A stretch of 64,000 bases of DNA from Candidatus Kerfeldbacteria bacterium (lineage in GTDB: Bacteria > Patescibacteriota > Patescibacteriia > SBBC01): contig JACQPY010000014.1 of NCBI GenBank assembly GCA_016207275.1, forward strand, positions 6,035 through 70,034, written 5' to 3'. The notes below the pieces were generated by a model that worked only from the letters and a program-made list of their open reading frames with translations, was not told where the DNA came from and did no database searches. Shown here in pieces: positions 1 to 64,000 of this stretch (positions within the stretch are counted from its first letter, which is position 1; every line of letters begins with the position of its first letter). Made by a program: the position numbers and the translations under genes.

Positions 1-67
1 GCCAAGCTGCTGACGTGCGCTCGTTAACGACCGGAATCTCTCCTGCTGTTTCGACGCCGAGGCGTCG

Positions 68-1105
68 CTACTGATTGCCGCTGGCCCGTGCCGCCGCCCG
101 CGCGTTGCCTGAACCAACGTCCAGGCCGAGGCCGCGGGCAGCGGCCAGCAGCGACTCGGGCAGTGGGAAGAAGTGCTCTTCTGACTTGCCGCTGAGCTCC
201 TGTACCGCGGTGCCGGGAACGAGCCACTGGATCCGGCGAACGCAGGCTTGCACCAACTCCTCGGGTGTCGAGGCGGCGGCGGTGATACCGACGTCACCGT
301 CGAGCGAGTCGTCTCGTATCTCGTCGGCCATCTCGACCAGGTTCGACCGACAGCCGCGGGCCCAGGCCACTTCAGCCAGGCGGTTACCGTTACTGCTGGC
401 TCGTGAGCTAACGACCACGATCACCCGGCAACGTGCGGCCAGCCGCTTGACCGCGTCTTGGCGATTCTGCGTGGCGTAGCAGATGTCAGCCTTGGCCGGC
501 TCCCTGATGCCCGGCCAACGCTGCTTGAGCGCGGCCACCACCTCGGCCGTGTCGTCAACCGACAGCGTTGTCTGGGTGACGTAGGCCACCGGTCCGTCCG
601 GCACCTCCAGGCGGGCGACGCCCTCGACGCTGTCGACCACGCTGATGGTCGCCGGCGCTTCGCCGAACGTCCCTTGCACCTCGACGTGCTCCCGGTGACC
701 GACCAGAATGACATGGTATCCGTCACGCGCGTACCGGGCCACCTCGAGGTGGACTTTGGCCACCAGTGGACAGGTCGCATCTAACACCAGTAGACCGCGC
801 TGACGAGCCTCGGCTCTGACTGCTGGCGATACACCGTGGGCTGAGAAGACTACCAGCGAACCAGCCGGAACCTCAGACAGTTCCTCGACGAAGATCGCCC
901 CGGCGGCCGTCAGTTCATCAACCACCAACTGGTTGTGGACAATCGCGTGCCGGACATAGACCGGGCGACCGTAGACCTGAATCGCCCGGCGAACGACATC
1001 GATGGCGCGGACCACGCCGGCGCAGAATGATCGGGGGTTTGCCAGGTAGATCTTCAGCTGGCCGCCCCGGTCGGTGGACGAAGACTGTACTCCCGATACG
1101 CTCAT
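68..1105 (-). CDS. ispH: 4-hydroxy-3-methylbut-2-enyl diphosphate reductase (IspH/LytB)
   Basis: 347-aa ORF with N-terminal 'LANPRSFCAGVVRAI' and overall LytB family similarity; ATG at 1105 is 8 nt downstream of GGAGGA (track start TTG 1111). Confidence 0.85.
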   Translation of the reverse strand: MSVSGVQSSSTDRGGQLKIYLANPRSFCAGVVRAIDVVRRAIQVYGRPVYVRHAIVHNQLVVDELTAAGAIFVEELSEVPAGSLVVFSAHGVSPAVRAEARQRGLLVLDATCPLVAKVHLEVARYARDGYHVILVGHREHVEVQGTFGEAPATISVVDSVEGVARLEVPDGPVAYVTQTTLSVDDTAEVVAALKQRWPGIREPAKADICYATQNRQDAVKRLAARCRVIVVVSSRASSNGNRLAEVAWARGCRSNLVEMADEIRDDSLDGDVGITAAASTPEELVQACVRRIQWLVPGTAVQELSGKSEEHFFPLPESLLAAARGLGLDVGSGNARAAARASGNQ

Positions 1106-1270
1106 GGCCAATCCTCCGTTGGTTGGCTTCGGTTGATGTCTGCGACCGCAGCCAGGCGTCGCCGGTAAACGTTATGCGAACGAGCGAGAATCCAGATGAG
1201 TCCAAAAGCAACCGCCCAACTGATGCTGGGTCAGTTTGCCACAGACGCAAAAAAGTGGCAACCGGTGCGT

Positions 1271-2356
1271 TCAGGCTTGTCGATCGACGACGGCCATCGC
1301 TAAATCGTGAAGGAGCCGACGAGATGAAGCGGGCAACCGAACAGCGCGCAGTGCACGCCGGGCCGATTGGACATACCGTTGCTGAATCAAACGGACTCGC
1401 GACAGCACCCCGCGCGCGATTAACGTTTTTCGAAACCACACCAGTTCATTCGGACTAACCCGCCGACGGGCCAGGATTCGCTTGAGGTGCCGTCGTTCGG
1501 CAGACCGGAAACGCTCCCGCGCCAGCACCGTCAGCAACGTCACCTTGCCCTCGGCGAGGTCAGATGAGGTTGACTTCCCTACCTGTCCAGGCCGTCCAAA
1601 AACACCCAGCACGTCGTCGTCAATTTGAAAAGCAATACCGACCAGTAAGGCATAGCGAGCGACGCCGCGCTGAACCGATGGCCCGACGCCCGCGACCGTC
1701 ATACCCACCTGCAACGGCATGACCAATGAGTAGTGCGCCGTTTTCAGGGTGGCGATTGCCTCGACGGTCCGGCGACTGCCTCGACCCGTCAGTGGTGCAA
1801 TCACGTCCAGCGCTTCGCCGACAATCGTCCGATCGACCGTGTGCAATATCGTCCGCAGTACCGACCGCTGTTGATGTTCGGAAAAACGTGAACCGAGGAC
1901 GGCTTCGACGGCCAAGTCGGCGCACAGATCGCCAGCGACGACGGCAATCGAACGGCCGACTTCCCGACGCCGGTCATCGGCAATCCGCGCCCCCAATCGC
2001 GGCCACTGCCGGACGGCTTGATGAACCGTCGGCCGTCCGCGGCGGACGAGGGACCGGTCGATAATATCGTCGTGGATCAACAAGAAGTGGTGGACCAATT
2101 CGACCGCCACGCCAATCTGCATCAAGGCCGCCGGCACCGACCGCCCACTAACGAGGTATCCGAGTTCAACCAGGGCCGGGCGCAGACGCTTGGCTGGCCC
2201 GCCGACAAAATTAATAATCAATTGGCTCAAGCGTCGACCGAGCGGATGATCGCTGGCCAAACGGGACTGCTGTTGGCGCAGGTACGCCTGCAGGACGGGA
2301 TTGAACCGCCCTCGGACGTCGGCCGCAAACGTCTTGAAGTGATTCGCCTCAACCAT
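1271..2356 (-). CDS. polyprenyl diphosphate synthase (IspA/GGPP synthase family)
   Basis: two Asp-rich motifs 'LIHDDIIDRS' and 'FQIDDDVLG' typical of trans-isoprenyl diphosphate synthases; start 3 nt after gatB stop. Confidence 0.8.
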   Translation of the reverse strand: MVEANHFKTFAADVRGRFNPVLQAYLRQQQSRLASDHPLGRRLSQLIINFVGGPAKRLRPALVELGYLVSGRSVPAALMQIGVAVELVHHFLLIHDDIIDRSLVRRGRPTVHQAVRQWPRLGARIADDRRREVGRSIAVVAGDLCADLAVEAVLGSRFSEHQQRSVLRTILHTVDRTIVGEALDVIAPLTGRGSRRTVEAIATLKTAHYSLVMPLQVGMTVAGVGPSVQRGVARYALLVGIAFQIDDDVLGVFGRPGQVGKSTSSDLAEGKVTLLTVLARERFRSAERRHLKRILARRRVSPNELVWFRKTLIARGVLSRVRLIQQRYVQSARRALRAVRLPASSRRLLHDLAMAVVDRQA

Positions 2357-2359
2357 GCG

Positions 2360-3874
2360 TCATTCCGCTGGCATCGCCTGTTCTAAGGCTTGGCGTACAG
2401 CCTCGGCATCAACCCGTCCCTTGGTCTTACGCATGACCTGACCAATGAGGAACTGCAGCACGGCCGTTTTACCCCGGCGGTACTGTTTGACCTGTTCAGG
2501 GTTATCGTTGATCACCTGCGCGACGATCGGATCAAGCCAGGCTGCATCACGCAGACGCTCGAGTCCCAATTCCTGTACCAGCGCATGCGGTCCTTTCCTG
2601 GTTCTGACCATGCCCTCATATACCTGCATCGCCCCGGCCGTCGTCACGGTCCCGTGGAACACCATCCACAGCAGCCGCCCGAGATCGGCCGGAGGTACCG
2701 ACCGCCCCTGTGCCGTTCGATGTTCGACCGGAATTCGGTTCAACAACCAGTTCGCCGCCAACGAGGTAGCTTCTGGCTTTCGATCCCGCCAGAACGTTTC
2801 GCCGCCCTCACGCCCGAGCTCACCATCGGCGTAGGTACGCAGCTCCGTGACGACTTCTTCAAAGTACGCGGCCAACTCCCGATCCTCGACCAGCCGGCTA
2901 CTGAGATCAATGGGCAGGCCGTACATCTCAACGAACCGGTGACGTTTGGCTGACGGTAGTTCCGGAGTTTCTGCTCTCACCTTGCTCAAAAATTCTGGCG
3001 TAAAGTGCAGCGGAGGAATATCTGGCTCAGGGAAATACCGATAGTCGGCTGAAGTTTCTTTATCTCTTTGTTCTACCAAAGGTGAATCCGTATCCTCACG
3101 GTATCCATATGTCCTTGGGCTCGGGATTAACTCCTTTTTCAATTTTCCTGATTTGAAAGCATTCTTCCACCAATTTTCTTGAAATACCTGAGCATACCCC
3201 AAAGCTCGCTCGACTGCTCTGAATGAATTAAGGTTTTTAATCTCGCTTTTAGAGTACAGATTCTTATCGCCTTTCGGCCGTAGCGAAATATTGGCATCGC
3301 ACCGCAGTTCACCTTTTTCCATGTCGGCGTTCGACACGCCCAGGAAGCGCATGATCAAACGCAACTCCTGCAAAAACGCTTTCGCTTCCGCTGGCGTTCG
3401 AATATCTGGTTCAGTGACAATCTCGACTAACGGCGTCCCTGCCCGATTGTAGTCGATCAGCGTCTGCCCGCCAACGTGCAACAACTTACCGACGTCCTCT
3501 TCCACGTGTACGCGCGTAATTCCGATCGTTCTCGGCTGGGCATCAACCTGGACGGTGAGTGCTCCGCGGACGCCGATCGGTTCATCGTACTGCGAAATTT
3601 GGTACCCTTTTGGCAAATCCGGGTAGGTGTAGTGCTTGCGATCGAACTTGGTATGCTCGGGTATGGTGCAGCCCAACGCCTGAGCCGCCATCACGGCCCA
3701 GCGAATGGCTTGTTTGTTTGGTAACGGCAAGGTGCCGGGGTGACCGGTGCAAATCGGGCAAATCAGGGTGTTGGGTGCCGCACCCTCGCTCATATTGTTG
3801 CAGCGGCAGAACATCTTCGACTTGGTCTTAAGCTGGATGTGAATCTCCAGGCCGATGACCGCTTCCAGGTTCAT
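2360..3874 (-). CDS. gatB: Asp-tRNA(Asn)/Glu-tRNA(Gln) amidotransferase subunit B
   Basis: 504 aa, N-terminus 'MNLEAVIGLEIHIQLKT...FCRC' is the canonical GatB start; full-length similarity. Confidence 0.9.
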   Translation of the reverse strand: MNLEAVIGLEIHIQLKTKSKMFCRCNNMSEGAAPNTLICPICTGHPGTLPLPNKQAIRWAVMAAQALGCTIPEHTKFDRKHYTYPDLPKGYQISQYDEPIGVRGALTVQVDAQPRTIGITRVHVEEDVGKLLHVGGQTLIDYNRAGTPLVEIVTEPDIRTPAEAKAFLQELRLIMRFLGVSNADMEKGELRCDANISLRPKGDKNLYSKSEIKNLNSFRAVERALGYAQVFQENWWKNAFKSGKLKKELIPSPRTYGYREDTDSPLVEQRDKETSADYRYFPEPDIPPLHFTPEFLSKVRAETPELPSAKRHRFVEMYGLPIDLSSRLVEDRELAAYFEEVVTELRTYADGELGREGGETFWRDRKPEATSLAANWLLNRIPVEHRTAQGRSVPPADLGRLLWMVFHGTVTTAGAMQVYEGMVRTRKGPHALVQELGLERLRDAAWLDPIVAQVINDNPEQVKQYRRGKTAVLQFLIGQVMRKTKGRVDAEAVRQALEQAMPAE

Positions 3875-3952
3875 CCCGTTAGAAAGTCAGTTGATGAGGC
3901 ATTCATAAATGTATTTCGATGGTGCTGTATGATTTGCGGTCTTTCTAACGGG
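3875..3952. repeat. CCCGTTAGA-family inverted-repeat element, copy 1a
   Basis: arms cccgttagaaag (3875-3886) / ctttctaacggg (3941-3952) around a 54-nt AT-rich core; left arm abuts gatB start codon. Confidence 0.8.
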
Positions 3953-3957
3953 ACCAT

Positions 3958-4033
3958 CCCGTTAGAAAGTTAACGTGTAAAACACTAAGGATATTAATAG
4001 TTGCCACCGCCGAAAGACAAGTTTTCTAACGGG
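3958..4033. repeat. CCCGTTAGA-family inverted-repeat element, copy 1b (tandem with 1a)
   Basis: arms cccgttagaaag (3958-3969) / tttctaacggg (4023-4033); 5-nt spacer 'accat' from copy 1a. Confidence 0.8.
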
Positions 4034-4133
4034 ATCCATACCCTGTCATTCTACCAGCCAATCGAGGTAACGAAAAGCGCCGCACCCATCAGTATCTTGG
4101 GCGCGGCGCATCGAGCTTCACCTCAAGCAAACA

Positions 4134-4259
4134 TCACGGCTGACGCCGAGCACATAGCGCCGCCGCCCCGATCAGCACGACCAGGCTGATCGTCAGGATG
4201 AGCAGCAGCCGGTTCATCCACGGCGGCCCGCCGCTGTCGTGGTCATGACCGGTGCTCAT
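4134..4259 (-). CDS. small membrane peptide (41 aa), hypothetical
   Basis: ATG preceded by strong SD 'GGAGGTGA' 6 nt upstream overlapping tdk stop; product 'MSTGHDHDSGGPPWMNRLLLILTISLVVLIGAAALCARRQP' has one TM helix; below 60-aa cutoff of the ORF track. Confidence 0.45.
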   Translation of the reverse strand: MSTGHDHDSGGPPWMNRLLLILTISLVVLIGAAALCARRQP

Positions 4260-4272
4260 CGAGCTCACCTCC

Positions 4273-4935
4273 TCACTTCGGCGATTCGCCCCAGTACGTC
4301 TCGCGGTCGGGAATCCCGATCAAGCCGCGCTCGAGCGCTTCGTACGAACCAGGCGTCAACTGGAACCAGTGCTCCGTGCAGAGCGGCCGATACTGGGCAT
4401 CGCCGACTTCGAAGGTCGGTTCCGTCGAGTCAAGGATGTTAATCGGCGTACTGTCCCGAAGCTTCTGGTTCAGCATCGCCGTCGGCGTCCGCGAAGCGCA
4501 TGGTTCGCAGTAGGCCTTGTGCTTGTAGACCTTGAAGCCCGGAAGGATGGCGACGGCGGCCGTCGTTGCGAACGCCCGGTTCTTCCAGGTCGTGTCAAGG
4601 CCACCGTATACGATGTGGACACCGTGCTCGACGCGCAGACGATACAGGACGGCTGCAAGGCTCGGAGGGAACATGTGTCCCTCATCGATCCCGCAGAATG
4701 TAGCCTCGCGGGCAGCCTCGTACACCTCCTCTGCCGTCGAGACGATGGTCGGCGGAAAGAGGAGCTCGATACCGCTGCGGCTCCGAACCGTCCCCAACGG
4801 ATCGCGTGTATCGCGCGACGGTTTGATGAAGACCGTTCTTCCCCCGCCCGCAAGGTGATGCTTGTTCGCAAGAAGGATCACGAGATCAGACTTTCCTCCT
4901 CGCATCGGAGCGACATTAACTTCACCAAGAGGCAT
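4273..4935 (-). CDS. tdk: thymidine kinase
   Basis: P-loop 'APMRGGKSDLVIL', 'FIKPSRDTRD' and C-terminal Cys pairs ('YCEPC', 'LCTEHW') typical of Tdk; start at MPLGEV with GGGAGG SD (track ORF extends to 4992 without RBS). Confidence 0.8.
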   Translation of the reverse strand: MPLGEVNVAPMRGGKSDLVILLANKHHLAGGGRTVFIKPSRDTRDPLGTVRSRSGIELLFPPTIVSTAEEVYEAAREATFCGIDEGHMFPPSLAAVLYRLRVEHGVHIVYGGLDTTWKNRAFATTAAVAILPGFKVYKHKAYCEPCASRTPTAMLNQKLRDSTPINILDSTEPTFEVGDAQYRPLCTEHWFQLTPGSYEALERGLIGIPDRETYWGESPK

Positions 4936-5042
4936 GACCAGTTCCTCCCTCGACATATAGCGCACTGTCAAATGGCAGGTGGATGCTCTCACCCCCCGTT
5001 AGTATCCGCTCGGAGCTTACGCCAAAGCTGGCTGGCGGTCAA

Positions 5043-5122
5043 CCCCGTTAGAGAGTTATTATATTCCGGTATGATGTCAGATCTTTTACCGAGTACTTTA
5101 TATCAGCTGCTCTCTAACGGGG
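5043..5122. repeat. CCCGTTAGA-family inverted-repeat element, copy 2
   Basis: arms ccccgttagagag / ctctctaacgggg; AT-rich core; flanked by direct repeat gtcaac; a partial arm 'ccccgttagtat' lies at 4995-5006. Confidence 0.8.
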
Positions 5123-5138
5123 TCAACCTGCTGCATAG

Positions 5139-5215
5139 CCGCATAGCGCGGGTTTTATCTCCCCTCCTGCCCGAGGAGGGAGTTGGGGGAGGAGGGAGAA
5201 ACCCGCGCTATGCGG
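5139..5215 (-). terminator. long hairpin downstream of folA (17-bp perfect inverted repeat enclosing a CCTCCCCTG...GGAGG inner hairpin)
   Basis: ccgcatagcgcgggttt (5139-5155) / aaacccgcgctatgcgg (5199-5215); sits immediately 3' of folA stop; no clear U-tract so function as terminator is inferred. Confidence 0.4.
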
Positions 5216-5224
5216 AATTATCGC

Positions 5225-5752
5225 TCAAGCCTTTTCGTACGTCACAAACTGGTACTTGACGCCGCCTTCCTCGTGTGAGTCCGAACGGCTGGTCTCGTGA
5301 AACGCCGGGGGAATGCCCGGAAAAAACGTGTCGCACTGGAACGTCTGCTGAATCTCAGTCAGGTAGAGCTTCGTGCAGGCCGGATGCACGATGGCTTGGG
5401 CATAGACTGACGCCCCGCCGATAACAAAGATGTCGCCGCTGCCGTACTGCTCGGCTAGCTGTAGTGCCTCATCAAGACTTTTGGCGACCAAAACGTTCGG
5501 GGCTGGAACAAAGCCAGCAGGATCGCGGGTCAGGACGATGTTCAAGCGCTGCGGCAGCGGCCGAAACTTGGCGGGCAGCGAATCCCAAGTCGTGCGACCC
5601 ATAATCACGGAATTGACGCGGCCGGCGTCAAACTGACCGACGGTGAGCTTCCGAAAGTGGTCCAAGTCGCCTTTCAGGTTCCAGGGCAGCTTATTCGCAA
5701 TGCCAATCCCGCGCTTGGCGTCAACGGCGGCGATGATGGAAAATGATTTCAC
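5225..5752 (-). CDS. folA: dihydrofolate reductase
   Basis: 175 aa; 'IAAVDAKRGIGIANKLPW', 'IMGRTTWDSLP', 'VIGGASVY' DHFR motifs. Confidence 0.85.
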   Translation of the reverse strand: MKSFSIIAAVDAKRGIGIANKLPWNLKGDLDHFRKLTVGQFDAGRVNSVIMGRTTWDSLPAKFRPLPQRLNIVLTRDPAGFVPAPNVLVAKSLDEALQLAEQYGSGDIFVIGGASVYAQAIVHPACTKLYLTEIQQTFQCDTFFPGIPPAFHETSRSDSHEEGGVKYQFVTYEKA

Positions 5753-5872
5753 GAAAAGAATTACCTTAATTTTTTGTTCGAGCGGAGCGAAGCGAAGTCG
5801 AGAACCAACCGGACAATTAGACGGCTTCTCGACTCCCCCGCCCAGACGGGGTCGCTCGAAGAGAAAATCCCC

Positions 5873-6796
5873 TTACACGGCAATCTGAAACTTAATGGCC
5901 GGATGACTTTGGTAGTTCTCCAGTTTGAAGTCCTCGTACTGCAGTTCATCAATTGGCTTCTTGGCAATCGTCAGCTTTGGCAAAGGATACGGTTTTCGCG
6001 TCAACTGCTCTTTCAAACCTTCAACGTGGTTCTTATAAATGTGTACGTCGCCGAACGTATGGATGAAGTAGCGAGGCTTCAACGCGCACTCCTGGGCAAT
6101 CATACTCAGCAGCGCGGCGTAACTGGCAATGTTATACGGTACGCCCAGCGCCGTATCGGCGCTGCGTTGGTAGAGCTGCAGATCGAGCCACCGAGCCGAA
6201 ACGTAGAACTGAAAAACCGTGTGGCACGACGGCGGGGCGCGATGGTGGTGGCGAATCAGTTCCTGAATCTCGCCGACGTTCCAGCCGGAGACGATAATCC
6301 GGCGTGAGGTCGGATCATGCTTAATCAAGTCGATGACGCCGTTAATTTGATCGATCTCCTCGCCGGACGACGATAGCCAGCGGCGCCATTGCTTGCCGTA
6401 AATCGGACCGAGTTCGCCGTACTGCTTGGCAAACTCGTCGTCGGTTTTGACGCGTTCCACGAACTTCACCATTTCTTCTTTCCACGCGTCGGAGTATCGC
6501 GGCAATTTCTCAACCAGTTTGTTCTGTTCCAAGTAAATCTGGTAGGCCCACTCGTTCCAGATTTTGACGTCGTGCTGGACTAAGTATTGAATGTTGGTGT
6601 CGCCGCGCAAGAACCACAGCAGCTCGACAATCACGTTCTTGAAGCTGACTTTCTTGGTCGTCACGATGGGAAAACCCTGGCGCAAGTCGTAGCGCGTTTG
6701 GTAACCGAACACCGAGACGGTCCCGATGCCGGTCCGGTCATCACGACTCTCGCCGTGCTCGAGAATGTGGCGAACCAGGTCGAGGTACTGCTGCAT
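5873..6796 (-). CDS. thyA: thymidylate synthase
   Basis: 307 aa; '[15 protein letters not shown]', 'DRTGIGT', active-site region '[11 protein letters not shown]' typical ThyA. Confidence 0.9.
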
Positions 6797-6808
6797 GGTT
6801 TCACTATA

Positions 6809-7483
6809 TCACACGACACCTCGCAGCGCCCGACGCACACGTTCGTGAATTTCGCGTTTCGACAACAACCGTCCTTCTACAATACACTCCACCACGCGTA
6901 TCTCTCGGTTCAACCGTGCCAACTCACGGTACGTTTCTAAGACTTTTCCCTGATAGCGAATGTCCTGTTCATGCGCGTCGCGCTTGTTCCGTTTCAGATA
7001 CTGCCGGCGGTGTTTCTGCAAAATCAGCTTCTGCGCAATCTTCGGCGGAACCGCCAGCACCACGGTCCGATCAGGTTTTGGAATGTTGAACAGCCCGAAC
7101 TCAAGCTGTTTATCCCAGCGCCAATACTTCCGACGCGCTGCACGGGAGAGCAACGCTCCGCCGTATGCCCAGTTCGAGGCTAAGTAACGGTCGGCGATGA
7201 CGATATTCTCCTGATTCAGCCATGAGAGGATTTTCATCCGAGCGGCTGCCCGATCCACCGCATAAAAAATTGCTGCTCGGTACGTTCCGACCTGCTGTGG
7301 CGTTCCATACACGCCGTTCAAGTACGCCTCGACTGCGCCGGCCGACTTCTGGCCGTACTGCGGAAAGGCAATCGTCCGGACTTTTTTACCTCGTCGCCGC
7401 AGCGTCGCGGCCAGCAATCGAGTCTGGGTGGCCTTGCCCGAGCCGTCGGTGCCTTCGATGACGATGAATTTTCCTTTTTTCAT
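6809..7483 (-). CDS. tmk: thymidylate (dTMP) kinase
   Basis: 'FIVIEGTDGSGKATQ' P-loop and Tmk-like overall pattern. Confidence 0.85.
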   Translation of the reverse strand: MKKGKFIVIEGTDGSGKATQTRLLAATLRRRGKKVRTIAFPQYGQKSAGAVEAYLNGVYGTPQQVGTYRAAIFYAVDRAAARMKILSWLNQENIVIADRYLASNWAYGGALLSRAARRKYWRWDKQLEFGLFNIPKPDRTVVLAVPPKIAQKLILQKHRRQYLKRNKRDAHEQDIRYQGKVLETYRELARLNREIRVVECIVEGRLLSKREIHERVRRALRGVV

Positions 7484-8050
7484 TTAATGCCCCGACGGTA
7501 TTTCTTGCATGACTGCATCGATCTTTTTGTACAGCTCTTTCGTACTACCAACATTGTCAATCTGAAAATCAGCCAACCGCCCGATCCTGGGTATCTCGCG
7601 TTCGTGCGGCAATGTTTCAATCCGACGGAATTCGGACAAGCTGACGCGGTCATCAATGCGTTCATTGCGTCCGAACGCCCGCCGCCACCGATACTCCGCC
7701 GGTGCGGTCACGTACAATAACCGAAAATTCTTCATCCGGCGCAGCAGGCGAAGTTCGCCAAACTTCCGAACTCCGTCAACCACGATCACCCGTGCCCGCT
7801 GGTGCTGCCGAACTTGTTTCAAAACAGCCCGGGCCACCACGTCGAGCCCAAAAGTGTTGCGCAGTGCTTCGGCCAGTCGGCCTTGAACTCGATGGTCGCG
7901 CCAATTCAGATCAAGCAATTCAAGGATGACATTAAGCACATCTTCCGAAAAAACGATGAACGGATACCCGTACTTTCGTGCGATGTATCGACCGACCACG
8001 GCCTTTCCGCTGCTCTTCTCGCCGACAATGCCGAGAATCAGCGGGCGCAT
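7484..8050 (-). CDS. P-loop nucleotide kinase, possibly dNMP-kinase-like
   Basis: N-terminal 'LILGIVGEKSSGKAV' resembles the G-x-K-x-SGK loop of phage T4 gp1-type dNMP kinases; embedded between tmk and dcd; function inferred. Confidence 0.35.
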   Translation of the reverse strand: MRPLILGIVGEKSSGKAVVGRYIARKYGYPFIVFSEDVLNVILELLDLNWRDHRVQGRLAEALRNTFGLDVVARAVLKQVRQHQRARVIVVDGVRKFGELRLLRRMKNFRLLYVTAPAEYRWRRAFGRNERIDDRVSLSEFRRIETLPHEREIPRIGRLADFQIDNVGSTKELYKKIDAVMQEIPSGH

Positions 8051-8622
8051 CAGCGGTGATTATTTTTGAAATACTCGTCAATCCGCGAGGCTTGCGGTTC
8101 GGACGAACCGTAGTACTTGTTGGACTTTTGCGAGCCGTACGGCCGTTCGACCGGCGAGCTCATCGGAATGTACGACATCTGGGCGATCGGCATTTTGAAG
8201 TACAGCTTGATCGGCAGCGGGCTGACGTTGTGCAGCTCGAGCGTCGGGTGGAGCGAGTTGCCGGGATCGATGTAGCCGGCAGTGGCGTGGATGAGCAAGC
8301 CGATCCGGCCGAGGCTGCTCTTACCCTCTAACCGGCCGGCAATGTCCGAACCGAAACCGGTCCGCTCGATGGTGATCCCCAGCGCGAATTCGCCGGGGTG
8401 AATGATAAACGGTTCGTCTTCGGCAATCTCAATTCTCCGCATCAGCGTTCCAATCGGCTTCTTAATATCGATCTCAGTAAACTTGCCCGTGTCGAAGACT
8501 AAAAAAACTTTGCCCAAGTGTAGGTCAATCGAGGCTGGCTGAATCGCGTTCGGAAACAACGGGTCAACAACGATCCGGCCGGAATCAATCGCCTTTTTAA
8601 TGTCACGGTCAGAAAGAATCAT
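8050..8622 (-). CDS. dcd: dCTP deaminase (dUTPase superfamily)
   Basis: 'MILSDRDIKKAI..G.IVVDP...IQPASIDLHLG' canonical Dcd N-terminus. Confidence 0.85.
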   Translation of the reverse strand: MILSDRDIKKAIDSGRIVVDPLFPNAIQPASIDLHLGKVFLVFDTGKFTEIDIKKPIGTLMRRIEIAEDEPFIIHPGEFALGITIERTGFGSDIAGRLEGKSSLGRIGLLIHATAGYIDPGNSLHPTLELHNVSPLPIKLYFKMPIAQMSYIPMSSPVERPYGSQKSNKYYGSSEPQASRIDEYFKNNHR

Positions 8623-8700
8623 TCCGTTAGAAAGTTAGTTGGTGAAGCACTGATAAATATATAGTACTGGTGATGCATAATTTGCGGTCTTTCTAACGGG
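8623..8700. repeat. CCCGTTAGA-family inverted-repeat element, copy 3
   Basis: arms tccgttagaaag / ctttctaacggg; core homologous to copy 1a (…gataaat.tat…tgat..at.atttgcggt); flanked by direct repeat atcat; abuts dcd start codon. Confidence 0.8.
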
Positions 8701-8723
8701 ATCATCGCTGGTTTTTCCCCAAC

Positions 8724-9410
8724 TTACGTGGCGGAAAGGTTAATTTTCACCGCCGGCCCCATACTCGAAGTTAAGGTTGCGCTCGCGAGGTAGGTGCCTT
8801 TAGCTTCCGCTGGCTTCGCTCGCTTAATGGCATCTAAAAAGGCGGTCACGTTCTCCGCCAGCGGCTGGCTGTCAAACGACACCCGGCCGACCACCTGGTG
8901 AATGTTGCCGGTGTCGTCGCTCCGAAAAGCCACCTTGCCTTGGCGCAGAACCTTGACCACGGTCGCCGGATTCGGATTGACCGTTTCGTTTTTGGGGTTA
9001 GGCATCAGCCCCCGCGTCCCGAGGGTTTTCGCGATCGGTGCCAGCTTCTTCATCATCTCCGGCGGGGCCACGGCGATATCAAAATCGGTCACCCCCTTTT
9101 CTTTTATCTGCTTGATCAACTCTTCCCCGCCGACGACGTCGGCGCCGGCCGCCGTTGCTTCGTCAGCCGCTTGGCCGGTGGCAAAGACCGCAATCCGCAG
9201 CTGCTGACCAGTGCCGTGCGGCAGCTGAACGGTGCCGCGGACCGCTTGCTCAGCCTTCTTCGGGTCAATACCAAGATGAACATGCAATTCGACGGAGGCG
9301 TCGAACTTGACATTCGAGGTTTTCTTTACGAGTTGGACGGCCTCCGCCAGGGTGTAGAACTTTGAGCGATCAACCTGCTGGCTGACACTCCGAAATCGTT
9401 TGCTGCGCAT
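8724..9410 (-). CDS. rplA: 50S ribosomal protein L1
   Basis: 228 aa with L1 family similarity throughout. Confidence 0.9.
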   Translation of the reverse strand: MRSKRFRSVSQQVDRSKFYTLAEAVQLVKKTSNVKFDASVELHVHLGIDPKKAEQAVRGTVQLPHGTGQQLRIAVFATGQAADEATAAGADVVGGEELIKQIKEKGVTDFDIAVAPPEMMKKLAPIAKTLGTRGLMPNPKNETVNPNPATVVKVLRQGKVAFRSDDTGNIHQVVGRVSFDSQPLAENVTAFLDAIKRAKPAEAKGTYLASATLTSSMGPAVKINLSAT

Positions 9411-9477
9411 CGTTTATTCCTTTCGTGGTACGAACCCCCGCCTACGCCAAGGCTTCGGCGGGGTCCCACAAAATAAA

Positions 9478-10476
9478 TCAAGTCGTTGGCGGTGCTGGGG
9501 ATGACGATTCTGGTACTGCCGTTTCTCGACGGATAGTCAAAAAATGATACAGGAACAACGGCAACAGCACGAGCAGCAGCGGAATATTGCTGGCCAAAGA
9601 CGACTGCGTGTTGCTCGGGGTAGGGTAGGTGATGATATTCTGCTTCTGCCACGCATCAAAATCCACGAGCCACTCTTGAGCGAGCTGCCGGTCTTCGTCA
9701 GTGAGCTGGCACTTCTCTGCGCAGTTCACCACGCTCTTCACACCGTAGTTCTCGGTGGAGACGCCGACGGGTGAGACGGCAGCGGGTTCGCGACTGGCTG
9801 TCGACTTGTCCGTGTCGATCTTCAAAGCGACGTTGAGCGCGGTATTGACCAGCAGGGCCGCTGATACCACCGCGCCAATCAGTCCAGCAAAGGCCACGAG
9901 GTAAAAGTACACCGAACGAAGCGGTCCGGGCTTTTGGCCGGCGGCGCGGTTCTTTCGAGCATCCCCCTGTACCATGCGGATGAAGAACCACCAGTACAGC
10001 GGCAGGGACACGATCAGGAACGACAGGGCATTGACCACATTTCGCTTTTTCTGGAGCGAGGCGGATTGCGCTCCCTTGCCTTCGTTCTTCCAAGTCGCGT
10101 ACTGCTCTTTCCAGGTCTTGAACTGCTCGCGGTCAGCAGTGTTAAACTCGCACTTCTCGTCGCAACTATAGAGAACCGGCCCACCGGCCGCCTTGTCACC
10201 GCTCAAGTACAGCATCGGCGGAGGCGATGCGGCGGGGCGGAACGGATCCTGCGCTTTGGTAAACACCCAGGATTTAAAGCCGAGCTGCAGGAGGTAAATG
10301 GAAGACGCGACCAGGAACGACAGCATCACCAATGACACAATGTGCACGAACGCGTTTTTGACCGCCTCGCCCCGGCCCATCGCCTTCCCTTCCTGCACTA
10401 AGGCAATCACGAAAAACACGATCACGCCGATGGCGATGACTGGAATAAATATCCCGAGTGTACCGTAGAATTCCAT
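9478..10476 (-). CDS. membrane protein with duplicated C-x-E-K-C motif, hypothetical, inserted between rplA and rplK
   Basis: 332-aa ORF, several TM helices; two repeats 'CDEKCEFNTADREQFKTWKEQ' and 'CAEKCQLTDEDRQLAQEWL'; no family recognised. Confidence 0.6.
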   Translation of the reverse strand: MEFYGTLGIFIPVIAIGVIVFFVIALVQEGKAMGRGEAVKNAFVHIVSLVMLSFLVASSIYLLQLGFKSWVFTKAQDPFRPAASPPPMLYLSGDKAAGGPVLYSCDEKCEFNTADREQFKTWKEQYATWKNEGKGAQSASLQKKRNVVNALSFLIVSLPLYWWFFIRMVQGDARKNRAAGQKPGPLRSVYFYLVAFAGLIGAVVSAALLVNTALNVALKIDTDKSTASREPAAVSPVGVSTENYGVKSVVNCAEKCQLTDEDRQLAQEWLVDFDAWQKQNIITYPTPSNTQSSLASNIPLLLVLLPLFLYHFLTIRRETAVPESSSPAPPTT

Positions 10477-10520
10477 GAATGTGAGAATAGCCGTTACGTC
10501 CTGACAATCACTCTAGCGGA

Positions 10521-10946
10521 CTATTCCTCAACCGTCAAACCCATGTTGCGGGCTGTGCCTTCGATAATGCGCATCGCCCCGTCTAAGTCTTTCGCGTTCA
10601 AGTCAGGCAGCTTCTTCTTCGCAATTTCCTTAACCTGAGCCTTGGTCACTTTGCCAACTTTGTTTCGCAGCGGATCGCCGCTGCCCTTGGTAATCCCCGC
10701 CGCCTTCTTTAACAGTTCGGCCGCCGGCGGCGTTTTCAGGATGAAACGGTACGTCCGGTCTTCGAATACGGTCAGTTCCACCGGCGTTACTTCGCCCATC
10801 CGGTCTTTTGTCTGATCATTGAACTTTTTCACGAATTCGCCGATGTTCAAACCGTGCGGGCCGAGCGCCGTGCCAACTGGCGGCGCCGGCGTGGCTTGCC
10901 CGCCGGGAATCTGAAGTTTGATAACGGTCTTAATTTTTTTAGCCAT
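10521..10946 (-). CDS. rplK: 50S ribosomal protein L11
   Basis: '[29 protein letters not shown]' canonical L11. Confidence 0.92.
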
Positions 10947-11044
10947 AGGTAATGCGTTTTAGATAGTGGGCGATCCCCGCCTCCCCTGTATTCAGGGGAG
11001 GCACATGCCATGTCCCAGCGAAGCGGACATGAGCATGGGTGGGG

Positions 11045-11590
11045 TCAAATTTTCTTCACCTGCAGGAAGTCTAGCTCAACCGGGGTGTCGCGTCCAAACA
11101 TGGAGACCAACACTTTGACCTTGCCGCGGGCTTCGTCGAGCTCGTTCACCTTACCCTCGAAATCCTTGAACGGGCCGTCGATGATCCGGACCGGCGAACC
11201 GACCTGGACGTCAATCTTGTACTTCGGCTCGGCCACGCCCATCCGCTGCATCAGCTGCTTCACTTCCTCGTCAGAAATCGGCGTCGGGGTCGTGCCGGAA
11301 CCGACGAAGCCGGTCACGTTCGGCGTGTTGCGGACCACGTACCAAGAGTCGTCGGTCACGATCATCTCCACCAACACGTAGCCGGGGAAGATCTTCTCCG
11401 TCACCACTTTCCGCTTGCCGTTCTTGATCCGAATTTTGTTCTCGGTTGGGATCAGGACATTAAAGATCTTGTCTTCCATATCCATCGACTCGATACGTTG
11501 GCGTAGGTTACGGGAGACGTTCTCCTCGTACCCGGAGTACGTGTGGAGGACATACCAACGACGTCCTTGCTGGAGGGTTTGTTTGGGCAT
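11045..11590 (-). CDS. nusG: transcription termination/antitermination factor NusG
   Basis: 'WYVLHTYSGYEENV' NGN domain and C-terminal KOW ('GSPVRIIDGPFKDFEGKV'). Confidence 0.9.
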   Translation of the reverse strand: MPKQTLQQGRRWYVLHTYSGYEENVSRNLRQRIESMDMEDKIFNVLIPTENKIRIKNGKRKVVTEKIFPGYVLVEMIVTDDSWYVVRNTPNVTGFVGSGTTPTPISDEEVKQLMQRMGVAEPKYKIDVQVGSPVRIIDGPFKDFEGKVNELDEARGKVKVLVSMFGRDTPVELDFLQVKKI

Positions 11591-11596
11591 GACGGC

Positions 11597-11785
11597 TTAG
11601 CGTTCGATCAAGGCCCGCAGGCCGATATTTAAGATAAAGTCGATGGCGCCTAAAAAAGCCGCCACCGCCAGGCTAATGACAATAACCAAAAGGGTGTCGT
11701 TAAGGGTTTTTTGGCGCGCCGGCCAAACGACTTTTCGGAGCTCGTCCCGGGCTTCTCGGAAGTAGGAAACAATGCGGTTTGCCAC
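11597..11785 (-). CDS. secE: preprotein translocase subunit SecE
   Basis: 62 aa, single C-terminal TM, 'VSYFREARDELRKVVWP' SecE signature, directly upstream of nusG. Confidence 0.85.
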   Translation of the reverse strand: MANRIVSYFREARDELRKVVWPARQKTLNDTLLVIVISLAVAAFLGAIDFILNIGLRALIER

Positions 11786-12041
11786 GTTGATTCACCTTTA
11801 AAATGCCCCGGCGGGGCAGTTCGTATGAAGTAGTGTACTACGCCGCTGAAAAGCCTGTCAAGCACACCTCCCATCGGCCGAGCATAAACGAGGCCGTTCT
11901 AAAAAACGTCGCATCCGAAGCGGCGACGATCAGGGTGTCCCGCCAAAGGCGGGACGGGCCCCTAGCGGAGCCGCGAGGTGCGACACCCAGAGGGAAAGGG
12001 AGGCATCGGAAGGGAAAACCGCTCAAGGTTTTCCCTCCGAG

Positions 12042-13139
12042 CTACACCCGCTTTTCCTCAAACCCAAACGTCAGGTTGGCCAGGGAAACCAGCACCACGG
12101 ACCACGCCGTCATCCAGGCCAGGTCATAATTGATGGCCGCCCAGCCGCCGCCGTTGCGCATGACTTCGCGCAGCGCGTCCGACAAGTAGGTCAGCGGCAG
12201 GTACTGGACAATCCCCTGCAGCCAGGTGGGCATAATCTCCAACGGGAAAAAGGTGCCGCCGAGGAACAGCATCGGGAAGACCACCAGGTTGGCAATCGCC
12301 GGTACGGCTTCGACTGTGCGGGCTACGCCGGAAATGGCAAAGCCCAGCCCTAAAAACATAATTCCGCCGAGGACGACCGCCGGCAGCAGCAGCCAGAGCG
12401 AGCCGATGACGTGGGCCTTGAAAGCAAAGACGCCGACCGCGATCAAGATCACTGCCTGGACCACGGCCACCAGCAAGCGGGTCACCACGTTAGCCGTCAC
12501 GAATTGGTACGGCTTCATGGGCGTCGCCAGCAGCCGCTTGAGAATGCCCTTCTCCTTGTAGTCGACAAAGATGAACGCCGTCGAAAACACCGACATCTGC
12601 ATGATCGCCAAGGCCACGATGCCGGGCAGCAAGAAGTCGATGTACTTGAGGTTTCGGCTGTTGACCTCCTCGGTCGCGACCGCGAACAGCTCTGGCGCGC
12701 CGACGACCGCCAAGTTGGTTTTGTCGAGCACCTGCCGGACGACTGAAATGGCGGTCTGCGCCTGCTGCTGCTCCCCGACGTTGACCAGCGCCTTGACGGT
12801 CTGCTGAACGGGCTGGCTCTCCCCCGCCGGCATCAAGGCATCGGGAATGACAAAGACGACGGAGCGATCGCCCTGCTCGAGTGCGCGGCGCTCGTCTGGT
12901 TCGTTTCCCATCGTGACGTCAAAGGCCGAGATGCCCTGCAGCCGATCCACAAATTGCTGGGTTGGCGGGCTCGGCGTACCGGTCACCAGGCCGACGTCAA
13001 TCTTTGCCACGCTGTCGAAACCAATCAAACCAAAAATGGTCATAATGATAATCGGCACGAACAGCGTGAAGAAGACCGCTTGCCGATTGCGGACGAACAT
13101 TTTAATCGACGACGATGTCAGTTTGACAGTGGTATTCAT
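12042..13139 (-). CDS. ABC-2 type transporter permease
   Basis: 365 aa, N-terminal TM plus large loop then 5 TM; ABC-2 family topology; coupled to ATPase upstream. Confidence 0.7.
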   Translation of the reverse strand: MNTTVKLTSSSIKMFVRNRQAVFFTLFVPIIIMTIFGLIGFDSVAKIDVGLVTGTPSPPTQQFVDRLQGISAFDVTMGNEPDERRALEQGDRSVVFVIPDALMPAGESQPVQQTVKALVNVGEQQQAQTAISVVRQVLDKTNLAVVGAPELFAVATEEVNSRNLKYIDFLLPGIVALAIMQMSVFSTAFIFVDYKEKGILKRLLATPMKPYQFVTANVVTRLLVAVVQAVILIAVGVFAFKAHVIGSLWLLLPAVVLGGIMFLGLGFAISGVARTVEAVPAIANLVVFPMLFLGGTFFPLEIMPTWLQGIVQYLPLTYLSDALREVMRNGGGWAAINYDLAWMTAWSVVLVSLANLTFGFEEKRV

Positions 13140-13187
13140 ACCCGTTTCCTAACTCCTAATCCCTTATTCCTAATCCATCCCCATACC

Positions 13188-14105
13188 TCATTCCCGCAGC
13201 GAATGGCCGGTCGATTTCAAGAACACGTCTTCGAGCGTGGCCTGGCGCAGCTGCAGGTTGTAGAGCTTAAATCGTTCCCGCTGTTCGAGGTTAAAGAGGG
13301 CCGGCAAGGTCTGCTCGGGATCGGTGGTCAGCATGGTAAAACCGTGGTCGGCGTTCGTCACCCGGTCGACTCCGGGCAACGCCCAAACGAGCTCCAGGGC
13401 GACCGCCCGATCAACGTGAAACTCGAGCGTCGAGCCGACCCCCGACTGCTTAATCAGGTTGATCGGCGTGTCGAGAGCAATAATCTTGGCGTGGTCCATG
13501 ATTGCCACGCGGTCGCACAGCACCTCGGCCTCTTCCATGTAGTGCGTGGTCAGGACAATCGTCTTGCCCTTGGCTTTGATCGACTCGATTAACTCCCACA
13601 GGTTGCGACGGGCTTGCGGATCAAGTCCGGTCGTCGGCTCGTCCAAGAACAACACCTTCGGATCGTTGACCAAGGCCATGGCAATGCTCAGCCGCTGTTT
13701 TTGCCCGCCGGACAGTTCTTTGACCTGACTCTTCCGCTTTTCCTCGAGCTGGACCTCCCGCAGCAGCGCCAGGGCGTCGACGGTCCGCCCGTAGAGGGCG
13801 GCAAAAGTTTCAACCAGTTCTTTCAGGTTCAGGCCATCGAAGAACGACGAGGCTTGCAGCTGGACGCCGATCAGCGATTTCACCATACGCGGCTCGGTTT
13901 TTACGTCATGACCATCGAGTACCGCGCTCCCGTTGGTGATCTGCTTCAATCCCTCGACCATCTCCAGCGTGGTCGTCTTGCCAGCGCCGTTCGGACCGAG
14001 AATGCCGAAGGTTTCTCCCTGCCGCACGCTAAAGTTAATTCCGTCCACCGCGGTGAAGTCGCCGTACTGCTTGGTGAGATTCTGAACAGTGATAATATCA
14101 GGCAT
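13188..14105 (-). CDS. ABC transporter ATP-binding protein
   Basis: Walker A 'GPNGAGKTT', signature 'LSGGQKQR', Walker B 'LFLDEPT'. Confidence 0.9.
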   Translation of the reverse strand: MPDIITVQNLTKQYGDFTAVDGINFSVRQGETFGILGPNGAGKTTTLEMVEGLKQITNGSAVLDGHDVKTEPRMVKSLIGVQLQASSFFDGLNLKELVETFAALYGRTVDALALLREVQLEEKRKSQVKELSGGQKQRLSIAMALVNDPKVLFLDEPTTGLDPQARRNLWELIESIKAKGKTIVLTTHYMEEAEVLCDRVAIMDHAKIIALDTPINLIKQSGVGSTLEFHVDRAVALELVWALPGVDRVTNADHGFTMLTTDPEQTLPALFNLEQRERFKLYNLQLRQATLEDVFLKSTGHSLRE

Positions 14106-14146
14106 GAGCTTCTATGGTAACGAACGGAGAAAAAATTTCAATCCTG

Positions 14147-14767
14147 TTAAAAACCTAGTTTTTCTTTGACCAGAATCACGGTCGCCCGCTTCGGCATGAT
14201 CTCCTTGTTGATGATCAGAATTTTGTTTACCCCGCTGTGCATGCCGTACGCCTTCTGCGCCCGCTCATCTTCCAGCGGGAAGACATACTCGTGAATCCGC
14301 CAAAGTGCTTCAGTATCGTCCTTAACCACTTTCTGCGCCCCGACCACCCAAATGACGTGAGCCGCGCCATAGGCGTAGGCACCGAGCTGACTGCCGGTGT
14401 TTGAGGCAATAAACACATGGCCGTCTTCGGTCACGGCCTGGACGCTGCCCACTGCGTAGTCCGGCGCTGCTCCAAGCTTCCGCATTTCCGCACCTTGCGT
14501 TTTTATGTCCATGGCCATGAGCTTCTTCCGCACCGAATCGTATTTTCCACTTTCATTGACGGCCGCAGCCAACCCGATTTGCGCGAGGGTCTCGGATGAC
14601 ATGGTAAAAACCTCGGCTCCTTCGAGAATAAGCTCAAGCACTTTCTGCTTTGCCGCATGTCCGTTCTCCACGACCATGGCGGTCATGCCATGCGCCTCAA
14701 GCGCGGCCACGGTTTTCTCTAAGCTCACGTCGTCAGCCAGTTTGGCAAATCGTGCATTGGGTTTCAT
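14147..14767 (-). CDS. LUD-domain (DUF162, LutC-like) protein
   Basis: 206 aa resembling LutC/YkgG-family LUD domain; ATGA overlap with upstream marR-family gene. Confidence 0.5.
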   Translation of the reverse strand: MKPNARFAKLADDVSLEKTVAALEAHGMTAMVVENGHAAKQKVLELILEGAEVFTMSSETLAQIGLAAAVNESGKYDSVRKKLMAMDIKTQGAEMRKLGAAPDYAVGSVQAVTEDGHVFIASNTGSQLGAYAYGAAHVIWVVGAQKVVKDDTEALWRIHEYVFPLEDERAQKAYGMHSGVNKILIINKEIMPKRATVILVKEKLGF

Positions 14768-15360
14768 AGAATTCCCCTCCTGTCACCGCCTCTGGCGGGA
14801 CCCCGCTTAAGGCGGTGGCCTGAGGAGGAGTGTCCGGTCGAATGACCGGACGGGGTGGTGGGAGCGGCTCTCCCCCTGCCTGCCTGCCCCGAGCCATGTC
14901 GAGGGGAGGGGGAGTTGGAGGGGATGGGAGCTACTTGTGCCATCACTTTCTTCTGAATAGCAATGAGCTGTTCAAGCTCCCGATCCGTCAGCGGCGACAG
15001 CAGCTTTGCCACCCAGGCCAAGTGATCCTTCCGAAACTTGGCAAACTTGGCTCGGCCCTTGGCAGACAGCTGGATCTGGACTTTTCGACGGTCGCGAGAG
15101 TCCTCTACCCGTTCGAGATAGCCAGCTCGCACCACGCCGTCAATCAGCTGCGTGGCCGCGCTGCTGGTCGTCCCCATCACCTGGGCCATATCTTTGACCG
15201 TCACCGGACCATGATGCTTCACAAAATACAAAATCCGCACCTGCGCTGGGTGCAGTTTAAATTCACGAAAACACCGTTCTTTTCCAGCCCACATCGCCCG
15301 TCCGAGGGCCCGGGCAGACTCAAGAAACTGTTCAGTTAAGGCGTGTCGTTGCGGTGGCAT
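14764..15360 (-). CDS. MarR family transcriptional regulator with low-complexity C-terminal extension
   Basis: winged-HTH MarR core over first ~145 aa ('HPAQVRILYFV', 'LERVEDSRDRRKVQIQLSAKG'); final ~55 aa Ser/Gly/Arg-rich; stop overlaps LUD gene start (ATGA). Confidence 0.8.
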   Translation of the reverse strand: MPPQRHALTEQFLESARALGRAMWAGKERCFREFKLHPAQVRILYFVKHHGPVTVKDMAQVMGTTSSAATQLIDGVVRAGYLERVEDSRDRRKVQIQLSAKGRAKFAKFRKDHLAWVAKLLSPLTDRELEQLIAIQKKVMAQVAPIPSNSPSPRHGSGQAGRGRAAPTTPSGHSTGHSSSGHRLKRGPARGGDRRGIL

Positions 15361-15384
15361 TGATCCTCGCTTCCACAGTTTAGA

Positions 15385-15419
15385 TTAGTTAGTTAATATA
15401 TTATCAGCTTAACTAATAT
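15385..15419. promoter_or_regulatory. AT-rich palindromic operator upstream of the MarR gene
   Basis: TTAGTTAA (15389-15396) / TTAACTAA (15409-15416) inverted repeat with 12-nt spacer, 25-60 nt upstream of marR-family start; typical MarR autoregulatory site. Confidence 0.55.
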
Positions 15420-15502
15420 TGTCAAGTCCGGGTATGAACTACGCCCTGGACCGGTCTTCCCAATCCAGGGCGTTAGCACACTCACATGAACGTTCCCGAA
15501 GC

Positions 15503-16090
15503 TTACGCCGACTCGCGCAGCGGTTCCTTCTTGACCGAGCGTGCCCCCTTGACCAAACGGTACGGCTTCTCCGGCAGGACGACGTAGAAGTCTTCGCCCT
15601 GCTCGAAGGATAGCCCCGGCAAATGCACGGTCTCACGGTCGGCCAGCAGCGCCTGACGATTGATCGTCACACGCTCTTCGTAGTACTGGGCGAGGCCACG
15701 ACGCTGCAGCATCGCCCTGAACCGCTCTTCGTCATCGATCACCGTGGCCCACTTGCCGAGCCGCCAGCCGACGACCATGTCGCCAACGCGGAAGCTCTTG
15801 CGGTCGGGACCACAGAGTGAATCGCGCCGCGGCTCGCTGAATCCGAAGATGGCCTTGAGCAAGGCGAAGCTCTGCCGATCGAGACTCGCCACCCGCTCGG
15901 CCAGTTCGGCTTCGAGCCGCGCCACCTCTGCCCGCAACGGAGCCAGCTTGATCTCGTACTCGGCGACCAGCCTGTCAGCCGCATCTTCATTCTGCCTCAG
16001 TTCCTGCGACCGCTCCGCAAGTTGCTCCTGGCTCTTGGGAACCGGAACCGTCACAGGCTTTGGCGCCCGGGAGCCCTTCTGCTTGGTCAT
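15503..16090 (-). CDS. Mu Gam-like host-nuclease inhibitor (DNA-end binding) protein
   Basis: N-terminal coiled coil then 'VGDMVVGWRLGKWATVIDDEERFRAMLQRRGLAQYYEERVTINRQALL…GLSFEQGEDFYVV' matching the Mu Gam pattern 'TGDVSWRVRPP…LGLQRFIRTKQEINKEAIL…GIEDFSIIP'; start at MTKQKG with GAGAGGA SD. Confidence 0.55.
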   Translation of the reverse strand: MTKQKGSRAPKPVTVPVPKSQEQLAERSQELRQNEDAADRLVAEYEIKLAPLRAEVARLEAELAERVASLDRQSFALLKAIFGFSEPRRDSLCGPDRKSFRVGDMVVGWRLGKWATVIDDEERFRAMLQRRGLAQYYEERVTINRQALLADRETVHLPGLSFEQGEDFYVVLPEKPYRLVKGARSVKKEPLRESA

Positions 16091-16163
16091 GTTCGTCCTC
16101 TCTTTCACCAGCCGAATCGGCCGCCAAACAACAACGCCGCCATCCACGCCTCACATATCGTCT

Positions 16164-16737
16164 TCAGGAATCCCCTTTCTCCGTGACGACCGCGCCGTAG
16201 GTCCGGCCGAGATGCGTGCCGCACTCCTCGAGGACGCGGAGGTCGTGTGCCAGTTGTGCCCGTTGTCCAAGGTACTGCTTCCGGATGCGTTCGACGTGCT
16301 TTCCAAACGTCATCCAGTAGACCGGGTTTCGACCGAGGAAGTAGAACAACGCCACGAAAACATTGTAGAGGAAAACGATGCCGATGATCCTCAGGAACAC
16401 GAGGACGATACTCTTCGGTGACGGAAACAGTGCCGTGACCTTTCCCCACAATCTCCAGACCGAAAAGCGCCATGGCGATGAACGATATCATCATCGCCCG
16501 ATTGAGGAGCATCAGGTCGATCCCCAGGAGCTCGACCAGACCTGAGAAGAGGTACACAGCTCGCTCACGCTCGTCGTACGAGAGGTCCTCCCGCGCATCG
16601 ATCCTCTTCGCGACCTCGATTTTGTCATCGAGGAACATCCGCACGAACCACGACGGATGTGCCGCACACCTCCTGGCAAACTCCTTGACGAACCAGCTGC
16701 CGTCCGGTTCGGTGAACCGGGTGAAGAAGATATTCAC
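16164..16737 (-). pseudogene. membrane protein gene with apparent +1 frameshift (two real-looking ORF halves in different frames)
   Basis: frame A 16737→~16455 and frame B ~16451→16164 both encode plausible TM-containing sequence; frame A downstream of the junction becomes Arg/Pro/Gly low-complexity; junction at a gtgggg run. Confidence 0.35.
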
Positions 16738-16903
16738 GGCGTAGTCCCTCCTTGGATGTGAAAGGTCGATCAGTTTCAGCGTAACCGCTGTACCAAAAAC
16801 GAGCCAATCCTACCTGTGGCGGAGGCGCTCGTCAAGCACGGATTGACAGCCTCAGGGAGTAAGCGTAAGGTACAGCCGATTTGGCTTCAGGAAAGGGGGC
16901 TCC

Positions 16904-17134
16904 ATGAGCCAGTCAGCGGATCTGATACGGTGGCAGCAAAGGGTGGGTCAAGCAGTCGACGCAGCGCTCGTTCGCAACGGCCATACAGGTCCAATCTCGA
17001 ACTGGACCACGCTGGGGGAGCATTTCGAACAGATCATCATCGAGGTTGCAAAGGAGCTCGATCGCCTTCCCGGCACCGATCTAGACATCGGACCGAATCT
17101 CACCAAAGCCGAGCTCGTAGGAATGTTCTCCTAG
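16904..17134 (+). CDS. small hypothetical protein (76 aa)
   Basis: ATG preceded by GGAAAGGGGG; upstream TTGACA-N17-TAAGGT promoter-like sequence at ~16847-16875. Confidence 0.45.
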   Translation: MSQSADLIRWQQRVGQAVDAALVRNGHTGPISNWTTLGEHFEQIIIEVAKELDRLPGTDLDIGPNLTKAELVGMFS

Positions 17135-17151
17135 GGAAGGAGGGAGTGGTC

Positions 17152-17385
17152 GTGGACTATCCGACACGCCTTCCAGCGAAGATCATCGTTCGGAACGCCT
17201 ACCTGAGGGCCTACCAGCTCGACGATCCATTAGCTGTTGACGAAGCAACACCGCTCGGCGAGCGTTTCAGGATGATTCTCAACGAGGTCCTTCGAGAGTA
17301 TGGACTCGTCCTCGGTCCGGGTGACGCTGTGGGACCGAGTACGACGATCGGCGATCTCGCGAGGATGGCGGGTGAGTTCCAGTAG
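17152..17385 (+). CDS. small hypothetical protein (77 aa, GTG start)
   Basis: GTG 6 nt after GGAAGGAGGG SD, 18 nt after stop of previous small ORF; in-frame tail of a longer low-complexity track ORF that I do not believe. Confidence 0.45.
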   Translation: MDYPTRLPAKIIVRNAYLRAYQLDDPLAVDEATPLGERFRMILNEVLREYGLVLGPGDAVGPSTTIGDLARMAGEFQ

Positions 17386-17407
17386 AGGGATGCACATGAC
17401 GACGCAG

Positions 17408-17446
17408 AGTCCGCGGATGGAAGAAGCCGCGGACTCACAATTTTTC
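17408..17446 (+). terminator. rho-independent terminator
   Basis: hairpin agtccgcgg-atggaagaag-ccgcggact followed by cacaaTTTTT. Confidence 0.7.
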
Positions 17447-17463
17447 AGCTTCGCTGGCGTGTG

Positions 17464-17492
17464 TTGACACGCGGGAATACCCGGTGTAGGAT
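17464..17492 (+). promoter_or_regulatory. sigma-70-like promoter (TTGACA-N17-TAGGAT)
   Basis: consensus -35 at 17464-17469, 17-nt spacer, -10 TAGGAT at 17487-17492; ~50 nt upstream of the TTG-initiated ORF at 17544. Confidence 0.55.
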
Positions 17493-17543
17493 CACGGGTC
17501 AACCACACCAACCAAAAAACCCAAAACCACGGAGGGTCGTACC

Positions 17544-18083
17544 TTGAAGAACCTGAAGACCGTCATACCCGCGACATCCCTCTGTCTCAGACTGGGGCAG
17601 GACTACGGGTTCACGAACGGCGGCGGCAACATGCCCGCTGTCTGCATGAACTTTCCGCCGCTCTGGGCGGAAGTCGTCGCGTCGGGGCTGCTCCGGCCGT
17701 ACGCGAAACCCGAGGACTGCTTCGTCGGGATGCGTCAGAACGGCGAGTGCTTCGAGATCAATGCGTTCTGCATCGTCGAAGTTCCAGTGCCGACTGAGCT
17801 CCGGCTCGTGGGACTCGACATCCCCGACCACGGAACGTTCGTCATCGACAACGATGCGGACATCCCCATCGACGGCGTCATCGCCTTCATGGAGCGCCGG
17901 CAGCAGATGCCGCATCACGAGTTCTTCCTCACCGTCGGCATCGAGTATCCGGATCCGCGCCGCACGCCAATCCTGTCCGATCGGTGGAAGGTGACGCTCA
18001 GGACCATGCTCGGCGACGACATCAGGGAGCGCATGAGCCAGCGCCTCGGCCTCCTGCCTTCCATGCTCCTTTCGCGGCTATAA
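17544..18083 (+). CDS. hypothetical protein
   Basis: 179-aa ORF with TTG start 7 nt after GGAGGG; no family recognised. Confidence 0.5.
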   Translation: MKNLKTVIPATSLCLRLGQDYGFTNGGGNMPAVCMNFPPLWAEVVASGLLRPYAKPEDCFVGMRQNGECFEINAFCIVEVPVPTELRLVGLDIPDHGTFVIDNDADIPIDGVIAFMERRQQMPHHEFFLTVGIEYPDPRRTPILSDRWKVTLRTMLGDDIRERMSQRLGLLPSMLLSRL

Positions 18084-18226
18084 GCGCGGCCACCCCAACC
18101 CACCCCGGGTCTCTCACGAGATCTGGGGTGGAACCATATTAATGTGAAGAGCCCGCCCAGGATGGATCCCGGACGGGCTCAGTTGTTGACGTATACGTCA
18201 GTGAAAAACGAATATGAACGACGGGA

Positions 18227-19822
18227 TCAGCCTTCGGCCGTGGTCCCCGACCCCGTTCGCACGACTTCGGTATCCGGCTCCACAGTCTCCGGCAGTCCGA
18301 ACTTACCGCGGATGTGATCGATCCAGTACTGCGGATCGAGCGACCGGCCGGTCGCCACGACGATCAGGTCGTCCAGCGTGGCCGTGTGGCCGAACGAGTA
18401 GACGCGCTGACGTAGGAACTCGTTCAGATGGCCGAACATCCCCCGCCCGAACTGTTCCTGCCACTCCGGCTCGACCAGAACGAAACTCGCGAACTGCTGA
18501 GCTGCGCCGAGATTGCCGAGCGTGTAGGTCCCGAAGTAACCGAGACTGCCGCTCGACCAGTGGACATCCTGGAGAACGCCCTCCGCGTCGTTCCCCGGCC
18601 GAATGCCGAGCAACTCTTCGTAGCCGTCGTTCCACGCCTGCGGCAGGTCCTCGACCGACAGCTGTCCCGACAGGAGCTGCATCTCCAGCCGCACCCGGAT
18701 CAGGATGTGCAGGTTGTAGGTCGCCTCGTCCGCGTCGACCCGAATCAGGCTCGACCGCACCATGTTGACCGCCCGGTAGAAATGCTCCGGCGCGATGTCC
18801 TGGAGCATCGGATCGTGATCGCGGACGTCGGCGAAGAAGTACTCCCAGAACGCGCGGCTGCCAAAAACATGATTCTGCCACAGCCGCGACTGCGTCTCGT
18901 GGATCCCGAGCGAATAAATGAACCCGCTCGGCATTCCCCAGGCGAGCAGCTCCGGCTTGGCCTGCTCGAACAGGCCGTGTCCGCACTCATGGGCCGTCGC
19001 CGACAGCGCCTTGAGCACGGCCGTTGGCGCGAACCGGGTCGTCAGTCGGACGTCGTCCGGCCCGACCGTTGAACAGAACGGGTGGACCGTCGTGTCGAAG
19101 CCGCCGGCGTCGAAATCGAATCCGAAGGACTCGAGCAGTTTCCGGCAGAGGGCTTGCTGCACCCAGACCGGCCAGGGACCCATCTCCGCCCGAAGGTCAT
19201 CCCGATCGTCCTGCCGAACTGTCCGGAGGAAATCCGGGAGCCAGCTTGTCGCCTGTTCGAGAACGTCGATCAGGCGTGTCGTGGTGAACCCCGGTTCGTA
19301 GCCCTGCAGCAGGGCGTCGTACAGCGAGTATGGATCGCCTGCCACGCCGCCGTACGCCAGCGCTTCGGCCTGAACCAGCTCGATGACGCCCTTGAGATGC
19401 GGCGCGAACATCGAGAAGTCGCTGGCCGCCCGAGCTGCCTGCCAAGCGGCCTGAGCTTCCGTCGTTACGGCCGCCCGACGCTGAACCAATTCTCGGGGAA
19501 GCCGCGTTGCGCGACGGTAGCTGAACGCCAACCGCCGGATGTACGCCGCCTCATCCGGACCAAACTCATCGATCCGGCTCTCGAGCTCATCGAGCTGACC
19601 AGGGCTGATGCCGTTGACGAACGCCTCATGCGCCTCCACCGCCATCAGGCTCCGAAGGTATCCCCGGCCGACCGCTCCCTTCGCCGAACCGTGCGTTCGG
19701 CTAAACCAGTCGTCCCGCTCGAGCAGGTACATCCACCCGGATGCTGCTTTCAACCGCTGCATCACACTGTCAAAGACCTCTCGCGCGCTCATGGCCCGTT
19801 CCTCCTTTGGTTTAAGGGCCAA
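18227..19822 (-). CDS. carboxypeptidase Taq (M32) family metallopeptidase
   Basis: 'HECGHGLFEQ' HExxH and 'GIHETQSRLWQNHV' (HESQS-like) motifs characteristic of M32. Confidence 0.8.
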   Translation of the reverse strand: MALKPKEERAMSAREVFDSVMQRLKAASGWMYLLERDDWFSRTHGSAKGAVGRGYLRSLMAVEAHEAFVNGISPGQLDELESRIDEFGPDEAAYIRRLAFSYRRATRLPRELVQRRAAVTTEAQAAWQAARAASDFSMFAPHLKGVIELVQAEALAYGGVAGDPYSLYDALLQGYEPGFTTTRLIDVLEQATSWLPDFLRTVRQDDRDDLRAEMGPWPVWVQQALCRKLLESFGFDFDAGGFDTTVHPFCSTVGPDDVRLTTRFAPTAVLKALSATAHECGHGLFEQAKPELLAWGMPSGFIYSLGIHETQSRLWQNHVFGSRAFWEYFFADVRDHDPMLQDIAPEHFYRAVNMVRSSLIRVDADEATYNLHILIRVRLEMQLLSGQLSVEDLPQAWNDGYEELLGIRPGNDAEGVLQDVHWSSGSLGYFGTYTLGNLGAAQQFASFVLVEPEWQEQFGRGMFGHLNEFLRQRVYSFGHTATLDDLIVVATGRSLDPQYWIDHIRGKFGLPETVEPDTEVVRTGSGTTAEG

Positions 19823-19885
19823 CCAGAAACAACCGTTTACAACAACGGCAGAACCTTATCAGAGCGTTAGCGGGCCGTCAATTCG

Positions 19886-20518
19886 TTATGCCTCGCCTAG
19901 CCGATCGACGGCTTGCGGCACGTCGGAAAATTTTTCGACCGTCACATCCGCGCCCGGCAGCGGCTGGGCAGCGTAGAGGATCATCCGCATATCGGCGGCC
20001 TTGGCCGCTTCAATGTCCGTAGCCGCGTCACCAACGTATACGACTTGCGATACTGACAAACCTAGCTTCTGAGCGCCAAACAGCAACGGCGCCGGATGCG
20101 GTTTATGTTCTAGCGTATCTTCAAAACCCACGCGCACCGGGAATAGGCCGTCCAAATCGAAATAGTCCAGCAAACTATTTATTGACGCATGGAGTCGGCT
20201 GGAAACAACGCCGAGCGCATACCGTTTTCCCAACTCCACGAGCACTTCTCTAACGCCGTCCATCAGCACCATCAGGTCATGGCCGCGAGGCAGCACCACG
20301 CCATAGTCGAAAATTTTCTGGATTAACTCATCGCTGGCGCCGGGCGCATAGTGCCGGATGTTATCAATAAACGTGTGGTGATTGCGCTCGGACTGTTCCT
20401 CGTCGGTCGGCCCGCGGAAACCGAAATGACGGAGCACATCACGGTAGAGCTGCGCATTCGCCCGAACCGAGTCCACGAGCACGCCGTCAATGTCGAAGAG
20501 GATAGCCTTCATCGTCAA
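19886..20518 (-). CDS. HAD-IA family hydrolase (phosphatase/phosphoglucomutase-like)
   Basis: 'KAILFDIDGVLVDS' motif I, 'VVSS' motif II, 'YVGDAATDIEAAKAA' motif III/IV. Confidence 0.8.
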   Translation of the reverse strand: MTMKAILFDIDGVLVDSVRANAQLYRDVLRHFGFRGPTDEEQSERNHHTFIDNIRHYAPGASDELIQKIFDYGVVLPRGHDLMVLMDGVREVLVELGKRYALGVVSSRLHASINSLLDYFDLDGLFPVRVGFEDTLEHKPHPAPLLFGAQKLGLSVSQVVYVGDAATDIEAAKAADMRMILYAAQPLPGADVTVEKFSDVPQAVDRLGEA

Positions 20519-20576
20519 CGATAGTATAGCAAATGAGATCCGGGTGGAATTTCATTGATATGGTGGACCGGCCGGA

Positions 20577-20819
20577 TCACGAAGACCCGGCCGGGGTGAT
20601 GTGGTGTCGGCTGATGCAGGCACGAAATTCGCCGACACTGTGGCAGTGGGTGAGATCATCGTCCGGGATGGTCTCGCAGACGCCATCTCGAGAGAGATCG
20701 CCAGCTGCCTGGCGACAGATTTCCAGGGTGAGCGGAAACCAATCTGGCAGCTGACGCCAGATGCGGAACGATAGGGCGCGCCCGACCTGATCCTCAAACG
20801 GCAACGAGCGAGTGGCCAT
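20577..20819 (-). CDS. small Cys/His-rich protein (80 aa), hypothetical
   Basis: ATG 20817-20819 preceded by GGAGGT; 'CRQAAGDLSRDGVC…HCHSVGEFRAC' possible metal-binding motif. Confidence 0.4.
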   Translation of the reverse strand: MATRSLPFEDQVGRALSFRIWRQLPDWFPLTLEICRQAAGDLSRDGVCETIPDDDLTHCHSVGEFRACISRHHITPAGSS

Positions 20820-20903
20820 GACAGACCTCCAATTGTGGCGTGGAACATCAAAAAACTGGCCATTCGTACTGTAACTCATGGGACGAGCGGCTGTCAACCG
20901 TCC

Positions 20904-21218
20904 TTAACCGAGCGGCCGACCAAACCATTCCTCAACTTGATGATGGTACACTTCAAAGGTTTCGCGCAGGCTCTGCCGGACCTCTAACGGAATGGCTTGA
21001 CTCCTCGATTCCCATTGTTTCAACGCCACGGCGTACGCTTTGTGCAAACGGTCGAACAGCTCCTCGACTTCTGGCACACCTGCCGGAAATCGTTCGGTAT
21101 TCAGCCGATGTCGCAGTTCGTCCGCCTGCCAGTGCAAGCGCTCAAACTCACCGAACAGGTCCTGCTGCCAGGCTTCGAATCGTTCGCGTTCGTGGTTGCC
21201 GCCTTCGCGTTCGGGCAT
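20904..21218 (-). CDS. hypothetical protein (104 aa)
   Basis: clean ORF, charged helical composition; no family recognised. Confidence 0.4.
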   Translation of the reverse strand: MPEREGGNHERERFEAWQQDLFGEFERLHWQADELRHRLNTERFPAGVPEVEELFDRLHKAYAVALKQWESRSQAIPLEVRQSLRETFEVYHHQVEEWFGRPLG

Positions 21219-21419
21219 ATAATACCATCATACTAAAACACAACGCGGCTTGAAACTCGCGTCATGTTGATGATGAGAAGGTTCTCGACTCCCCAGCACC
21301 TTGTTGACAAAAGTGCTGGGTCGCTCGAACAACAATTCCTCCCCTGCCCGAGGGGAGGCTAGGTAGGGTGGGAGTTTTCTTCGAGTGAAGCGCAGCGAAG
21401 TCGAGAAGCTACCTATCCA

Positions 21420-21478
21420 TCCGAATCCACGAGCACGCCGTCAATGTCGAACAGAATGGCTTTGATCAAGGCTTTAAA
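21420..21478 (-). pseudogene. remnant duplicate of the HAD hydrolase N-terminus
   Basis: reverse complement encodes '…LIKAILFDIDGVLVD', ~88% identical over ~43 nt to the start of the intact HAD gene at 20476-20518; no ORF continues. Confidence 0.6.
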
Positions 21479-21580
21479 TATTCAAGTTCTACACCCTGCG
21501 ATTCACTATGTTCAATAAACGCCCCGGCCACGCCGAAGGTTAGGTCAAAGGATTGGTACACATCAGATTTATTTCAATTC

Positions 21581-21826
21581 TTATAGCTGATCTTTAAAAT
21601 CGTCCTCTGAACAAATTCCCCATGTTACTAGCTTTGCTGCTAAAGATTTAAGAATGTGTTTATTGATTTCTTTGTGAGCAGTCGGCACAGGATACGTTTC
21701 GCCGTTATAAACATATTTAATAAGCGTATGTTTGTGCCCCTCTATAATAACGATGCCGGGCTTATTGCCCAGCCACGCCAATGCACTCCTAAACTTTTTT
21801 CTTTTTACATTAGCGAACTCCGCCAT
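21581..21826 (-). CDS. hicA: HicA-family toxin (mRNA interferase)-like protein
   Basis: 'KRKKFRSALAWLGNKPGIVIIEGHKHTLIKYVYNGETYPVPTAHKEINKHILKSLAAKL' fits HicA fold pattern (K..L...G…H.KH…vP.H.keI..g.lksI.k); in ~38% GC island. Confidence 0.55.
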   Translation of the reverse strand: MAEFANVKRKKFRSALAWLGNKPGIVIIEGHKHTLIKYVYNGETYPVPTAHKEINKHILKSLAAKLVTWGICSEDDFKDQL

Positions 21827-21836
21827 ACTATTGCCG

Positions 21837-22199
21837 TCATGCTCTTTGTGGAATGGCTTTATGCGTGCTGAATCTGGATCGAGTCACCGCCACGCTTTCT
21901 AACTTTTCTTTCTCTTCCGGTTTTGGAAAATACGGTCGTAATTGGCTTACCACCTCTATATAATCATTTGGAATTTCGTAGGCTGAATATACGGCGTCAT
22001 TAACCATTTCGATAAAATCATCCGAATCGACGCCCTGCGTTAAAAATTCTTTATCATCAGTTTTAATCCTTCCGATAATATACTGACCATCTTTTTCCCA
22101 GCTTACTTCTATTTTTTCTGGTAATCGATAAAAATAAGCCAAAAGTGCTTCTGGTTCAATCTGTCTTTTCCCAAAAAACTTTCTAAACACTTTAAACAT
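21837..22199 (-). CDS. HicB-like antitoxin candidate
   Basis: 'IEVSWEKDGQYIIGRIKTDDKEFLTQGVDSDDFIEMVNDAV' resembles HicB/UPF0150 N-terminal domain; immediately upstream of hicA-like gene in same low-GC island. Confidence 0.4.
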   Translation of the reverse strand: MFKVFRKFFGKRQIEPEALLAYFYRLPEKIEVSWEKDGQYIIGRIKTDDKEFLTQGVDSDDFIEMVNDAVYSAYEIPNDYIEVVSQLRPYFPKPEEKEKLESVAVTRSRFSTHKAIPQRA

Positions 22200-22414
22200 T
22201 AGCTCTATAGTTAGCAGATTTTTGCAACTCTATTGAATTATATCACAAGTTGCAACCTCGAGCTGCAACATTACAAAGAGCCAACTCAGAAGTCAAGTCG
22301 TGCTAGATGTCCAGGTTTTGGACGCTCTCGGCATGCATTTCGTCGACTTTCTTTTCGAGGGCGGCGAGTTTTTGTTCGGAGGGGTTGGTCCATACCGATA
22401 TCCTATCACAAAAA

Positions 22415-22705
22415 TCAATAAAGTCGACTGGTGAGGTCGTGCCACGATGGATTCAACGATTCGATCAGTTTAACCTTCTTGCTGCGACGCCAATCCTTAA
22501 CTCGTTTTTCCGCAACAATCGCCTCATATGCGCTGGCGTGTTCTTCAACGTATACCAAGCGGTACACGTTGTATCGGTACGTGAAGCTGTTGCGGAATTG
22601 ACCGCTGCGGTGTTCCATGATGCGGCAGGCGATGTCATTGGTTATGCCTGTATAGAAAACCGTCCGTCGATCATTGCAGAGAATATAGACGAAAAAACGA
22701 CGCAT
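22415..22705 (-). CDS. GIY-YIG nuclease domain protein (UPF0213-like)
   Basis: 'FFVYILCNDRRTVFYTGITNDIACRIMEHRSG…YRLVYVEEHASAYEAIVAEKRVKDWRRSKKVKLI' GIY-YIG motif order; start at second Met. Confidence 0.7.
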   Translation of the reverse strand: MRRFFVYILCNDRRTVFYTGITNDIACRIMEHRSGQFRNSFTYRYNVYRLVYVEEHASAYEAIVAEKRVKDWRRSKKVKLIESLNPSWHDLTSRLY

Positions 22706-22991
22706 ATACACATTTGCGCCGCCGAACTGTCTCACACAGTTTCTCTTAAACGCCGATGGTTGTCAAATCCGCGGGACTTCTCGGATTTTGATACTACCTT
22801 GGAACTCAAATCATCGGGACCTCTCGCGTTCGCTCGAGGTGACGCCGTGCAGCAAACTGTCACTTCGAGGCAAAGCCGAGAAGTCCCGCGAATCAGCTAA
22901 CAGGCGAGGCGGTTCGTGCTCAGGCAACAGCTAAATATCCAAATTCTGCACCCTTCGACTCGCCGCATTTGCGGCTCGCTCAGGGCGGGCT

Positions 22992-25308
<2,317 letters not shown>

Positions 25309-25312
<4 letters not shown>

Positions 25313-27570
25313 CGAATCGTTGCTCCCAAACGCTTAAGCGCCTCATTAATTACCTTCATTTTAGCGGAAATTTCGCTATCAGTCAATGTCCGATCGGGTG
25401 CCCGGAAGGTCAAGTGCAGGGCATAGCTCCGCCGGCCGGCCTGCTCAAAAACGTCGAATAATTCAACTGATTCTAAGAGCGGTTGGCCGGCTTGACGAAT
25501 GGTTTTTTCAATGTCGACATATCGAACATTTTCCTTTAACCAAAACGATACGTCGCGCCGGATGGCCGGAAAGGTGGGTAGCGGTGTAAAGCGTTTTGGC
25601 TGGCGACGATCTCGCAACTCAACCACGTCAAGCTCACACCATTCAACCACGCGGCCCTTTAACTCACCTTCATATAAATGAACTGGAATTTTACTAGGCA
25701 AGACTCCAAGGGCCTCTAATAATGACTCGATAACGCCTTTTATTTTTCTAGCCTTGCTGTATCCCCGTCTTGACTTGAATGACAAACCGATAACAATTTT
25801 CCAAGGTTGCTGAGCCTCGATTGGCTTTCCTGATGTCGGCAAAAATACACGACCGATCTGGAATACTTTTGCGTCTCGCCCTGCGTCAACTTCATGCCAT
25901 AGAATTGAATGTAGTTGAGGTATGATACTTCTACGCAAATGATGTTGAGATTTATCTAGTGGGTTAGCAATATCAAAATGTGGACCGGACGTATACTCTG
26001 TATTGACCCACGGATTTCCGTAAAACGCATGCGTCATCACCTCGGTAAACCCCAGCTGTACCAGGACATCTCTTATTTCGTCCTTCAGCTGCACCAGCGA
26101 AGGAACCGGCATGGGCACGGTTGGTATGAGCGGCAGCTCTTCCGGCAGTTTGTCGTAGCCCACCAGCCGACCGACCTCTTCAACCACGTCTTCCGGTAAC
26201 GTTACGTCGCGCCGCCAGAACGGAACAGTAACCGTCCACTGCTTGACGGTGCCGCGCACGCCAAAGCCGAGCTTTGTTAAAACTTGTTTCGCTTTCGTTG
26301 GCGCCACGGCCAGGCCCAGCAATTCGGATATGTACGAGGGTGATACTTTCACCACCGTCGGTCGGTCGGGCCGGCGCCCGGCGCGTACCGTTCCTTTGTC
26401 CACGGTCCCGCCGCACCGTTTCGCCATCAACGCGGCCGCCGCCGCACTGGCTTGCGCGGGGAGCTGTACTGTAATTCCTTTTTCAAATCGCCGCGACGAT
26501 TCGGAAATTAATCCAAGCTTCCGCGAAGTTTTGCGCACGCTGACCGGATCGAACACGGCTGACTCCAAAATAACGGCGGTGGTCTGGTCGTTGATTTGCG
26601 TATGCGCGCCGCCCATCACCCCGGCCAAGGCAATCGGACCTTGCGAATCGGCAACCACCAACATTGATGGTTCTAATTTCCGCTCCACGCCATCGAGCGT
26701 GATCAAGCGCTCCCCAACCCTGGCCGTCCGGATAACAATCGCGCCGTGGACTTTGGCCGCATCGAACGCATGGAGTGGCTGGCCGTATTCGACCATCACG
26801 TAGTTGGTAACATCGACCAGAGCGTTGACCGGCCGAATACCGGCCGCCCGCAAGCGCTGCTGCAGCCACGGCGGCGACGGCTTTATCTCAAGACCACGGA
26901 TCACCCGCGCGGTGTAGACAGGACATAACGCCGGCGCTTCGATTTTTACCCGCACCGAGCGCGCGGCCAACGTGGCGCTCTCGCGCACGTCGACCGGCTT
27001 GTCCTTAAACGTCCGGCCGGTAATCGCCGCCACTTCCCAGGCCAGTCCACGCACGGACATCAAGTCGCCGCGGTTGGCCGGCACGGCGATATCGAGCACC
27101 ACCTCGTCAAACCCCATGGCGGTGGCGAACGACATACCGGTTTCAAGATTCGGATCGAGCACCATGATGCCATTCTGATCAGTGCCCAACCCCAGCTCCC
27201 GTTCGGAGCAAACCATGCCCTGCGACACGACGCCGCGAATCGGTCGCGCCGCAATCGTCAATCCGCTTGGCAGCTTGGCGCCGAGCAAGGCGACCGCCAC
27301 CTTTTGGCCGACGGCAACGTTCGGCGCGCCGCAGACGATTTCCTGCGGTTGTCCCCCGCGCGTGGTGACTACCTTGGCTAGCCGCAGCTTGTCGGCGTTC
27401 GGGTGCGGCTTAAGGTCGACGACTTCACCCACCACCACCTTGTCAAAATCTCGGCCGCGGTCAGTCACCTGTTCGACCTCAATTCCAGCCATCGTCAACC
27501 GTTCAGCCAGCTGCTCAGCGGTCAGCTTGACCGACACGAACTCGCGAAGCCAGGACAGCGAGAGTTTCAT
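25309..27570 (-). CDS. pheT: phenylalanine--tRNA ligase beta subunit
   Basis: 'MKLSLSWLREFV' canonical PheT start; B3/4, B5 and class II core similarity. Confidence 0.9.
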
Positions 27571-27648
27571 CCCGTTAGAGCGTTAGATCGTAAACATTCA
27601 GACATAACTCTTTTAATAATGCTTCGGTAAAAACGGCGCTCTAACGGG
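27571..27648. repeat. CCCGTTAGA-family inverted-repeat element, copy 4
   Basis: arms cccgttagagcg / cgctctaacggg; AT-rich core; left arm abuts pheT start codon. Confidence 0.8.
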
Positions 27649-27649
27649 A

Positions 27650-28093
27650 TCATGCCGCCTCCTCTTCGTCTTGGTGCAAGGCCGCTAGGATGAGGTCGAG
27701 AATGTCGTCGCCTTCCCGAATCTGCTCGTCAGTGGTCGGTTGTGCCGGATCGACCGATTTTCGGAGCGCCTCCGCACGGTCCATGACGTGTCGACGCATC
27801 GAGGCGTCCTTGATGAACGTCTCCGCCGCCAAATCAGCGTATGATACGACGCCGGTCAACCAAGCGACCCGGCGCTTGTTCCGCGACTGCGCCTTGAATC
27901 GCAGCTCAGCCAACTCGTCGCTGTCCGGTCCAGGGTAGTCCTCCTTCTTCAGCCGGTCGTCCGGCATATCAACCCACCCGTTTCTCAGGTCCCGGACGCG
28001 GTCGATCAGCCAGTCTTTCGTTCCGGCTTCAAATCGACTCTCTTCAGGGACGTTGTATTGAATCGCGGTATCGCGAGGACGTGGACGTTCCAT
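27650..28093 (-). CDS. hypothetical protein (147 aa)
   Basis: start MERPRPRD overlaps pheS stop (TGATG); no family recognised; track ORF extends further 5' in-frame over pheS coding sequence which I reject. Confidence 0.45.
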   Translation of the reverse strand: MERPRPRDTAIQYNVPEESRFEAGTKDWLIDRVRDLRNGWVDMPDDRLKKEDYPGPDSDELAELRFKAQSRNKRRVAWLTGVVSYADLAAETFIKDASMRRHVMDRAEALRKSVDPAQPTTDEQIREGDDILDLILAALHQDEEEAA

Positions 28094-29088
28094 CAAAACT
28101 GCTTTAGAAATTCCACGTTGCCGCTGTACAGCAAACGAATATCGGGAATGCCGGACTGGAGCAAGACCAGCCGGTCCAAACCCATGCCCCAGGCAAAACC
28201 CTTCCACCTTTTCGGGTCGAGCTTCATCGCCTTAAGCACGTTCGGATGAACCATGCCGGCCCCCAACATTTCCAGCCACGTCGTTTTTTTCCCTTTAACC
28301 CAGCGCAGGTCAATTTCAATCGCCGGTTCGACAAACGGAAAGTGACTTGGCCGAACGCGCAGTTCGACCGCCGGTCCGAGCAAGAGTCGGAAGAACGTCT
28401 TCAACGTCGTGACCACATGGGCCATCGTCAGGTGACGGTCAATGGCAATGCCGTCGCACTGGGTGAACATTGATTCGTGCGCGGCATCGGTGGCTTCGTG
28501 ACGAAAGACCCGGCCGACCTCGACAAACTTGAGCGGCGGCTTCCGGTGAAACTCAACCGCGCGCAGCTGAACGGTCGAGGAATGCGTCCGCAACACCAGC
28601 TCGGGGTGGTCCTTGATGTAGAACGTATCCTGGATGTCGCGAGACGGATGGTCTCTGGGAATGTTCAATCCGGCAAAATTGTACCAGTCAAGTTCCAGTT
28701 CCGGCCCTTCGTGAACGTCGTAGCCGAGGCTGCGCCAGACGCTGAGTACCCGCCGGCCGAGCTGCGTCAGTGGGTGAAGATGACCGCGCTCGATTTTCTC
28801 GCCGGGCAAAGTCGGATCAATCGTCGGCGCCGCGGCACTAAGCTGACGCCGTCGTTGCTCGGCGGCCTGGTCAAGCGCGGCCTGAAGGTCATTCACCAGT
28901 TGACCGAGCTTCGGCCGCTCCGTCGCCGGCAGTCCCGCCAGCCGCCGTCGCCACTCGGTCAATAAACCGTGTCGTCCTTGGAAAGTAGTGACCGCTCGTT
29001 CGAGATCGTCCTGATTGGCGGCGGCGGCGTAAGCCGCCAAGGCTTGCTGTCGAATCTGGGAGAACTCACGTTCCACGATGGCCTCCAT
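28093..29088 (-). CDS. pheS: phenylalanine--tRNA ligase alpha subunit
   Basis: 'FPFVEPAIEIDLRW' and class II motifs; start chosen at MEAIVER (in-frame ATG 29121 also possible). Confidence 0.85.
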   Translation of the reverse strand: MEAIVEREFSQIRQQALAAYAAAANQDDLERAVTTFQGRHGLLTEWRRRLAGLPATERPKLGQLVNDLQAALDQAAEQRRRQLSAAAPTIDPTLPGEKIERGHLHPLTQLGRRVLSVWRSLGYDVHEGPELELDWYNFAGLNIPRDHPSRDIQDTFYIKDHPELVLRTHSSTVQLRAVEFHRKPPLKFVEVGRVFRHEATDAAHESMFTQCDGIAIDRHLTMAHVVTTLKTFFRLLLGPAVELRVRPSHFPFVEPAIEIDLRWVKGKKTTWLEMLGAGMVHPNVLKAMKLDPKRWKGFAWGMGLDRLVLLQSGIPDIRLLYSGNVEFLKQF

Positions 29089-29542
29089 TACGCGACTGTC
29101 GGCTTTCCGCCCGGGCGACAAAAAAAGCTTCGACCAACGACAAAAACATGACCAAGGCCGCTGCCGTCCACCAGGTAAACAACTGCTGCGACTGCAACCA
29201 CAAGCTGCCGGTCAACAACAGGCCAGCCAAAATCGCTTGCCGGAACGAAATGGACACCAGTCGGAAACTGGTTTCCCGCCGTTGGAAGATCCACCGCACC
29301 ACGAAACCGACGATCGAGGCCAAGCCGAAAATCATCAAGAAAAAACTGGAGAAAAACAAGACTAAACCGATGAATCCCGTGCTCTGAGGATCGAGAAATA
29401 ACAAGACCATCACCCAGGACGACGCCGCAATCGCCGTACCGACCGCCATCGTGGTGAGGTATCGCTTAAGAGACATGCTCGGGCTAACTGACGCTGCCCC
29501 GCCTCCCGGAAGTAGGATCAGGATGTCGGGCCAGGCGACCAT
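29066..29542 (-). CDS. membrane protein, hypothetical
   Basis: 4 predicted TM helices; start uncertain (29542 or internal Met at 29476). Confidence 0.45.
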   Translation of the reverse strand: MVAWPDILILLPGGGAASVSPSMSLKRYLTTMAVGTAIAASSWVMVLLFLDPQSTGFIGLVLFFSSFFLMIFGLASIVGFVVRWIFQRRETSFRLVSISFRQAILAGLLLTGSLWLQSQQLFTWWTAAALVMFLSLVEAFFVARAESRQSRNGGHRGT

Positions 29543-29673
29543 ATCGTGTTGTCAGCATACCAGCGCCAGCGGTATTTTTCAAGGAATTACCGTGAAAAAA
29601 TCGACCGTTCTAGTATCGCGGCTGGTTTTCCACAGGCCTAACAATCCATCGCCCTGGACACGGTCAGCGAAAA

Positions 29674-29692
29674 CTACTACACTACGTAGTAG
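29674..29692. promoter_or_regulatory. CTACTAC-N5-GTAGTAG palindromic operator upstream of dsbA-like gene
   Basis: perfect 7-bp arms with 5-nt spacer 'actac', 11 nt upstream of the ORF start; identical arms recur at 35888-35906. Confidence 0.55.
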
Positions 29693-29702
29693 AAACTAAA
29701 CA

Positions 29703-30479
29703 TTGGCCAAACGCGACATGGAAGAAAAACCTTCGAGCAGTCCAAAAACCCCATTTTTCCAGGACACCCAAAAACTGACCTTTGCCCTGGGCCTGTCCTC
29801 GGGATTGGCGGTCATGGCCATTGCTGGCCTGATTATTGTCTCTGTCCAGGGCGGTAACCGAGTCGCCTCGGCTGACGTGAGCGGCAGTGGCAACGACACC
29901 ATCGCTGACACGTCTGTCTCTGACACGGGCAGCGGCGACACAACCACGCCCAACTACGACCCTCTGGCCGTAGCCAGCGCAGTCGGACTTGATCAGAACA
30001 AATTTAAAACCTGTCTTGACAGCAAGAAGTACACCTCCCGGGTCGACCGTGACCTGACCGAAGGCAACAACATCGGCGTCAATGGTACGCCGACCACCTT
30101 CGTCAACGGCACCGCGGTGTCCGGCGCGCTGCCCTACACCCAAATTAAATCGGCCATCGATGCTGCCTTAGCCGGCACCAAAGGCTCAACCGCCGTTCCC
30201 GAGGTTCGCAAAGACGACCATGTCCGCGGCGCCAAAAACCCCAAGGTCTACTTGGTTGAGTATTCTGACTTCCAGTGCCCGTTCTGCCTACGATTTCATC
30301 CCTCGTTGAAACAAGCGCTCGACGAGTACAAAGACAAAGTCGCCCTCGTCTATCGCCACTTCCCGTTGGAATCAATCCACCCGTCCGCCCGACCGCTGGC
30401 TGAGGGATCCGAATGTGCGGCTGAGCTTGGCGGTGAAAACGCCTTCTGGGAATTCCACGACAAGGTCTTCGAGGGCTAA
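29703..30479 (+). CDS. DsbA-like thiol:disulfide oxidoreductase (membrane-anchored thioredoxin-fold protein)
   Basis: N-terminal TM, Ser/Thr/Asp-rich linker, 'YLVEYSDFQCPFCLRFHP' CxxC active site in DsbA context. Confidence 0.8.
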   Translation: MAKRDMEEKPSSSPKTPFFQDTQKLTFALGLSSGLAVMAIAGLIIVSVQGGNRVASADVSGSGNDTIADTSVSDTGSGDTTTPNYDPLAVASAVGLDQNKFKTCLDSKKYTSRVDRDLTEGNNIGVNGTPTTFVNGTAVSGALPYTQIKSAIDAALAGTKGSTAVPEVRKDDHVRGAKNPKVYLVEYSDFQCPFCLRFHPSLKQALDEYKDKVALVYRHFPLESIHPSARPLAEGSECAAELGGENAFWEFHDKVFEG

Positions 30480-30488
30480 CCCTTGACC

Positions 30489-31040
30489 TTAACGGGCGGC
30501 CCTCGCGAGCTGCTCGTTTTGTTTTGAAGTACGTAAAACTTTTTCTCGAAAACCGACGGTTCCGAGGTTAACCACGCTGGCGGGAAAGCCATCGTGGAGA
30601 AAACGCCGCAGCACCCGCCGCATTTCCGGCGGAAAAATCCTCAGTCGGAAAATCGAACTAATGGGAATCCAGACCGGCCTCGTCAGTCCACGACTTTGGC
30701 GATAGGCTGGGGAGCGCTCGGGTGCGGCGCGCGGCACGGCCACCGGCAAGAACGGGGCCTGAACCAAAAAGTAGTCCTGCCGTCCGCCGCTGATGGTCCG
30801 ACTGGTGATCACGCGCTTAATCACCCGGCCACGCAAACCTGTTTCTTCATGTAGTTCACGTTGCGCCGCGGTTCGCGGGGTTTCGTGCTTTTCAACTTCT
30901 CCACCAGGAAAAACGTAATAGATACTCGTTCCCGGCCGCTGTCGTTCCATCAGTAAGACGTGACCTTTTGCCACCACAATCGCCGCCGCCCGATTTCGCC
31001 CTGACTGTGGTCGATTTCGTTTGTGCATTAGATGCTTCAT
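30489..31040 (-). CDS. NUDIX hydrolase
   Basis: Nudix box 'GGEVEKHETPRTAAQRELHEETGL'. Confidence 0.8.
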   Translation of the reverse strand: MKHLMHKRNRPQSGRNRAAAIVVAKGHVLLMERQRPGTSIYYVFPGGEVEKHETPRTAAQRELHEETGLRGRVIKRVITSRTISGGRQDYFLVQAPFLPVAVPRAAPERSPAYRQSRGLTRPVWIPISSIFRLRIFPPEMRRVLRRFLHDGFPASVVNLGTVGFREKVLRTSKQNEQLARAAR

Positions 31041-31207
31041 TCTTCAACAACAATCGTCGTGTCCGATGCGGCGACCCCGTACAACTCGCTTCGCTCGTAT
31101 ACGGGGCAGACGATCAGGAGCCGAGGGACCCCTTGCCCCGTATATCCCGCGTCAGCGGGATTGTACGGGGTAGCCGAGCGCGGAGGCGCGACACCGACCG
31201 CCCGAGT

Positions 31208-34183
31208 TCAGTAGTTCGGATCACGAAACTCGCAAATATCGCGGTAATCACAGAACTTACAGACCATGCCGGGCGTAGCGGCAAAGTTTCCCGACTGAAT
31301 TTTTTCGGCCACCGTCGTAATCCAAGCTTTGGTTTTCTCCAACTCGGCGTCGGATATCGGTACCTCCCGTTCCACGCCATCATCGAGGAAGTAGTAGCTC
31401 AAGCGCTGAACCTTGGCATTGAGAATATTCGGATCTTGGGCGGCCAGCGCATAGATCAGCAGCTGGTAACGGTCAGTGCTGTCCATGTCACGCGACCGGC
31501 CAGATTTATAATCAACAATGCCGACGGTTCGCTGGTGTGCGGCCGGATGAAGACCGAGCAGGTCAACCCGATCCATTTTTCCGGTGATCGTAAAGCGATC
31601 GAGCTTGAGGTTGAAGTCCTGTTCCAACCCTACCACCGCCGGCAGCTTCGCCGCCTGCTGCTCGTAGAATCGTTTCAGTGACTCGCGACCACGCACGCGG
31701 AACTGGTCACGCTGCTGTTCGCTCTCGTACCATTCGTCAACGAAGGACTCGTCGTAGAGTTGTAACAGTTCGTCAAGACTGACCGGCGATTGGCTCGTTG
31801 TCGGTGGTGGCGAGGAGCCAAATAAGTCAGCTTGTTTTGCCGCCCGTCGCTCCTGGACCACCTCGAAAAACCGCTGCAACGTTCGGTGCATGGACTCGCC
31901 GAACGACAGTAAGGCGTTACCACCGACGGGCACTTTCAGCACGTAGGCGTAGCGGAACTGCCACGGACATTTTTCGTAGGATCGCAACGCCGAAAAGCTG
32001 TACTTACTTCCCACAAACCGGACGTCGGCGGCGTCGACCGGCTGTCGCGGCTGAGGCTCAAGCTGGGCCAACCCTTTCGGTCGCCGCGGCGGTGATGCTT
32101 GGATAAAGCCGAGCTCGTACAGGAACCGCGACGGCTTTTTGACTCGCTGGCCGCCGTAGTCTTCGGCCGCGGTCAAAAATAGTCCGACCTTGGCTCGGGT
32201 CATGGCCACGTACAGCAGTCGGCGTTCCTCCTGCAGGTGCACATCGCCCGCCGGTAACGTTTCGCGGATTAACGCCTCGGGCACCTCAATCGGATCTTTC
32301 CGCTCAGTCGTCGGAAACCGGCGATCCACCAGCTGGACAATAAAGACGTAACTAAATTCCAAGCCTTTGGCCCCGTGAACGGTCATCAGCCGCACGCCGC
32401 CAGCATCCGGCTCGACGGTGCCCGCCAGACTGCCGGCATCACCCGACTCGAGCTTCAACTCGAATACTTCAAGGAAGTCGCGAACCGTCGGCTGGGCGTG
32501 TGATTTTTCAAACTCGGCGACTTCGTCCAAAAACTTTCGGATCGTGGCGACCCGCTCCACGGCGTGCGGTGTCGCCCGCTTACCCAACTCAGCCAGCACG
32601 CCGGCTCGCTTCAGGAAATCGAGCAGCACTTCCGAGACCTTGTGCGCCCGGGCAAACGTCGCTCCGTGCCTGATGACGCTCAGCAACTCGTCCATTCCTT
32701 TTCGTGATGAAGCGGAAATGTTCGGGACCGCTCGGCTTTGCACTAACGTTTGGTAGAGCGAAATTCCCTTCCGCCGAGCGTGAGCATTCAGTTCAACGAC
32801 ATCATCTGGCTTAAGAGCAAACGCCGGCAAGTTAAGCGTCCGAAACAACGCCGGACTCTCATGGTAATTATCAAGCAACCGTAAGTAGGCGACGAGGTCA
32901 AGAACGTCCGGCTTGCGGTACAGCCCTTTCGAAGCAAAAAACTGATACGGTACACCCGCTAATTCAAGGCTATGGGCAAACTGCTCGGCCTGGTCGTTAG
33001 CGCGAACCAAAATGGCGAACTCACGCCAATCCAAACCCGTCTTCTTCTGGAGCTCGATGATCCGCACGGTTACTCCTTGCGCTTCTTGCTCTTGCGTTTC
33101 GGCATGAACGAACTCAATCAAACCGTCTTCGGCGGCCACCGACTTAAGCTGCTTGGAAACCCGCACCTTGCCATCACGGAGCGCGACCTCCAGGCGGTTC
33201 GGATTGTTGAGCTGAATGAATTTGTAGGCCAGATCAAGAATGTTCTGACGCGAGCGGTAGTTGGTGGTCAGGACAACTTGTCGACAGTTCGGAAAATCTT
33301 TTCGGAATTCCAAAATATTAGAAATTGACGCGCCGCGGAACTTATAAACGGACTGGTCATCATCACCCACAACCGTCAGGTTGTTCTTCGGCGCGGCCAG
33401 CAGCTTAATCAGCTCGTACTGCGCCCAGTTCGTGTCCTGAAACTCATCCACTAAAACGTGCTGAAACTGCTGGCGGTACTGTTCAAGAACGGCCGGCCGT
33501 TTCTTGAACAGCTCCAGGGTGTAGGTAATCAGGGTACCAAAGTCCAAACTCGACGATTCCAACAACAGCTGACGGTAGGTGGCGTAGGCGTTGGCAACTT
33601 CTTCCAATCGCTTGGCTTCGCTAATTCCCGTTTCACCGCTGACGAACTGTTCCTGGCCGCGATCGAGCTTGTCCGATCGGGCGTAGGCCAGGTACGCTTC
33701 GGGCGTAATGTCTTCGTCCTCCAGACGCGAGAAGTGCTTGAGCAGCGCCCCAATGAACCGCGTCGGATTGCCCAGCGGTCGGTAGTAGTCGAGGTTGAAC
33801 CGATCGAAGTGGCGACGGATCAGCAGCCACTGCTCAGTTTGGTTAAGCAGCCGAAAGTCGTTCGGCAAACCGATGTCAATGGCGTGCTGTCGCAGGATGC
33901 GCTCGGCAAAGGCATGGAAGGTCGAGACCCACAAGTTAACGTAGCCGTACGGCAGCAGCCGGTCAACGCGCTCTTCCATTTCGGTGGCCGCTTTGTCCGT
34001 AAACGTCAGCGCCAAAATACCGTCGGTCGGCACTTTTTTCTCCAAAATTAACCACGCCACCCGCTGGGTAATGACCGTGGTTTTGCCCGTGCCAGCGCCG
34101 GCCACGATCAACAGCGGGCCGTCGCCGTGCTCGATCGCCTTTTTCTGCTCGGGATTGACGGTCGTTGGTGTCTCACCAGTCAT
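31208..34183 (-). CDS. UvrD/PcrA-family helicase fused to C-terminal RecB/Cas4-like PD-(D/E)xK nuclease with Cys cluster (AddA/AdnA-like)
   Basis: Walker A 'AGAGTGKTT' near N-terminus, UvrD motifs throughout; C-terminal 'EKCPWQFRYAYVLK…IVDYKSG…CKFCDYRDIC' nuclease + Fe-S cysteines. Confidence 0.8.
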   Translation of the reverse strand: MTGETPTTVNPEQKKAIEHGDGPLLIVAGAGTGKTTVITQRVAWLILEKKVPTDGILALTFTDKAATEMEERVDRLLPYGYVNLWVSTFHAFAERILRQHAIDIGLPNDFRLLNQTEQWLLIRRHFDRFNLDYYRPLGNPTRFIGALLKHFSRLEDEDITPEAYLAYARSDKLDRGQEQFVSGETGISEAKRLEEVANAYATYRQLLLESSSLDFGTLITYTLELFKKRPAVLEQYRQQFQHVLVDEFQDTNWAQYELIKLLAAPKNNLTVVGDDDQSVYKFRGASISNILEFRKDFPNCRQVVLTTNYRSRQNILDLAYKFIQLNNPNRLEVALRDGKVRVSKQLKSVAAEDGLIEFVHAETQEQEAQGVTVRIIELQKKTGLDWREFAILVRANDQAEQFAHSLELAGVPYQFFASKGLYRKPDVLDLVAYLRLLDNYHESPALFRTLNLPAFALKPDDVVELNAHARRKGISLYQTLVQSRAVPNISASSRKGMDELLSVIRHGATFARAHKVSEVLLDFLKRAGVLAELGKRATPHAVERVATIRKFLDEVAEFEKSHAQPTVRDFLEVFELKLESGDAGSLAGTVEPDAGGVRLMTVHGAKGLEFSYVFIVQLVDRRFPTTERKDPIEVPEALIRETLPAGDVHLQEERRLLYVAMTRAKVGLFLTAAEDYGGQRVKKPSRFLYELGFIQASPPRRPKGLAQLEPQPRQPVDAADVRFVGSKYSFSALRSYEKCPWQFRYAYVLKVPVGGNALLSFGESMHRTLQRFFEVVQERRAAKQADLFGSSPPPTTSQSPVSLDELLQLYDESFVDEWYESEQQRDQFRVRGRESLKRFYEQQAAKLPAVVGLEQDFNLKLDRFTITGKMDRVDLLGLHPAAHQRTVGIVDYKSGRSRDMDSTDRYQLLIYALAAQDPNILNAKVQRLSYYFLDDGVEREVPISDAELEKTKAWITTVAEKIQSGNFAATPGMVCKFCDYRDICEFRDPNY

Positions 34184-34345
34184 GCTCCCATTCTAGCAGT
34201 TCGCTTTGTCTCTTGACACCGGTCGTACCGAGGAGTAGGTTTGCCGTGCTTTCTGATGGAAAAGACCACGGAAGCAAGGCGAAAAAATCGCCTCTGCTTC
34301 GTTGACAATACGGAGAAGTACAACTCTACAACGCGGAGGTAGCAG

Positions 34346-35131
34346 ATGAAACTCCTGAAAGTGCTGTTCACGTTCGCGCTGTTCGCCCTGCCCTCGCTCG
34401 CCCTGGCTGTCCCGCTCCAGATCCCGTACTCCGGCCAGTTGTCGGAGAGCGGGACGCCGGTCAATGGCACGCGGAACATCATGGTCAACGTCTACGACGT
34501 TCCGACCGGCGGGTCACTGCTCTACACCGAGAACTTCGCTGGCACACAAGTGACGAACGGAATCTTCCACGTCACCCTCAACGCTCCGGATACCGTCTGG
34601 ACCGGCGCTGACCGCTGGCTCGGCGTGTCAGTCAACGGCGGAGCAGAGCTCACCCCTCGGACCAAGATCGGAAGTGTGCCGTATGCGGTGAGGACGGCTG
34701 CTGCCGAAGCACTCGTCAATCCGTTGCCGCAAGTTGGCGGGAACTACAAGTACGACGGGAATACCGTTAGCCCCTATGTTACCTCGATTTCATGGGTGGC
34801 TGTGGACCAAATCACCGTGAGCTGCCCTGCTGATGGATACCTCATCACGAGTGCGTCCGGCAGCATTATCCTCGATAATGCCACAGGCTACCTGGGGAGG
34901 CTCCGTGTTCAGGAACAAGCTCCTTCTGATTTGGGAGGAGGGTTTATCTTCGGCGGTAGCTCAACACCTGGGTGGATGTACGTGCCCGTTACCATTTCGG
35001 AGGTACAGTCAGTCACAGCAGGCGTTCATACTATTACGGTATGGGCGCATCTGCCGAGTGGGACTTACCAGTCGTACCGATACTATCGGCACACGATCCA
35101 AGCCCTCTGGTTCCCCAACCGCTACCAGTAA
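34346..35131 (+). CDS. secreted hypothetical protein
   Basis: signal peptide 'MKLLKVLFTFALFALPSLALA'; no family recognised. Confidence 0.5.
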   Translation: MKLLKVLFTFALFALPSLALAVPLQIPYSGQLSESGTPVNGTRNIMVNVYDVPTGGSLLYTENFAGTQVTNGIFHVTLNAPDTVWTGADRWLGVSVNGGAELTPRTKIGSVPYAVRTAAAEALVNPLPQVGGNYKYDGNTVSPYVTSISWVAVDQITVSCPADGYLITSASGSIILDNATGYLGRLRVQEQAPSDLGGGFIFGGSSTPGWMYVPVTISEVQSVTAGVHTITVWAHLPSGTYQSYRYYRHTIQALWFPNRYQ

Positions 35132-35143
35132 GGAGGTGTTCCT

Positions 35144-35677
35144 ATGAGAATTACGGTTCTCACGCTCGTCATCACGGCCTTCTTGGCTGCTTCGACAGCA
35201 AGCGGGCAAACGGTGCAGCCCAAGTCCCTCTTCTCCAGCGGCGGTCAACTCATGACCGACGGCGCGACGCAGGTCAACGCCAACCTCGGCGACGTGTTCA
35301 CCGGCGTGAGCTTCGGCGGCACGACCGAGGTCCAACACGGATTCTGGACGTCGCCGGAGAATCAGGTCATCGGAGTAGACGGGCCGAAGTTGACCCTCGT
35401 CTTCTACCTCAGCCAGGCCCAGCCGAACCCGGCTCGGACATCAACGACGATCGAATTCGGTCTGCCAGTCGAGGAGCCGGTCGTAACGCTCAACATCTAC
35501 GACGTCTCTGGTCGGCTCGTCCGGCGGCTCTTCAACGGCAAGATGAACGCCGGCGTGTTCCGCCAGACCTGGGATCTCCGGAACGATGCCGGAACGCGTA
35601 TGCCGGCGGGTCTGTACTTCTCCCGTCTGACAGCCAGCTCGTTCCGAGCGGTCCGCAAGATCGTCGTCATCAACTGA
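35144..35677 (+). CDS. secreted protein with T9SS-type C-terminal sorting (Por_Secre_tail-like) domain
   Basis: signal peptide; C-terminal 'QPNPARTSTTIEFGLPVEEPVVTLNIYDVSGRLVRRLFNGKMNAGVFRQTWDLRNDAGTRMPAGLYFSRLTASSFRAVRKIVVI' matches the CTD consensus (NPFNp.T.I.f.Lp…v.L.IYDvsGrlVr.L……G……WdG.d..G..v.sGvYf.rL). Confidence 0.6.
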   Translation: MRITVLTLVITAFLAASTASGQTVQPKSLFSSGGQLMTDGATQVNANLGDVFTGVSFGGTTEVQHGFWTSPENQVIGVDGPKLTLVFYLSQAQPNPARTSTTIEFGLPVEEPVVTLNIYDVSGRLVRRLFNGKMNAGVFRQTWDLRNDAGTRMPAGLYFSRLTASSFRAVRKIVVIN

Positions 35678-35868
35678 CAATTGCGGCTGACTCGATCAAA
35701 CAGGTGGTCGCTCATCCGGAGTGGCCACCTGTCTTACATTACATCAGTCCAACCAGCCATAAACCGCAGTCGCACTGGCCGTGCAATCGCCGCCTTTTGT
35801 TGAGGATTGACCGTGCGTGGAATTACCGAGGGCATAACCGTATTCTAGCATTTCACTGCTCGGTTGAC

Positions 35869-35906
35869 TTGACAGGTAAATTCAATGCTACTACAGTCTG
35901 TAGTAG
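35869..35906 (+). promoter_or_regulatory. promoter-like TTGACA plus CTACTAC-N5-GTAGTAG operator heading the thiol-redox/metal gene cluster
   Basis: TTGACA at 35869-35874; palindrome CTACTAC-agtct-GTAGTAG at 35888-35906 with same arms as the site at 29674-29692. Confidence 0.55.
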
Positions 35907-35947
35907 ATGATCAAACTTCCGAAACTTATCCACAGGCCGTAAAAGTC

Positions 35948-36367
35948 ATGACTGACCGTAACAGAGCACTCATTGGAATGTTCATACTGACGGCCATGCT
36001 CAGCCTAGCCGTTTTTTGGTCGAACGGCGGACATTTCGGCGACCATGAAGGAATCTGTGTGGCTGCTTCGATGCAAGGAGGCGTCTGTCCAGAATCAGCC
36101 ACCTTCGACTCGCTCATCTTTCATGGCAATGCGCTGAAAAGCTACATACAGAACGAGTCTGGAAATTCCTCGCTCTTACTGGCCTCGCTCGTCCTGACGC
36201 TTGTCCTCGCCCTTGTTCATGTTGCGTCAAAGCCGACTCTCTCGCAACCGATCGAAGTTGCCAGATACCGCGCACAATCCGTCTCCCCTAAACCACGAAC
36301 GCAGCAGTTCAACCGCTGGTTGGCCCTCCACGAAAGCAGCCCATCAGACTTTACTGGACGCGCCTAG
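35948..36367 (+). CDS. two-TM membrane protein with loop Cys pair, hypothetical
   Basis: start at MTDRNR (track ORF begins 35885 inside the operator); 'CVAASMQGGVC' between TM helices. Confidence 0.45.
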   Translation: MTDRNRALIGMFILTAMLSLAVFWSNGGHFGDHEGICVAASMQGGVCPESATFDSLIFHGNALKSYIQNESGNSSLLLASLVLTLVLALVHVASKPTLSQPIEVARYRAQSVSPKPRTQQFNRWLALHESSPSDFTGRA

Positions 36368-36497
36368 GTCGCTGTTGTAGCGGTTCATTTTCGCGCGTCC
36401 AAACGCCCTATCAGACGGGCGTTTTATGTATCAACGAATTAATCCCACCTGCCTATGACAACATACCGCTTCCCACAATCCATCCAGCGTCACGCAC

Positions 36498-37424
36498 ATG
36501 TCTAAACCTTGCCACCCCGACGGTCTTACCTGCACTCGGTTCGTCCAACCATCATCGACTCCGACCAGCAGTGTTACGAAGCCGTCTTATGTGCGAAGAT
36601 TCGGCCTCGGCTACTTCGTCCTGTTCGTTGTGGCCGCCGCCTTGCTGATCGCCAACGCCACTATGCTCCAGGCCATGAACAGCGACGTACAAACCCAAAA
36701 ACGTCAGGCTGAAGAAGCGATCAAACCGGCCGAGATCGAGGTGACCGCCGTCACTGCTCCGTCGTGCCAAAACTGCTTCAACCTGATGAATCTCCTCGGT
36801 AGTCTGAGCGGGAATGAGAAAATCAAAGTCGTGAAAACCGACACCGTTGACTACACCTCCGCCGCCGGAGCGTCCATGGTCAAGCAGTACAACCTCGAGC
36901 GGGCGCCGGCCTTCATTATTAAGGGACAAACGGAGAAACTGTTGTCGGTGTTGCCGGCCGTGAAATCGTACGGCCAGTTGGCGGGCAATGACTTTGCCGG
37001 CAAGAACACGCCAGCGCCGTACCTCGAGATTGCCACCGGCCAGGTTCGTGGAGAGTTCCAGGCGACTTACCTGACCGAGAAGCAATGTTCGGAATGCTAC
37101 GACCCGACAGTCAACCGCCAGGCCCTCCAGCAGCTCGGCATGCGGCCGACTTCGGAAACAACCGTCGACCGCGCTGATCCCGACGGACAGAATCTGGTCA
37201 AGCAGTACAAACTGACGACCACGCCGACCGTTATTCTGACCGGCGATCTTGCCGCCTACGTCAACTTCAATCAGGTCTGGAAGAAGGTGGGCACGATCGA
37301 GCCGGACGGCGCCTACGTCTTCCGCAGCGGCCAAGATCTGATGGGCACCTACTACGACTTGGCTACCAAAAAAGTCATCAAACCGAAAAATGACGAGACC
37401 AACACCAACACTTCAACGCCGTAA
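36498..37424 (+). CDS. membrane-anchored protein with two thioredoxin-like CxxC modules
   Basis: N-terminal TM; 'PSCQNCF…APAFIIKG' and 'CSECYD…TTPTVILTG' (CxxC plus cis-Pro-region like thioredoxin fold) duplicated. Confidence 0.55.
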   Translation: MSKPCHPDGLTCTRFVQPSSTPTSSVTKPSYVRRFGLGYFVLFVVAAALLIANATMLQAMNSDVQTQKRQAEEAIKPAEIEVTAVTAPSCQNCFNLMNLLGSLSGNEKIKVVKTDTVDYTSAAGASMVKQYNLERAPAFIIKGQTEKLLSVLPAVKSYGQLAGNDFAGKNTPAPYLEIATGQVRGEFQATYLTEKQCSECYDPTVNRQALQQLGMRPTSETTVDRADPDGQNLVKQYKLTTTPTVILTGDLAAYVNFNQVWKKVGTIEPDGAYVFRSGQDLMGTYYDLATKKVIKPKNDETNTNTSTP

Positions 37425-37447
37425 TCGTATCAACTAACAAGGATAAA

Positions 37448-37726
37448 ATGACCATGGACCACCCAACTCCTCCCCCCGCTGAAAAACCGGCAATTCGACC
37501 TGAACCGGAGCCGAACCGAAGCTTCACCCTCCGCATCCCCAAACCGAACTGGCAAGTCATTGCGCTCATCCTGATCGCGGTGATCGCCGGATTCCAGACA
37601 ATTCAATTGGCCCGGCTCAAAGGCAATGTGACAGCCAAAGTGTCAGCCGCCACAACGACTGCGCCGACGCCGGCTGCATCCGCCGGTTCCGATTCGGGGC
37701 TCCAATCGCAAGTCGGCGGTTGCTAA
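37448..37726 (+). CDS. small membrane protein (92 aa) with C-terminal Cys
   Basis: Pro-rich N-terminus, one TM, Ala/Thr/Ser-rich tail ending '…QVGGC'. Confidence 0.4.
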   Translation: MTMDHPTPPPAEKPAIRPEPEPNRSFTLRIPKPNWQVIALILIAVIAGFQTIQLARLKGNVTAKVSAATTTAPTPAASAGSDSGLQSQVGGC

Positions 37727-37732
37727 ACGCGT

Positions 37733-38515
37733 ATGATTGACTTCCATCACAACCGTTCCAAAGCGCCGCGACCGCAATGGTTTGCGCCGGTCGATCGACA
37801 GACCAACGAGCGTCTTGCTCGCACGGTCGTCTGGCTGGTGACTGCGACCTTGGCAACCAATCAGTTCTTGATTGCCTCGATTTCCCCGAAGTCGGCAGGC
37901 GCCTCTCCCCTGGCATCGCTGAAATCGATGCTGGGGATGAAGACGGCCTCGGCCATGGTCATCGTCGGGCCGAAGCTCAATTCCGACGGCAAAACCACCA
38001 GCCTGGTTCAGCAACCGACCATTTCCAGCGTACCGGCCAATCCGAAATCAGGCGATGACCTAACTGATGCTAAGGCCGTCATGCTGGCCACTGGTCGGCC
38101 GCCCTACGCTCCCGATGGCGTCTCCTTCGACGATCCGATCAATGCCCAGAATGTCTGGGTAGCCTACGAACAGAGCATCACGCTCAGCGGCAGTCTGGAA
38201 ACTCGCTACAACAACCTGATCAACGGCTTCACCTGCAACTACTGCTGCGGCGAAGCGGCCATTGTCACGCGCAACCGGCAGTGCGGGTGCGCCCACGCCA
38301 AAGCCGCCCGCGGGTTCTTCAAGTACATGCTGCAAACCTTCGGCGACCAGTACAGCGACGAACAACTGATGGGCGAAGCCTTCCGCTGGCAGGCGATCTG
38401 GTACCCGAAAGGCGCGGTCGAAGACTACCTGCTGGCTACCGGCAAGGCGAATGTCATCGGTCACGCTCCGCACGGCGGCGCTGGTGCTGACAACATGCAC
38501 GGATTAACCACGTAG
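37733..38515 (+). CDS. Cys-rich hypothetical protein (260 aa)
   Basis: N-terminal TM; 'CNYCCGEAAIVTRNRQCGCAHAKAA' cluster; no family recognised. Confidence 0.45.
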   Translation: MIDFHHNRSKAPRPQWFAPVDRQTNERLARTVVWLVTATLATNQFLIASISPKSAGASPLASLKSMLGMKTASAMVIVGPKLNSDGKTTSLVQQPTISSVPANPKSGDDLTDAKAVMLATGRPPYAPDGVSFDDPINAQNVWVAYEQSITLSGSLETRYNNLINGFTCNYCCGEAAIVTRNRQCGCAHAKAARGFFKYMLQTFGDQYSDEQLMGEAFRWQAIWYPKGAVEDYLLATGKANVIGHAPHGGAGADNMHGLTT

Positions 38516-38522
38516 CAGTTAC

Positions 38523-38969
38523 ATGATCAAACGATCAACCATCATCGGCACCATCAGCACGGTCGGCTTACTGGTCGTCTACCTGTCGGTTGTCAGCGCT
38601 TTGTCCGGTTGGTCCACGACCGCAGAGCAATGGTCGAGTTTCTGGCCGTATCTGGTCGGCTTGGCGATCGGTTTCGGTGTCCAGGTCGGGCTCTACGCAT
38701 ACCTTCGCCAGGCCGTTCACCGTAGTCAGTCAACCGGCAAAGTCGTGGCGCTAACTGGTACGACCTCAACCGCCGCCATGGTCTCCTGCTGCACCCACTA
38801 CCTCGTCAACCTCCTGCCCGTTCTCGGCGCCTCGGGTATCGCCACCTTCGTCGGCCAGTATCAGGTCAATCTGTTCTGGGTCGGACTGGCCGCTAACGCC
38901 GCTGGTCTGGCGTACCTGGCTTCGCGGATCATGAAATTCAGGAAACATCTGCCAGCCATGGCTGCTTGA
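38523..38969 (+). CDS. polytopic membrane protein with CC motif (148 aa), hypothetical
   Basis: 4 TM helices, 'VSCCTHYLVNLLP'. Confidence 0.45.
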   Translation: MIKRSTIIGTISTVGLLVVYLSVVSALSGWSTTAEQWSSFWPYLVGLAIGFGVQVGLYAYLRQAVHRSQSTGKVVALTGTTSTAAMVSCCTHYLVNLLPVLGASGIATFVGQYQVNLFWVGLAANAAGLAYLASRIMKFRKHLPAMAA

Positions 38970-39008
38970 GCGCCTTGCTCATTCCTTACCAACGAGGTAC
39001 GTAAATCT

Positions 39009-39659
39009 ATGCCTGACACCCAAACATCATCGTTCCGCGATCCGGTCTGCGGCATGAGCGTCAACCCGGCCACTGCCACGTTCACCGCCGACCACGCCGG
39101 GGCGACCGTCTACTTCTGCTCGCCCGGCTGCCGCGACCAATTTCTGGCCAATCCAGAATCCTTCACCACCTCTCCAAAAACAACGGTGGTGACGATCCGG
39201 CCGGAAGTTCTCTACGCCGTCCTGGGGCTCATCGCCGTTATCCTAGTCATTTTCGCCTTTCGACCAGGCCCGCCAAGCTCGTCGGTCAGCACCGGATCAA
39301 CCGCGGCGGTTACCGGCACGCCAGCTGGCCAGGACCAGGTGGTCGATGACGGCTCCGGCGGGGTAATTACGTCAGCCAGTCTAAACCGCTCAGCCAGCAC
39401 CCCTGATCAACTGGTCATCACCGTGTCCCTCAATACCCACTCTGTCGACCTGACCGACTTCCGCCCCGTTGACCAAGTCCGCCTGCGAATGGCTGCCGGC
39501 GACGAACTCGAACCGCTGGCTGTCAGCGGTCAGGGCGAGATCAGCTCGCACCATCAAAACTACCGTCTGACCTTTCCGCGGCCGGGCAGCGCGGAGGCCT
39601 CTGTCGTGGTGAAAAACGTGGCTGGCGTAACCGAACGTAAGCTGCCAATCCAACTATGA
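39009..39659 (+). CDS. YHS/TRASH metal-binding domain protein with TM anchor
   Basis: 'DPVCGMSVNP…YFCSPGCRDQFLANP' canonical YHS/TRASH Cys motif, then TM helix and Ser/Thr-rich domain. Confidence 0.65.
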   Translation: MPDTQTSSFRDPVCGMSVNPATATFTADHAGATVYFCSPGCRDQFLANPESFTTSPKTTVVTIRPEVLYAVLGLIAVILVIFAFRPGPPSSSVSTGSTAAVTGTPAGQDQVVDDGSGGVITSASLNRSASTPDQLVITVSLNTHSVDLTDFRPVDQVRLRMAAGDELEPLAVSGQGEISSHHQNYRLTFPRPGSAEASVVVKNVAGVTERKLPIQL

Positions 39660-39661
39660 AT

Positions 39662-39820
39662 CCCGTTAGACGGCTCACGCATCAACGTATACTCATTGAA
39701 GGTTACGATCATACTTACAAGACTAACCATCTAATCCCGTTAGACGGTCCTGCAGTTGGGCCCGACAGTGGGATAGGCGTAGATCTTCAGTTTCTTAACC
39801 GTCTAACGGGACTAACGGGA
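39662..39820. repeat. CCCGTTAGA-family element, compound copy 5 (two left arms, one right arm plus extra half-arm)
   Basis: cccgttagacgg at 39662-39673 and 39736-39747; ccgtctaacggg 39799-39810; ctaacggg 39813-39820 abutting ATG of next gene; flanked by atgaa direct repeat. Confidence 0.75.
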
Positions 39821-40695
39821 TGAACCTGCTCGTCAGCGCCTCGATCGTCGCGTCGTTCGTGGCTGGGGTGGCCGCACTGTTCGCACCGTGCTGCATCACG
39901 GTGCTCCTACCGTCGTACCTCGGCTCAATCTTCCGCGAACGGAAGGCCGTCTTCTTGATGACCTTCATCTTCTTCCTCGGCATCCTGACGGTCTTTTTCC
40001 CCTTGGGATTGGGGTCGGCAGCGTTCGGCCAGTTCTTGAGCCGCAACCACACGCTCATCTTCTCGATCGGCGGCGCCTTCTTACTCATCCTTGGACTCGG
40101 CCTGCTCCTCGGCAAGAGCTTCTCCCTCCCCTTCCACGTCAACCCCACCCTCAAGAACCACCACCCCTGGTCAGTCTTCACGCTCGGCATCTTCTCCGGC
40201 ATTGCCACCACCTGCTGTGCGCCGGTTTTAGCCGGCGTCTTAGCCCTGGCCGCCCTGCCCGGCTCGATCTTTTGGGGCGCCGCTTACACCGTCAGCTACG
40301 TCCTCGGCATGGTCACGCCGCTGTTCATCCTGGCGTCGGTGCTCGATCGCACCAAACTCACCCAGCGATTCATGGCCTGGCGGCGCAGGTGGACGTACTC
40401 GATTGGCAAACTGGTTGTCAACCTCAGCGTGGCCGAAGCGATGGCCGGCGTCATCTTCGTTGGCATGGGCCTGACAACGATCTGGCTGGCAATGAACAAC
40501 CGCCTGGCCGTCCACTCACGCTACCAGGTTGACGTCAACATCTTCCTGACCAAAGTGCTCCGGAGCATCAAGGGTGCCGTGACCGCCATTCCCGAAGTTG
40601 TCTGGGCAGTCGTGCTGATCCTCGCGCTCATCGGCATTATCGCCCGAACACGTTATCTTATTCGTCAAGAAAAACACTATGACCATAAACCATAA
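39820..40695 (+). CDS. DsbD_2/CcdA-like polytopic membrane protein with CC pairs in TM1 and TM4
   Basis: 'FAPCCITVLLP' and 'TTCCAPVLAGV' in TM helices; ~8 TM; family assignment tentative. Confidence 0.45.
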   Translation: MNLLVSASIVASFVAGVAALFAPCCITVLLPSYLGSIFRERKAVFLMTFIFFLGILTVFFPLGLGSAAFGQFLSRNHTLIFSIGGAFLLILGLGLLLGKSFSLPFHVNPTLKNHHPWSVFTLGIFSGIATTCCAPVLAGVLALAALPGSIFWGAAYTVSYVLGMVTPLFILASVLDRTKLTQRFMAWRRRWTYSIGKLVVNLSVAEAMAGVIFVGMGLTTIWLAMNNRLAVHSRYQVDVNIFLTKVLRSIKGAVTAIPEVVWAVVLILALIGIIARTRYLIRQEKHYDHKP

Positions 40696-41332
40696 AGGCA
40701 TCTCCGTCGGGACGTCGATTGTTCTCTCCGCGATCATTCTCGTGGTCGGCGGACTCATCTATCTGAGTGGCCGTGAACGGTCGAGCCCGAGCAGTTCGAC
40801 CGCGGCCGCTGGCGACACCGCCGACCATCACGGCCTGGCCAGCAGCGGTCCGACCTCGAACCTCCAAAACCTCATCAACCAAGCTGCGCCCGACTTCTCG
40901 CTGACCGATCACAACGGCGTGACCTATTCCCTGGCTAGTCTGAAAGGGAAAAACGTGGTCTTATTCTTCAACGAGGGTGTCATGTGTTACCCGGCCTGCT
41001 GGAATCAGGTTGCTCTCTTTGGCGCGGATGATCGGTTCAAGGGCGACGACGTCGTTGCGCTGTCGGTGGTGGTGGATAGTCAACAGGAATGGAATGAAGC
41101 AGTCCGTCAGCTTCCCGAGCTGGCCCAAGCCACGGTCGTTCATGATAACGGCGCAAAAGTATCCTCCGCCTACGGAGTGCTGACCACCAAGTCCTCAATG
41201 CACTACGGCCAGCTGCCGGGCCACACCTACGTCGTGATCGACCAGAACGGCATCATCCGCCACGTCTACGACGATCCGAACATGGCCATTCACAATGACC
41301 AGCTCGTTGAAGAGATCGCCAAACTGTCGTAA
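40679..41332 (+). CDS. membrane-anchored redoxin/TlpA-like thioredoxin-fold protein
   Basis: N-terminal TM; 'FSLTDHNGVTYSLASLKGKNVVLFFNEGVMCYPAC' AhpC/TSA-redoxin-like arrangement (non-canonical CxxxC). Confidence 0.5.
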   Translation: MTINHKGISVGTSIVLSAIILVVGGLIYLSGRERSSPSSSTAAAGDTADHHGLASSGPTSNLQNLINQAAPDFSLTDHNGVTYSLASLKGKNVVLFFNEGVMCYPACWNQVALFGADDRFKGDDVVALSVVVDSQQEWNEAVRQLPELAQATVVHDNGAKVSSAYGVLTTKSSMHYGQLPGHTYVVIDQNGIIRHVYDDPNMAIHNDQLVEEIAKLS

Positions 41333-41373
41333 ACTTCAGACTAGAGCTTGTAATCTAAAAGGAGGTGATTGAG

Positions 41374-41505
41374 ATGATGGACTACAATATGATGGGTGGT
41401 AGCAACGTCGGCGGCATGATGTTCTTCGCCTGGATTACCTACATCATCGTCAACGTTGCTCTCGTCTACGCAATTCTGTGCATGGCGAAGTATTTGAAAA
41501 AGTAA
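41374..41505 (+). CDS. small hydrophobic peptide (43 aa)
   Basis: ATG 5 nt after AAGGAGGTGA; 'MMDYNMMGGSNVGGMMFFAWITYIIVNVALVYAILCMAKYLKK'; C-terminal 8 aa repeated at 41870-41893. Confidence 0.5.
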   Translation: MMDYNMMGGSNVGGMMFFAWITYIIVNVALVYAILCMAKYLKK

Positions 41506-41540
41506 CATTTCGTAAATTTGCTTTCCTGCTCGTCTTCCCA

Positions 41541-41768
41541 TCACGACCCCCTGGCAGGGTTGAGACAGATATATTCTCGAGTATTCTCAAGGTCACGTTC
41601 GGTGCGGAGAACGTGTTCATGGAACGATCGTTGCCAAAGCGACGCGCCGGGTGTTCTTTGCATACGATTCACCGCAGCGGCTGAAAACGTTTTGAAACCC
41701 CGGATGATTTCTGTAAGTGGGTGCTGGACGGTGCCACGCCCCCTCCGTAGCTGCGGGTGTATAACCAT
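41541..41768 (-). pseudogene. C-terminal fragment of IS200/IS605-type (RAYT-like, Y1) transposase
   Basis: 'EIIRGFKTFSAAAVNRMQRTPGASLWQRSFHEHVLRTERDLENTREYICLNPAR' matches the conserved C-terminal half (…LKG.ss..i..…..WQr.f.dhviR.e.dl…r.YI..NP); HuH N-terminal half absent. Confidence 0.5.
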
Positions 41769-41827
41769 GACGTAACATGTTCTTCCTCGCTCGAAAAAAC
41801 CTTTTCGCTGAAAAAACCCGCTTAATC

Positions 41828-41893
41828 ATGTCCATCAGCGGCGTGGCCTTGATCCACTCAATTCCGGGCATGGCTAAATATCTCAAAAAGTAA
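41828..41893 (+). other. 21-codon ORF duplicating the C-terminus of the 43-aa peptide (MSISGVALIHSIPGMAKYLKK)
   Basis: shares 'GMAKYLKK*' / 'CMAKYLKK*' with 41374-41505; no SD; possibly the displaced original 3' end after transposase insertion. Confidence 0.25.
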
Positions 41894-41903
41894 ACCCCAC
41901 CGC

Positions 41904-43019
41904 GTGCCGACCCTCCTCATCGCCCTCCGCAATCTGTTCGGCGAACGCAGCCGGTTCGTCATCACCGTAACTGGCGTGACGTTCTCGGTTGTGCTAATCA
42001 TCATTCTTCAGGCTCTCTACCAGGGCTGGAGCTTTAAGACCGGCCAGTACATCCGGGCCCAGGACGCCGACCTATGGGTAGCCCAGGCCGGCTCGCGCGA
42101 CATGTTCCACAGCATTTCGTTGCTGCCGGCAAGCGCTGCCAGCGCGATTGCTTCCCTCGACGGAGTGGCCAAGGTCAGGCCGTTCGTCGGCAAACGCGTC
42201 GGCCTCCACATTGATGACAAGGACCGCGTCCTCTACCTCGTCCGCGACGACGGGAGTTCGGATCGGACTGGCCCGGTACGCCTGGAGCAAGGGGGATCAC
42301 CACCGCGACCCGGCGAAATCATAGTCGACCGTATTTTCGCCAACAACAACGGACTGGTGATCGGCGACAGCCTCGAGATCGGCAATCAACGGTTCACCAT
42401 CGCCGGACTGGCCAGCGGCGGCGATTTGGTCACGCTCTCGTTCGCTTTCATCAACGCCGAGGACGCTGACCGAATGTTCCAACTCCCCAACCTGGTCAAC
42501 TACTTCTTAGTCAAGCTCAAGCCAGCGACTGACCAACCGCCTATCGCCGGGAGCATTACCTCGCTGTTCGATAACGCCACTGTCTTTCCGAAAGACGAAT
42601 TCGTCAGCATCAACGGCGAATTCATCCGTGAATCGTTCCTGCCGATCATCTTCGTCCTGGTCCTCATCGGCGTGGCCGTCGGCATCGTTGTCATCGGGCT
42701 GACTATCTTCACTTCCACGATCGACAAATCGCGCGAGTTCGGCGTGCTGAAGGCGATTGGCGCAAGCGGAACGCACCTCAACCGTATCGTCGCTATCCAA
42801 TCGCTCGTCGCCAGCCTCTTCGGATACACAGCTGGAACGATAGTGGCAATCCTCCTCGGCTTGGTAGTCGGCAGGTACGTTCCAGAGTTCGTCGTCCTCT
42901 TCCGCCCGATTGACTTTGCCTGGATTTTTGCCGTGGCCGTGGCCATGGCCCTGCTGGCCGCCCTCATTCCGATCCGACGGATCGCCAGCATCAACCCGGC
43001 TGACGTTTTCAAAGCCTAG
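41904..43019 (+). CDS. ABC transporter permease, FtsX/MacB-like
   Basis: N-terminal TM, ~200-aa extracytoplasmic domain, C-terminal 3-TM FtsX-like region; GTG start. Confidence 0.75.
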   Translation: MPTLLIALRNLFGERSRFVITVTGVTFSVVLIIILQALYQGWSFKTGQYIRAQDADLWVAQAGSRDMFHSISLLPASAASAIASLDGVAKVRPFVGKRVGLHIDDKDRVLYLVRDDGSSDRTGPVRLEQGGSPPRPGEIIVDRIFANNNGLVIGDSLEIGNQRFTIAGLASGGDLVTLSFAFINAEDADRMFQLPNLVNYFLVKLKPATDQPPIAGSITSLFDNATVFPKDEFVSINGEFIRESFLPIIFVLVLIGVAVGIVVIGLTIFTSTIDKSREFGVLKAIGASGTHLNRIVAIQSLVASLFGYTAGTIVAILLGLVVGRYVPEFVVLFRPIDFAWIFAVAVAMALLAALIPIRRIASINPADVFKA

Positions 43020-43020
43020 C

Positions 43021-43758
43021 ATGGTCGAGCTTCAAAAGATTACCAAAATCTTCGGCCGGGGAGAAACCTCCGTTCACGCCGTCAACAACGTCAGCCTGAA
43101 CATTCAGCCGGGCGAGATCGTCGTCATTATGGGACCGTCGGGATCAGGCAAGACCACACTCGTCTCAATTGCGGGCGGGTTGATGAAACCAACTGATGGA
43201 ACTATCATCATCGACGGCACCGACATCACCGCGAAAAACGAGCGCCAGCTGCCGAAGATTCGCCTGACCACCATGGGTTTCATCTTCCAGTCGTTTAACC
43301 TGCTACAGAATCTAACGGCTATGGAAAACGCGGCCATTCCCCTGCTCCTCGCTGGCCAGTCAAAGCAGACGGCCTTTGATAAAAGCCGGGCCCTGCTTGA
43401 ACGGCTCAACCTCAGCCATCGGTCTCACGCTCGTCCGCGAGAACTGTCCGGCGGCGAGCAGCAGCGCGTAGCCATTGCCCGGGCCCTCGTGAACAACCCA
43501 AAAGTCATTTTCGCCGACGAACCGACTGCCAACCTTGACCGGGCGATCGGCCACCAGGTCATGCAGCTCCTCTGCTCGGTCGGCTGCGAGCAGGGCAAGA
43601 GCGTCATCATCGTCAGCCACGACGAACGCATTAAGGATGTTGCCCACCGGGTGATTTACATCGAGGATGGTAAGCTCATACGCGAGGAACCGGGTCAGCA
43701 CAACCGCATCTGCACCATGCGCGCTCACTCGTACCAATTGCGCGACCAACGCGCTTGA
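43021..43758 (+). CDS. ABC transporter ATP-binding protein (MacB/LolD-like)
   Basis: 'GPSGSGKTT', 'LSGGEQQRVAIARAL', 'IFADEPTANLD'; starts 2 nt after permease stop. Confidence 0.9.
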   Translation: MVELQKITKIFGRGETSVHAVNNVSLNIQPGEIVVIMGPSGSGKTTLVSIAGGLMKPTDGTIIIDGTDITAKNERQLPKIRLTTMGFIFQSFNLLQNLTAMENAAIPLLLAGQSKQTAFDKSRALLERLNLSHRSHARPRELSGGEQQRVAIARALVNNPKVIFADEPTANLDRAIGHQVMQLLCSVGCEQGKSVIIVSHDERIKDVAHRVIYIEDGKLIREEPGQHNRICTMRAHSYQLRDQRA

Positions 43759-43801
43759 CAATTAAGCTCATCACTACTAGGCTTTTTCGTAGCATTTGCC
43801 T

Positions 43802-44194
43802 ATGCCCCGTTTCCTGACCACGACCGTCCTCATCGCCTTCAGCCTTAGCCTGATGCTGAGCGTCTGGCTGTTATCTTCCTGCAGCGCCCACACGCTGGCC
43901 AGCCTGCAACCGTTTGCTCCCTACGTTAATGCTTGTTCCCTGTCAGCGGGCACTGAACACGTCCAACTCTGGAAAACGCTGCTGCTGACCTTCGTGCTCA
44001 CCACCGTCGTCCTCGGGACTATCCGCCTTACCGCCACAGTTGTTCAGGGATTCGTCACCTATGCGATTGTTCCGCTGGCTACGCAGTCCTGGCCGAACAC
44101 CGATAAAGACCGAGACTGGCGACTCAAGCGGCGTGATCCGCTCGCTGTCGCCCTTGCTTCCGGCATTCTGCAGCACGGTTCTCGCAATCACTAG
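43802..44194 (+). CDS. membrane protein, hypothetical
   Basis: 3 TM helices; followed by hairpin + T-rich tract. Confidence 0.45.
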   Translation: MPRFLTTTVLIAFSLSLMLSVWLLSSCSAHTLASLQPFAPYVNACSLSAGTEHVQLWKTLLLTFVLTTVVLGTIRLTATVVQGFVTYAIVPLATQSWPNTDKDRDWRLKRRDPLAVALASGILQHGSRNH

Positions 44195-44288
44195 TAGTTA
44201 GCCTCCGCATCCTGTAACCCCACTTCCGTGGGAGGTCTTTGGCTGTTTTCTTGAATTGCATCTAACCACTAGCCACTAACTACAAACC

Positions 44289-44756
44289 ATGAAACTTCGC
44301 CCTGCCTACACGACTACCCTCGTCCTCGCCAGCTTCGGCTTGCTCTTGTCCGGCTACCTGTCGTACTGGAACCTGTGGGGCCCGAGCTGCCATCAAGGGC
44401 CGCTCAGCTGGCTGGTCAGCTGCGGCGGGCCGCAGAAAGTCCTGATCTTCGGTTTGCCGACCTGCGTCTACGGTTTCTTCATGTACCTGGCCGTAGCCGT
44501 CACCGCCTTGATTGGATTGACCAGCAACAAACACCGCGGAACGACCGCTACCCTCATCGGCCTCGGATCGCTCGGTACGGCCTTTGCTGGCGGATTAATG
44601 ATCTACGAAATCTTTGTTTTGAAACTGACCTTCACCACGGTGCCAGCCTGCGTCTACGGCTTGGTCCTCTACCTCGGCATCCTCACTGCCGCCATCGTCG
44701 GTCGACGGTCAATCAGTCGCTCTCCAGCGTCACCGCCGTCGGATAGGCTACCTTGA
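44289..44756 (+). CDS. VKOR-like membrane protein candidate (4 TM, conserved Cys)
   Basis: loop Cys pair 'SCHQGPLSWLVSCGG' followed by 'VLIFGLPTCVYGFFMY' resembling the VKOR loop-Cys/'S.Y..fGiP' region; canonical CxxC not evident, so tentative. Confidence 0.3.
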   Translation: MKLRPAYTTTLVLASFGLLLSGYLSYWNLWGPSCHQGPLSWLVSCGGPQKVLIFGLPTCVYGFFMYLAVAVTALIGLTSNKHRGTTATLIGLGSLGTAFAGGLMIYEIFVLKLTFTTVPACVYGLVLYLGILTAAIVGRRSISRSPASPPSDRLP

Positions 44757-44906
44757 AAACCTAAGACACAAACTCTGACCAAACAACTTGACAGCACCCC
44801 CGCTGCCCACTACGGTGGGGGGTGCTGTTGTCTGGAAAGAACATGAATAGACACACTGCTTAGCTTCGTTGAGAAATCAACTACGGCAACGGAAAGGAGG
44901 TGCTCG

Positions 44907-46043
44907 ATGGGCACCGACTACGGTATGCGCATTGCCGCTCTGGCCGCCTATGCGTCGCCGCAAGTGGTGACGAACGACGAGATTGCCGAGCGCCTCCGCC
45001 AGGCGATGGTCCAACTCGATGATCGGCTGAAGCGCGAGCGTGGGGTAGGACTGAGCGAAGATGAACAGCGGAGGTTCATGACGAACGCCCGGTGGATTCA
45101 GAAGAACATCGGCTTTACCGAGCGTCGGTTCTGCCAGCCCGGCCAGGGAACGATCGACCTCGCGATCGAAGCCAGTCGGCTCCTCATCAACCAAACCGGC
45201 ATCCCGCCGTCGAGCATTGGCGCCATTCTCTTCGGCACCGTCACCTCCTCCTATCTCTATTCCCCGCCTGATGCCGCGCTCCTTCAAGCCGCGCTCGGCA
45301 TTCCGGCCTGGAACGGGCCTTTCCCGCGGGAGACGTTCGGCGCCGACGTCAGCCTCGCCTGCAGTACCTGGGGCACAGCTCTCCGGATCGCGTACAACTT
45401 CATGCATGAAGTCGAGCACGTCCTCGTCATCGGAGCGGACGCGATGAGTGCCGCGATCAGCTGGCACGATCGGGCCTTCGCCTGCGTCCTCGGTAATGCC
45501 GGCACCGCGACGCTCTGCTCGCGCGTACCGCTCGAGGAAGACTGGTTCGGGCCGGAACGCTTCTTCAGCTGGCTCGATGGCAGCCGGGCCGAAGTGATTT
45601 CGACGCCGGTCGGCGGCTCGAAGCGTCCGCTCACCAGCTACCAAGAACTCGACACCTACCAGCACCGGCTGCGCATGGATGGGGCACGGGTTCGCCAGGA
45701 CATGGTACCGTTCATCAGCGGTCCGGGGATCGACGCCGTTCTGGCGAAGACACGCCTGAACCTGGCGGACATCGACCATCTCGTCCTCCACGAAGCGAAC
45801 GGCGTGCTCAACCGCGACATTGTCAGGAACTGGGAGCAGCGCGGCTTTCGCGGAACAGCGCTCAACGCTGGCGGCCGGTTCGGCAACACGACGAGTGCCA
45901 GCATTCCGCTCGCGCTCGCGCTCAACCCCGACGCCTTGGGCATCGGAAAAACCATCGCCCTGGTGGCGTTCGGCGGCGGCTACTCGATGAACACCGCGAT
46001 CGCCACCATCAAACATCCGTTCCCCGTTTGGGCGAACGTCTGA
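44907..46043 (+). CDS. 3-oxoacyl-ACP synthase III (FabH)-like condensing enzyme
   Basis: active-site 'LACSTWGTAL' Cys, 'LHEANGVLN' His, 'GRFGNTTSASIPLALAL' Asn region in FabH order; AAAGGAGGTG SD. Confidence 0.7.
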   Translation: MGTDYGMRIAALAAYASPQVVTNDEIAERLRQAMVQLDDRLKRERGVGLSEDEQRRFMTNARWIQKNIGFTERRFCQPGQGTIDLAIEASRLLINQTGIPPSSIGAILFGTVTSSYLYSPPDAALLQAALGIPAWNGPFPRETFGADVSLACSTWGTALRIAYNFMHEVEHVLVIGADAMSAAISWHDRAFACVLGNAGTATLCSRVPLEEDWFGPERFFSWLDGSRAEVISTPVGGSKRPLTSYQELDTYQHRLRMDGARVRQDMVPFISGPGIDAVLAKTRLNLADIDHLVLHEANGVLNRDIVRNWEQRGFRGTALNAGGRFGNTTSASIPLALALNPDALGIGKTIALVAFGGGYSMNTAIATIKHPFPVWANV

Positions 46044-46101
46044 AAAAACGCTCGTTCCCCCGACCAGACTCGAGAACTGGTCGGGATTTCTTTTTGCTCG
46101 A

Positions 46102-46854
46102 TCAGCGGGTAAACCTATTCCCCCACCAGAACGTGAGGATGTACACCGCCGGGAGTGCGAACAGTGTGACGGACCACACGAACTTTGTCACCTTTTCACC
46201 GAACATCGAAGCGATGCGCACGAAAAGCATGAATGCGAGGAACCAGCCGACGAGCAAGCCTGCACCAGGCCATTCAGGATGGACAAGCTCTTTCTCTCCT
46301 CCCTTCTGGTACCAAGAGATCCACGCCGGGAGCTTCAGCGCACCGACGTGGAGCACAACGAGGAGAAACCCAATGCGCATCCCCCAGTTCTGCAGTACTC
46401 GCCAACGGTTCACTCCAAGGCGTTCCCTCAGGAATCGATACGAAATCACGAGCAGGATCGCAAAAACGACGAGTGCTACAACCCCGAAGAGCACTGACCA
46501 AAGATTCTCGACAAACCAGGTTCTTGAAAAATGAGACTCAAGGAAAAAAGACGACACCACGCTATGCACGAGCGCGAGGAAAAACGCAACAATGCCGAGT
46601 TCTTTACGGAGATCGATGCTCTGTTGAAGACCGGGGAAGGAACGCCGAAGTGGTCCGAGGATAAGGACAAGTCCAAAGAGGATTGCAGCAACACCTGCAA
46701 AGATTTTGTTCGCGATGAACAGGTCGTAGTACCCACGCCGGAAGAACAGGTACAGCGAGAGCAGTGCGAATGGCAAGACCGCGATGACCACAGCTGTACG
46801 GTACCGACGAAATGCATCTGCAACCGTGGGTGGTTCGTGCCTTCTCCCGTTCAT
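46102..46854 (-). CDS. polytopic membrane protein, hypothetical (conserved His in TM helices)
   Basis: 6 TM helices with His residues ('LALVHSVVSSFF', 'LLVVLHVGAL'); ferric-reductase/MsrQ-like topology possible. Confidence 0.4.
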   Translation of the reverse strand: MNGRRHEPPTVADAFRRYRTAVVIAVLPFALLSLYLFFRRGYYDLFIANKIFAGVAAILFGLVLILGPLRRSFPGLQQSIDLRKELGIVAFFLALVHSVVSSFFLESHFSRTWFVENLWSVLFGVVALVVFAILLVISYRFLRERLGVNRWRVLQNWGMRIGFLLVVLHVGALKLPAWISWYQKGGEKELVHPEWPGAGLLVGWFLAFMLFVRIASMFGEKVTKFVWSVTLFALPAVYILTFWWGNRFTR

Positions 46855-46883
46855 GGAGGATACGAGATTTCCCGGTGGAGTGC

Positions 46884-49800
46884 TTATTTCGCGCTCAATT
46901 TCTTGTACGTAATCTGCTCACCATCCGAGTTAATGACCTTCACTGAAAACGATTTGTTCTTCTTCAGGGCCGACGTATCGATCGTCACCGTCAGCGTTTG
47001 CTCGCCGCTGGACTTGACCTTCTTAGCTGGGGTGGTGCCATTGACCAGCACGGTCGTACCCGACCCCAGGTTTTCACCGGTAATGGTAATAGTCACCCGC
47101 TTAGCCCGCTTGACCGTGGTCGGTGTAACTGATCGGATACTTGGCTGGAGGTTAACCCGCTCAATCCGATCGCCGCTGACCCGCACCCGCCGCGTGTCTG
47201 GGCTGAATTGCGTGAAGCCACGCTTGCTACTCGCGAATTTCCAGCCGCGGAGCTGCGTTCCAGACTTGGTGATCAGCTGCTTGGTGCCGGTCTTGAGCAC
47301 ATCGAGCGGTTCAGCTAAGACGCTGCCGGTCGCCCCGCTATCAATTGTGTAGGTCTTCTTGTTGCTCAAGTCGTATACTTTGACTGTCCGTTGGCGGACC
47401 GGCGACAACGTCACGTCGTCGTAGGTGTCGTTGGTAAGATCATCAACGTCAATTGACGCTCCCAAGCGGTAGCCGCTGCCCCATGGTTTATTCATCCGGG
47501 TAAGTTTACCCTTAACGTTGTACACCTTGACCGTCGTGGCATCGGTTGAGGTTCCAGCTTGCACGGCGACGATTACCTGACCGGCCTTCTTGGTCGACAG
47601 CGTGCCAACCGCCACCTTCCCTTTGTACGTGGCGAATGGCGTGATAATCTTCTTGCTCGAACCGCTGCCAACAGTAACTTTGGTGATGCCCTTGGACTGG
47701 CTGATTTTGACTGGCGTCAGGACTTTGCCGCGGCCCTTACCGCTAGTGCTGACCACGCCGTAGGTCGTGAAGTGGTCAGAGCGGACGCAGACCGTGTTGT
47801 TGTCGGTGTCTTGGGTAATGTTGCTTGGCTGCTTCCAGGTGCCCGAGGCCGAATCCCAGTAGCTCGGCACCAGCGAGGCCTCCTCGACGCCGATGGCTGC
47901 AAGCTGCTCGTCGCTGTACTTGAAGCAGGCCGTGATCGTATCCTTGAACTTGGTGATCGGCTGACCGTTAGCGTCGATGGCCTCAAAGTTGTACCCGTAG
48001 CCGAGCGGCTGAGCCGTCTTCTGGCTTTGGACGTTGATCGTCGGATTGGCGTTGACCGTAACCGTGCCTGAGGAAGCGAGTGCGTTCGCCGGGATGTTGA
48101 TGGTCGTGCCGTCGCCGAGGGTGATGACGTGGGACTGGGTGGCGTCGAACGACTCAGACACTGGCGGCGGAATCTGGAAGTTAGCCGCCCCGAGCGTGAA
48201 GTTGACCGTCTTGGCCTTCTCCTTGGTGATGGTGATAATCTTTTCGTCGCTGTGGAGGAAGGCCGTGCCCGATTGGGCGTTGGCGTTGCAGTGGTAGGAC
48301 GAGTTGAAGGTGTAATTCAGGCTGTAGGAGCCGTTGATGATCGGCCCGCCGTTGTTGTTTCCGTCTTCGCTCCAGCAGCTGACCCAGCCGTTCTGGACGG
48401 CCGTGTCGTTGAAGGTGACGAAACCGACCATCTTCCCGTCAGCGTCGCGAAGCTTGAGCGTCACGTTGGCCGATTTACCAGACAGGTTGACCCGCTCGAA
48501 CTTCGGCGGCATGTACTTGCTGTCAGGCGGCAAGCCGGCGTTGACCGTGTACTGGTGGCCGGACAGCAAGCTCAAGACGGCCACGCCTTTGTCATCGGTC
48601 TCCGAACCGGATCCCAACATGTTCTCGAAAAAGTCCCGGTCCTCGTCGCTGCTTTCGGCCTGCGCGCGAACCAGCTTCAGGCTGGCTACCTGCGACTTGC
48701 GTTCACGGGTACTGATGCTAAGCTTGCCGGCGGCGGCGCTGTGCTCGCCCTCGAACTCTTTTTCGCACTCTGACTTGTGCTTCGAGCAGTACTGCGTGCA
48801 CTCCAAGGCGTTCTTGCAGCCTCCCGGCCCTTCGGCGCCGGGCGGTAGCTTGAAGTCGCGGCACTCCTGCTCGTTCTCCGACTTCGAGCAGTACTTCAGC
48901 ACCTCTTCCGGACTGGTGGTGCCGCCCGGACCCTTGAAGTTTTCGTCGCGTCCACCCTCGCGCTCTTCGCTGTTCCGGCGGAGCCCATCAACTTCCTCGT
49001 GGTTGTCCGCCCAGACCCACACGCGCCGGGCCGGACTGCCGTCAGGATTCAAAACCAGCACGGTCAAGCGGGCATCACCGATCAGCACCTTTAGATCTTT
49101 CTGCACCCTGGTCCCCGAGGCGACGACGATCGGCTCGTTGGACGGCGGCCGGTTCAAGAAGCCCGATGACTGGTCGAAGTTGTAGCCGAGCTGGTAGGTC
49201 CCGGACAGCAGGCTGATCTCGTAGGAACAGTCCGAGTTAATCTGGGTGCCGTACCACTGGCCCCGTTCGGAGTTGGCGTAAACGTCGCCCCGAAAGTTGC
49301 AGTTCTTGAGCGGCAAGCCCGAGCTGTCGATGATTCGGCCGACAATCGCGCCGTCGTTCTTCCGGACCACAATGTCCTTCTCGATCGTCGCATCGGCCAC
49401 CAAGGTAATGGTTTGGCCGGTGGCCGACGAGTACTGGCTGTTCGGCGGCATGTGGATGCCCAGCTCGGCCTGGGTGAAGAGTTTCGAGGGCACGCGGAAG
49501 TTGAACGTCCCTTGGTTGACCGACCCGCCGTACTCGCGGTAGCCGGCCCCGGCCGTGGTGGTCAGCGGCCGGACGTAGGCCCAACCGTTAAGGTCAGCAA
49601 AGGCTTTGCCGTTCTCGTCGACGACTTTGCCTTTGATCGTAACGTCGGCGTAGGTCAACTGAATGTTCACGCCCGAGACAGTGGCCGTTTCCGACGAGAC
49701 GTAGATATCGAGCGGCGGGCCGTCGTAGATGTAGGTGGCGGTCTGACCGCCATCAAAGTTGATGAACCATTGACCAGCGGTGGCCGCCAAGTCGAAGTTA

Positions 49801-51671
49801 CCGTCGGCATCGGTCTTAGTGTTGCTCCAGGCGCTGCACCCTTGCGGCCCGCAATCGAGGTTGCCGTTGATTTGGATGTTGGCTAGTCCGGTTCCATCCT
49901 TGGTCGTCACCTTGCCGGTGATGTGCGCCAGCTTTTCGCTCATCACGAAGTTGGCCGTGACGGTCTGGTTGTCCGCCACCGTTACTTTTTGGTTCTTGGT
50001 GTACAGCCGCGTCTCCGGCGTCCAAACATTCAGGTCGTAGGTGCCAGCTACCAGGTAAAGCTTGTAGGTGCCGTCGGCCTTAACCTGGGCGTTTGACCAA
50101 CGGCTGCGCCCGTCTTGCGTCTGCGAATTGGCGTTGACGTTGCCATTGGTGACGAGCGTCCCGTCCTTCTTCGTTACGGTACCGATGATGACGGCGTTGG
50201 CCTTCTGGACCGTCAGGTTGACGGTTTCGGCCTGACGCGTGCTGTCACTGGAAAACTCGACGATCGCCTCTTGGTCGACGAATACCCAGTCCGGTTCGGG
50301 ACAGTCAAAACTCCGGTCCGGCTCGACCCGGATGTTCCACGAACCCGGCGCCAGGGTCAGGATGTACTCGCCTTGGCTGTTCGTTCGGGTATTGGCCCAG
50401 CCGTTGGCGCCGCGGCGATTGGCGTTGACTTGCGCGCAGGACACGGGCGTACCATCTTTCTTCTTGACCGTACCGGTGGCGTACTTCGAGGCACCGGACA
50501 GGGTCACGTTCTTGGTCGTTTTCTCCGACGTGACGGTCACGCTCACCGGCTCGGGTCGGACCACGTCGGTCATGTCGGACGGCGGATTGACCTCGAAGGT
50601 GTAGGTGCCGGCCGGCAAGCCCCCGATCCGGTACTTGCCGTTGGCGTCGGTGTTTGATCCCTGGTTCTGCGTCCAGTCGTCGTTGTGGAGGCTGACCCAG
50701 GCGTTCGGAACGGGCGTCGTACCATCCGGTCGGTACACCACCCCAGACAGCTGCGGCGTGGTCAGCTTGACGGGCGTCGCGGTCAGATCGAGTCCGCTAG
50801 CCGGAACCGTGAGGCTGACGTTTTCCGAGCCGGTGTACTGTTCAGTGTCCCAGATGTTAACGTGGAGGGTGTAGGTGCCGGCCGGCACGCGGCCAAACTT
50901 AAACTTACTGGCGTTGTCGTAATCGGAATGCTTATTAATGGTGAAATCGCTGTTCCACAGATCGACCGACAGGTGGTATCGCTTGCTCCAGTCCTCATCC
51001 CACGGCAACAGCGAGCCGTTGGGAAACGCAACTTTACCAATGATGAACGGATTGTCGAGCTTGACGGTACCGAGATTGACGGTAATGGTCGGGTCAGTAA
51101 TGGTTACCTTCTGTTCTGAACTGACGAAGGCTGAATTTGCCGGCGGATTCGCTTCTAAGATGTAGCTGCCCGCCTCCAGCCCGCCAAGCTTCCATCCGCC
51201 GTCGTCGCCGGGGCAGGTGTTCTGGTTAACCGTCCAGGTGGAGTTTCGGACCGTGACGCAACCGCTGGTCGCCGTGCCATCGGGTTTTGCCAGCGTTCCC
51301 TTGAGCGACGGGTTGGTGACTTTTATTTGGAAGTTGGTGAGGCTCTCGGTCAGGGTGATTTTCTGGTTGGCCGGGCTGGCGTAGCTGCTGGCGTTCGGCA
51401 CGTTGAGGTTGTATTCGTACGAGCCTGGTTCCAGGCCAGTGACCTCGAACCGGCCACTGCTGTCAACGCTGGATCCCCAACCACCGCTTGAACTCCAGAT
51501 GTTGAAGTTGCCGCCGTCGGCGTACGTCCCGCCGTTCGGGCTGACGACCGTGCCGCTCAAGGTCAGTGAGCCAGCCTGAGCTGGAAGTCGACTGACTGCT
51601 AAGAACAGTACTAAAATTGCCGCGGAACCAAATATTAGTGTCGCGGACCGCCCTCTCATAAAAATAGGCAT
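46884..51671 (-). CDS. giant secreted surface protein (1595 aa) with repeated carboxypeptidase-regulatory-like/Ig-like beta-sandwich domains
   Basis: signal peptide; recurring 'GxYxxEVNPP', 'GKYRIGGLPAGTYTF' modules; Cys/Glu/Lys-rich insert 'KYCSKSENEQECRDFK…CTQYCSKHKSECEKEFEGEH'; C-terminal Ig-like repeats. Confidence 0.75.
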   Translation of the reverse strand: MPIFMRGRSATLIFGSAAILVLFLAVSRLPAQAGSLTLSGTVVSPNGGTYADGGNFNIWSSSGGWGSSVDSSGRFEVTGLEPGSYEYNLNVPNASSYASPANQKITLTESLTNFQIKVTNPSLKGTLAKPDGTATSGCVTVRNSTWTVNQNTCPGDDGGWKLGGLEAGSYILEANPPANSAFVSSEQKVTITDPTITVNLGTVKLDNPFIIGKVAFPNGSLLPWDEDWSKRYHLSVDLWNSDFTINKHSDYDNASKFKFGRVPAGTYTLHVNIWDTEQYTGSENVSLTVPASGLDLTATPVKLTTPQLSGVVYRPDGTTPVPNAWVSLHNDDWTQNQGSNTDANGKYRIGGLPAGTYTFEVNPPSDMTDVVRPEPVSVTVTSEKTTKNVTLSGASKYATGTVKKKDGTPVSCAQVNANRRGANGWANTRTNSQGEYILTLAPGSWNIRVEPDRSFDCPEPDWVFVDQEAIVEFSSDSTRQAETVNLTVQKANAVIIGTVTKKDGTLVTNGNVNANSQTQDGRSRWSNAQVKADGTYKLYLVAGTYDLNVWTPETRLYTKNQKVTVADNQTVTANFVMSEKLAHITGKVTTKDGTGLANIQINGNLDCGPQGCSAWSNTKTDADGNFDLAATAGQWFINFDGGQTATYIYDGPPLDIYVSSETATVSGVNIQLTYADVTIKGKVVDENGKAFADLNGWAYVRPLTTTAGAGYREYGGSVNQGTFNFRVPSKLFTQAELGIHMPPNSQYSSATGQTITLVADATIEKDIVVRKNDGAIVGRIIDSSGLPLKNCNFRGDVYANSERGQWYGTQINSDCSYEISLLSGTYQLGYNFDQSSGFLNRPPSNEPIVVASGTRVQKDLKVLIGDARLTVLVLNPDGSPARRVWVWADNHEEVDGLRRNSEEREGGRDENFKGPGGTTSPEEVLKYCSKSENEQECRDFKLPPGAEGPGGCKNALECTQYCSKHKSECEKEFEGEHSAAAGKLSISTRERKSQVASLKLVRAQAESSDEDRDFFENMLGSGSETDDKGVAVLSLLSGHQYTVNAGLPPDSKYMPPKFERVNLSGKSANVTLKLRDADGKMVGFVTFNDTAVQNGWVSCWSEDGNNNGGPIINGSYSLNYTFNSSYHCNANAQSGTAFLHSDEKIITITKEKAKTVNFTLGAANFQIPPPVSESFDATQSHVITLGDGTTINIPANALASSGTVTVNANPTINVQSQKTAQPLGYGYNFEAIDANGQPITKFKDTITACFKYSDEQLAAIGVEEASLVPSYWDSASGTWKQPSNITQDTDNNTVCVRSDHFTTYGVVSTSGKGRGKVLTPVKISQSKGITKVTVGSGSSKKIITPFATYKGKVAVGTLSTKKAGQVIVAVQAGTSTDATTVKVYNVKGKLTRMNKPWGSGYRLGASIDVDDLTNDTYDDVTLSPVRQRTVKVYDLSNKKTYTIDSGATGSVLAEPLDVLKTGTKQLITKSGTQLRGWKFASSKRGFTQFSPDTRRVRVSGDRIERVNLQPSIRSVTPTTVKRAKRVTITITGENLGSGTTVLVNGTTPAKKVKSSGEQTLTVTIDTSALKKNKSFSVKVINSDGEQITYKKLSAK

Positions 51672-51729
51672 AGTTTTTAGCTTATTTAGCTATTTTCTCT
51701 ACTTTCCACGGGTAGTATATCACATTTAT

Positions 51730-52341
51730 TCAGATTTTTCCAGGTCCTCGCTGCTTTCCGTGAACGACCAACAGCGCGTGAAACTCCTGGTAGAGTTTCA
51801 CGCTCCTCGGTAACCGCTTCTCAAAAAACTCCCGATACTCGTCATACTGGCGAAAGGCTACTCCCTGGGTGGCCAAGAAGCGCTTGGTGTAGGCGTCAAT
51901 GACGAAGACCGGTTTGTTCCCGGCGTATAGTAAGATTGAGTCGGCTGTTTCCCTGCCAATGCCGTGGACGGTCAAGAGCTCCTCGCGCAAAGCCGTGGCT
52001 GGCTGTTTGAACATCTTCCTGAAACTTCCAACGTATTGCGCTTTGACAAAAGCGGCAAAGGCCTGAAGCTTGATTGCTTTCTGGTTGTAATAACCAGACG
52101 GCCGGATCAGGATGGCAATGGTGCTCCGGCGCATGGTCAGCAGCTTTTTCAACGATAACGCTCGAGTCTCTCGCAGGTTCGCCAACGCCCGCTCGACGTT
52201 CTTCCAGTTCGTATTCTGCGTCAAAATGGCGCCGATACAAATCTCCAGACAGCGCGCTTCATACCCACGGGCCTTGGCTGGCCACCAGTGTTGGGAACCG
52301 TACTGCTTAAACAATTTCCGGAACAGTAAACGAAGATTCAT
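51730..52341 (-). CDS. HhH-GPD superfamily DNA glycosylase (endonuclease III-like)
   Basis: 'LLTVHGIGRETADSILLYAG' helix-hairpin-helix/GPD motif. Confidence 0.65.
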   Translation of the reverse strand: MNLRLLFRKLFKQYGSQHWWPAKARGYEARCLEICIGAILTQNTNWKNVERALANLRETRALSLKKLLTMRRSTIAILIRPSGYYNQKAIKLQAFAAFVKAQYVGSFRKMFKQPATALREELLTVHGIGRETADSILLYAGNKPVFVIDAYTKRFLATQGVAFRQYDEYREFFEKRLPRSVKLYQEFHALLVVHGKQRGPGKI

Positions 52342-52395
52342 GCCCGATATACTTGTCGCATGCCGATTTATCGGCGGCGCCCATGAATGGGCACG

Positions 52396-52817
52396 CTACA
52401 CGATTTTCTCGAAATCAACCTGGCCGCCCTCATCGATTCGCGCCAGAATCTTGACCACGCTCAAACCGTCGAAACGGCGCTCGATGAAATCCTTGGCCAC
52501 CTGCAAATCTCGCCGGTGCCGTCCTCGTTCTTCGTCAGCATTCGCAAACGTGCCTTGGCCGTACGCGCCGCAGTCGAAGTGGTTGATGACGTAGACCTCG
52601 GAGATGCCGTGCAGCTTTCGGGCGATGGCGATTTGTCGCAAGACAAACTCCCGATCATGATCATCGTATGGATCGGCCAGGTTTTTGGCGGCCCCGGCCG
52701 CGGCCACGTCGTCGTACTGACCGAGCAAGCCAACGTTCTTCATGAAGTGAACGATGTCGTGGATGAACCGGAAATCAATGCAATGGAGAACGAGGGCTTT
52801 GGCGGAATGATTCATCC
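52396..52817 (-). CDS. beta-carbonic-anhydrase-like protein (140 aa)
   Basis: 'LVLHCIDFRF' (C-x-D-x-R) and 'INHFDCGAYG' (H-x-x-C) zinc-ligand motifs in beta-CA order; start at MNHSAK with AAAGG upstream (track ORF longer, low-complexity N-terminus rejected). Confidence 0.45.
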
Positions 52818-52918
52818 TTTGTAGTATACCATAGGAAAAAACAACGCCGCCCCAGGTACCTCGGTCCTGGGGTCGGTCCAAAATGAGCGAACATCGTCTC
52901 CGAATTGTCAGTGACGGC

Positions 52919-53584
52919 CTAGGCGACCGTCGGCGCGAGCGCCGCCTCGCCGTGGAACTTCTCGATGAAGCGCCGCATGTCGCAGCGCGGGGCATAGTAG
53001 GTCAGCCCGGAGGGCATAACCGGCTCGCCAAGATAGTACAGCAGGCCGACCTTGAAGGTCACGCCGTGGGGATGAAAACCCTTGAGGTGCGTCTTGGCCC
53101 GAATCGAGGATTGGACGAAGGCCGACGGCGTCAGCCCGAGATGGGCGATGACCTTGCAGGGCGCGTCATAGTACAGGTAGGCGGACAGCCGCTCGCCCTG
53201 CTCGATCGTGCCGTCGTTCACGGCCAGGTCGATGAAGTCCATGATCTGACCGACCGCGGCCTCGTGGTACAACCCAGCCTGGCGGCTGGTTCGGGCGTAC
53301 TCGGGGTCGAGCACAATCCCCCCGCCGTTGAAGCCGAAGAGCTGCGTCTGATCGGTCACCCGCTCCCAGATGTGCGGGAGACGGTCGGTGTTGTGGGCAA
53401 TATGCCCGCAGGCAAGCACGATCGCCTTCCGTGGATTGACCGGGTCCCTCATCAACGGCACCTTCTTGAGAAACCCCCGGTCGATGGCGGCGGTGAAAAA
53501 CGGGGTGAATGTCTCCAGAGCCAGCGAAACGCTCATCCGATTACCCTCCATGGAATGCGGGTTGCGGTCAGCGACCGGTTTCAT
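52919..53584 (-). CDS. hypothetical protein (222 aa)
   Basis: start chosen at MKPVAD; conserved-looking 'AIVLACGHIAHNTDRLPHIWERV' but no family recognised. Confidence 0.4.
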   Translation of the reverse strand: MKPVADRNPHSMEGNRMSVSLALETFTPFFTAAIDRGFLKKVPLMRDPVNPRKAIVLACGHIAHNTDRLPHIWERVTDQTQLFGFNGGGIVLDPEYARTSRQAGLYHEAAVGQIMDFIDLAVNDGTIEQGERLSAYLYYDAPCKVIAHLGLTPSAFVQSSIRAKTHLKGFHPHGVTFKVGLLYYLGEPVMPSGLTYYAPRCDMRRFIEKFHGEAALAPTVA

Positions 53585-53774
53585 CGAAGCGCTTGATGCG
53601 CCAGACCATGACGCCGAAAGCGCCCAAGCCCAGCGGCAGCAGGAACGGAATGTGACGATCGAAGTCGTAAGTGTGCCGAGCGAGCGACCACACGTCACGG
53701 CCGAGCGCCAGGACGGTCAGGATGCCGAGCACGATCAGTGAAGGCCACCAGTTCTGCTTCTCTCTCTTTTCCAT
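53568..53774 (-). CDS. small two-TM membrane protein (68 aa)
   Basis: 'WWPSLIVLGILTVLALG…FLLPLGLGAFGVMVW'; promoter-like TTGACA-N17-TACACT upstream on minus strand (~53845-53875). Confidence 0.4.
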   Translation of the reverse strand: MEKREKQNWWPSLIVLGILTVLALGRDVWSLARHTYDFDRHIPFLLPLGLGAFGVMVWRIKRFDETGR

Positions 53775-54006
53775 TGAACCTCCGAGATAGGGTTGTTCGG
53801 CGGCAACTAACGAAGAATAAAACGAGCGGAAACGACAGTGTACCGCTCTTGAACGAATCTGTCAAGAGGGGCTTGCTGGGTAGGGAATTCTGCGCCAGAT
53901 TTTCCTCACCGGAAATCTTCGTATCGCCCCGTCACTACTTATCCGAAACCCTAACCCTTATACCACCAAGGTGACAGAACCCGGCTTGCTTGTCCGGTCC
54001 AGTGGA

Positions 54007-54462
54007 CTACTCTCTTCTCACCCCTTCCTGCGTAATCCCGACGTGCCCGCGGTGCTTGTGCTTTCGGACCACGTGCAGCCGAGCCAACTCACGTTCGATT
54101 TTGCCAGCCAGCTGCGCGTACTGCGTATCGTCAGCCGCCACTGACTGCCTCAGTTGCTCGACGCGCTGCCGAGCTTCTTCGGCCCGCTGTTCGTCAATTT
54201 CATCAAAACGTTCGGCGGTGTCGGCCAAAATGCTCAGTTTCTGTCCATCAACTTTCGCAAAACCGCCGGAGACGGCATAGGGCGACTCGGTACCGTCTTT
54301 GCGGATAACCAACTCCCCGGCGGTAAGGACCGTCACCACGGGCAGATGGTTAGCCAGGACCGTAATCTCACCGTTAACCGTCGGCAGGGTGACGCTCGTC
54401 GCTTCGTCGCGGTACACGACGTGTTCGGGAGTGGTGATTTCTAGTTTGAAGGTTTTCATCAT
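54007..54462 (-). CDS. atpC: F0F1 ATP synthase subunit epsilon
   Basis: N-terminal beta-sandwich 'LEITTPEHVVYRDEATSVTLPTVNGEITVLANHLP' plus C-terminal helical tail. Confidence 0.85.
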   Translation of the reverse strand: MMKTFKLEITTPEHVVYRDEATSVTLPTVNGEITVLANHLPVVTVLTAGELVIRKDGTESPYAVSGGFAKVDGQKLSILADTAERFDEIDEQRAEEARQRVEQLRQSVAADDTQYAQLAGKIERELARLHVVRKHKHRGHVGITQEGVRRE

Positions 54463-54534
54463 AACTACTGACTATTGACATTTAACATTTGATCAGAACG
54501 CTTCAGCATAAAGTCAAAAGTCAATTGTCACCTG

Positions 54535-56130
<1,596 letters not shown>

Positions 56131-56132
56131 CT

Positions 56133-57053
56133 TCAGGCCTCCAGCGCCGCCCGGCTGGCTGAAATTTCCGACAGGTCCTGCGTAATTGCTGCTTGTCGAG
56201 CTTGGTTGTACGTCAACGTTAAATCGTCAATCAGGTCGGCCGCCGCATCAGAGGCGTTGCGCATCGCCACCATTCGTGCGGCGTGCTCCGAGGCGTTTGA
56301 TTCAAGCACGGCCTGGTACAGCTGCAGCTCAACCAACCGCGGCAGCAGCGCTTCGAGCACGACGTCGGCGTTCGGTTCAAACAGGTACTCCCGTGATCGG
56401 GCTGATGGCCGAGATATAACCGCTGGTCCGGCCGCGCCTAACTCAACGTCACGCTGCAACGGCAAGAGCTGCCGAACGCGTGGTCGCTGGACCAACGTTG
56501 AAACGAAGTCGGTGTAGGCAATTAGTACCCGTTCGTACCGCCGTTTAGTAAAACCTTGTATGACTTCTTTCGCCATCGGCCTGACCTCTTCGACTCCGGT
56601 CAGTAAATCTGGTTTGGCAAAATCAGCCACACCGTCATACCTATACCTAGTAACCAACGATCGTGCTTTTTTGCCATATAGAATAATTTTTCCTAGCTTA
56701 GTTGCCTGATAAACATACTTGTCTAAATGTTGTCGAGCTTTTAAAACAAGCTGAGTATTAAATCCACCGACCAGTCCTCGATTTGAGCTAATCACTACCA
56801 CTCCAACATTTTTACTCACTGGTTCGCCAGGAAATGAAGCTGGTCTCAATAACGGGTGAAGCTCCGGGTCAGTCCGGGCGGCTAAGTCCAACACTAAGTC
56901 CCACGCCTGGGCCGCGTAGGCCCGGCTGGCCAGCACGGCCTGGACCGCCCGGCGCATCTTGGCCGAAGCCACCATTTCCATCGCCTTGGTGACCTTGCGG
57001 GTGTTAGTGATCGAGCGAATGCGTCGTCGGATTTCGCGTGTCTGAGAAGGCAT
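56133..57053 (-). CDS. atpG: F0F1 ATP synthase subunit gamma
   Basis: 'IRRRIRSITNTRKVTKAMEMVASAKMRRA' canonical gamma N-terminus. Confidence 0.9.
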   Translation of the reverse strand: MPSQTREIRRRIRSITNTRKVTKAMEMVASAKMRRAVQAVLASRAYAAQAWDLVLDLAARTDPELHPLLRPASFPGEPVSKNVGVVVISSNRGLVGGFNTQLVLKARQHLDKYVYQATKLGKIILYGKKARSLVTRYRYDGVADFAKPDLLTGVEEVRPMAKEVIQGFTKRRYERVLIAYTDFVSTLVQRPRVRQLLPLQRDVELGAAGPAVISRPSARSREYLFEPNADVVLEALLPRLVELQLYQAVLESNASEHAARMVAMRNASDAAADLIDDLTLTYNQARQAAITQDLSEISASRAALEA

Positions 57054-57056
57054 TGG

Positions 57057-57440
57057 TTACGAAACAAAAATCCGGCGGAGATCAATTGCCAACACGCCGA
57101 GGGCCACGACCGCGGCCGCGGCGCAGGCGATCCACCGCCAGCTTAGAAACTCCGTATCGAGATAGCCGACGACGAACAGGTTGCCAATGGCGAAAACCGC
57201 GATGGCCAGGCGCAGCGTTGACAAACCCTGGGTCGCGTGCTGGGCCACGAACGGCACGTCGCGCATCGGCACGGCAAAGAGCACAACTAACGCCACTGAA
57301 GCGCTAAAAACAAACGGTAGGACCACTTGGTAAAAGGCGTCGCGGGCCACCACCGGCAAGGTTAAGGCCAAGACCGCCACATCGGCCGTCAGCTGACGAC
57401 CCAGGTCACTGCGGGGATCGACAAAACTGCTACGGGCCAT
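57057..57440 (-). CDS. small polytopic membrane protein inserted between atpA and atpG
   Basis: 3-4 TM helices; start at MARSSF just after atpA stop. Confidence 0.45.
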
Positions 57441-58944
57441 GGGTAAAGGTCGCGACGAATTCTTCCAGCAGCTGCTTGAGTTGCGTTTCCGTCTTGGCCG
57501 AAAGTTCCTTCGTCTGATCGATTGTGGCAACTACCTTCCGTCCTTTAGTCTCCATAAAGGTCCGCCACTCAGTCTCGAACTGTTGGATTCGCTCAACCGA
57601 CACGGCATCAAGGAAGCCATGGGTGGCGGCGTACATGACGGTCACCTGGTGTGCCAGCGGCACTGGTTGGTACTGACCTTGCTTCAAAATTTCACTGGTT
57701 CGGCGACCGCGCTCCAGCTGTTTCCGCGTCGTTTCATCAAGGTCAGAGCCGAACTGGGCAAACGCGGCCACGTCGCGGTACTGCGCCAACTCGAGCCGGA
57801 GCTGGCCAGCCACGTTCTTCATCGCCTTGGTCTGGGCGGCTGAGCCGACCCGGGAGACTGACAAGCCAACGTTGAGGGCCGGCCGCTGGCCCTGGTAGAA
57901 CAGGTCGGACTCGAGGTAGATTTGGCCGTCGGTGATCGAGATGACGTTGGTTGGGATGTAGGCGGAAATATCACCCGCTTGCGTCTCGATGATCGGCAAA
58001 GCGGTCAGGCTGCCGCCGCCGTGCTGTTGATTCATCTTGGCCGCTCGTTCCAGCAAGCGCGAGTGGAGGTAGAACACGTCACCCGGATAGGCTTCACGAC
58101 CCGGCGGCCGGCGCAGCAGCAGCGATACTTGGCGGTAGGCCCAGGCGTGCTTGGATAAATCATCGTAGACCACCAAGGCGTCCTTACCCTGATCCATGAA
58201 GTACTCACCGATGGCGCAGCCGGCGTACGGCGCAATGTAGGACAAGGCGGCTGGGTCGGAAGCGCCCGCCACCACGACCACCGTATGAGCCATGGCACCG
58301 TGCGCTTCGAGTTTAGCCACCAACCGCGCCACCTTCGACTCTTTCTGACCGATAGCGACGTAGATACAGGTTAAGTCCTTGCCGTGCTGATTGATAATGG
58401 TGTCAATCGCCACGGCCGTCTTGCCGGTCTGCCGGTCACCGATGATCAATTCGCGTTGGCCGCGACCGATCGGGATCATCGCGTCAATCGCTTTGATGCC
58501 GGTCTGGACCGGCGTGTCAACCGACTGTCGCGTAATCACGCCCGGGGCGATCTTTTCAATCGGATAACGTTTGGCGCTCTTGAGCGTTCCTTTCCCGTCG
58601 AGCGGCTGGCCGAGCGGACTGACCACGCGCCCGACCAAGTTCTCACCTACGGGTACGTCGAAAATTCGGCCGGTCGCCTTAACGACGTCGCCTTCGCCAA
58701 TGCCGGTGACATCACCGAGAACCATGGCGCCGACACTATCCTCTTCAAGGTTGAGGACAACGCCGAGCTGGCCCTGGGAAAACTCAACCAGCTCCGAGGC
58801 GCGAACCTGGCTCAAGCCCGACATTCGGGCAATGCCGTCGCCCACCTCGGTCACGTAGCCGATGTGCTCGACCGCCGCTGTGGCGGTGAACCCGGCGATT
58901 TCCTTCCGCAGGGCTTCAACGATCGCATCCTTATGTTGCGTCAT
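57430..58944 (-). CDS. atpA: F0F1 ATP synthase subunit alpha
   Basis: 'GDRQTGKTA' P-loop and full-length alpha similarity. Confidence 0.95.
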
Positions 58945-59336
58945 GGCCGTTCTGCCTGGTTACCGACAAGTCGCTGCTGGAGGCGGCGCAGGTGGGTTCG
59001 GACTGAGCCGTCAATGCGATCATTGCCGCGTTCAATGATGGCGCCGCCGATGAGCGCTGAATCGACGTTCATCGCGACGAGCGCGTCACGGCCGACGGCA
59101 GTGGTTAGCGCGGTTTGCTCAATCGCCCGAGCGGTCGTCACGCGCACCGGCAGCGTACCGTGACGCTGGTGCCACAAGTGCTCAACCGCCGCCATAATCC
59201 GCGGCAGCAATTTGCCCTGGCGTCGTCGCGTTACCGTGGTCACAAGGGCCCGCGCGACATTCGGCAATTCGTCTAGTGACGCCTGATTCGTAGCCGCTAG
59301 GTACGCCTCGGCTAACCGACGCGGACTAAGCCGCAT
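58941..59336 (-). CDS. atpH: F0F1 ATP synthase subunit delta (short, OSCP C-terminal domain)
   Basis: '[28 protein letters not shown]' delta C-terminal signature; only 131 aa. Confidence 0.7.
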
Positions 59337-59820
59337 AGGTGGCCTCCTGGCTCGGTCCGTATAAAAATCCGTACATTTTTTTCCGGAAATAGTGGCCGCC
59401 GCTGGCCAGCAAATCAGTTAACCAAACGACGTTGTCGGCCATCCACACCACCCAGGCTTCAAGCGAGGCTGGCCGGATCCGACCGTACGGCCACATGTGG
59501 GTGGCAATAATGTCGGTCACGGCCGCCGGCTCGCCGAGGCCGCGAGCGTTGCGGGCGGCGATCTGGGGATGATGGACATTAGCGCCAACGCGATTCTGGT
59601 GCTCATGGCGATTTTCAAAGTACCAATCGTGCAGCAGGGCGGCGCGGACACAAACGCGAGTGTCGGCCCCGACCAACCGGCCGAGGTAGTAGGACAGCTT
59701 GGCCACGGCCAGGCAATGCTGCAATCGATTGCGGGAAAAGTGGTGCGCGCCGCGCCGAGCCAGGCGCCGCACCTCAGGTCGCTGGAGGAGGTCATCGATG
59801 TAGGATTCAAACCGGCGCAT
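59326..59820 (-). CDS. HD-domain phosphohydrolase inserted between atpF and atpH
   Basis: 'LQHCLAVAKLSYYLG…VRAALLHDW' H…HD metal-binding motif of HD superfamily. Confidence 0.65.
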   Translation of the reverse strand: MRRFESYIDDLLQRPEVRRLARRGAHHFSRNRLQHCLAVAKLSYYLGRLVGADTRVCVRAALLHDWYFENRHEHQNRVGANVHHPQIAARNARGLGEPAAVTDIIATHMWPYGRIRPASLEAWVVWMADNVVWLTDLLASGGHYFRKKMYGFLYGPSQEATYAA

Positions 59821-59821
59821 G

Positions 59822-60319
59822 CTACTTCATCTCCTTGAGTGCTTCGTCAATGAGCTGGCGATCAGCGACCGTATCGAGCTTCACCCGCACCATCTTTTCG
59901 GTTCCGGCGACGATCAGGTCGGCCAGGTCCTGCTTGGCCTCAGCCACGATCGCGTCCTTCATCCGTTGCGCTTCCTTGCTGGCGGCGGTAACGACCGCGG
60001 CTGCTTCGATTTTAGCCTGCTCCCGGGCGCTAGTTAAAAACGTCTCGGCGTCCTGCCGGGCGGCGGCCAGCAACTGCTGGGCCGCGGTCCGCGCTTTGGC
60101 CATTTCAACCTGTTGCTCCGCCGCAAGCTTGGCGCGCTCGGCCTCAATCTCCTTTGCCTGTGCTAAACTCTGCTCGATCGTTTTCGATCGCTTTTCCAGC
60201 GCTCGAACGATCGGACCGTAGGCATACCGCTTCAGCACCCAGAGCAAAATCAGGAAGTTGACGATTTGGGCCAGCAGCAGCTTCCAGTCAATGCCGAGTT
60301 TGGCGAACAAGTCAGACAT
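59822..60319 (-). CDS. atpF: F0F1 ATP synthase subunit b
   Basis: N-terminal TM 'LLLAQIVNFLILLWVL' then long charged helix. Confidence 0.85.
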   Translation of the reverse strand: MSDLFAKLGIDWKLLLAQIVNFLILLWVLKRYAYGPIVRALEKRSKTIEQSLAQAKEIEAERAKLAAEQQVEMAKARTAAQQLLAAARQDAETFLTSAREQAKIEAAAVVTAASKEAQRMKDAIVAEAKQDLADLIVAGTEKMVRVKLDTVADRQLIDEALKEMK

Positions 60320-60404
60320 AGGTTGCGGGTTAAAGGTTACCGGTTGTCAGTTATCAGGAGTGCTCCGAATCCTTCAACGTTCAACGTACAACCGTTAACT
60401 ATCC

Positions 60405-60647
<243 letters not shown>

Positions 60648-60681
60648 TTACTTCGTAATTCATGAATCAAAATCGTGTGGA

Positions 60682-61446
60682 CTAATGCGCTTCTTCCGTG
60701 GTCGCCACTTTCAAGAACACTAAGGTCAGAATGGCAAAGATGAACGCTTGAATCAGGCCGACGAAAATTTCCAAAAACATAAACGGCAGCGGGATCACGA
60801 CCGGCACCAGGAACGCGATGACCACCAGCAGCACTTCGCCGGCAAAGACATTGCCGAACAACCGAAAGGAAAATGAGATAAACTTTGCTAACTCTGAAAT
60901 AAGCTCAATCAGGCCGACGAACGTAAAAATTGGATTTTTAAAATTGAAAAATCGCTTGGCATACTTGGCGGCCGAGATAGCGATGATGCCGAAAATTTGA
61001 GTCGCAATGACCGAGATGATGGCCAAGGCCAAGGTCACGTTCAAGTCGGCGTTGGTCGAGCGGAACAACGGGGTGACGACCTGGTGACCGTTGGCCGTCA
61101 CCGCCAAACTAATCGGACCGATCCCCGGCAGCAAGCCCAGCCAGTTCGACACTAAAATGAAAATGAAAAACGTGAAGACCAGCGGGAAAAACCGCAGGCT
61201 CTGTTTCCGGCCGCCGGTAACGGTATCCATCATTGCCAACGCCCCGTCAATCAACACTTCGGTCACGTTCTGCAACCCCCGCGGCGTCCCCGATCCAGTC
61301 GGGGACCTCATCCGGCGCGAGAGCAGTACCGCGGCCACGATCAGCACGACCGTGCTAACCAGGGACATAAGCAACGTATTGGTTATGGGAAACGACCCAA
61401 GGTGTCCCAGTGTTTCGGCGATCAGTGAAATGTGAACTTCGTTCAT
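60682..61446 (-). CDS. atpB: F0F1 ATP synthase subunit a
   Basis: 5-6 TM; 'SFSFRLFGNVFAGEVLL' conserved Arg region. Confidence 0.9.
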   Translation of the reverse strand: MNEVHISLIAETLGHLGSFPITNTLLMSLVSTVVLIVAAVLLSRRMRSPTGSGTPRGLQNVTEVLIDGALAMMDTVTGGRKQSLRFFPLVFTFFIFILVSNWLGLLPGIGPISLAVTANGHQVVTPLFRSTNADLNVTLALAIISVIATQIFGIIAISAAKYAKRFFNFKNPIFTFVGLIELISELAKFISFSFRLFGNVFAGEVLLVVIAFLVPVVIPLPFMFLEIFVGLIQAFIFAILTLVFLKVATTEEAH

Positions 61447-61451
61447 GTCGG

Positions 61452-61796
61452 CTACTGTTTCGACTGCTTATTGTCCTTAGTGATGAGCTGGCTCAAACGG
61501 GTAACCACCAATATTGATGAAATGATAATGGCCACCACGGCGCCGACCAGGAACAACCATGGACTGGTATCAAGTTTTTGATCGAGGTACCGTCCGCCGA
61601 CGCCCAGCACCACCAGCGGTACCACCACCATGATTCCGAAATCCCAGGCAAAGCCGATGGCCTGCCAGACCATGCCGCGCCCCGTTGCCGCGGCGCTTGG
61701 TTCGGGGTTTTTTGCCTGCCCGCCCGTTATTTCACCATTCGTTTTTTTTGATATTTCTGTCATTTTGGCGCCTACAGAATACTCGAAATCAGCCAC
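61452..61796 (-). CDS. ATP synthase operon protein AtpZ/AtpI-like
   Basis: two TM helices 'GMVWQAIGFAWDFGIMVVVPLVVLGVGGRYLDQ'; first gene of atp operon; GTG start. Confidence 0.6.
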   Translation of the reverse strand: MADFEYSVGAKMTEISKKTNGEITGGQAKNPEPSAAATGRGMVWQAIGFAWDFGIMVVVPLVVLGVGGRYLDQKLDTSPWLFLVGAVVAIIISSILVVTRLSQLITKDNKQSKQ

Positions 61797-61833
61797 CGGC
61801 GCAAGGGTGGCAAAAAGAAATGGCTAAGGTTAG

Positions 61834-61935
61834 CCCCGTTAGAGCTGGCAAGGATGAGAAGTATCGAAATAGGCATGTGCTTGGCTTCTATGCTGGGTTT
61901 TCCGTAGAGTAATATCTTTCCCAGCTCTAACGGGG
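61834..61935. repeat. CCCGTTAGA-family inverted-repeat element, copy 6
   Basis: arms ccccgttagagctgg / ccagctctaacgggg; 72-nt AT-rich core; flanked by gttagc direct repeat. Confidence 0.8.
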
Positions 61936-61950
61936 TTAGCAAAAACTATG

Positions 61951-64000
61951 TTATTCAGTAATAAAGATCGGCAACCGTCGGGCTGGCGGCTTAACGATCC
62001 CAGTGTTTCGAATGGTAATTTGTGTATCCGGTGATCGTGCTACACCAGCACTACAACCAAACGCGATCGCATAAACTATATATGACCCGTCCGGAATACG
62101 CGTCGTATCCCAAATAACCGAATATGGGCTCGTCGCGGACGATCCGATAGCTTGAGGCGCCTCACTTCCTTGTTTGTAAAAGTAATAGACCGAGGGGTTC
62201 TGCAGGCGTTGGACGGTCGACTGCAATGTCGTACTGCCACGCAGCGTATCTCCGGGTTGCGGTGTAACCAGCTGTATCGACGTTGGTCCATTGTTGACGT
62301 TAACCCACACCGTATCTAGTGCGTTATTGCCAGAAACACCAAAGGGCACGCCTGAACGGTCGAAGGCGTTTGCGTAAATGCTGTACGAGCCGTAAGTAAA
62401 ACTATTCGTGTCCCATGTTGTTTCGTACGGCGGGTTCGAAGTCGATGACAACAGTTGAGGCGATGATTCTAGACAGGCGTGCTTGACGCTGAATTCAACG
62501 TGGTCGATTCCGGTCTGCTCATCAGTGGCCGAAGCCCGGATCAACGCTGTTCCGCTGATAGCTTGATTTTCAACTGGCTCGGTAATGTTCACGGTCGGAG
62601 GGATGGTATCAGTTCGTCCGGACAAAACACGGACGGTCAACCGTGCGGTTTCAGGATTGTTAGCGTTGTCAAGCGAGACAGCCTCAATGCCGACGCCGGA
62701 CACGACATCATTTAACCTCGCGCCAACCGGCAAGGACGAATTGAGGTTGCTCGCCTGTTCGCCTGGCGGCACAAAAGCGTCAATCAGTCCGCCGTCAATG
62801 GTAATCGACGCGCCAGCAAACAGATCTCCCTCGTTGTTGAAGCGTGCATCGTAACCAATCGGACGCCGGAACTCAACGTGGAAATAGTCTGGCGTTATGC
62901 CGCGTCGAACCTTCAGCACCTTCAATCCGTTGGATTGAAGTTCAAGCGGCTCGATAACGAACGTTCCTTCAGCTCGTCCCGAAGGGCCGATGGGCAACGA
63001 TTGCGGATCGATTTCCTGAATCATCGACGCCGTCAAAAAATGGAGCTGATCTTTCATCCCGGCATTGCTATGGCCAAGTTGGATGTTGCTCATGACATCA
63101 AACGGATGGCCGTATTCGACCGTTATGCAGTCTTGCCCAAAAACGACCTCGTGAGTCTCGCAGGGGAGAAATTCAGCGTGGGCCCAACCAAGATTGTGAC
63201 CTATTTCATGAGAGAGAACATGTAAGGGCGTATTCTGTGGCGGAACTCCGTTTGGGTTAACGATCGATAGCGAAAGACTAACCAGACCGTCGTTCGTCAA
63301 CATTTCGTAACTGCCGATCGACCCCGAGCCAGATCCTCCGCATGCCTCCTCAAAACCACTGCCATTCACCACAGTCACTCGGTCGAACTGCAAGTAATCG
63401 ACGGTAGCATCAAAATACGGAATTACCGAACTCTGAATGTCCCAGAATGAGCACATTCCAAACGGCACTTCTGTCCAGTCGCTGCGAACCTCACCGGTCA
63501 GGTTCACAGTGCTGTTCGAGTTCTCTCGGTGAAAACTACGTGCGCTATTCGAATCGCCAAATACAAAGTTCTGGACTTCTGCGAAGGTCGGACTCGTCGG
63601 TCTGGAAAAAATTGAAGAGTACAGCATCAGGACCAAGGTGCGTTGGGTTGAAGCGCCACCTTCTTGATCATCCGGTATTTTCCGTGGCGTAACCCCGGTC
63701 GTAACATCTTCAGTCTCGGTGCTGAACGAACTAACCATCACAGCATCATCAAGTCCAAGTCCGCTGACGCTAACCATGCTCCTTGGCAACACTTCCGCTT
63801 CTCCCGATACAAAGAAAAACCGATGGACTTTTCCATTTCCAACGTCAAGTCCGTATTCTTTACGACCCGTACCATCCAAAAACTCGGTGTGTCCGACGAT
63901 CGCTTGACCACTCAGACGTACTGCTTGTTCAACGCACCCTTGGCTGACATCGGATACGAGTTTGCGTTCGTTCTCAGGGAGGAGCACGGGTGAAAGCTGC
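61951..64000 (-). CDS. secreted zinc metallopeptidase with multiple Ig-like domains (5' end beyond window)
   Basis: 'VLSHEIGHNLGWAH' HExxH; repeated beta-sandwich domains toward C-terminus; no signal peptide at the in-window Met so N-terminus probably upstream. Confidence 0.6.
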   Translation of the reverse strand, partial: QLSPVLLPENERKLVSDVSQGCVEQAVRLSGQAIVGHTEFLDGTGRKEYGLDVGNGKVHRFFFVSGEAEVLPRSMVSVSGLGLDDAVMVSSFSTETEDVTTGVTPRKIPDDQEGGASTQRTLVLMLYSSIFSRPTSPTFAEVQNFVFGDSNSARSFHRENSNSTVNLTGEVRSDWTEVPFGMCSFWDIQSSVIPYFDATVDYLQFDRVTVVNGSGFEEACGGSGSGSIGSYEMLTNDGLVSLSLSIVNPNGVPPQNTPLHVLSHEIGHNLGWAHAEFLPCETHEVVFGQDCITVEYGHPFDVMSNIQLGHSNAGMKDQLHFLTASMIQEIDPQSLPIGPSGRAEGTFVIEPLELQSNGLKVLKVRRGITPDYFHVEFRRPIGYDARFNNEGDLFAGASITIDGGLIDAFVPPGEQASNLNSSLPVGARLNDVVSGVGIEAVSLDNANNPETARLTVRVLSGRTDTIPPTVNITEPVENQAISGTALIRASATDEQTGIDHVEFSVKHACLESSPQLLSSTSNPPYETTWDTNSFTYGSYSIYANAFDRSGVPFGVSGNNALDTVWVNVNNGPTSIQLVTPQPGDTLRGSTTLQSTVQRLQNPSVYYFYKQGSEAPQAIGSSATSPYSVIWDTTRIPDGSYIVYAIAFGCSAGVARSPDTQITIRNTGIVKPPARRLPIFITE

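Follow-up and report, generated by a model that had tools for sequence, protein, structure and literature searches.

A likely recombination scar between an intact micro-protein gene and a MacB-type ABC exporter in a Candidatus Kerfeldbacteria genome

In a 64,000-nt stretch of a Candidatus Kerfeldbacteria genome (the window hereafter), two small open reading frames with a common MAKYLKK* terminus precede a MacB-type ABC exporter, and a transposase fragment separates them. This arrangement raises the question of whether the two frames are the parts of an interrupted peptide gene, two related small proteins, or the product of some other rearrangement. A previous sequence-only reading favored a peptide or bacteriocin-like export or immunity module whose peptide gene had been disrupted by an insertion sequence, with two paralogous tiny membrane proteins as its alternative. 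The elements it described were all recovered, namely a first frame (P1) with an excellent Shine-Dalgarno sequence, a second frame ending like P1, a transposase piece in between, and a MacB-like permease gene followed by an ATPase gene. Their interpretation differs: in the explanation we regard as likely, P1 is intact and the second frame is a chimeric scar between two variants of the module.

P1 (41374-41505, plus strand) encodes a 43-aa protein, MMDYNMMGGSNVGGMMFFAWITYIIVNVALVYAILCMAKYLKK, which has the features of a single-pass membrane micro-protein: its N-terminus is rich in Met, it contains one hydrophobic helix, and it ends in a KYLKK tail. Inspection of the sequence located the Shine-Dalgarno sequence AGGAGGTG (41360-41367, plus strand) 6 nt upstream of the ATG, and the same sequence precedes the orthologues in loci L002, L012, L013 and L036 and in the sister species. 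P1 orthologues of 43-45 aa are present in many CPR/Patescibacteria genomes and form 17 clusters with identities of 67-100%, and the family has 26 representatives when clustered at 50%. The closest orthologues share 77-91% identity with P1, which is of full length; a mobile-element remnant does separate P1 from the exporter, as had been proposed, but the peptide gene itself is undisrupted. Differences among the orthologues number 139, 44 and 507 at the first, second and third codon positions, respectively, and by this pattern P1 is under strong purifying selection. The orthologue clusters, the third-position bias and the strong Shine-Dalgarno sequences of the orthologues together indicate that P1 is a real, conserved gene.

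Profile searches of P1, its family variants and the second frame against Pfam and NCBIfam returned only noise (E > 0.1); as judged from sequence comparison, the P1 family is undescribed and almost exclusive to CPR bacteria. We defined the family from our own alignments by length, N-terminus, motif and tail. Accordingly, its members have 43-45 residues, a Met-rich N-terminal MM(D/N)(Y/F)..MM, an FAW(I/L)TY motif, one hydrophobic helix and a basic K(Y/F)(L/I/V)xKK end, and P1 displays every one of these traits. It possesses three MM pairs (M1-M2, M6-M7 and M15-M16), in which M1, M2, M7 and M16 are invariant. The copper-binding Met motifs of the Ctr1 type are MxM or MxxM, and the Met spacing of P1 differs from this canonical pattern. 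The single hydrophobic stretch of 23 residues and the basic C-terminal tail fit an integral membrane protein. Judging from context, P1 probably points its Met-rich N-terminus outward and keeps its basic tail inside; rather than being an exported product, it probably assists the exporter, or other membrane proteins, as a small accessory subunit.

The permease gene (41904-43019, plus strand) starts with GTG and encodes a 371-aa MacB-type ABC permease with an FtsX domain, which matches the Pfam profiles MacB_PCD (PF12704; E = 8e-12, 46.3 bits against a cut-off of 27) and FtsX (PF02687; E = 5.6e-15, 55.9 bits against a cut-off of 25.5). The adjoining ATPase gene (43021-43758, plus strand) encodes a 245-aa ABC protein (ABC_tran, 2.9e-36) with an intact Walker A, signature, Walker B and H-loop (GPSGSGKT at residue 38, LSGGEQQR at 142, IFADEPT at 163 and SHDE at 199, respectively). 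The pair therefore has the composition of a MacB-type (type VII) transporter, that is, a permease with MacB_PCD and FtsX domains and a cognate ATPase; neither protein contains a detectable peptidase domain. It shares with MacB, LolCDE, DevCA, FtsEX and HrtBA an N-terminal helix, an extracytoplasmic MacB_PCD domain, a C-terminal FtsX helix bundle and a separate ATPase similar to LolD, DevA and MacB, and among proteins of solved structure it comes closest in sequence to MacB (PDB 5nik and 5lil) and LolE/LolF. However, both proteins score far below every NCBIfam equivalog cut-off: the permease reaches 52.2 for DevC (cut-off 290), 44.2 for LolCE (362), 26.5 for MacB (966) and 8.9 for FtsX (250), and the ATPase reaches 230 for LolD (308), 226 for DevA (296) and 208 for FtsE (265), so that no LolCDE, FtsEX, DevCA or MacB orthology was found. 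In addition, the window locus differs from MacB-type exporters in having no gene for a membrane-fusion adaptor and in lying within a cluster of copper and thiol-redox genes.

The ATPase ends in a tail rich in His, Cys and Met (GQHNRICTMRAH, 43693-43728, plus strand), which follows a pattern conserved among 10 partner ATPases, G-x-H-x3-C-x-(M/H)-x0-2-H; the paralogous ATPase of L039 has a YHS domain in place of this tail. To our knowledge, neither such a tail nor a YHS domain occurs on the ATPase of a characterized MacB-type member. By context and motif appearance, the ATPase probably binds or senses metal via this putative site. The module exists in two diverged versions, the permeases of which (type A and type B) are only ~40% identical. 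The window permease belongs to type B, with 68-74% identity to the permeases of L034, L010, L013 and L036, compared to 37-43% to those of type A.

Comparison with related loci revealed the native arrangement of the module. In six lineages, the peptide gene stops 0-18 nt upstream of a MacB-type permease gene, which is followed by the ATPase gene; the spacing is 12 nt in L002, 5 nt in L012, 18 nt in L014, 16 nt in L015, 0 nt in L025 and 12 nt in L036. The proposal of a peptide-exporter module holds to the extent that the two genes form this recurrent, uninterrupted pair. The permeases of these relatives have no Shine-Dalgarno sequence of their own. In the window, 398 nt separate P1 from the permease gene. 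A scan of 41200-42100 found no terminator, hence none between P1 and the permease, and one weak promoter-like site, no more than expected by chance; an Rfam scan of 41000-42300 gave nothing near any gathering score. P1 relatives also frequently occur with no exporter nearby. The wider WKYINKK subfamily of the peptide has heterogeneous neighbors, and just 3 of its 13 loci have a P-type ATPase within 4 kb. As a separate observation, relatives of P1 also adjoin unrelated membrane proteins, including DUF5676, Bax-inhibitor-like and DUF2214 proteins and a candidate DedA-like protein recognized by eye.

The transposase fragment (41541-41773, minus strand) corresponds to the C-terminal half of a REP-associated tyrosine transposase (RAYT), an IS200/IS605-like Y1 transposase. 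It matches the NCBIfam model NF047646 (E = 6.4e-11) at profile positions 71-133 of 146 with 42.3 bits, below the cut-off of 80, as well as the Pfam family Y1_Tnp. The fragment is 77% identical in amino acids to residues 92-169 of the 169-aa RAYT of the sister species, which is complete and occupies the same site with no trace of the second frame. In the sister protein an HUH-type motif, VMPNHIHG, is present, and a hairpin (ggtggct-cattgat-agccacc) abuts the gene start. By contrast, the window copy carries an internal deletion and has lost the N-terminal ~60 residues together with the HUH motif; the low score and the deleted HUH segment indicate a gene remnant. No significant inverted repeats flank the remnant, and the 64-kb window was found to contain no REP arrays and no other RAYT copy, type-A permease gene or P1 paralogue. 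The sister locus is a composite of three assemblies, joined at a 100-nt overlap with one mismatch, and is 89.7% identical to the window over 41474-41726. The 35-nt flank that runs from the P1 stop codon to the end of the RAYT gene (41506-41540) is common to both species. Two copies of the 7-nt direct repeat GTAACAT bracket the remnant, the left one (41502-41508, plus strand) overlapping the P1 stop codon and the right one (41772-41778, plus strand) overlapping the ATG of a permease relic. Excision of the DNA between them would give AAG TAA c ATG TTC, i.e. a peptide stop, one nucleotide and a permease start.

This permease relic is the head of the second frame. As listed, the frame has 21 codons from an ATG at 41828 and reads MSISGVALIHSIPGMAKYLKK*, with its stop at 41893; it is open from a further ATG at 41777, which gives 38 codons (41777-41893). 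Its head (41777-41851, plus strand), MFFLARKNLFAEKTRLIMSISGVAL, corresponds to codons 1-25 of a type-A MacB permease gene, with 65 of 75 nucleotides (87%) and 24 of 25 residues identical to L012:6141-6215 and 64 of 75 nucleotides identical to L023, compared to only 44 of 75 (59%) for the permease of the window itself. Its tail (41852-41893, plus strand; codons 26-38), IHSIPGMAKYLKK*, corresponds to the 3' end of a peptide gene in a decayed state. Alignment of the two peptide regions revealed a direct repeat of 61 nt (41445-41505 and 41833-41893) with 72% identity at a spacing of 388 nt, and the final 42 nt match P1 at 33 positions. Across both strands of the 64-kb window, the last 42 nt of P1 have no further match of 31 or more positions, indicating that the repeat is beyond chance. 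Head and tail meet in a zone (41833-41851, plus strand) where peptide codons 24-30 partly resemble permease codons 18-24, with the pattern CATC..C..CGT.GC and both sides encoding ..V-A-L/F. As judged from these alignments, the second frame is chimeric, a permease 5' end fused to the 3' end of a peptide gene.

Among the family traits, this chimera retains only the MAKYLKK end. It begins with MFFLARKNLF in place of the family N-terminus, lacks the FAW(I/L)TY motif, and its ATG has no Shine-Dalgarno sequence. The IHSIPG stretch of its tail carries five non-synonymous changes, four of which fall on invariant or nearly invariant family positions; the replacements include Y32H and A33S in invariant columns, L35P in a nearly invariant one, and C36G. 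Relative to P1, the changes in the final seven codons (MAKYLKK) are all synonymous and those in the preceding six all non-synonymous, a split that plain neutral decay does not predict. Such an open reading frame is absent from the sister species and from the ~30 related loci examined. Ten nucleotides (41894-41903, plus strand), which include no Shine-Dalgarno sequence, separate its stop from the permease start, comparable to the 12 nt between the peptide and the type-B permease in the native order of L036. These features suggest that the second frame is a non-functional scar rather than a broken-off P1 end or a small paralogous protein.

We propose that a RAYT element inserted right after the P1 stop and later decayed. 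The segment that follows would combine codons 1-25 of the type-A permease gene that once lay downstream of P1 with the 13 final codons of the peptide gene that once lay upstream of the type-B permease. The join would lie in the patch of partial similarity within the helix-coding regions of both genes, and one illegitimate crossover or inter-module deletion would yield the observed order of P1, RAYT remnant, permA(1-25)::pep(31-43), permB and ATPase. Homology-facilitated illegitimate recombination, or microhomology-mediated deletion, is a known mechanism. As in such events, the junction falls on a short partial identity between otherwise unrelated coding regions, well-conserved genes flank it, and the surrounding genes have mosaic identities; the difference is that donor and recipient are not observed and the event is reconstructed from one end-product, no genome with both modules in tandem being found among those examined. 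Sliding-window nucleotide identity against the sister species, L012, L013, L023 and L009 revealed a mosaic around the locus, in which the 5' end of the redoxin gene is closest to L013 and the middle to L012 and L023; this mosaic does not settle the order of events. As the sister species has P1, RAYT and the type-B permease without the type-A relic, either extra deletions or independent events are needed.

The chimeric frame might instead have been kept as a coupling frame, in which translation terminates 10 nt before the GTG start and re-initiates there, replacing the coupling once supplied by the peptide gene. The permease genes of this family, which lack a Shine-Dalgarno sequence and start 0-18 nt after the peptide stop in six lineages, would fit this explanation, as would the open frame, stop codon and native-like spacing of the relic, the purely synonymous change in its last seven codons, and the terminator-free stretch from P1 to the permease. 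However, the ATG of the relic, itself without a Shine-Dalgarno sequence, lies 271 nt from the P1 stop, the sister species has the same permease type with no such frame upstream, and the frame is known from a single lineage, the same-species loci in three samples being identical to the window. We therefore regard a coupling role as unlikely.

Likewise improbable is a history in which the peptide-permease junction was duplicated locally in tandem and the downstream permease later diverged or was replaced, with no recombination between modules. Duplication of a unit composed of the peptide 3' end, spacer and permease 5' end yields exactly the observed topology, including the 61-nt direct repeat at its spacing of 388 nt. 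By contrast, the relic head is far closer to type-A genes elsewhere than to the resident permease, the sequence after the second peptide tail matches that after P1 at only 6 of 40 positions, RAYT is present in a single copy, and the native type-B junction of L036 shows that adjacency of a peptide tail to a type-B permease requires no duplication. On these sequence grounds (59% versus 87% head identity, and 6/40 downstream), a simple tandem duplication was rejected.

A module of the kind that the sequence-only reading had preferred is far less probable; in it, an insertion sequence would have duplicated or split the gene for a bacteriocin or RiPP-like precursor served by a dedicated MacB-type transporter for export and immunity. 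The hydrophobic character and strong Shine-Dalgarno sequence of the small peptide would fit this explanation, as would its position immediately before an ABC exporter, and the ATPase resembles the lactococcin-972-type exporter model TIGR03608 (E = 8e-56), whose modules likewise have a small open reading frame upstream of an FtsX-type permease/ATPase pair. However, with TIGR03608 the ATPase scores 188.7, short of the cut-off of 254.85 and lower than with LolD, DevA and MacB, and scans of the locus found neither a C39 peptidase nor a modification enzyme nor a leader motif. P1 has no signal or leader and begins directly with the conserved Met-rich segment followed by the hydrophobic helix, and the architecture of an integral membrane protein, the intact gene and the metal and redox context also differ from those expected of such a module. 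Moreover, the peptide is conserved across CPR lineages, with a mean column identity of 83% among close relatives, unlike fast-evolving bacteriocins, and is often found with no exporter. The least credible explanation, that the second frame is a diverged and functional paralogue of P1, has in its favor the ATG start and the MAKYLKK terminus with its synonymous differences, and against it the permease-derived head, the loss of the MMDY..MM N-terminus, the FAW(I/L)TY motif and four tail residues, the missing Shine-Dalgarno sequence, and the absence of any such frame from the sister species and the related loci.

With P1 intact and the second frame a probable scar, the function of the module may be considered from its surroundings. 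In the window, genes for YHS, DsbD_TM and AhpC/redoxin proteins lie upstream, and those for VKOR and a ferric reductase lie downstream. The homologous modules in L002, L014, L037, L039 and L044 are flanked by CopA, HMA, cupredoxin, CsoR and DUF305 genes; an actinobacterial homologue (L043) lies outside a copper cluster, which, like the heterogeneous neighbors of the WKYINKK subfamily, speaks against a copper role. Judging from this gene context, the module appears to belong to a copper and thiol-redox homeostasis cluster. Gene neighborhood and the appearance of the motifs tentatively point to a copper-linked exporter with a Met-rich accessory micro-protein, which we consider possible. More speculative is the idea that the P1 family and the uncharacterized MacB-type clade, with its G-x-H-x3-C-x-M-x-H tail or fused YHS domain, constitute a copper-handling machine; the part of the micro-protein would be to capture or present Cu(I) on the outer face, and metal in the cytoplasm would be sensed through the ATPase tail. 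Literature searches returned nothing relevant on MacB/FtsX transporters linked to copper or on the present cluster in CPR bacteria.

Small accessory subunits of transporters have precedents, one of which is VraH with VraDE. Others are KdpF with KdpABC and AcrZ with AcrB, small accessory membrane proteins covered in a review (PMC12648545). Similar to KdpF, AcrZ and VraH, P1 has fewer than 50 residues and a single helix, and lies in the same operon as adjoining transporter genes; it has no homology to any of them, however, and it is gene adjacency (0-18 nt in six lineages) that makes it a candidate for such a role.

Altogether, the apparent duplication would be an ordinary rearrangement scar, a dated footprint of two diverged operon versions that recombined in a CPR genome, at a peptide/permease junction repeatedly invaded by RAYT-type and other inserts. 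Its analysis also brought out a conserved, unannotated micro-protein family in CPR bacteria, and a clade of MacB-type exporters within CsoR/CopA/YHS/DsbD clusters whose ATPases end in a putative metal-binding tail. Should the copper link hold, MacB-type exporters would gain a copper-linked role, for which we found no published precedent, and a function would be attached to one of the numerous orphan small proteins in CPR genomes.

The first small ORF, P1 (41374-41505, + strand), encodes the 43-aa membrane micro-protein MMDYNMMGGSNVGGMMFFAWITYIIVNVALVYAILCMAKYLKK and is preceded by the Shine-Dalgarno sequence AGGAGGTG (41360-41367, +). A search of 5.8 billion proteins gave relatives in 17 clusters (43-55 aa, 67-100% identity). 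When 1.84 billion representatives were searched with a profile, 26 clusters at the 50% level came back, almost all 40-48 aa long. The family consensus is MM(D/N)Y..MM.G.GG..MM(F/L)FAW(I/L)TY followed by a hydrophobic helix and K(Y/F)(I/L).KK. No Pfam or NCBIfam model covers this family. Genome matches fall almost entirely within CPR/Patescibacteria (Kerfeldbacteria, Microgenomates, Paceibacterota, Saccharibacteria, Buchananbacteria and Chaera), in addition to one Woesearchaeota MAG and three MAGs titled uncultured Gammaproteobacteria (loci L015, L018 and L019). Ten close orthologues show 139, 44 and 507 nucleotide differences at codon positions 1, 2 and 3, respectively, which indicates purifying selection on a translated gene; conservation in related genomes was thus borne out. 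The length and C-terminus of P1 are those of its orthologues, so the gene has not been disrupted, and by these comparisons P1 is an intact, conserved gene. The sequence-only reading had proposed a peptide-exporter module broken by an IS insertion; the module and the mobile-element remnant are real, but the peptide gene itself is unbroken. As basic tails stay cytoplasmic under the positive-inside rule, the KYLKK tail of P1 should lie inside and its Met-rich N-terminus outside.

Uninterrupted peptide-exporter neighbours, sought in related genomes, were found at loci L002, L012, L014, L015, L025 and L036, where only 0-18 nt separate the peptide stop from the start of a MacB-type permease that has no Shine-Dalgarno sequence. 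The 20-kb contig L002 has the order YHS, DsbD_TM, AhpC/TSA redoxin, 44-aa peptide, 12 nt, MacB permease and ABC ATPase, followed by a CopA-type P-type ATPase, a cupredoxin/DsbD_2 protein and an HMA protein. The permeases occur in two diverged versions: type A (L002, L012, L014, L015, L023 and L025) starts with MFFLAR(K/R)NLF and shares 37-43% identity with the window permease, whereas type B (L010, L013, L034 and L036) starts with MPTLLIALRNLFGER and shares 68-74%. The window permease, itself of type B, is deposited as a protein of a Candidatus Kerfeldbacteria MAG. The peptide-permease gap is filled differently by lineage, with a 168-aa P-loop gene in L023 (6147-6653), 550 nt of unknown ORFs in L013 (4894-5441), four genes over ~2 kb in L010 (6136-8215), and the remnant of a REP-associated tyrosine transposase (RAYT) in the window (41506-41903), a pattern that resembles a recurrent insertion hotspot. 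In two other genomes, a further RAYT-like gene, full-length and unrelated to the first (L010:9570-10259 and L013:7064-7729, both on the - strand; 229 and 221 aa, with PNH(V/F)HLL motifs), separates the type-B permease from its ATPase and splits the operon.

The window indeed contains two ORFs with a shared C-terminus, a transposase fragment between them and a MacB-type pair downstream. The second ORF, P2, can be read in one open frame as a short form of 21 codons, MSISGVALIHSIPGMAKYLKK plus stop (ATG at 41828, +), or a long form of 38 codons, MFFLARKNLFAEKTRLIMSISGVALIHSIPGMAKYLKK plus stop (ATG at 41777, +), and no Shine-Dalgarno sequence precedes it. Nucleotide alignment of the two peptide regions, together with a repeat search, revealed a 61-nt direct repeat of 72% identity (41445-41505 and 41833-41893), with 33/42 identities over the final 42 nt; no position in the rest of the window, on either strand, is as high as 31/42 against this tail, so the similarity is not due to chance.

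P2 had been taken for a second peptide copy, which does not hold. Its head of 25 codons matches the type-A permease start of L012 at 65/75 nt and 24/25 aa, and that of L023 at 64/75 nt, compared to only 44/75 nt for the type-B permease of the window. The tail (13 codons and the stop) departs from P1 by V31I, Y32H, A33S, L35P and C36G; residues Y32, A33, L35 and C36, but not V31, are invariant or nearly so among the close relatives of P1. Relative to P1, the final seven codons carry only synonymous changes and the preceding six only non-synonymous ones. Ten nucleotides separate this tail from the type-B permease, mirroring L036, in which an intact peptide gene lies 12 nt from a type-B permease. 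At the joint (41833-41851, +), peptide codons 24-30 (IIVNVAL) partly resemble type-A permease codons 18-24 (SISGVAF) in DNA. A plain tandem duplication was rejected: the permease heads agree at just 59%, the stretches downstream of the two peptide tails show no relationship (6/40), and the window has a single RAYT copy. The permease-like head and peptide-like tail instead point to permA(1-25)::pep(31-43), namely a chimera of two gene ends left as a recombination scar. P2 is identical in every same-species contig (three samples), whereas neither the sister species (GCA_016204585.1) nor any other related locus examined contains a counterpart.

The minus-strand fragment between P1 and P2 matches the NCBIfam RAYT model (E=6.4e-11, 42.3 bits against a cut-off of 80 bits), spanning profile positions 71-133 of 146. 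A contig end of the sister species (L011) carries the peptide, then the 35-nt flank seen in the window, then the 3' half of RAYT; the 5' half, ~80 nt and a type-B permease are found at another sister contig end (L034) and on an independent Logan contig (L035). Joining L011 to L035 through their 100-nt overlap, which has one mismatch, gives a composite that encodes a 169-aa RAYT with a VMPNHIHG motif. The window is 89.7% identical to the sister across 41474-41726, and its RAYT gene lacks an internal segment and the 5' third. The remnant extends to 41773, four bases ahead of the permease-relic ATG, and both borders bear the 7-nt direct repeat GTAACAT (41502-41508 and 41772-41778). Excising the DNA between these repeats gives AAG TAA c ATG TTC, that is, the peptide stop, 1 nt and the type-A permease start, resembling the native junctions. 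The full-length RAYT of the sister has a perfect 36-nt palindrome, ccccgtagccgcgggtttaaacccgcggctacgggg, within its reading frame; contigs from three assemblies terminate in or beside it (L011:6380-6420, L034:1-25 and L035:1-30), and the window retains a single arm at about 41742-41757.

In the most probable history, a type-A permease would originally have followed P1, with RAYT later inserting between the two. Type-A permease codon ~25 would then have been joined, by an illegitimate crossover or deletion, to codon ~31 of a peptide gene heading a type-B module, leaving P1, the RAYT remnant, the chimera, permB and the ATPase. No type-A relic is present in the sister, which calls for extra deletions or independent insertions. 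The 260-aa protein (37733-38515), the 148-aa membrane protein (38523-38969) and the YHS protein share 76-85% identity with the sister; DsbD shares 66% with the sister versus 83% with L013, and the redoxin is nearest L013 at its 5' end and nearest L012 and L023 in the middle. Such mosaic identities show that recombination among diverged versions of the cluster is common.

The exporter comprises a MacB_PCD+FtsX permease (41904-43019, +) and an ABC ATPase with all catalytic motifs (43021-43758, +). It scores far under the LolCDE, FtsEX, DevCA and MacB cut-offs, and is classified by sequence as a generic MacB-type pair, with MacB and LolE/LolF as the nearest solved relatives. The bacteriocin or immunity role first suggested gains no support, and none of the features of a bacteriocin system is present: leader and peptidase are both absent, the match to the lactococcin-972-type model falls short of its cut-off, and the peptide is conserved across CPR lineages, often without any exporter nearby. 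Neighbours of the exporter-less relatives include DUF5676, Bax-inhibitor-like and DUF2214 proteins, a candidate DedA-like protein recognized by eye, or housekeeping genes.

The C-terminal tail of the ATPase, GQHNRICTMRAH (43693-43728, +), follows the His/Cys/Met motif G-x-H-x3-C-x-(M/H)-x0-2-H that ends every partner ATPase examined (window, L034, L002, L014, L023, L037, L013, L010, L044 and L043), and is common to type-A partners, type-B partners and an actinobacterial homologue. A paralogous Kerfeldbacteria module (L039:6112-6981) has a complete YHS domain fused at this position. The tail looks like a putative cytoplasmic metal-binding or metal-sensing appendage. In L010, the ATPase (10205-10963) lacks the H-loop segment, and 1 kb downstream there is a spare copy of its C-terminus with the metal tail (11987-12112); decay of the module appears to be under way in this genome. 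In one Kerfeldbacteria genome (L009:6159-6344), a 61-aa Cys/His-rich ORF, MIRRWHMKCPKCNG...CTMRCKECGKADVHCTCV, follows the peptide instead of a permease and includes a C-T-M triplet resembling the ATPase tail.

In the window, YHS, DsbD, redoxin, VKOR and ferric reductase neighbour the exporter; CopA lies immediately upstream of the peptide in L014, and CsoR, DUF305, YHS or DsbD, redoxin and CopA surround the permease/ATPase pair in L037 and L044. Judged from gene content, the context is consistently metal and thiol-redox. The VKOR-family protein (44289-44756) and ferric-reductase-like membrane protein (46102-46854) after the exporter, along with DsbD and redoxin, suggest an extracytoplasmic thiol/metal redox island. 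The sister lacks the VKOR-family protein, a 132-aa protein (43796-44194) and a 378-aa protein (44907-46043). The 260-aa protein (+ strand) heading the cluster has the cysteine motif CNYCCGE...CGCAH and matches nothing in Pfam or NCBIfam; its conservation is 69-81% in Kerfeldbacteria-like loci, falling to 27% in L013 along part of the protein. In the CsoR/CopA cluster of L037, a distant 41-aa P1 relative, MMNYGNMMSSGFGIFALLTWLLVIVNLVLLAVWLWKQIQKN (4085-4210), is flanked by DUF305 and YHS genes rather than by the permease. The wider P1 subfamily has varied neighbours; a P-type ATPase occurs within 4 kb at only 3/13 loci.

Taken together, gene neighbourhood and motifs tentatively favour a putative copper-linked exporter in which the small Met-rich P1 would serve as a membrane accessory subunit comparable to KdpF and AcrZ (PMC12648545). 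The scar itself is ordinary; the undescribed P1 micro-protein family and the MacB-type clade with a putative metal tail are modestly novel and testable.

Follow-up and report, generated by a model that had tools for sequence, protein, structure and literature searches.

A 5'-truncated REP-associated tyrosine transposase gene in a Kerfeldbacteria genome, with its breakpoint at an internal REP palindrome

The 64,000-nucleotide stretch of a Candidatus Kerfeldbacteria genome analysed here, referred to below as the window, carries a 75-codon reading frame on its minus strand as well as a family of palindromic repeats, the CCCGTTAGA elements, and this raises the question of what the short frame is, how it came to be so short, and whether it has anything to do with the repeats. 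A sequence-only reading had taken the frame for a truncated Y1/HuH transposase of the RAYT (REP-associated tyrosine transposase) type and had tentatively tied it to the repeat hairpins. The analysis described here indicates that the frame is probably what is left, without function, of a tnpA_REP (RAYT) gene of subclass 2.4 / group 4 that was present in single copy and inherited vertically; the relic ends at a palindrome of its own and is not associated with the CCCGTTAGA elements.

Family and extent of the reading frame

Two features define the frame and the residues that it has kept:
41541 to 41768, minus strand: 75-codon reading frame, the 3' half of a tnpA_REP gene (RAYT, TnpAY1 subclass 2.4-like), from its match to NF047646.
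41559 to 41636, minus strand: catalytic and recognition residues W45, Q46, E51, H52, R55, Tyr66 and Asn70, from alignment with 4ER8.

The 75-residue product, which begins at an ATG (MVIHPQLRRGRGTVQHPLTEIIRGFKTFSAAAVNRMQRTPGASLWQRSFHEHVLRTERDLENTREYICLNPARGS), matches the NCBIfam model NF047646, 'REP-associated tyrosine transposase', with E=3.6e-11 and 43.2 bits. The match takes in only the C-terminal half of the model (positions 71-133 of 146), and the family named from the sequence alone is thereby borne out. The Pfam model PF01797 (Y1_Tnp) by itself gives no significant match, its E value being 0.031 and its score 14.8 bits where the gathering score is 23. The frame scores under both curated cut-offs, which are 80 bits (full-length) for NF047646 and 23 bits for PF01797; a full-length relative, rebuilt from locus L004 by the repair of one frameshift, reaches 58.4 bits with NF047646, also under the cut-off, and 24.0 bits with PF01797, just over it. 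A match to the IS200 model NF033573 is weak as well. When a profile of the fragment and three relatives was searched against 1.84 billion proteins, 10,638 cluster representatives were found at E<=1e-3, and the family to which the fragment belongs is a large and ordinary one. Many of the top database representatives, with lengths of 100-140 residues, begin precisely with the MPNH(V/I)H motif. This suggests that, where the 5' part of a copy is disrupted, gene callers often take the internal methionine of the HuH motif as the start, and that such 5' decay is common.

What remains in the window extends from helix alphaC to the C-terminus, without beta1-beta3 and without the HuH motif. The sequence-only reading was correct in stating that the N-terminal HuH half is absent: no HuH motif is present in any of the three minus-strand frames upstream of the reading frame, tblastn of the N-terminal half of a sister orthologue against the 64 kb returned no match, and the window contains one RAYT copy. 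The residues of the C-terminal half can be placed on a known structure, as the stretch PLWQTSFHEHVLRGTSDLERVREYIRLNPI aligns, by way of the reconstructed L004-based relative, with residues 92-121 of E. coli TnpArep (4ER8), NIWQPRFWEHAIRNTKDYRHHVDYIYINPV. In this alignment LW45Q46RSFHE51H52VLR55 of the frame corresponds to E. coli W94, Q95, E100, H101 and R104, and REY66ICLN70P aligns with DY115IYIN119P, so that the Y---NP motif is present. In E. coli TnpArep the GTAG guide is recognised by W94, Q95, E100, H101 and R104, while Y115 acts as the nucleophile and N119 supplies the third metal ligand (PMC6006769). Close and distant relatives of the fragment carry NH[VI]H or DHIH, WQ and YI..NP motifs, near the published subclass 2.4 set, and the HuH region of the orthologue and relatives reads PDHIHG or PNHVHG.

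Ancestral locus, internal REP and breakpoint

The genes on either side of the fragment provide the frame for comparison with other genomes:
41365 to 41505, plus strand: small membrane-protein gene (43-46 residues, ...MAKYLKK), tail-to-tail with the RAYT fragment.
41904 to 43019, plus strand: FtsX/MacB-type ABC permease gene, whose counterpart in the sister genome is divergent from, and 80 nt away from, the RAYT start.

The best relative, P0001 (77% identity, annotated as 'transposase, partial'), has been found in the Kerfeldbacteria MAG GCA_016204585.1, where it lies at the end of contig JACQKH010000025.1, reaches further towards the N-terminus and retains the HuH motif (VMPDHIHGIIV). Its neighbours are those of the window, namely Redoxin, DsbD_TM and YHS genes and genes for proteins of 148 and 260 residues. 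The sister gene continues on contig 46 of that assembly (JACQKH010000046.1) with its remaining 5' part (MRLSGYDYSLPGYYFVTICTK...VVMPDHIHGIIVIPDEPLWRSRPGPVAAGL), and there the RAYT start is divergent from the FtsX-permease orthologue, 80 nt upstream. The RAYT gene of the sister MAG is apparently complete, at a shared syntenic site, and split over two contigs (L003 and L047). Given this synteny, the ancestral order was the small gene (forward), RAYT (reverse), FtsX (forward) and an ABC ATPase gene (forward), and the window copy is an orthologous relic, as opposed to a recent insertion. When metagenomes were scanned for a complete gene at this site, the only close relative recovered was L020 (60% identity), which lies at a different locus.

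The small MAKYLKK gene also follows the Redoxin gene in L003, L044 and L050; its product, a conserved hydrophobic protein of 43-46 residues (MMDYNMMGG...FFAWITYIIVNVALVYAILCMAKYLKK) without family annotation, is encoded behind Redoxin in all Kerfeldbacteria-like loci examined. Other Kerfeldbacteria-like genomes have a second Y1/HuH-like gene of 210 residues (L044 6355-6987, L045 3166-3798 and L050 ~6450-7050, all on the minus strand), with the motifs PNHVHLLV ... FWHRRFHFRII ... YIRFNYRK and a long insert after HuH, which lies between the FtsX and ABC-ATPase genes and splits the operon. This gene is absent from the window, where the FtsX and ATPase genes are contiguous.

When the relatives were scanned for inverted repeats, their coding sequences proved to contain perfect palindromes in the interval from the HuH motif to HPLTEIIRGFK. 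These palindromes are GC-rich, with a foot that reads GT[AG]G or GCAG and a centre, GGTTT/AAACC (the slash marking the axis), that encodes GLNP. In the sister gene the palindrome is a perfect 36-nt "double-foot" REP (CCCC-GTAG-...GGGTTT/AAACCC...-CTAC-GGGG). The palindromes of the close relatives, each written as its two sides about the axis, are as follows:
L003/L009: CCCCGTAGCCGCGGGTTT / AAACCCGCGGCTACGGGG
L010: CCCCGTAGCTGTGGGTTT / AAACCCACAGCTACGGGG
L020: GCAGCTGCGGGTTT / AAACCCGCAGCTGC
L004/L006: (C)CGCAGGCGGGGGTTT / AAACCCCCGCCTGCG(G)
L007: CGCAGGTGGGGGTTT / AAACCCCCACCTGCG
L005: a longer version, 83%-complementary

The REPs of these seven close relatives (L003/L009, L004, L005, L006, L007, L010 and L020) occupy one common position in the coding sequence. 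Over the seven copies 92.9% of cells pair and 5 pairs are changed on both sides, a covariation score that was reached by none of 500 shuffles, and pairing falls to 39-52% when the partner columns are slid. The intragenic palindrome was considered as a new feature and dropped, since an in-frame intragenic REP, forming a variable insertion between beta3 and alphaC, is a published hallmark of TnpAY1 subclass 2.4 (PMC6006769). REPs with a 'double foot', GT[AG]G...C[TC]AC, have been described by Quentin et al. 2018 (PMC6006769), and the palindromes of L009 and L010 are textbook examples of this type. The intragenic REP that distinguishes the subclass is thus found as a half in the window and as a complete element in 7 close and many distant relatives.

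Distant relatives from Clostridia have two internal hairpins, one with a 5' GTAG foot in the beta1:alphaA loop and one with a 3' CTAC foot after the HuH strand, and these recur in the flanks of the gene (e.g. L011, L014, L033 and L035), as in a classical REPtron. In the relatives from Patescibacteria no flanking REP was found within 3-4 kb, and the intragenic one is the sole REP found. The window likewise has no family of hairpins with a GT[AG]G foot, and the arm of its internal REP is unique in the 64 kb; when dispersed copies of the internal REP were sought with GGGTTTAAACCC (2 mismatches) or with the arm (3 mismatches), matches were no more frequent than chance, and a scan of the window for stems of at least 9 pairs gave nothing beyond chance.

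It is at this palindrome that the window copy ends:
41740 to 41765, minus strand: half of the in-frame internal double-foot REP, from alignments with L003/L009, L010, L020 and L004-L007.
41762 to 41776, no strand: truncation breakpoint, with homology to the complete orthologue stopping no more than ~7 nt from the palindrome centre.
41769 to 41903, plus strand: filler in place of the RAYT 5' half and intergenic region, from tblastn, blastn and local alignments compared with shuffles.

The half REP consists of one arm with its CTAC foot (ACACCCGCAGCTACGGAGGGG) and a degenerate hairpin tip (GGTTAT), and the partner arm is gone. Homology in the window runs from the 3' end to ...CCCCTCCGTAGCTGCGGGTGTATAACC (plus strand) and takes in the whole REP arm and foot, the degenerate tip and ~5 nt of the second arm. 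While the sister sequence folds into a hairpin of -24.2 kcal/mol (z -6.3), the window junction reaches -7.0 kcal/mol (z -0.17), no better than shuffles.

Contig 46 of the sister MAG (L047 1-20) ends exactly at the palindrome centre (TTT/AAACCC...), and contigs 46 and 25 overlap by ~90 nt with one C/R codon difference. The L003/L009, L010 and L041 assemblies also start or end in or near the intragenic REP, and such ends could reflect assembler behaviour at palindromes or strain-level structural heterogeneity. These contig ends, in the sister MAG and in L009, L010 and L041, make it clear that assemblers struggle with the sequence, and they would be what speaks for regarding the truncation itself as an artefact, a false join at the palindrome. 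The same junction, however, is present with 0 mismatches in independent Logan assemblies of two runs, in L001 (SRR12113419), which covers window 38774-41791, and in L052 (SRR12113385), which covers 41607-43577 and, as a single contig, spans 160 nt inside the fragment and the entire filler before passing into FtsX, so that a false join is extremely unlikely.

The distance from the palindrome centre to the FtsX start is 358 nt in the sister as opposed to 135 nt in the window, where the filler is composed of two recognizable parts. One of these is a diverged start of the FtsX permease (41777-41850, MFFLARKNLFAEKTRLIMSISGV), 40% identical to the window's own FtsX and 60% to that of L050, and the other is a diverged tail of the small MAKYLKK gene (41832-41893, ...ALIHSIPGMAKYLKK followed by a stop), 63% identical to the local copy. 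They share the microhomology CATCAGCGGCGTG, at which they overlap, and together form a chimeric reading frame of 38 codons (41777-41893). In local alignments of the filler with the small-gene tail, the window FtsX start and the L050 FtsX start, none of 500 shuffles scored as high. Derivation from the RAYT 5' half or the intergenic region of the sister was rejected, as 486/500 and 309/500 shuffles, respectively, score equally high; the filler has no similarity to sister L047 1-358, and a protein-level resemblance to the L047 intergenic region that was noted by eye is unsupported.

The permuted order of the two parts, FtsX start and then small-gene tail, is what would be expected for a tandem-duplication junction, and homology-facilitated illegitimate recombination would yield the same order. 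A recent tandem duplication or template switch was rejected, given that the pieces are only 40-63% identical in protein to the local genes, as opposed to 90% for the RAYT remnant and its orthologue. It is possible that the filler is an old duplication junction, or that it arose by homology-facilitated illegitimate recombination with foreign DNA. Because the filler is highly diverged while the remnant is 90% identical to its orthologue, the filler is much older than the truncation. The simplest reading would be one recent deletion with one end at the REP tip and the other at the margin of an older scar, and the history of the filler may have involved more than one rearrangement.

There are three other copies whose decay coincides with the internal REP. 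In the metagenome contig JAEEGL016586049.1 (L038 999-1298) the HuH segment has been deleted between two inverted internal REPs, leaving a perfect double-foot REP with a 15-bp stem (CCGTAGGGGCGCTTCACGAAGCGCCCCTACGG). Deletion between two inverted internal REPs is the route by which double-foot REPs arise according to the proposal of Quentin et al. 2018 (PMC6006769), and L038 provides a case of it in nature. The copy at L040 317-487, internal to its contig, is N-terminally truncated at the outer edge of the internal REP and retains the REP whole. In L018 3001-3186, from an AT-rich member of the Moraniibacteria, the gene is truncated immediately upstream of HPLTEII, at the REP site, again internal to the contig. 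The coincidence of breakpoint and REP in these four copies (the window, L018, L040 and L038) is suggestive; because locus searches were seeded with C-terminal peptide patterns, by which only copies keeping the 3' half can be found, the clustering is suggestive, not proven. That decay breakpoints repeatedly coincide with the intragenic REP is the modestly new point that these data suggest.

Taken together, these observations lead to the following proposed course of events. In the ancestor a RAYT gene would have been flanked by the small MAKYLKK gene and the FtsX permease gene, an arrangement that the sister Kerfeldbacteria MAG retains. The loop that joins the HuH strand (beta3) to helix alphaC would have held an in-frame REP hairpin, as in other members of the subclass, and in this case a perfect double-foot palindrome. 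In the lineage of the window the gene would have been broken at the tip of the palindrome, with loss of all sequence 5' of the break: strands beta1-beta3 together with the HuH motif, as well as the start codon and promoter region. The coincident position in four decayed copies suggests that the palindrome caused the break, for which the candidate routes are replication slippage, cleavage by the enzyme itself, or extrusion of a hairpin or cruciform that a nuclease then cuts. With only half of the fold left, the remnant would be unable to coordinate metal or cleave DNA, and it is presumably inert.

Residual function, the CCCGTTAGA elements and other readings

While the 75-residue remnant most likely does nothing now, there is evidence that its sequence has changed little. 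Residues 17-75 are 90% identical to the sister orthologue, with dN/dS 0.11 and dS 0.41, and neighbouring genes have dS values of 0.5-1.6 relative to the sister; given the little change in residues 17-75, either the truncation is recent or the remnant is still constrained. When the changes are polarised, the window branch has 4 non-synonymous and 3 synonymous changes and the sister branch 2 and 3, with 8 ambiguous, which is too few to decide. An alternative, in which the product is expressed and plays some separate role, perhaps that of a regulator binding REP or GTAG sequences or that of a dominant-negative subunit, would fit an intact frame with an ATG start, the low dN/dS and the retention of every GTAG-contact residue and of the tyrosine. 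However, of the four core beta strands only one is left, both histidines that bind the metal are missing, no promoter-like site was found for the frame on the minus strand, no convincing ribosome-binding site was seen on reading the sequence, and the window branch carries R69C in the Y motif as well as other replacements. The relatives, moreover, decay freely: L004 839-1335 has a frameshift between an N-terminal 63-residue and a C-terminal 101-residue frame, L005 640-1113 has two in-frame stop codons, one of them at the conserved Trp, and L018, L040 and L038 are truncated. Because half of the fold and both histidines have been lost, expression signals are lacking and relatives decay freely, a residual function is quite unlikely. 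A related and broader proposal is that the in-frame intragenic REP makes subclass 2.4 RAYT genes inherently fragile, perhaps through cleavage by the encoded enzyme, so that they limit themselves by recurrent decay, with 3' halves, in which the guide-reading residues and the tyrosine are kept, perhaps being selected as REP-binders; this is a speculative and quite unlikely extension, under which the window, L018, L040 and L038 would be four instances of decay at a gene's own REP.

Among the claims made from sequence alone, the abundance of the palindromic repeats is real, as CCCGTTAGA has 14 exact matches in the window as opposed to 0.32 expected. The elements are 75-100 bp long and have inverted termini of 11-16 bp; on folding only 11-14 bp of the termini pair, and the interiors are unrelated between copies. 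They are flanked by direct repeats of 3-5 bp that vary in sequence (TCAT, TCAA(C), CTAA and TTAG), and the GT[AG]G foot is absent from them. Flanking direct repeats of 3-5 bp are a signature of cut-and-paste MITEs, while Y1 transposition makes none, and the caveat that had been attached to the proposed link, that such repeats are unexpected for Y1/HuH transposition, was well placed.

The CCCGTTAGA elements occupy a shared site in three genomes (window 39662-39810, L003 2047-2122 and L050 2612-2766) in which neighbouring genes have dS of ~0.5-1.6, and in all three the element abuts the ATG of DsbD_TM (...TCTAACGGGATGAACCTGCT), with conserved termini and completely diverged interiors. This suggests selection on the ends or a strong insertion hotspot.

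The link itself, in which the CCCGTTAGA elements would be REPIN-like clients of the RAYT lineage and the fragment their decayed mobiliser, finds no support in the distribution of the elements. Elements and RAYT clade do co-occur in Kerfeldbacteria-like genomes (the window, L003, L004, L006, L020 and L050), and some elements end in CCCCGTTAG, one base off the CCCCGTAG foot of the internal REP in L009 and L010. However, in L006 the foot of the internal REP is GCAG, yet the element there still reads CCCCGTTAG, and no elements were found in the flanks of L007, L044 and L047. The copy nearest the fragment (39662-39810) is 1.7 kb away, and in no locus examined does an element flank a RAYT gene, the nearest copies being 1.1-2 kb distant and none lying within 1 kb. 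This includes the relatives that bear the HuH motif, which are the decisive ones for the proposed link, as none of them (sister L003+L047, L006, L007 and L020) has CCCGTTAGA hairpins beside it. At a density of ~1 element per 8 kb in the window, the distances between elements and RAYT genes are those expected by chance, and chance likewise explains the presence of an element in loci of 6-8 kb. Of the properties of REPs and REPINs, the elements thus lack the GT[AG]G foot at the base of a GC-rich imperfect palindrome and the RAYT-flanking copies, and they have target-site duplications, which REPs and REPINs do not; together with the variable sequence of the direct repeats and the unpaired, unrelated interiors this makes it very unlikely that the RAYT lineage mobilises them. 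With the CCCGTTAGA elements set apart from Y1 transposition, the search for their mobiliser is redirected to a DDE transposase.

It is exceedingly improbable that the fragment derives from an ordinary mobile IS200/IS605 insertion sequence, as opposed to a domesticated RAYT. Such an origin would be in line with the weak matches to Pfam Y1_Tnp and NF033573, but IS200 proper is excluded because the fragment has a Y...NP motif (class 2) and not the Y...Q of subclass 1.1, with Asn rather than Gln four residues past the tyrosine. In addition, it occupies the same syntenic position in a genome whose neighbouring genes differ by dS 0.5-1.6, it is present as a single copy in 64 kb, and no tnpB was among the called genes beside the RAYT in those loci for which gene calls were returned.

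A decayed RAYT of the subclass 2.4 type is therefore the preferred reading, and it has several consequences. The fragment is a pseudogene and should be treated accordingly in annotation. Among Patescibacteria, in Kerfeldbacteria and their relatives, there are group 4 / subclass 2.4 RAYTs that carry an intragenic REP, and the finding that in these small genomes it is the sole REP found in the sequence examined fits a REP population that has become extinct around a lingering or decaying RAYT. The breakpoints of the four independently decayed copies suggest, in turn, that the intragenic hairpin is a weak point in gene loss.

Comparison with known systems

The closest known relatives are the TnpAY1 proteins of subclass 2.4 (Quentin, Siguier, Chandler & Fichant 2018, PMC6006769), which correspond to RAYT group 4 (Bertels et al. 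2017, PMC5581495). As in that subclass, there is an HuH motif of the NH[IFV]H type (in the relatives), a W-Q motif, a Y..xNP motif and a variable beta3-alphaC insertion derived from an in-frame REP; the REPs are of the 'double-foot' (GT[AG]G...C[TC]AC) and 'canonical long' kinds, REP abundance is low, the taxonomic distribution is patchy and, going by the one copy in 64 kb, copy number appears to be low. Unlike subclass 2.4, the window copy is truncated and without HuH, the members examined from Patescibacteria have the intragenic REP only, with none in 3-4 kb of flank, some of these members have a GCAG foot instead of GT[AG]G, and the Y motif reads YI[RC]LNP as opposed to the published YIxNNP. 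Judged from motifs and the intragenic REP, subclass 2.4 would be the closest assignment.

The E. coli TnpA_REP / RAYT (YafM, PDB 4ER8), which belongs to another subclass (2.2), shares the fold family and the conserved residues W94, Q95, E100, H101, R104, Y115 and N119, while identity is only ~30% over 30 residues; its gene has no intragenic REP and is flanked by REPs, which are abundant. TnpA of IS200/IS605 (subclass 1.1) has in common with the fragment the superfamily of HuH/Y1 single-strand DNA transposases, and is set apart by a Y...Q motif, a high copy number, hairpins in a subterminal position and, often, a tnpB partner; here none of these was seen. The CCCGTTAGA elements, on the other hand, resemble the MITEs of DDE transposons in their length of 75-100 bp, TIRs of 11-16 bp, variable interiors and short target-site duplications, and differ from them in that no autonomous partner was identified.
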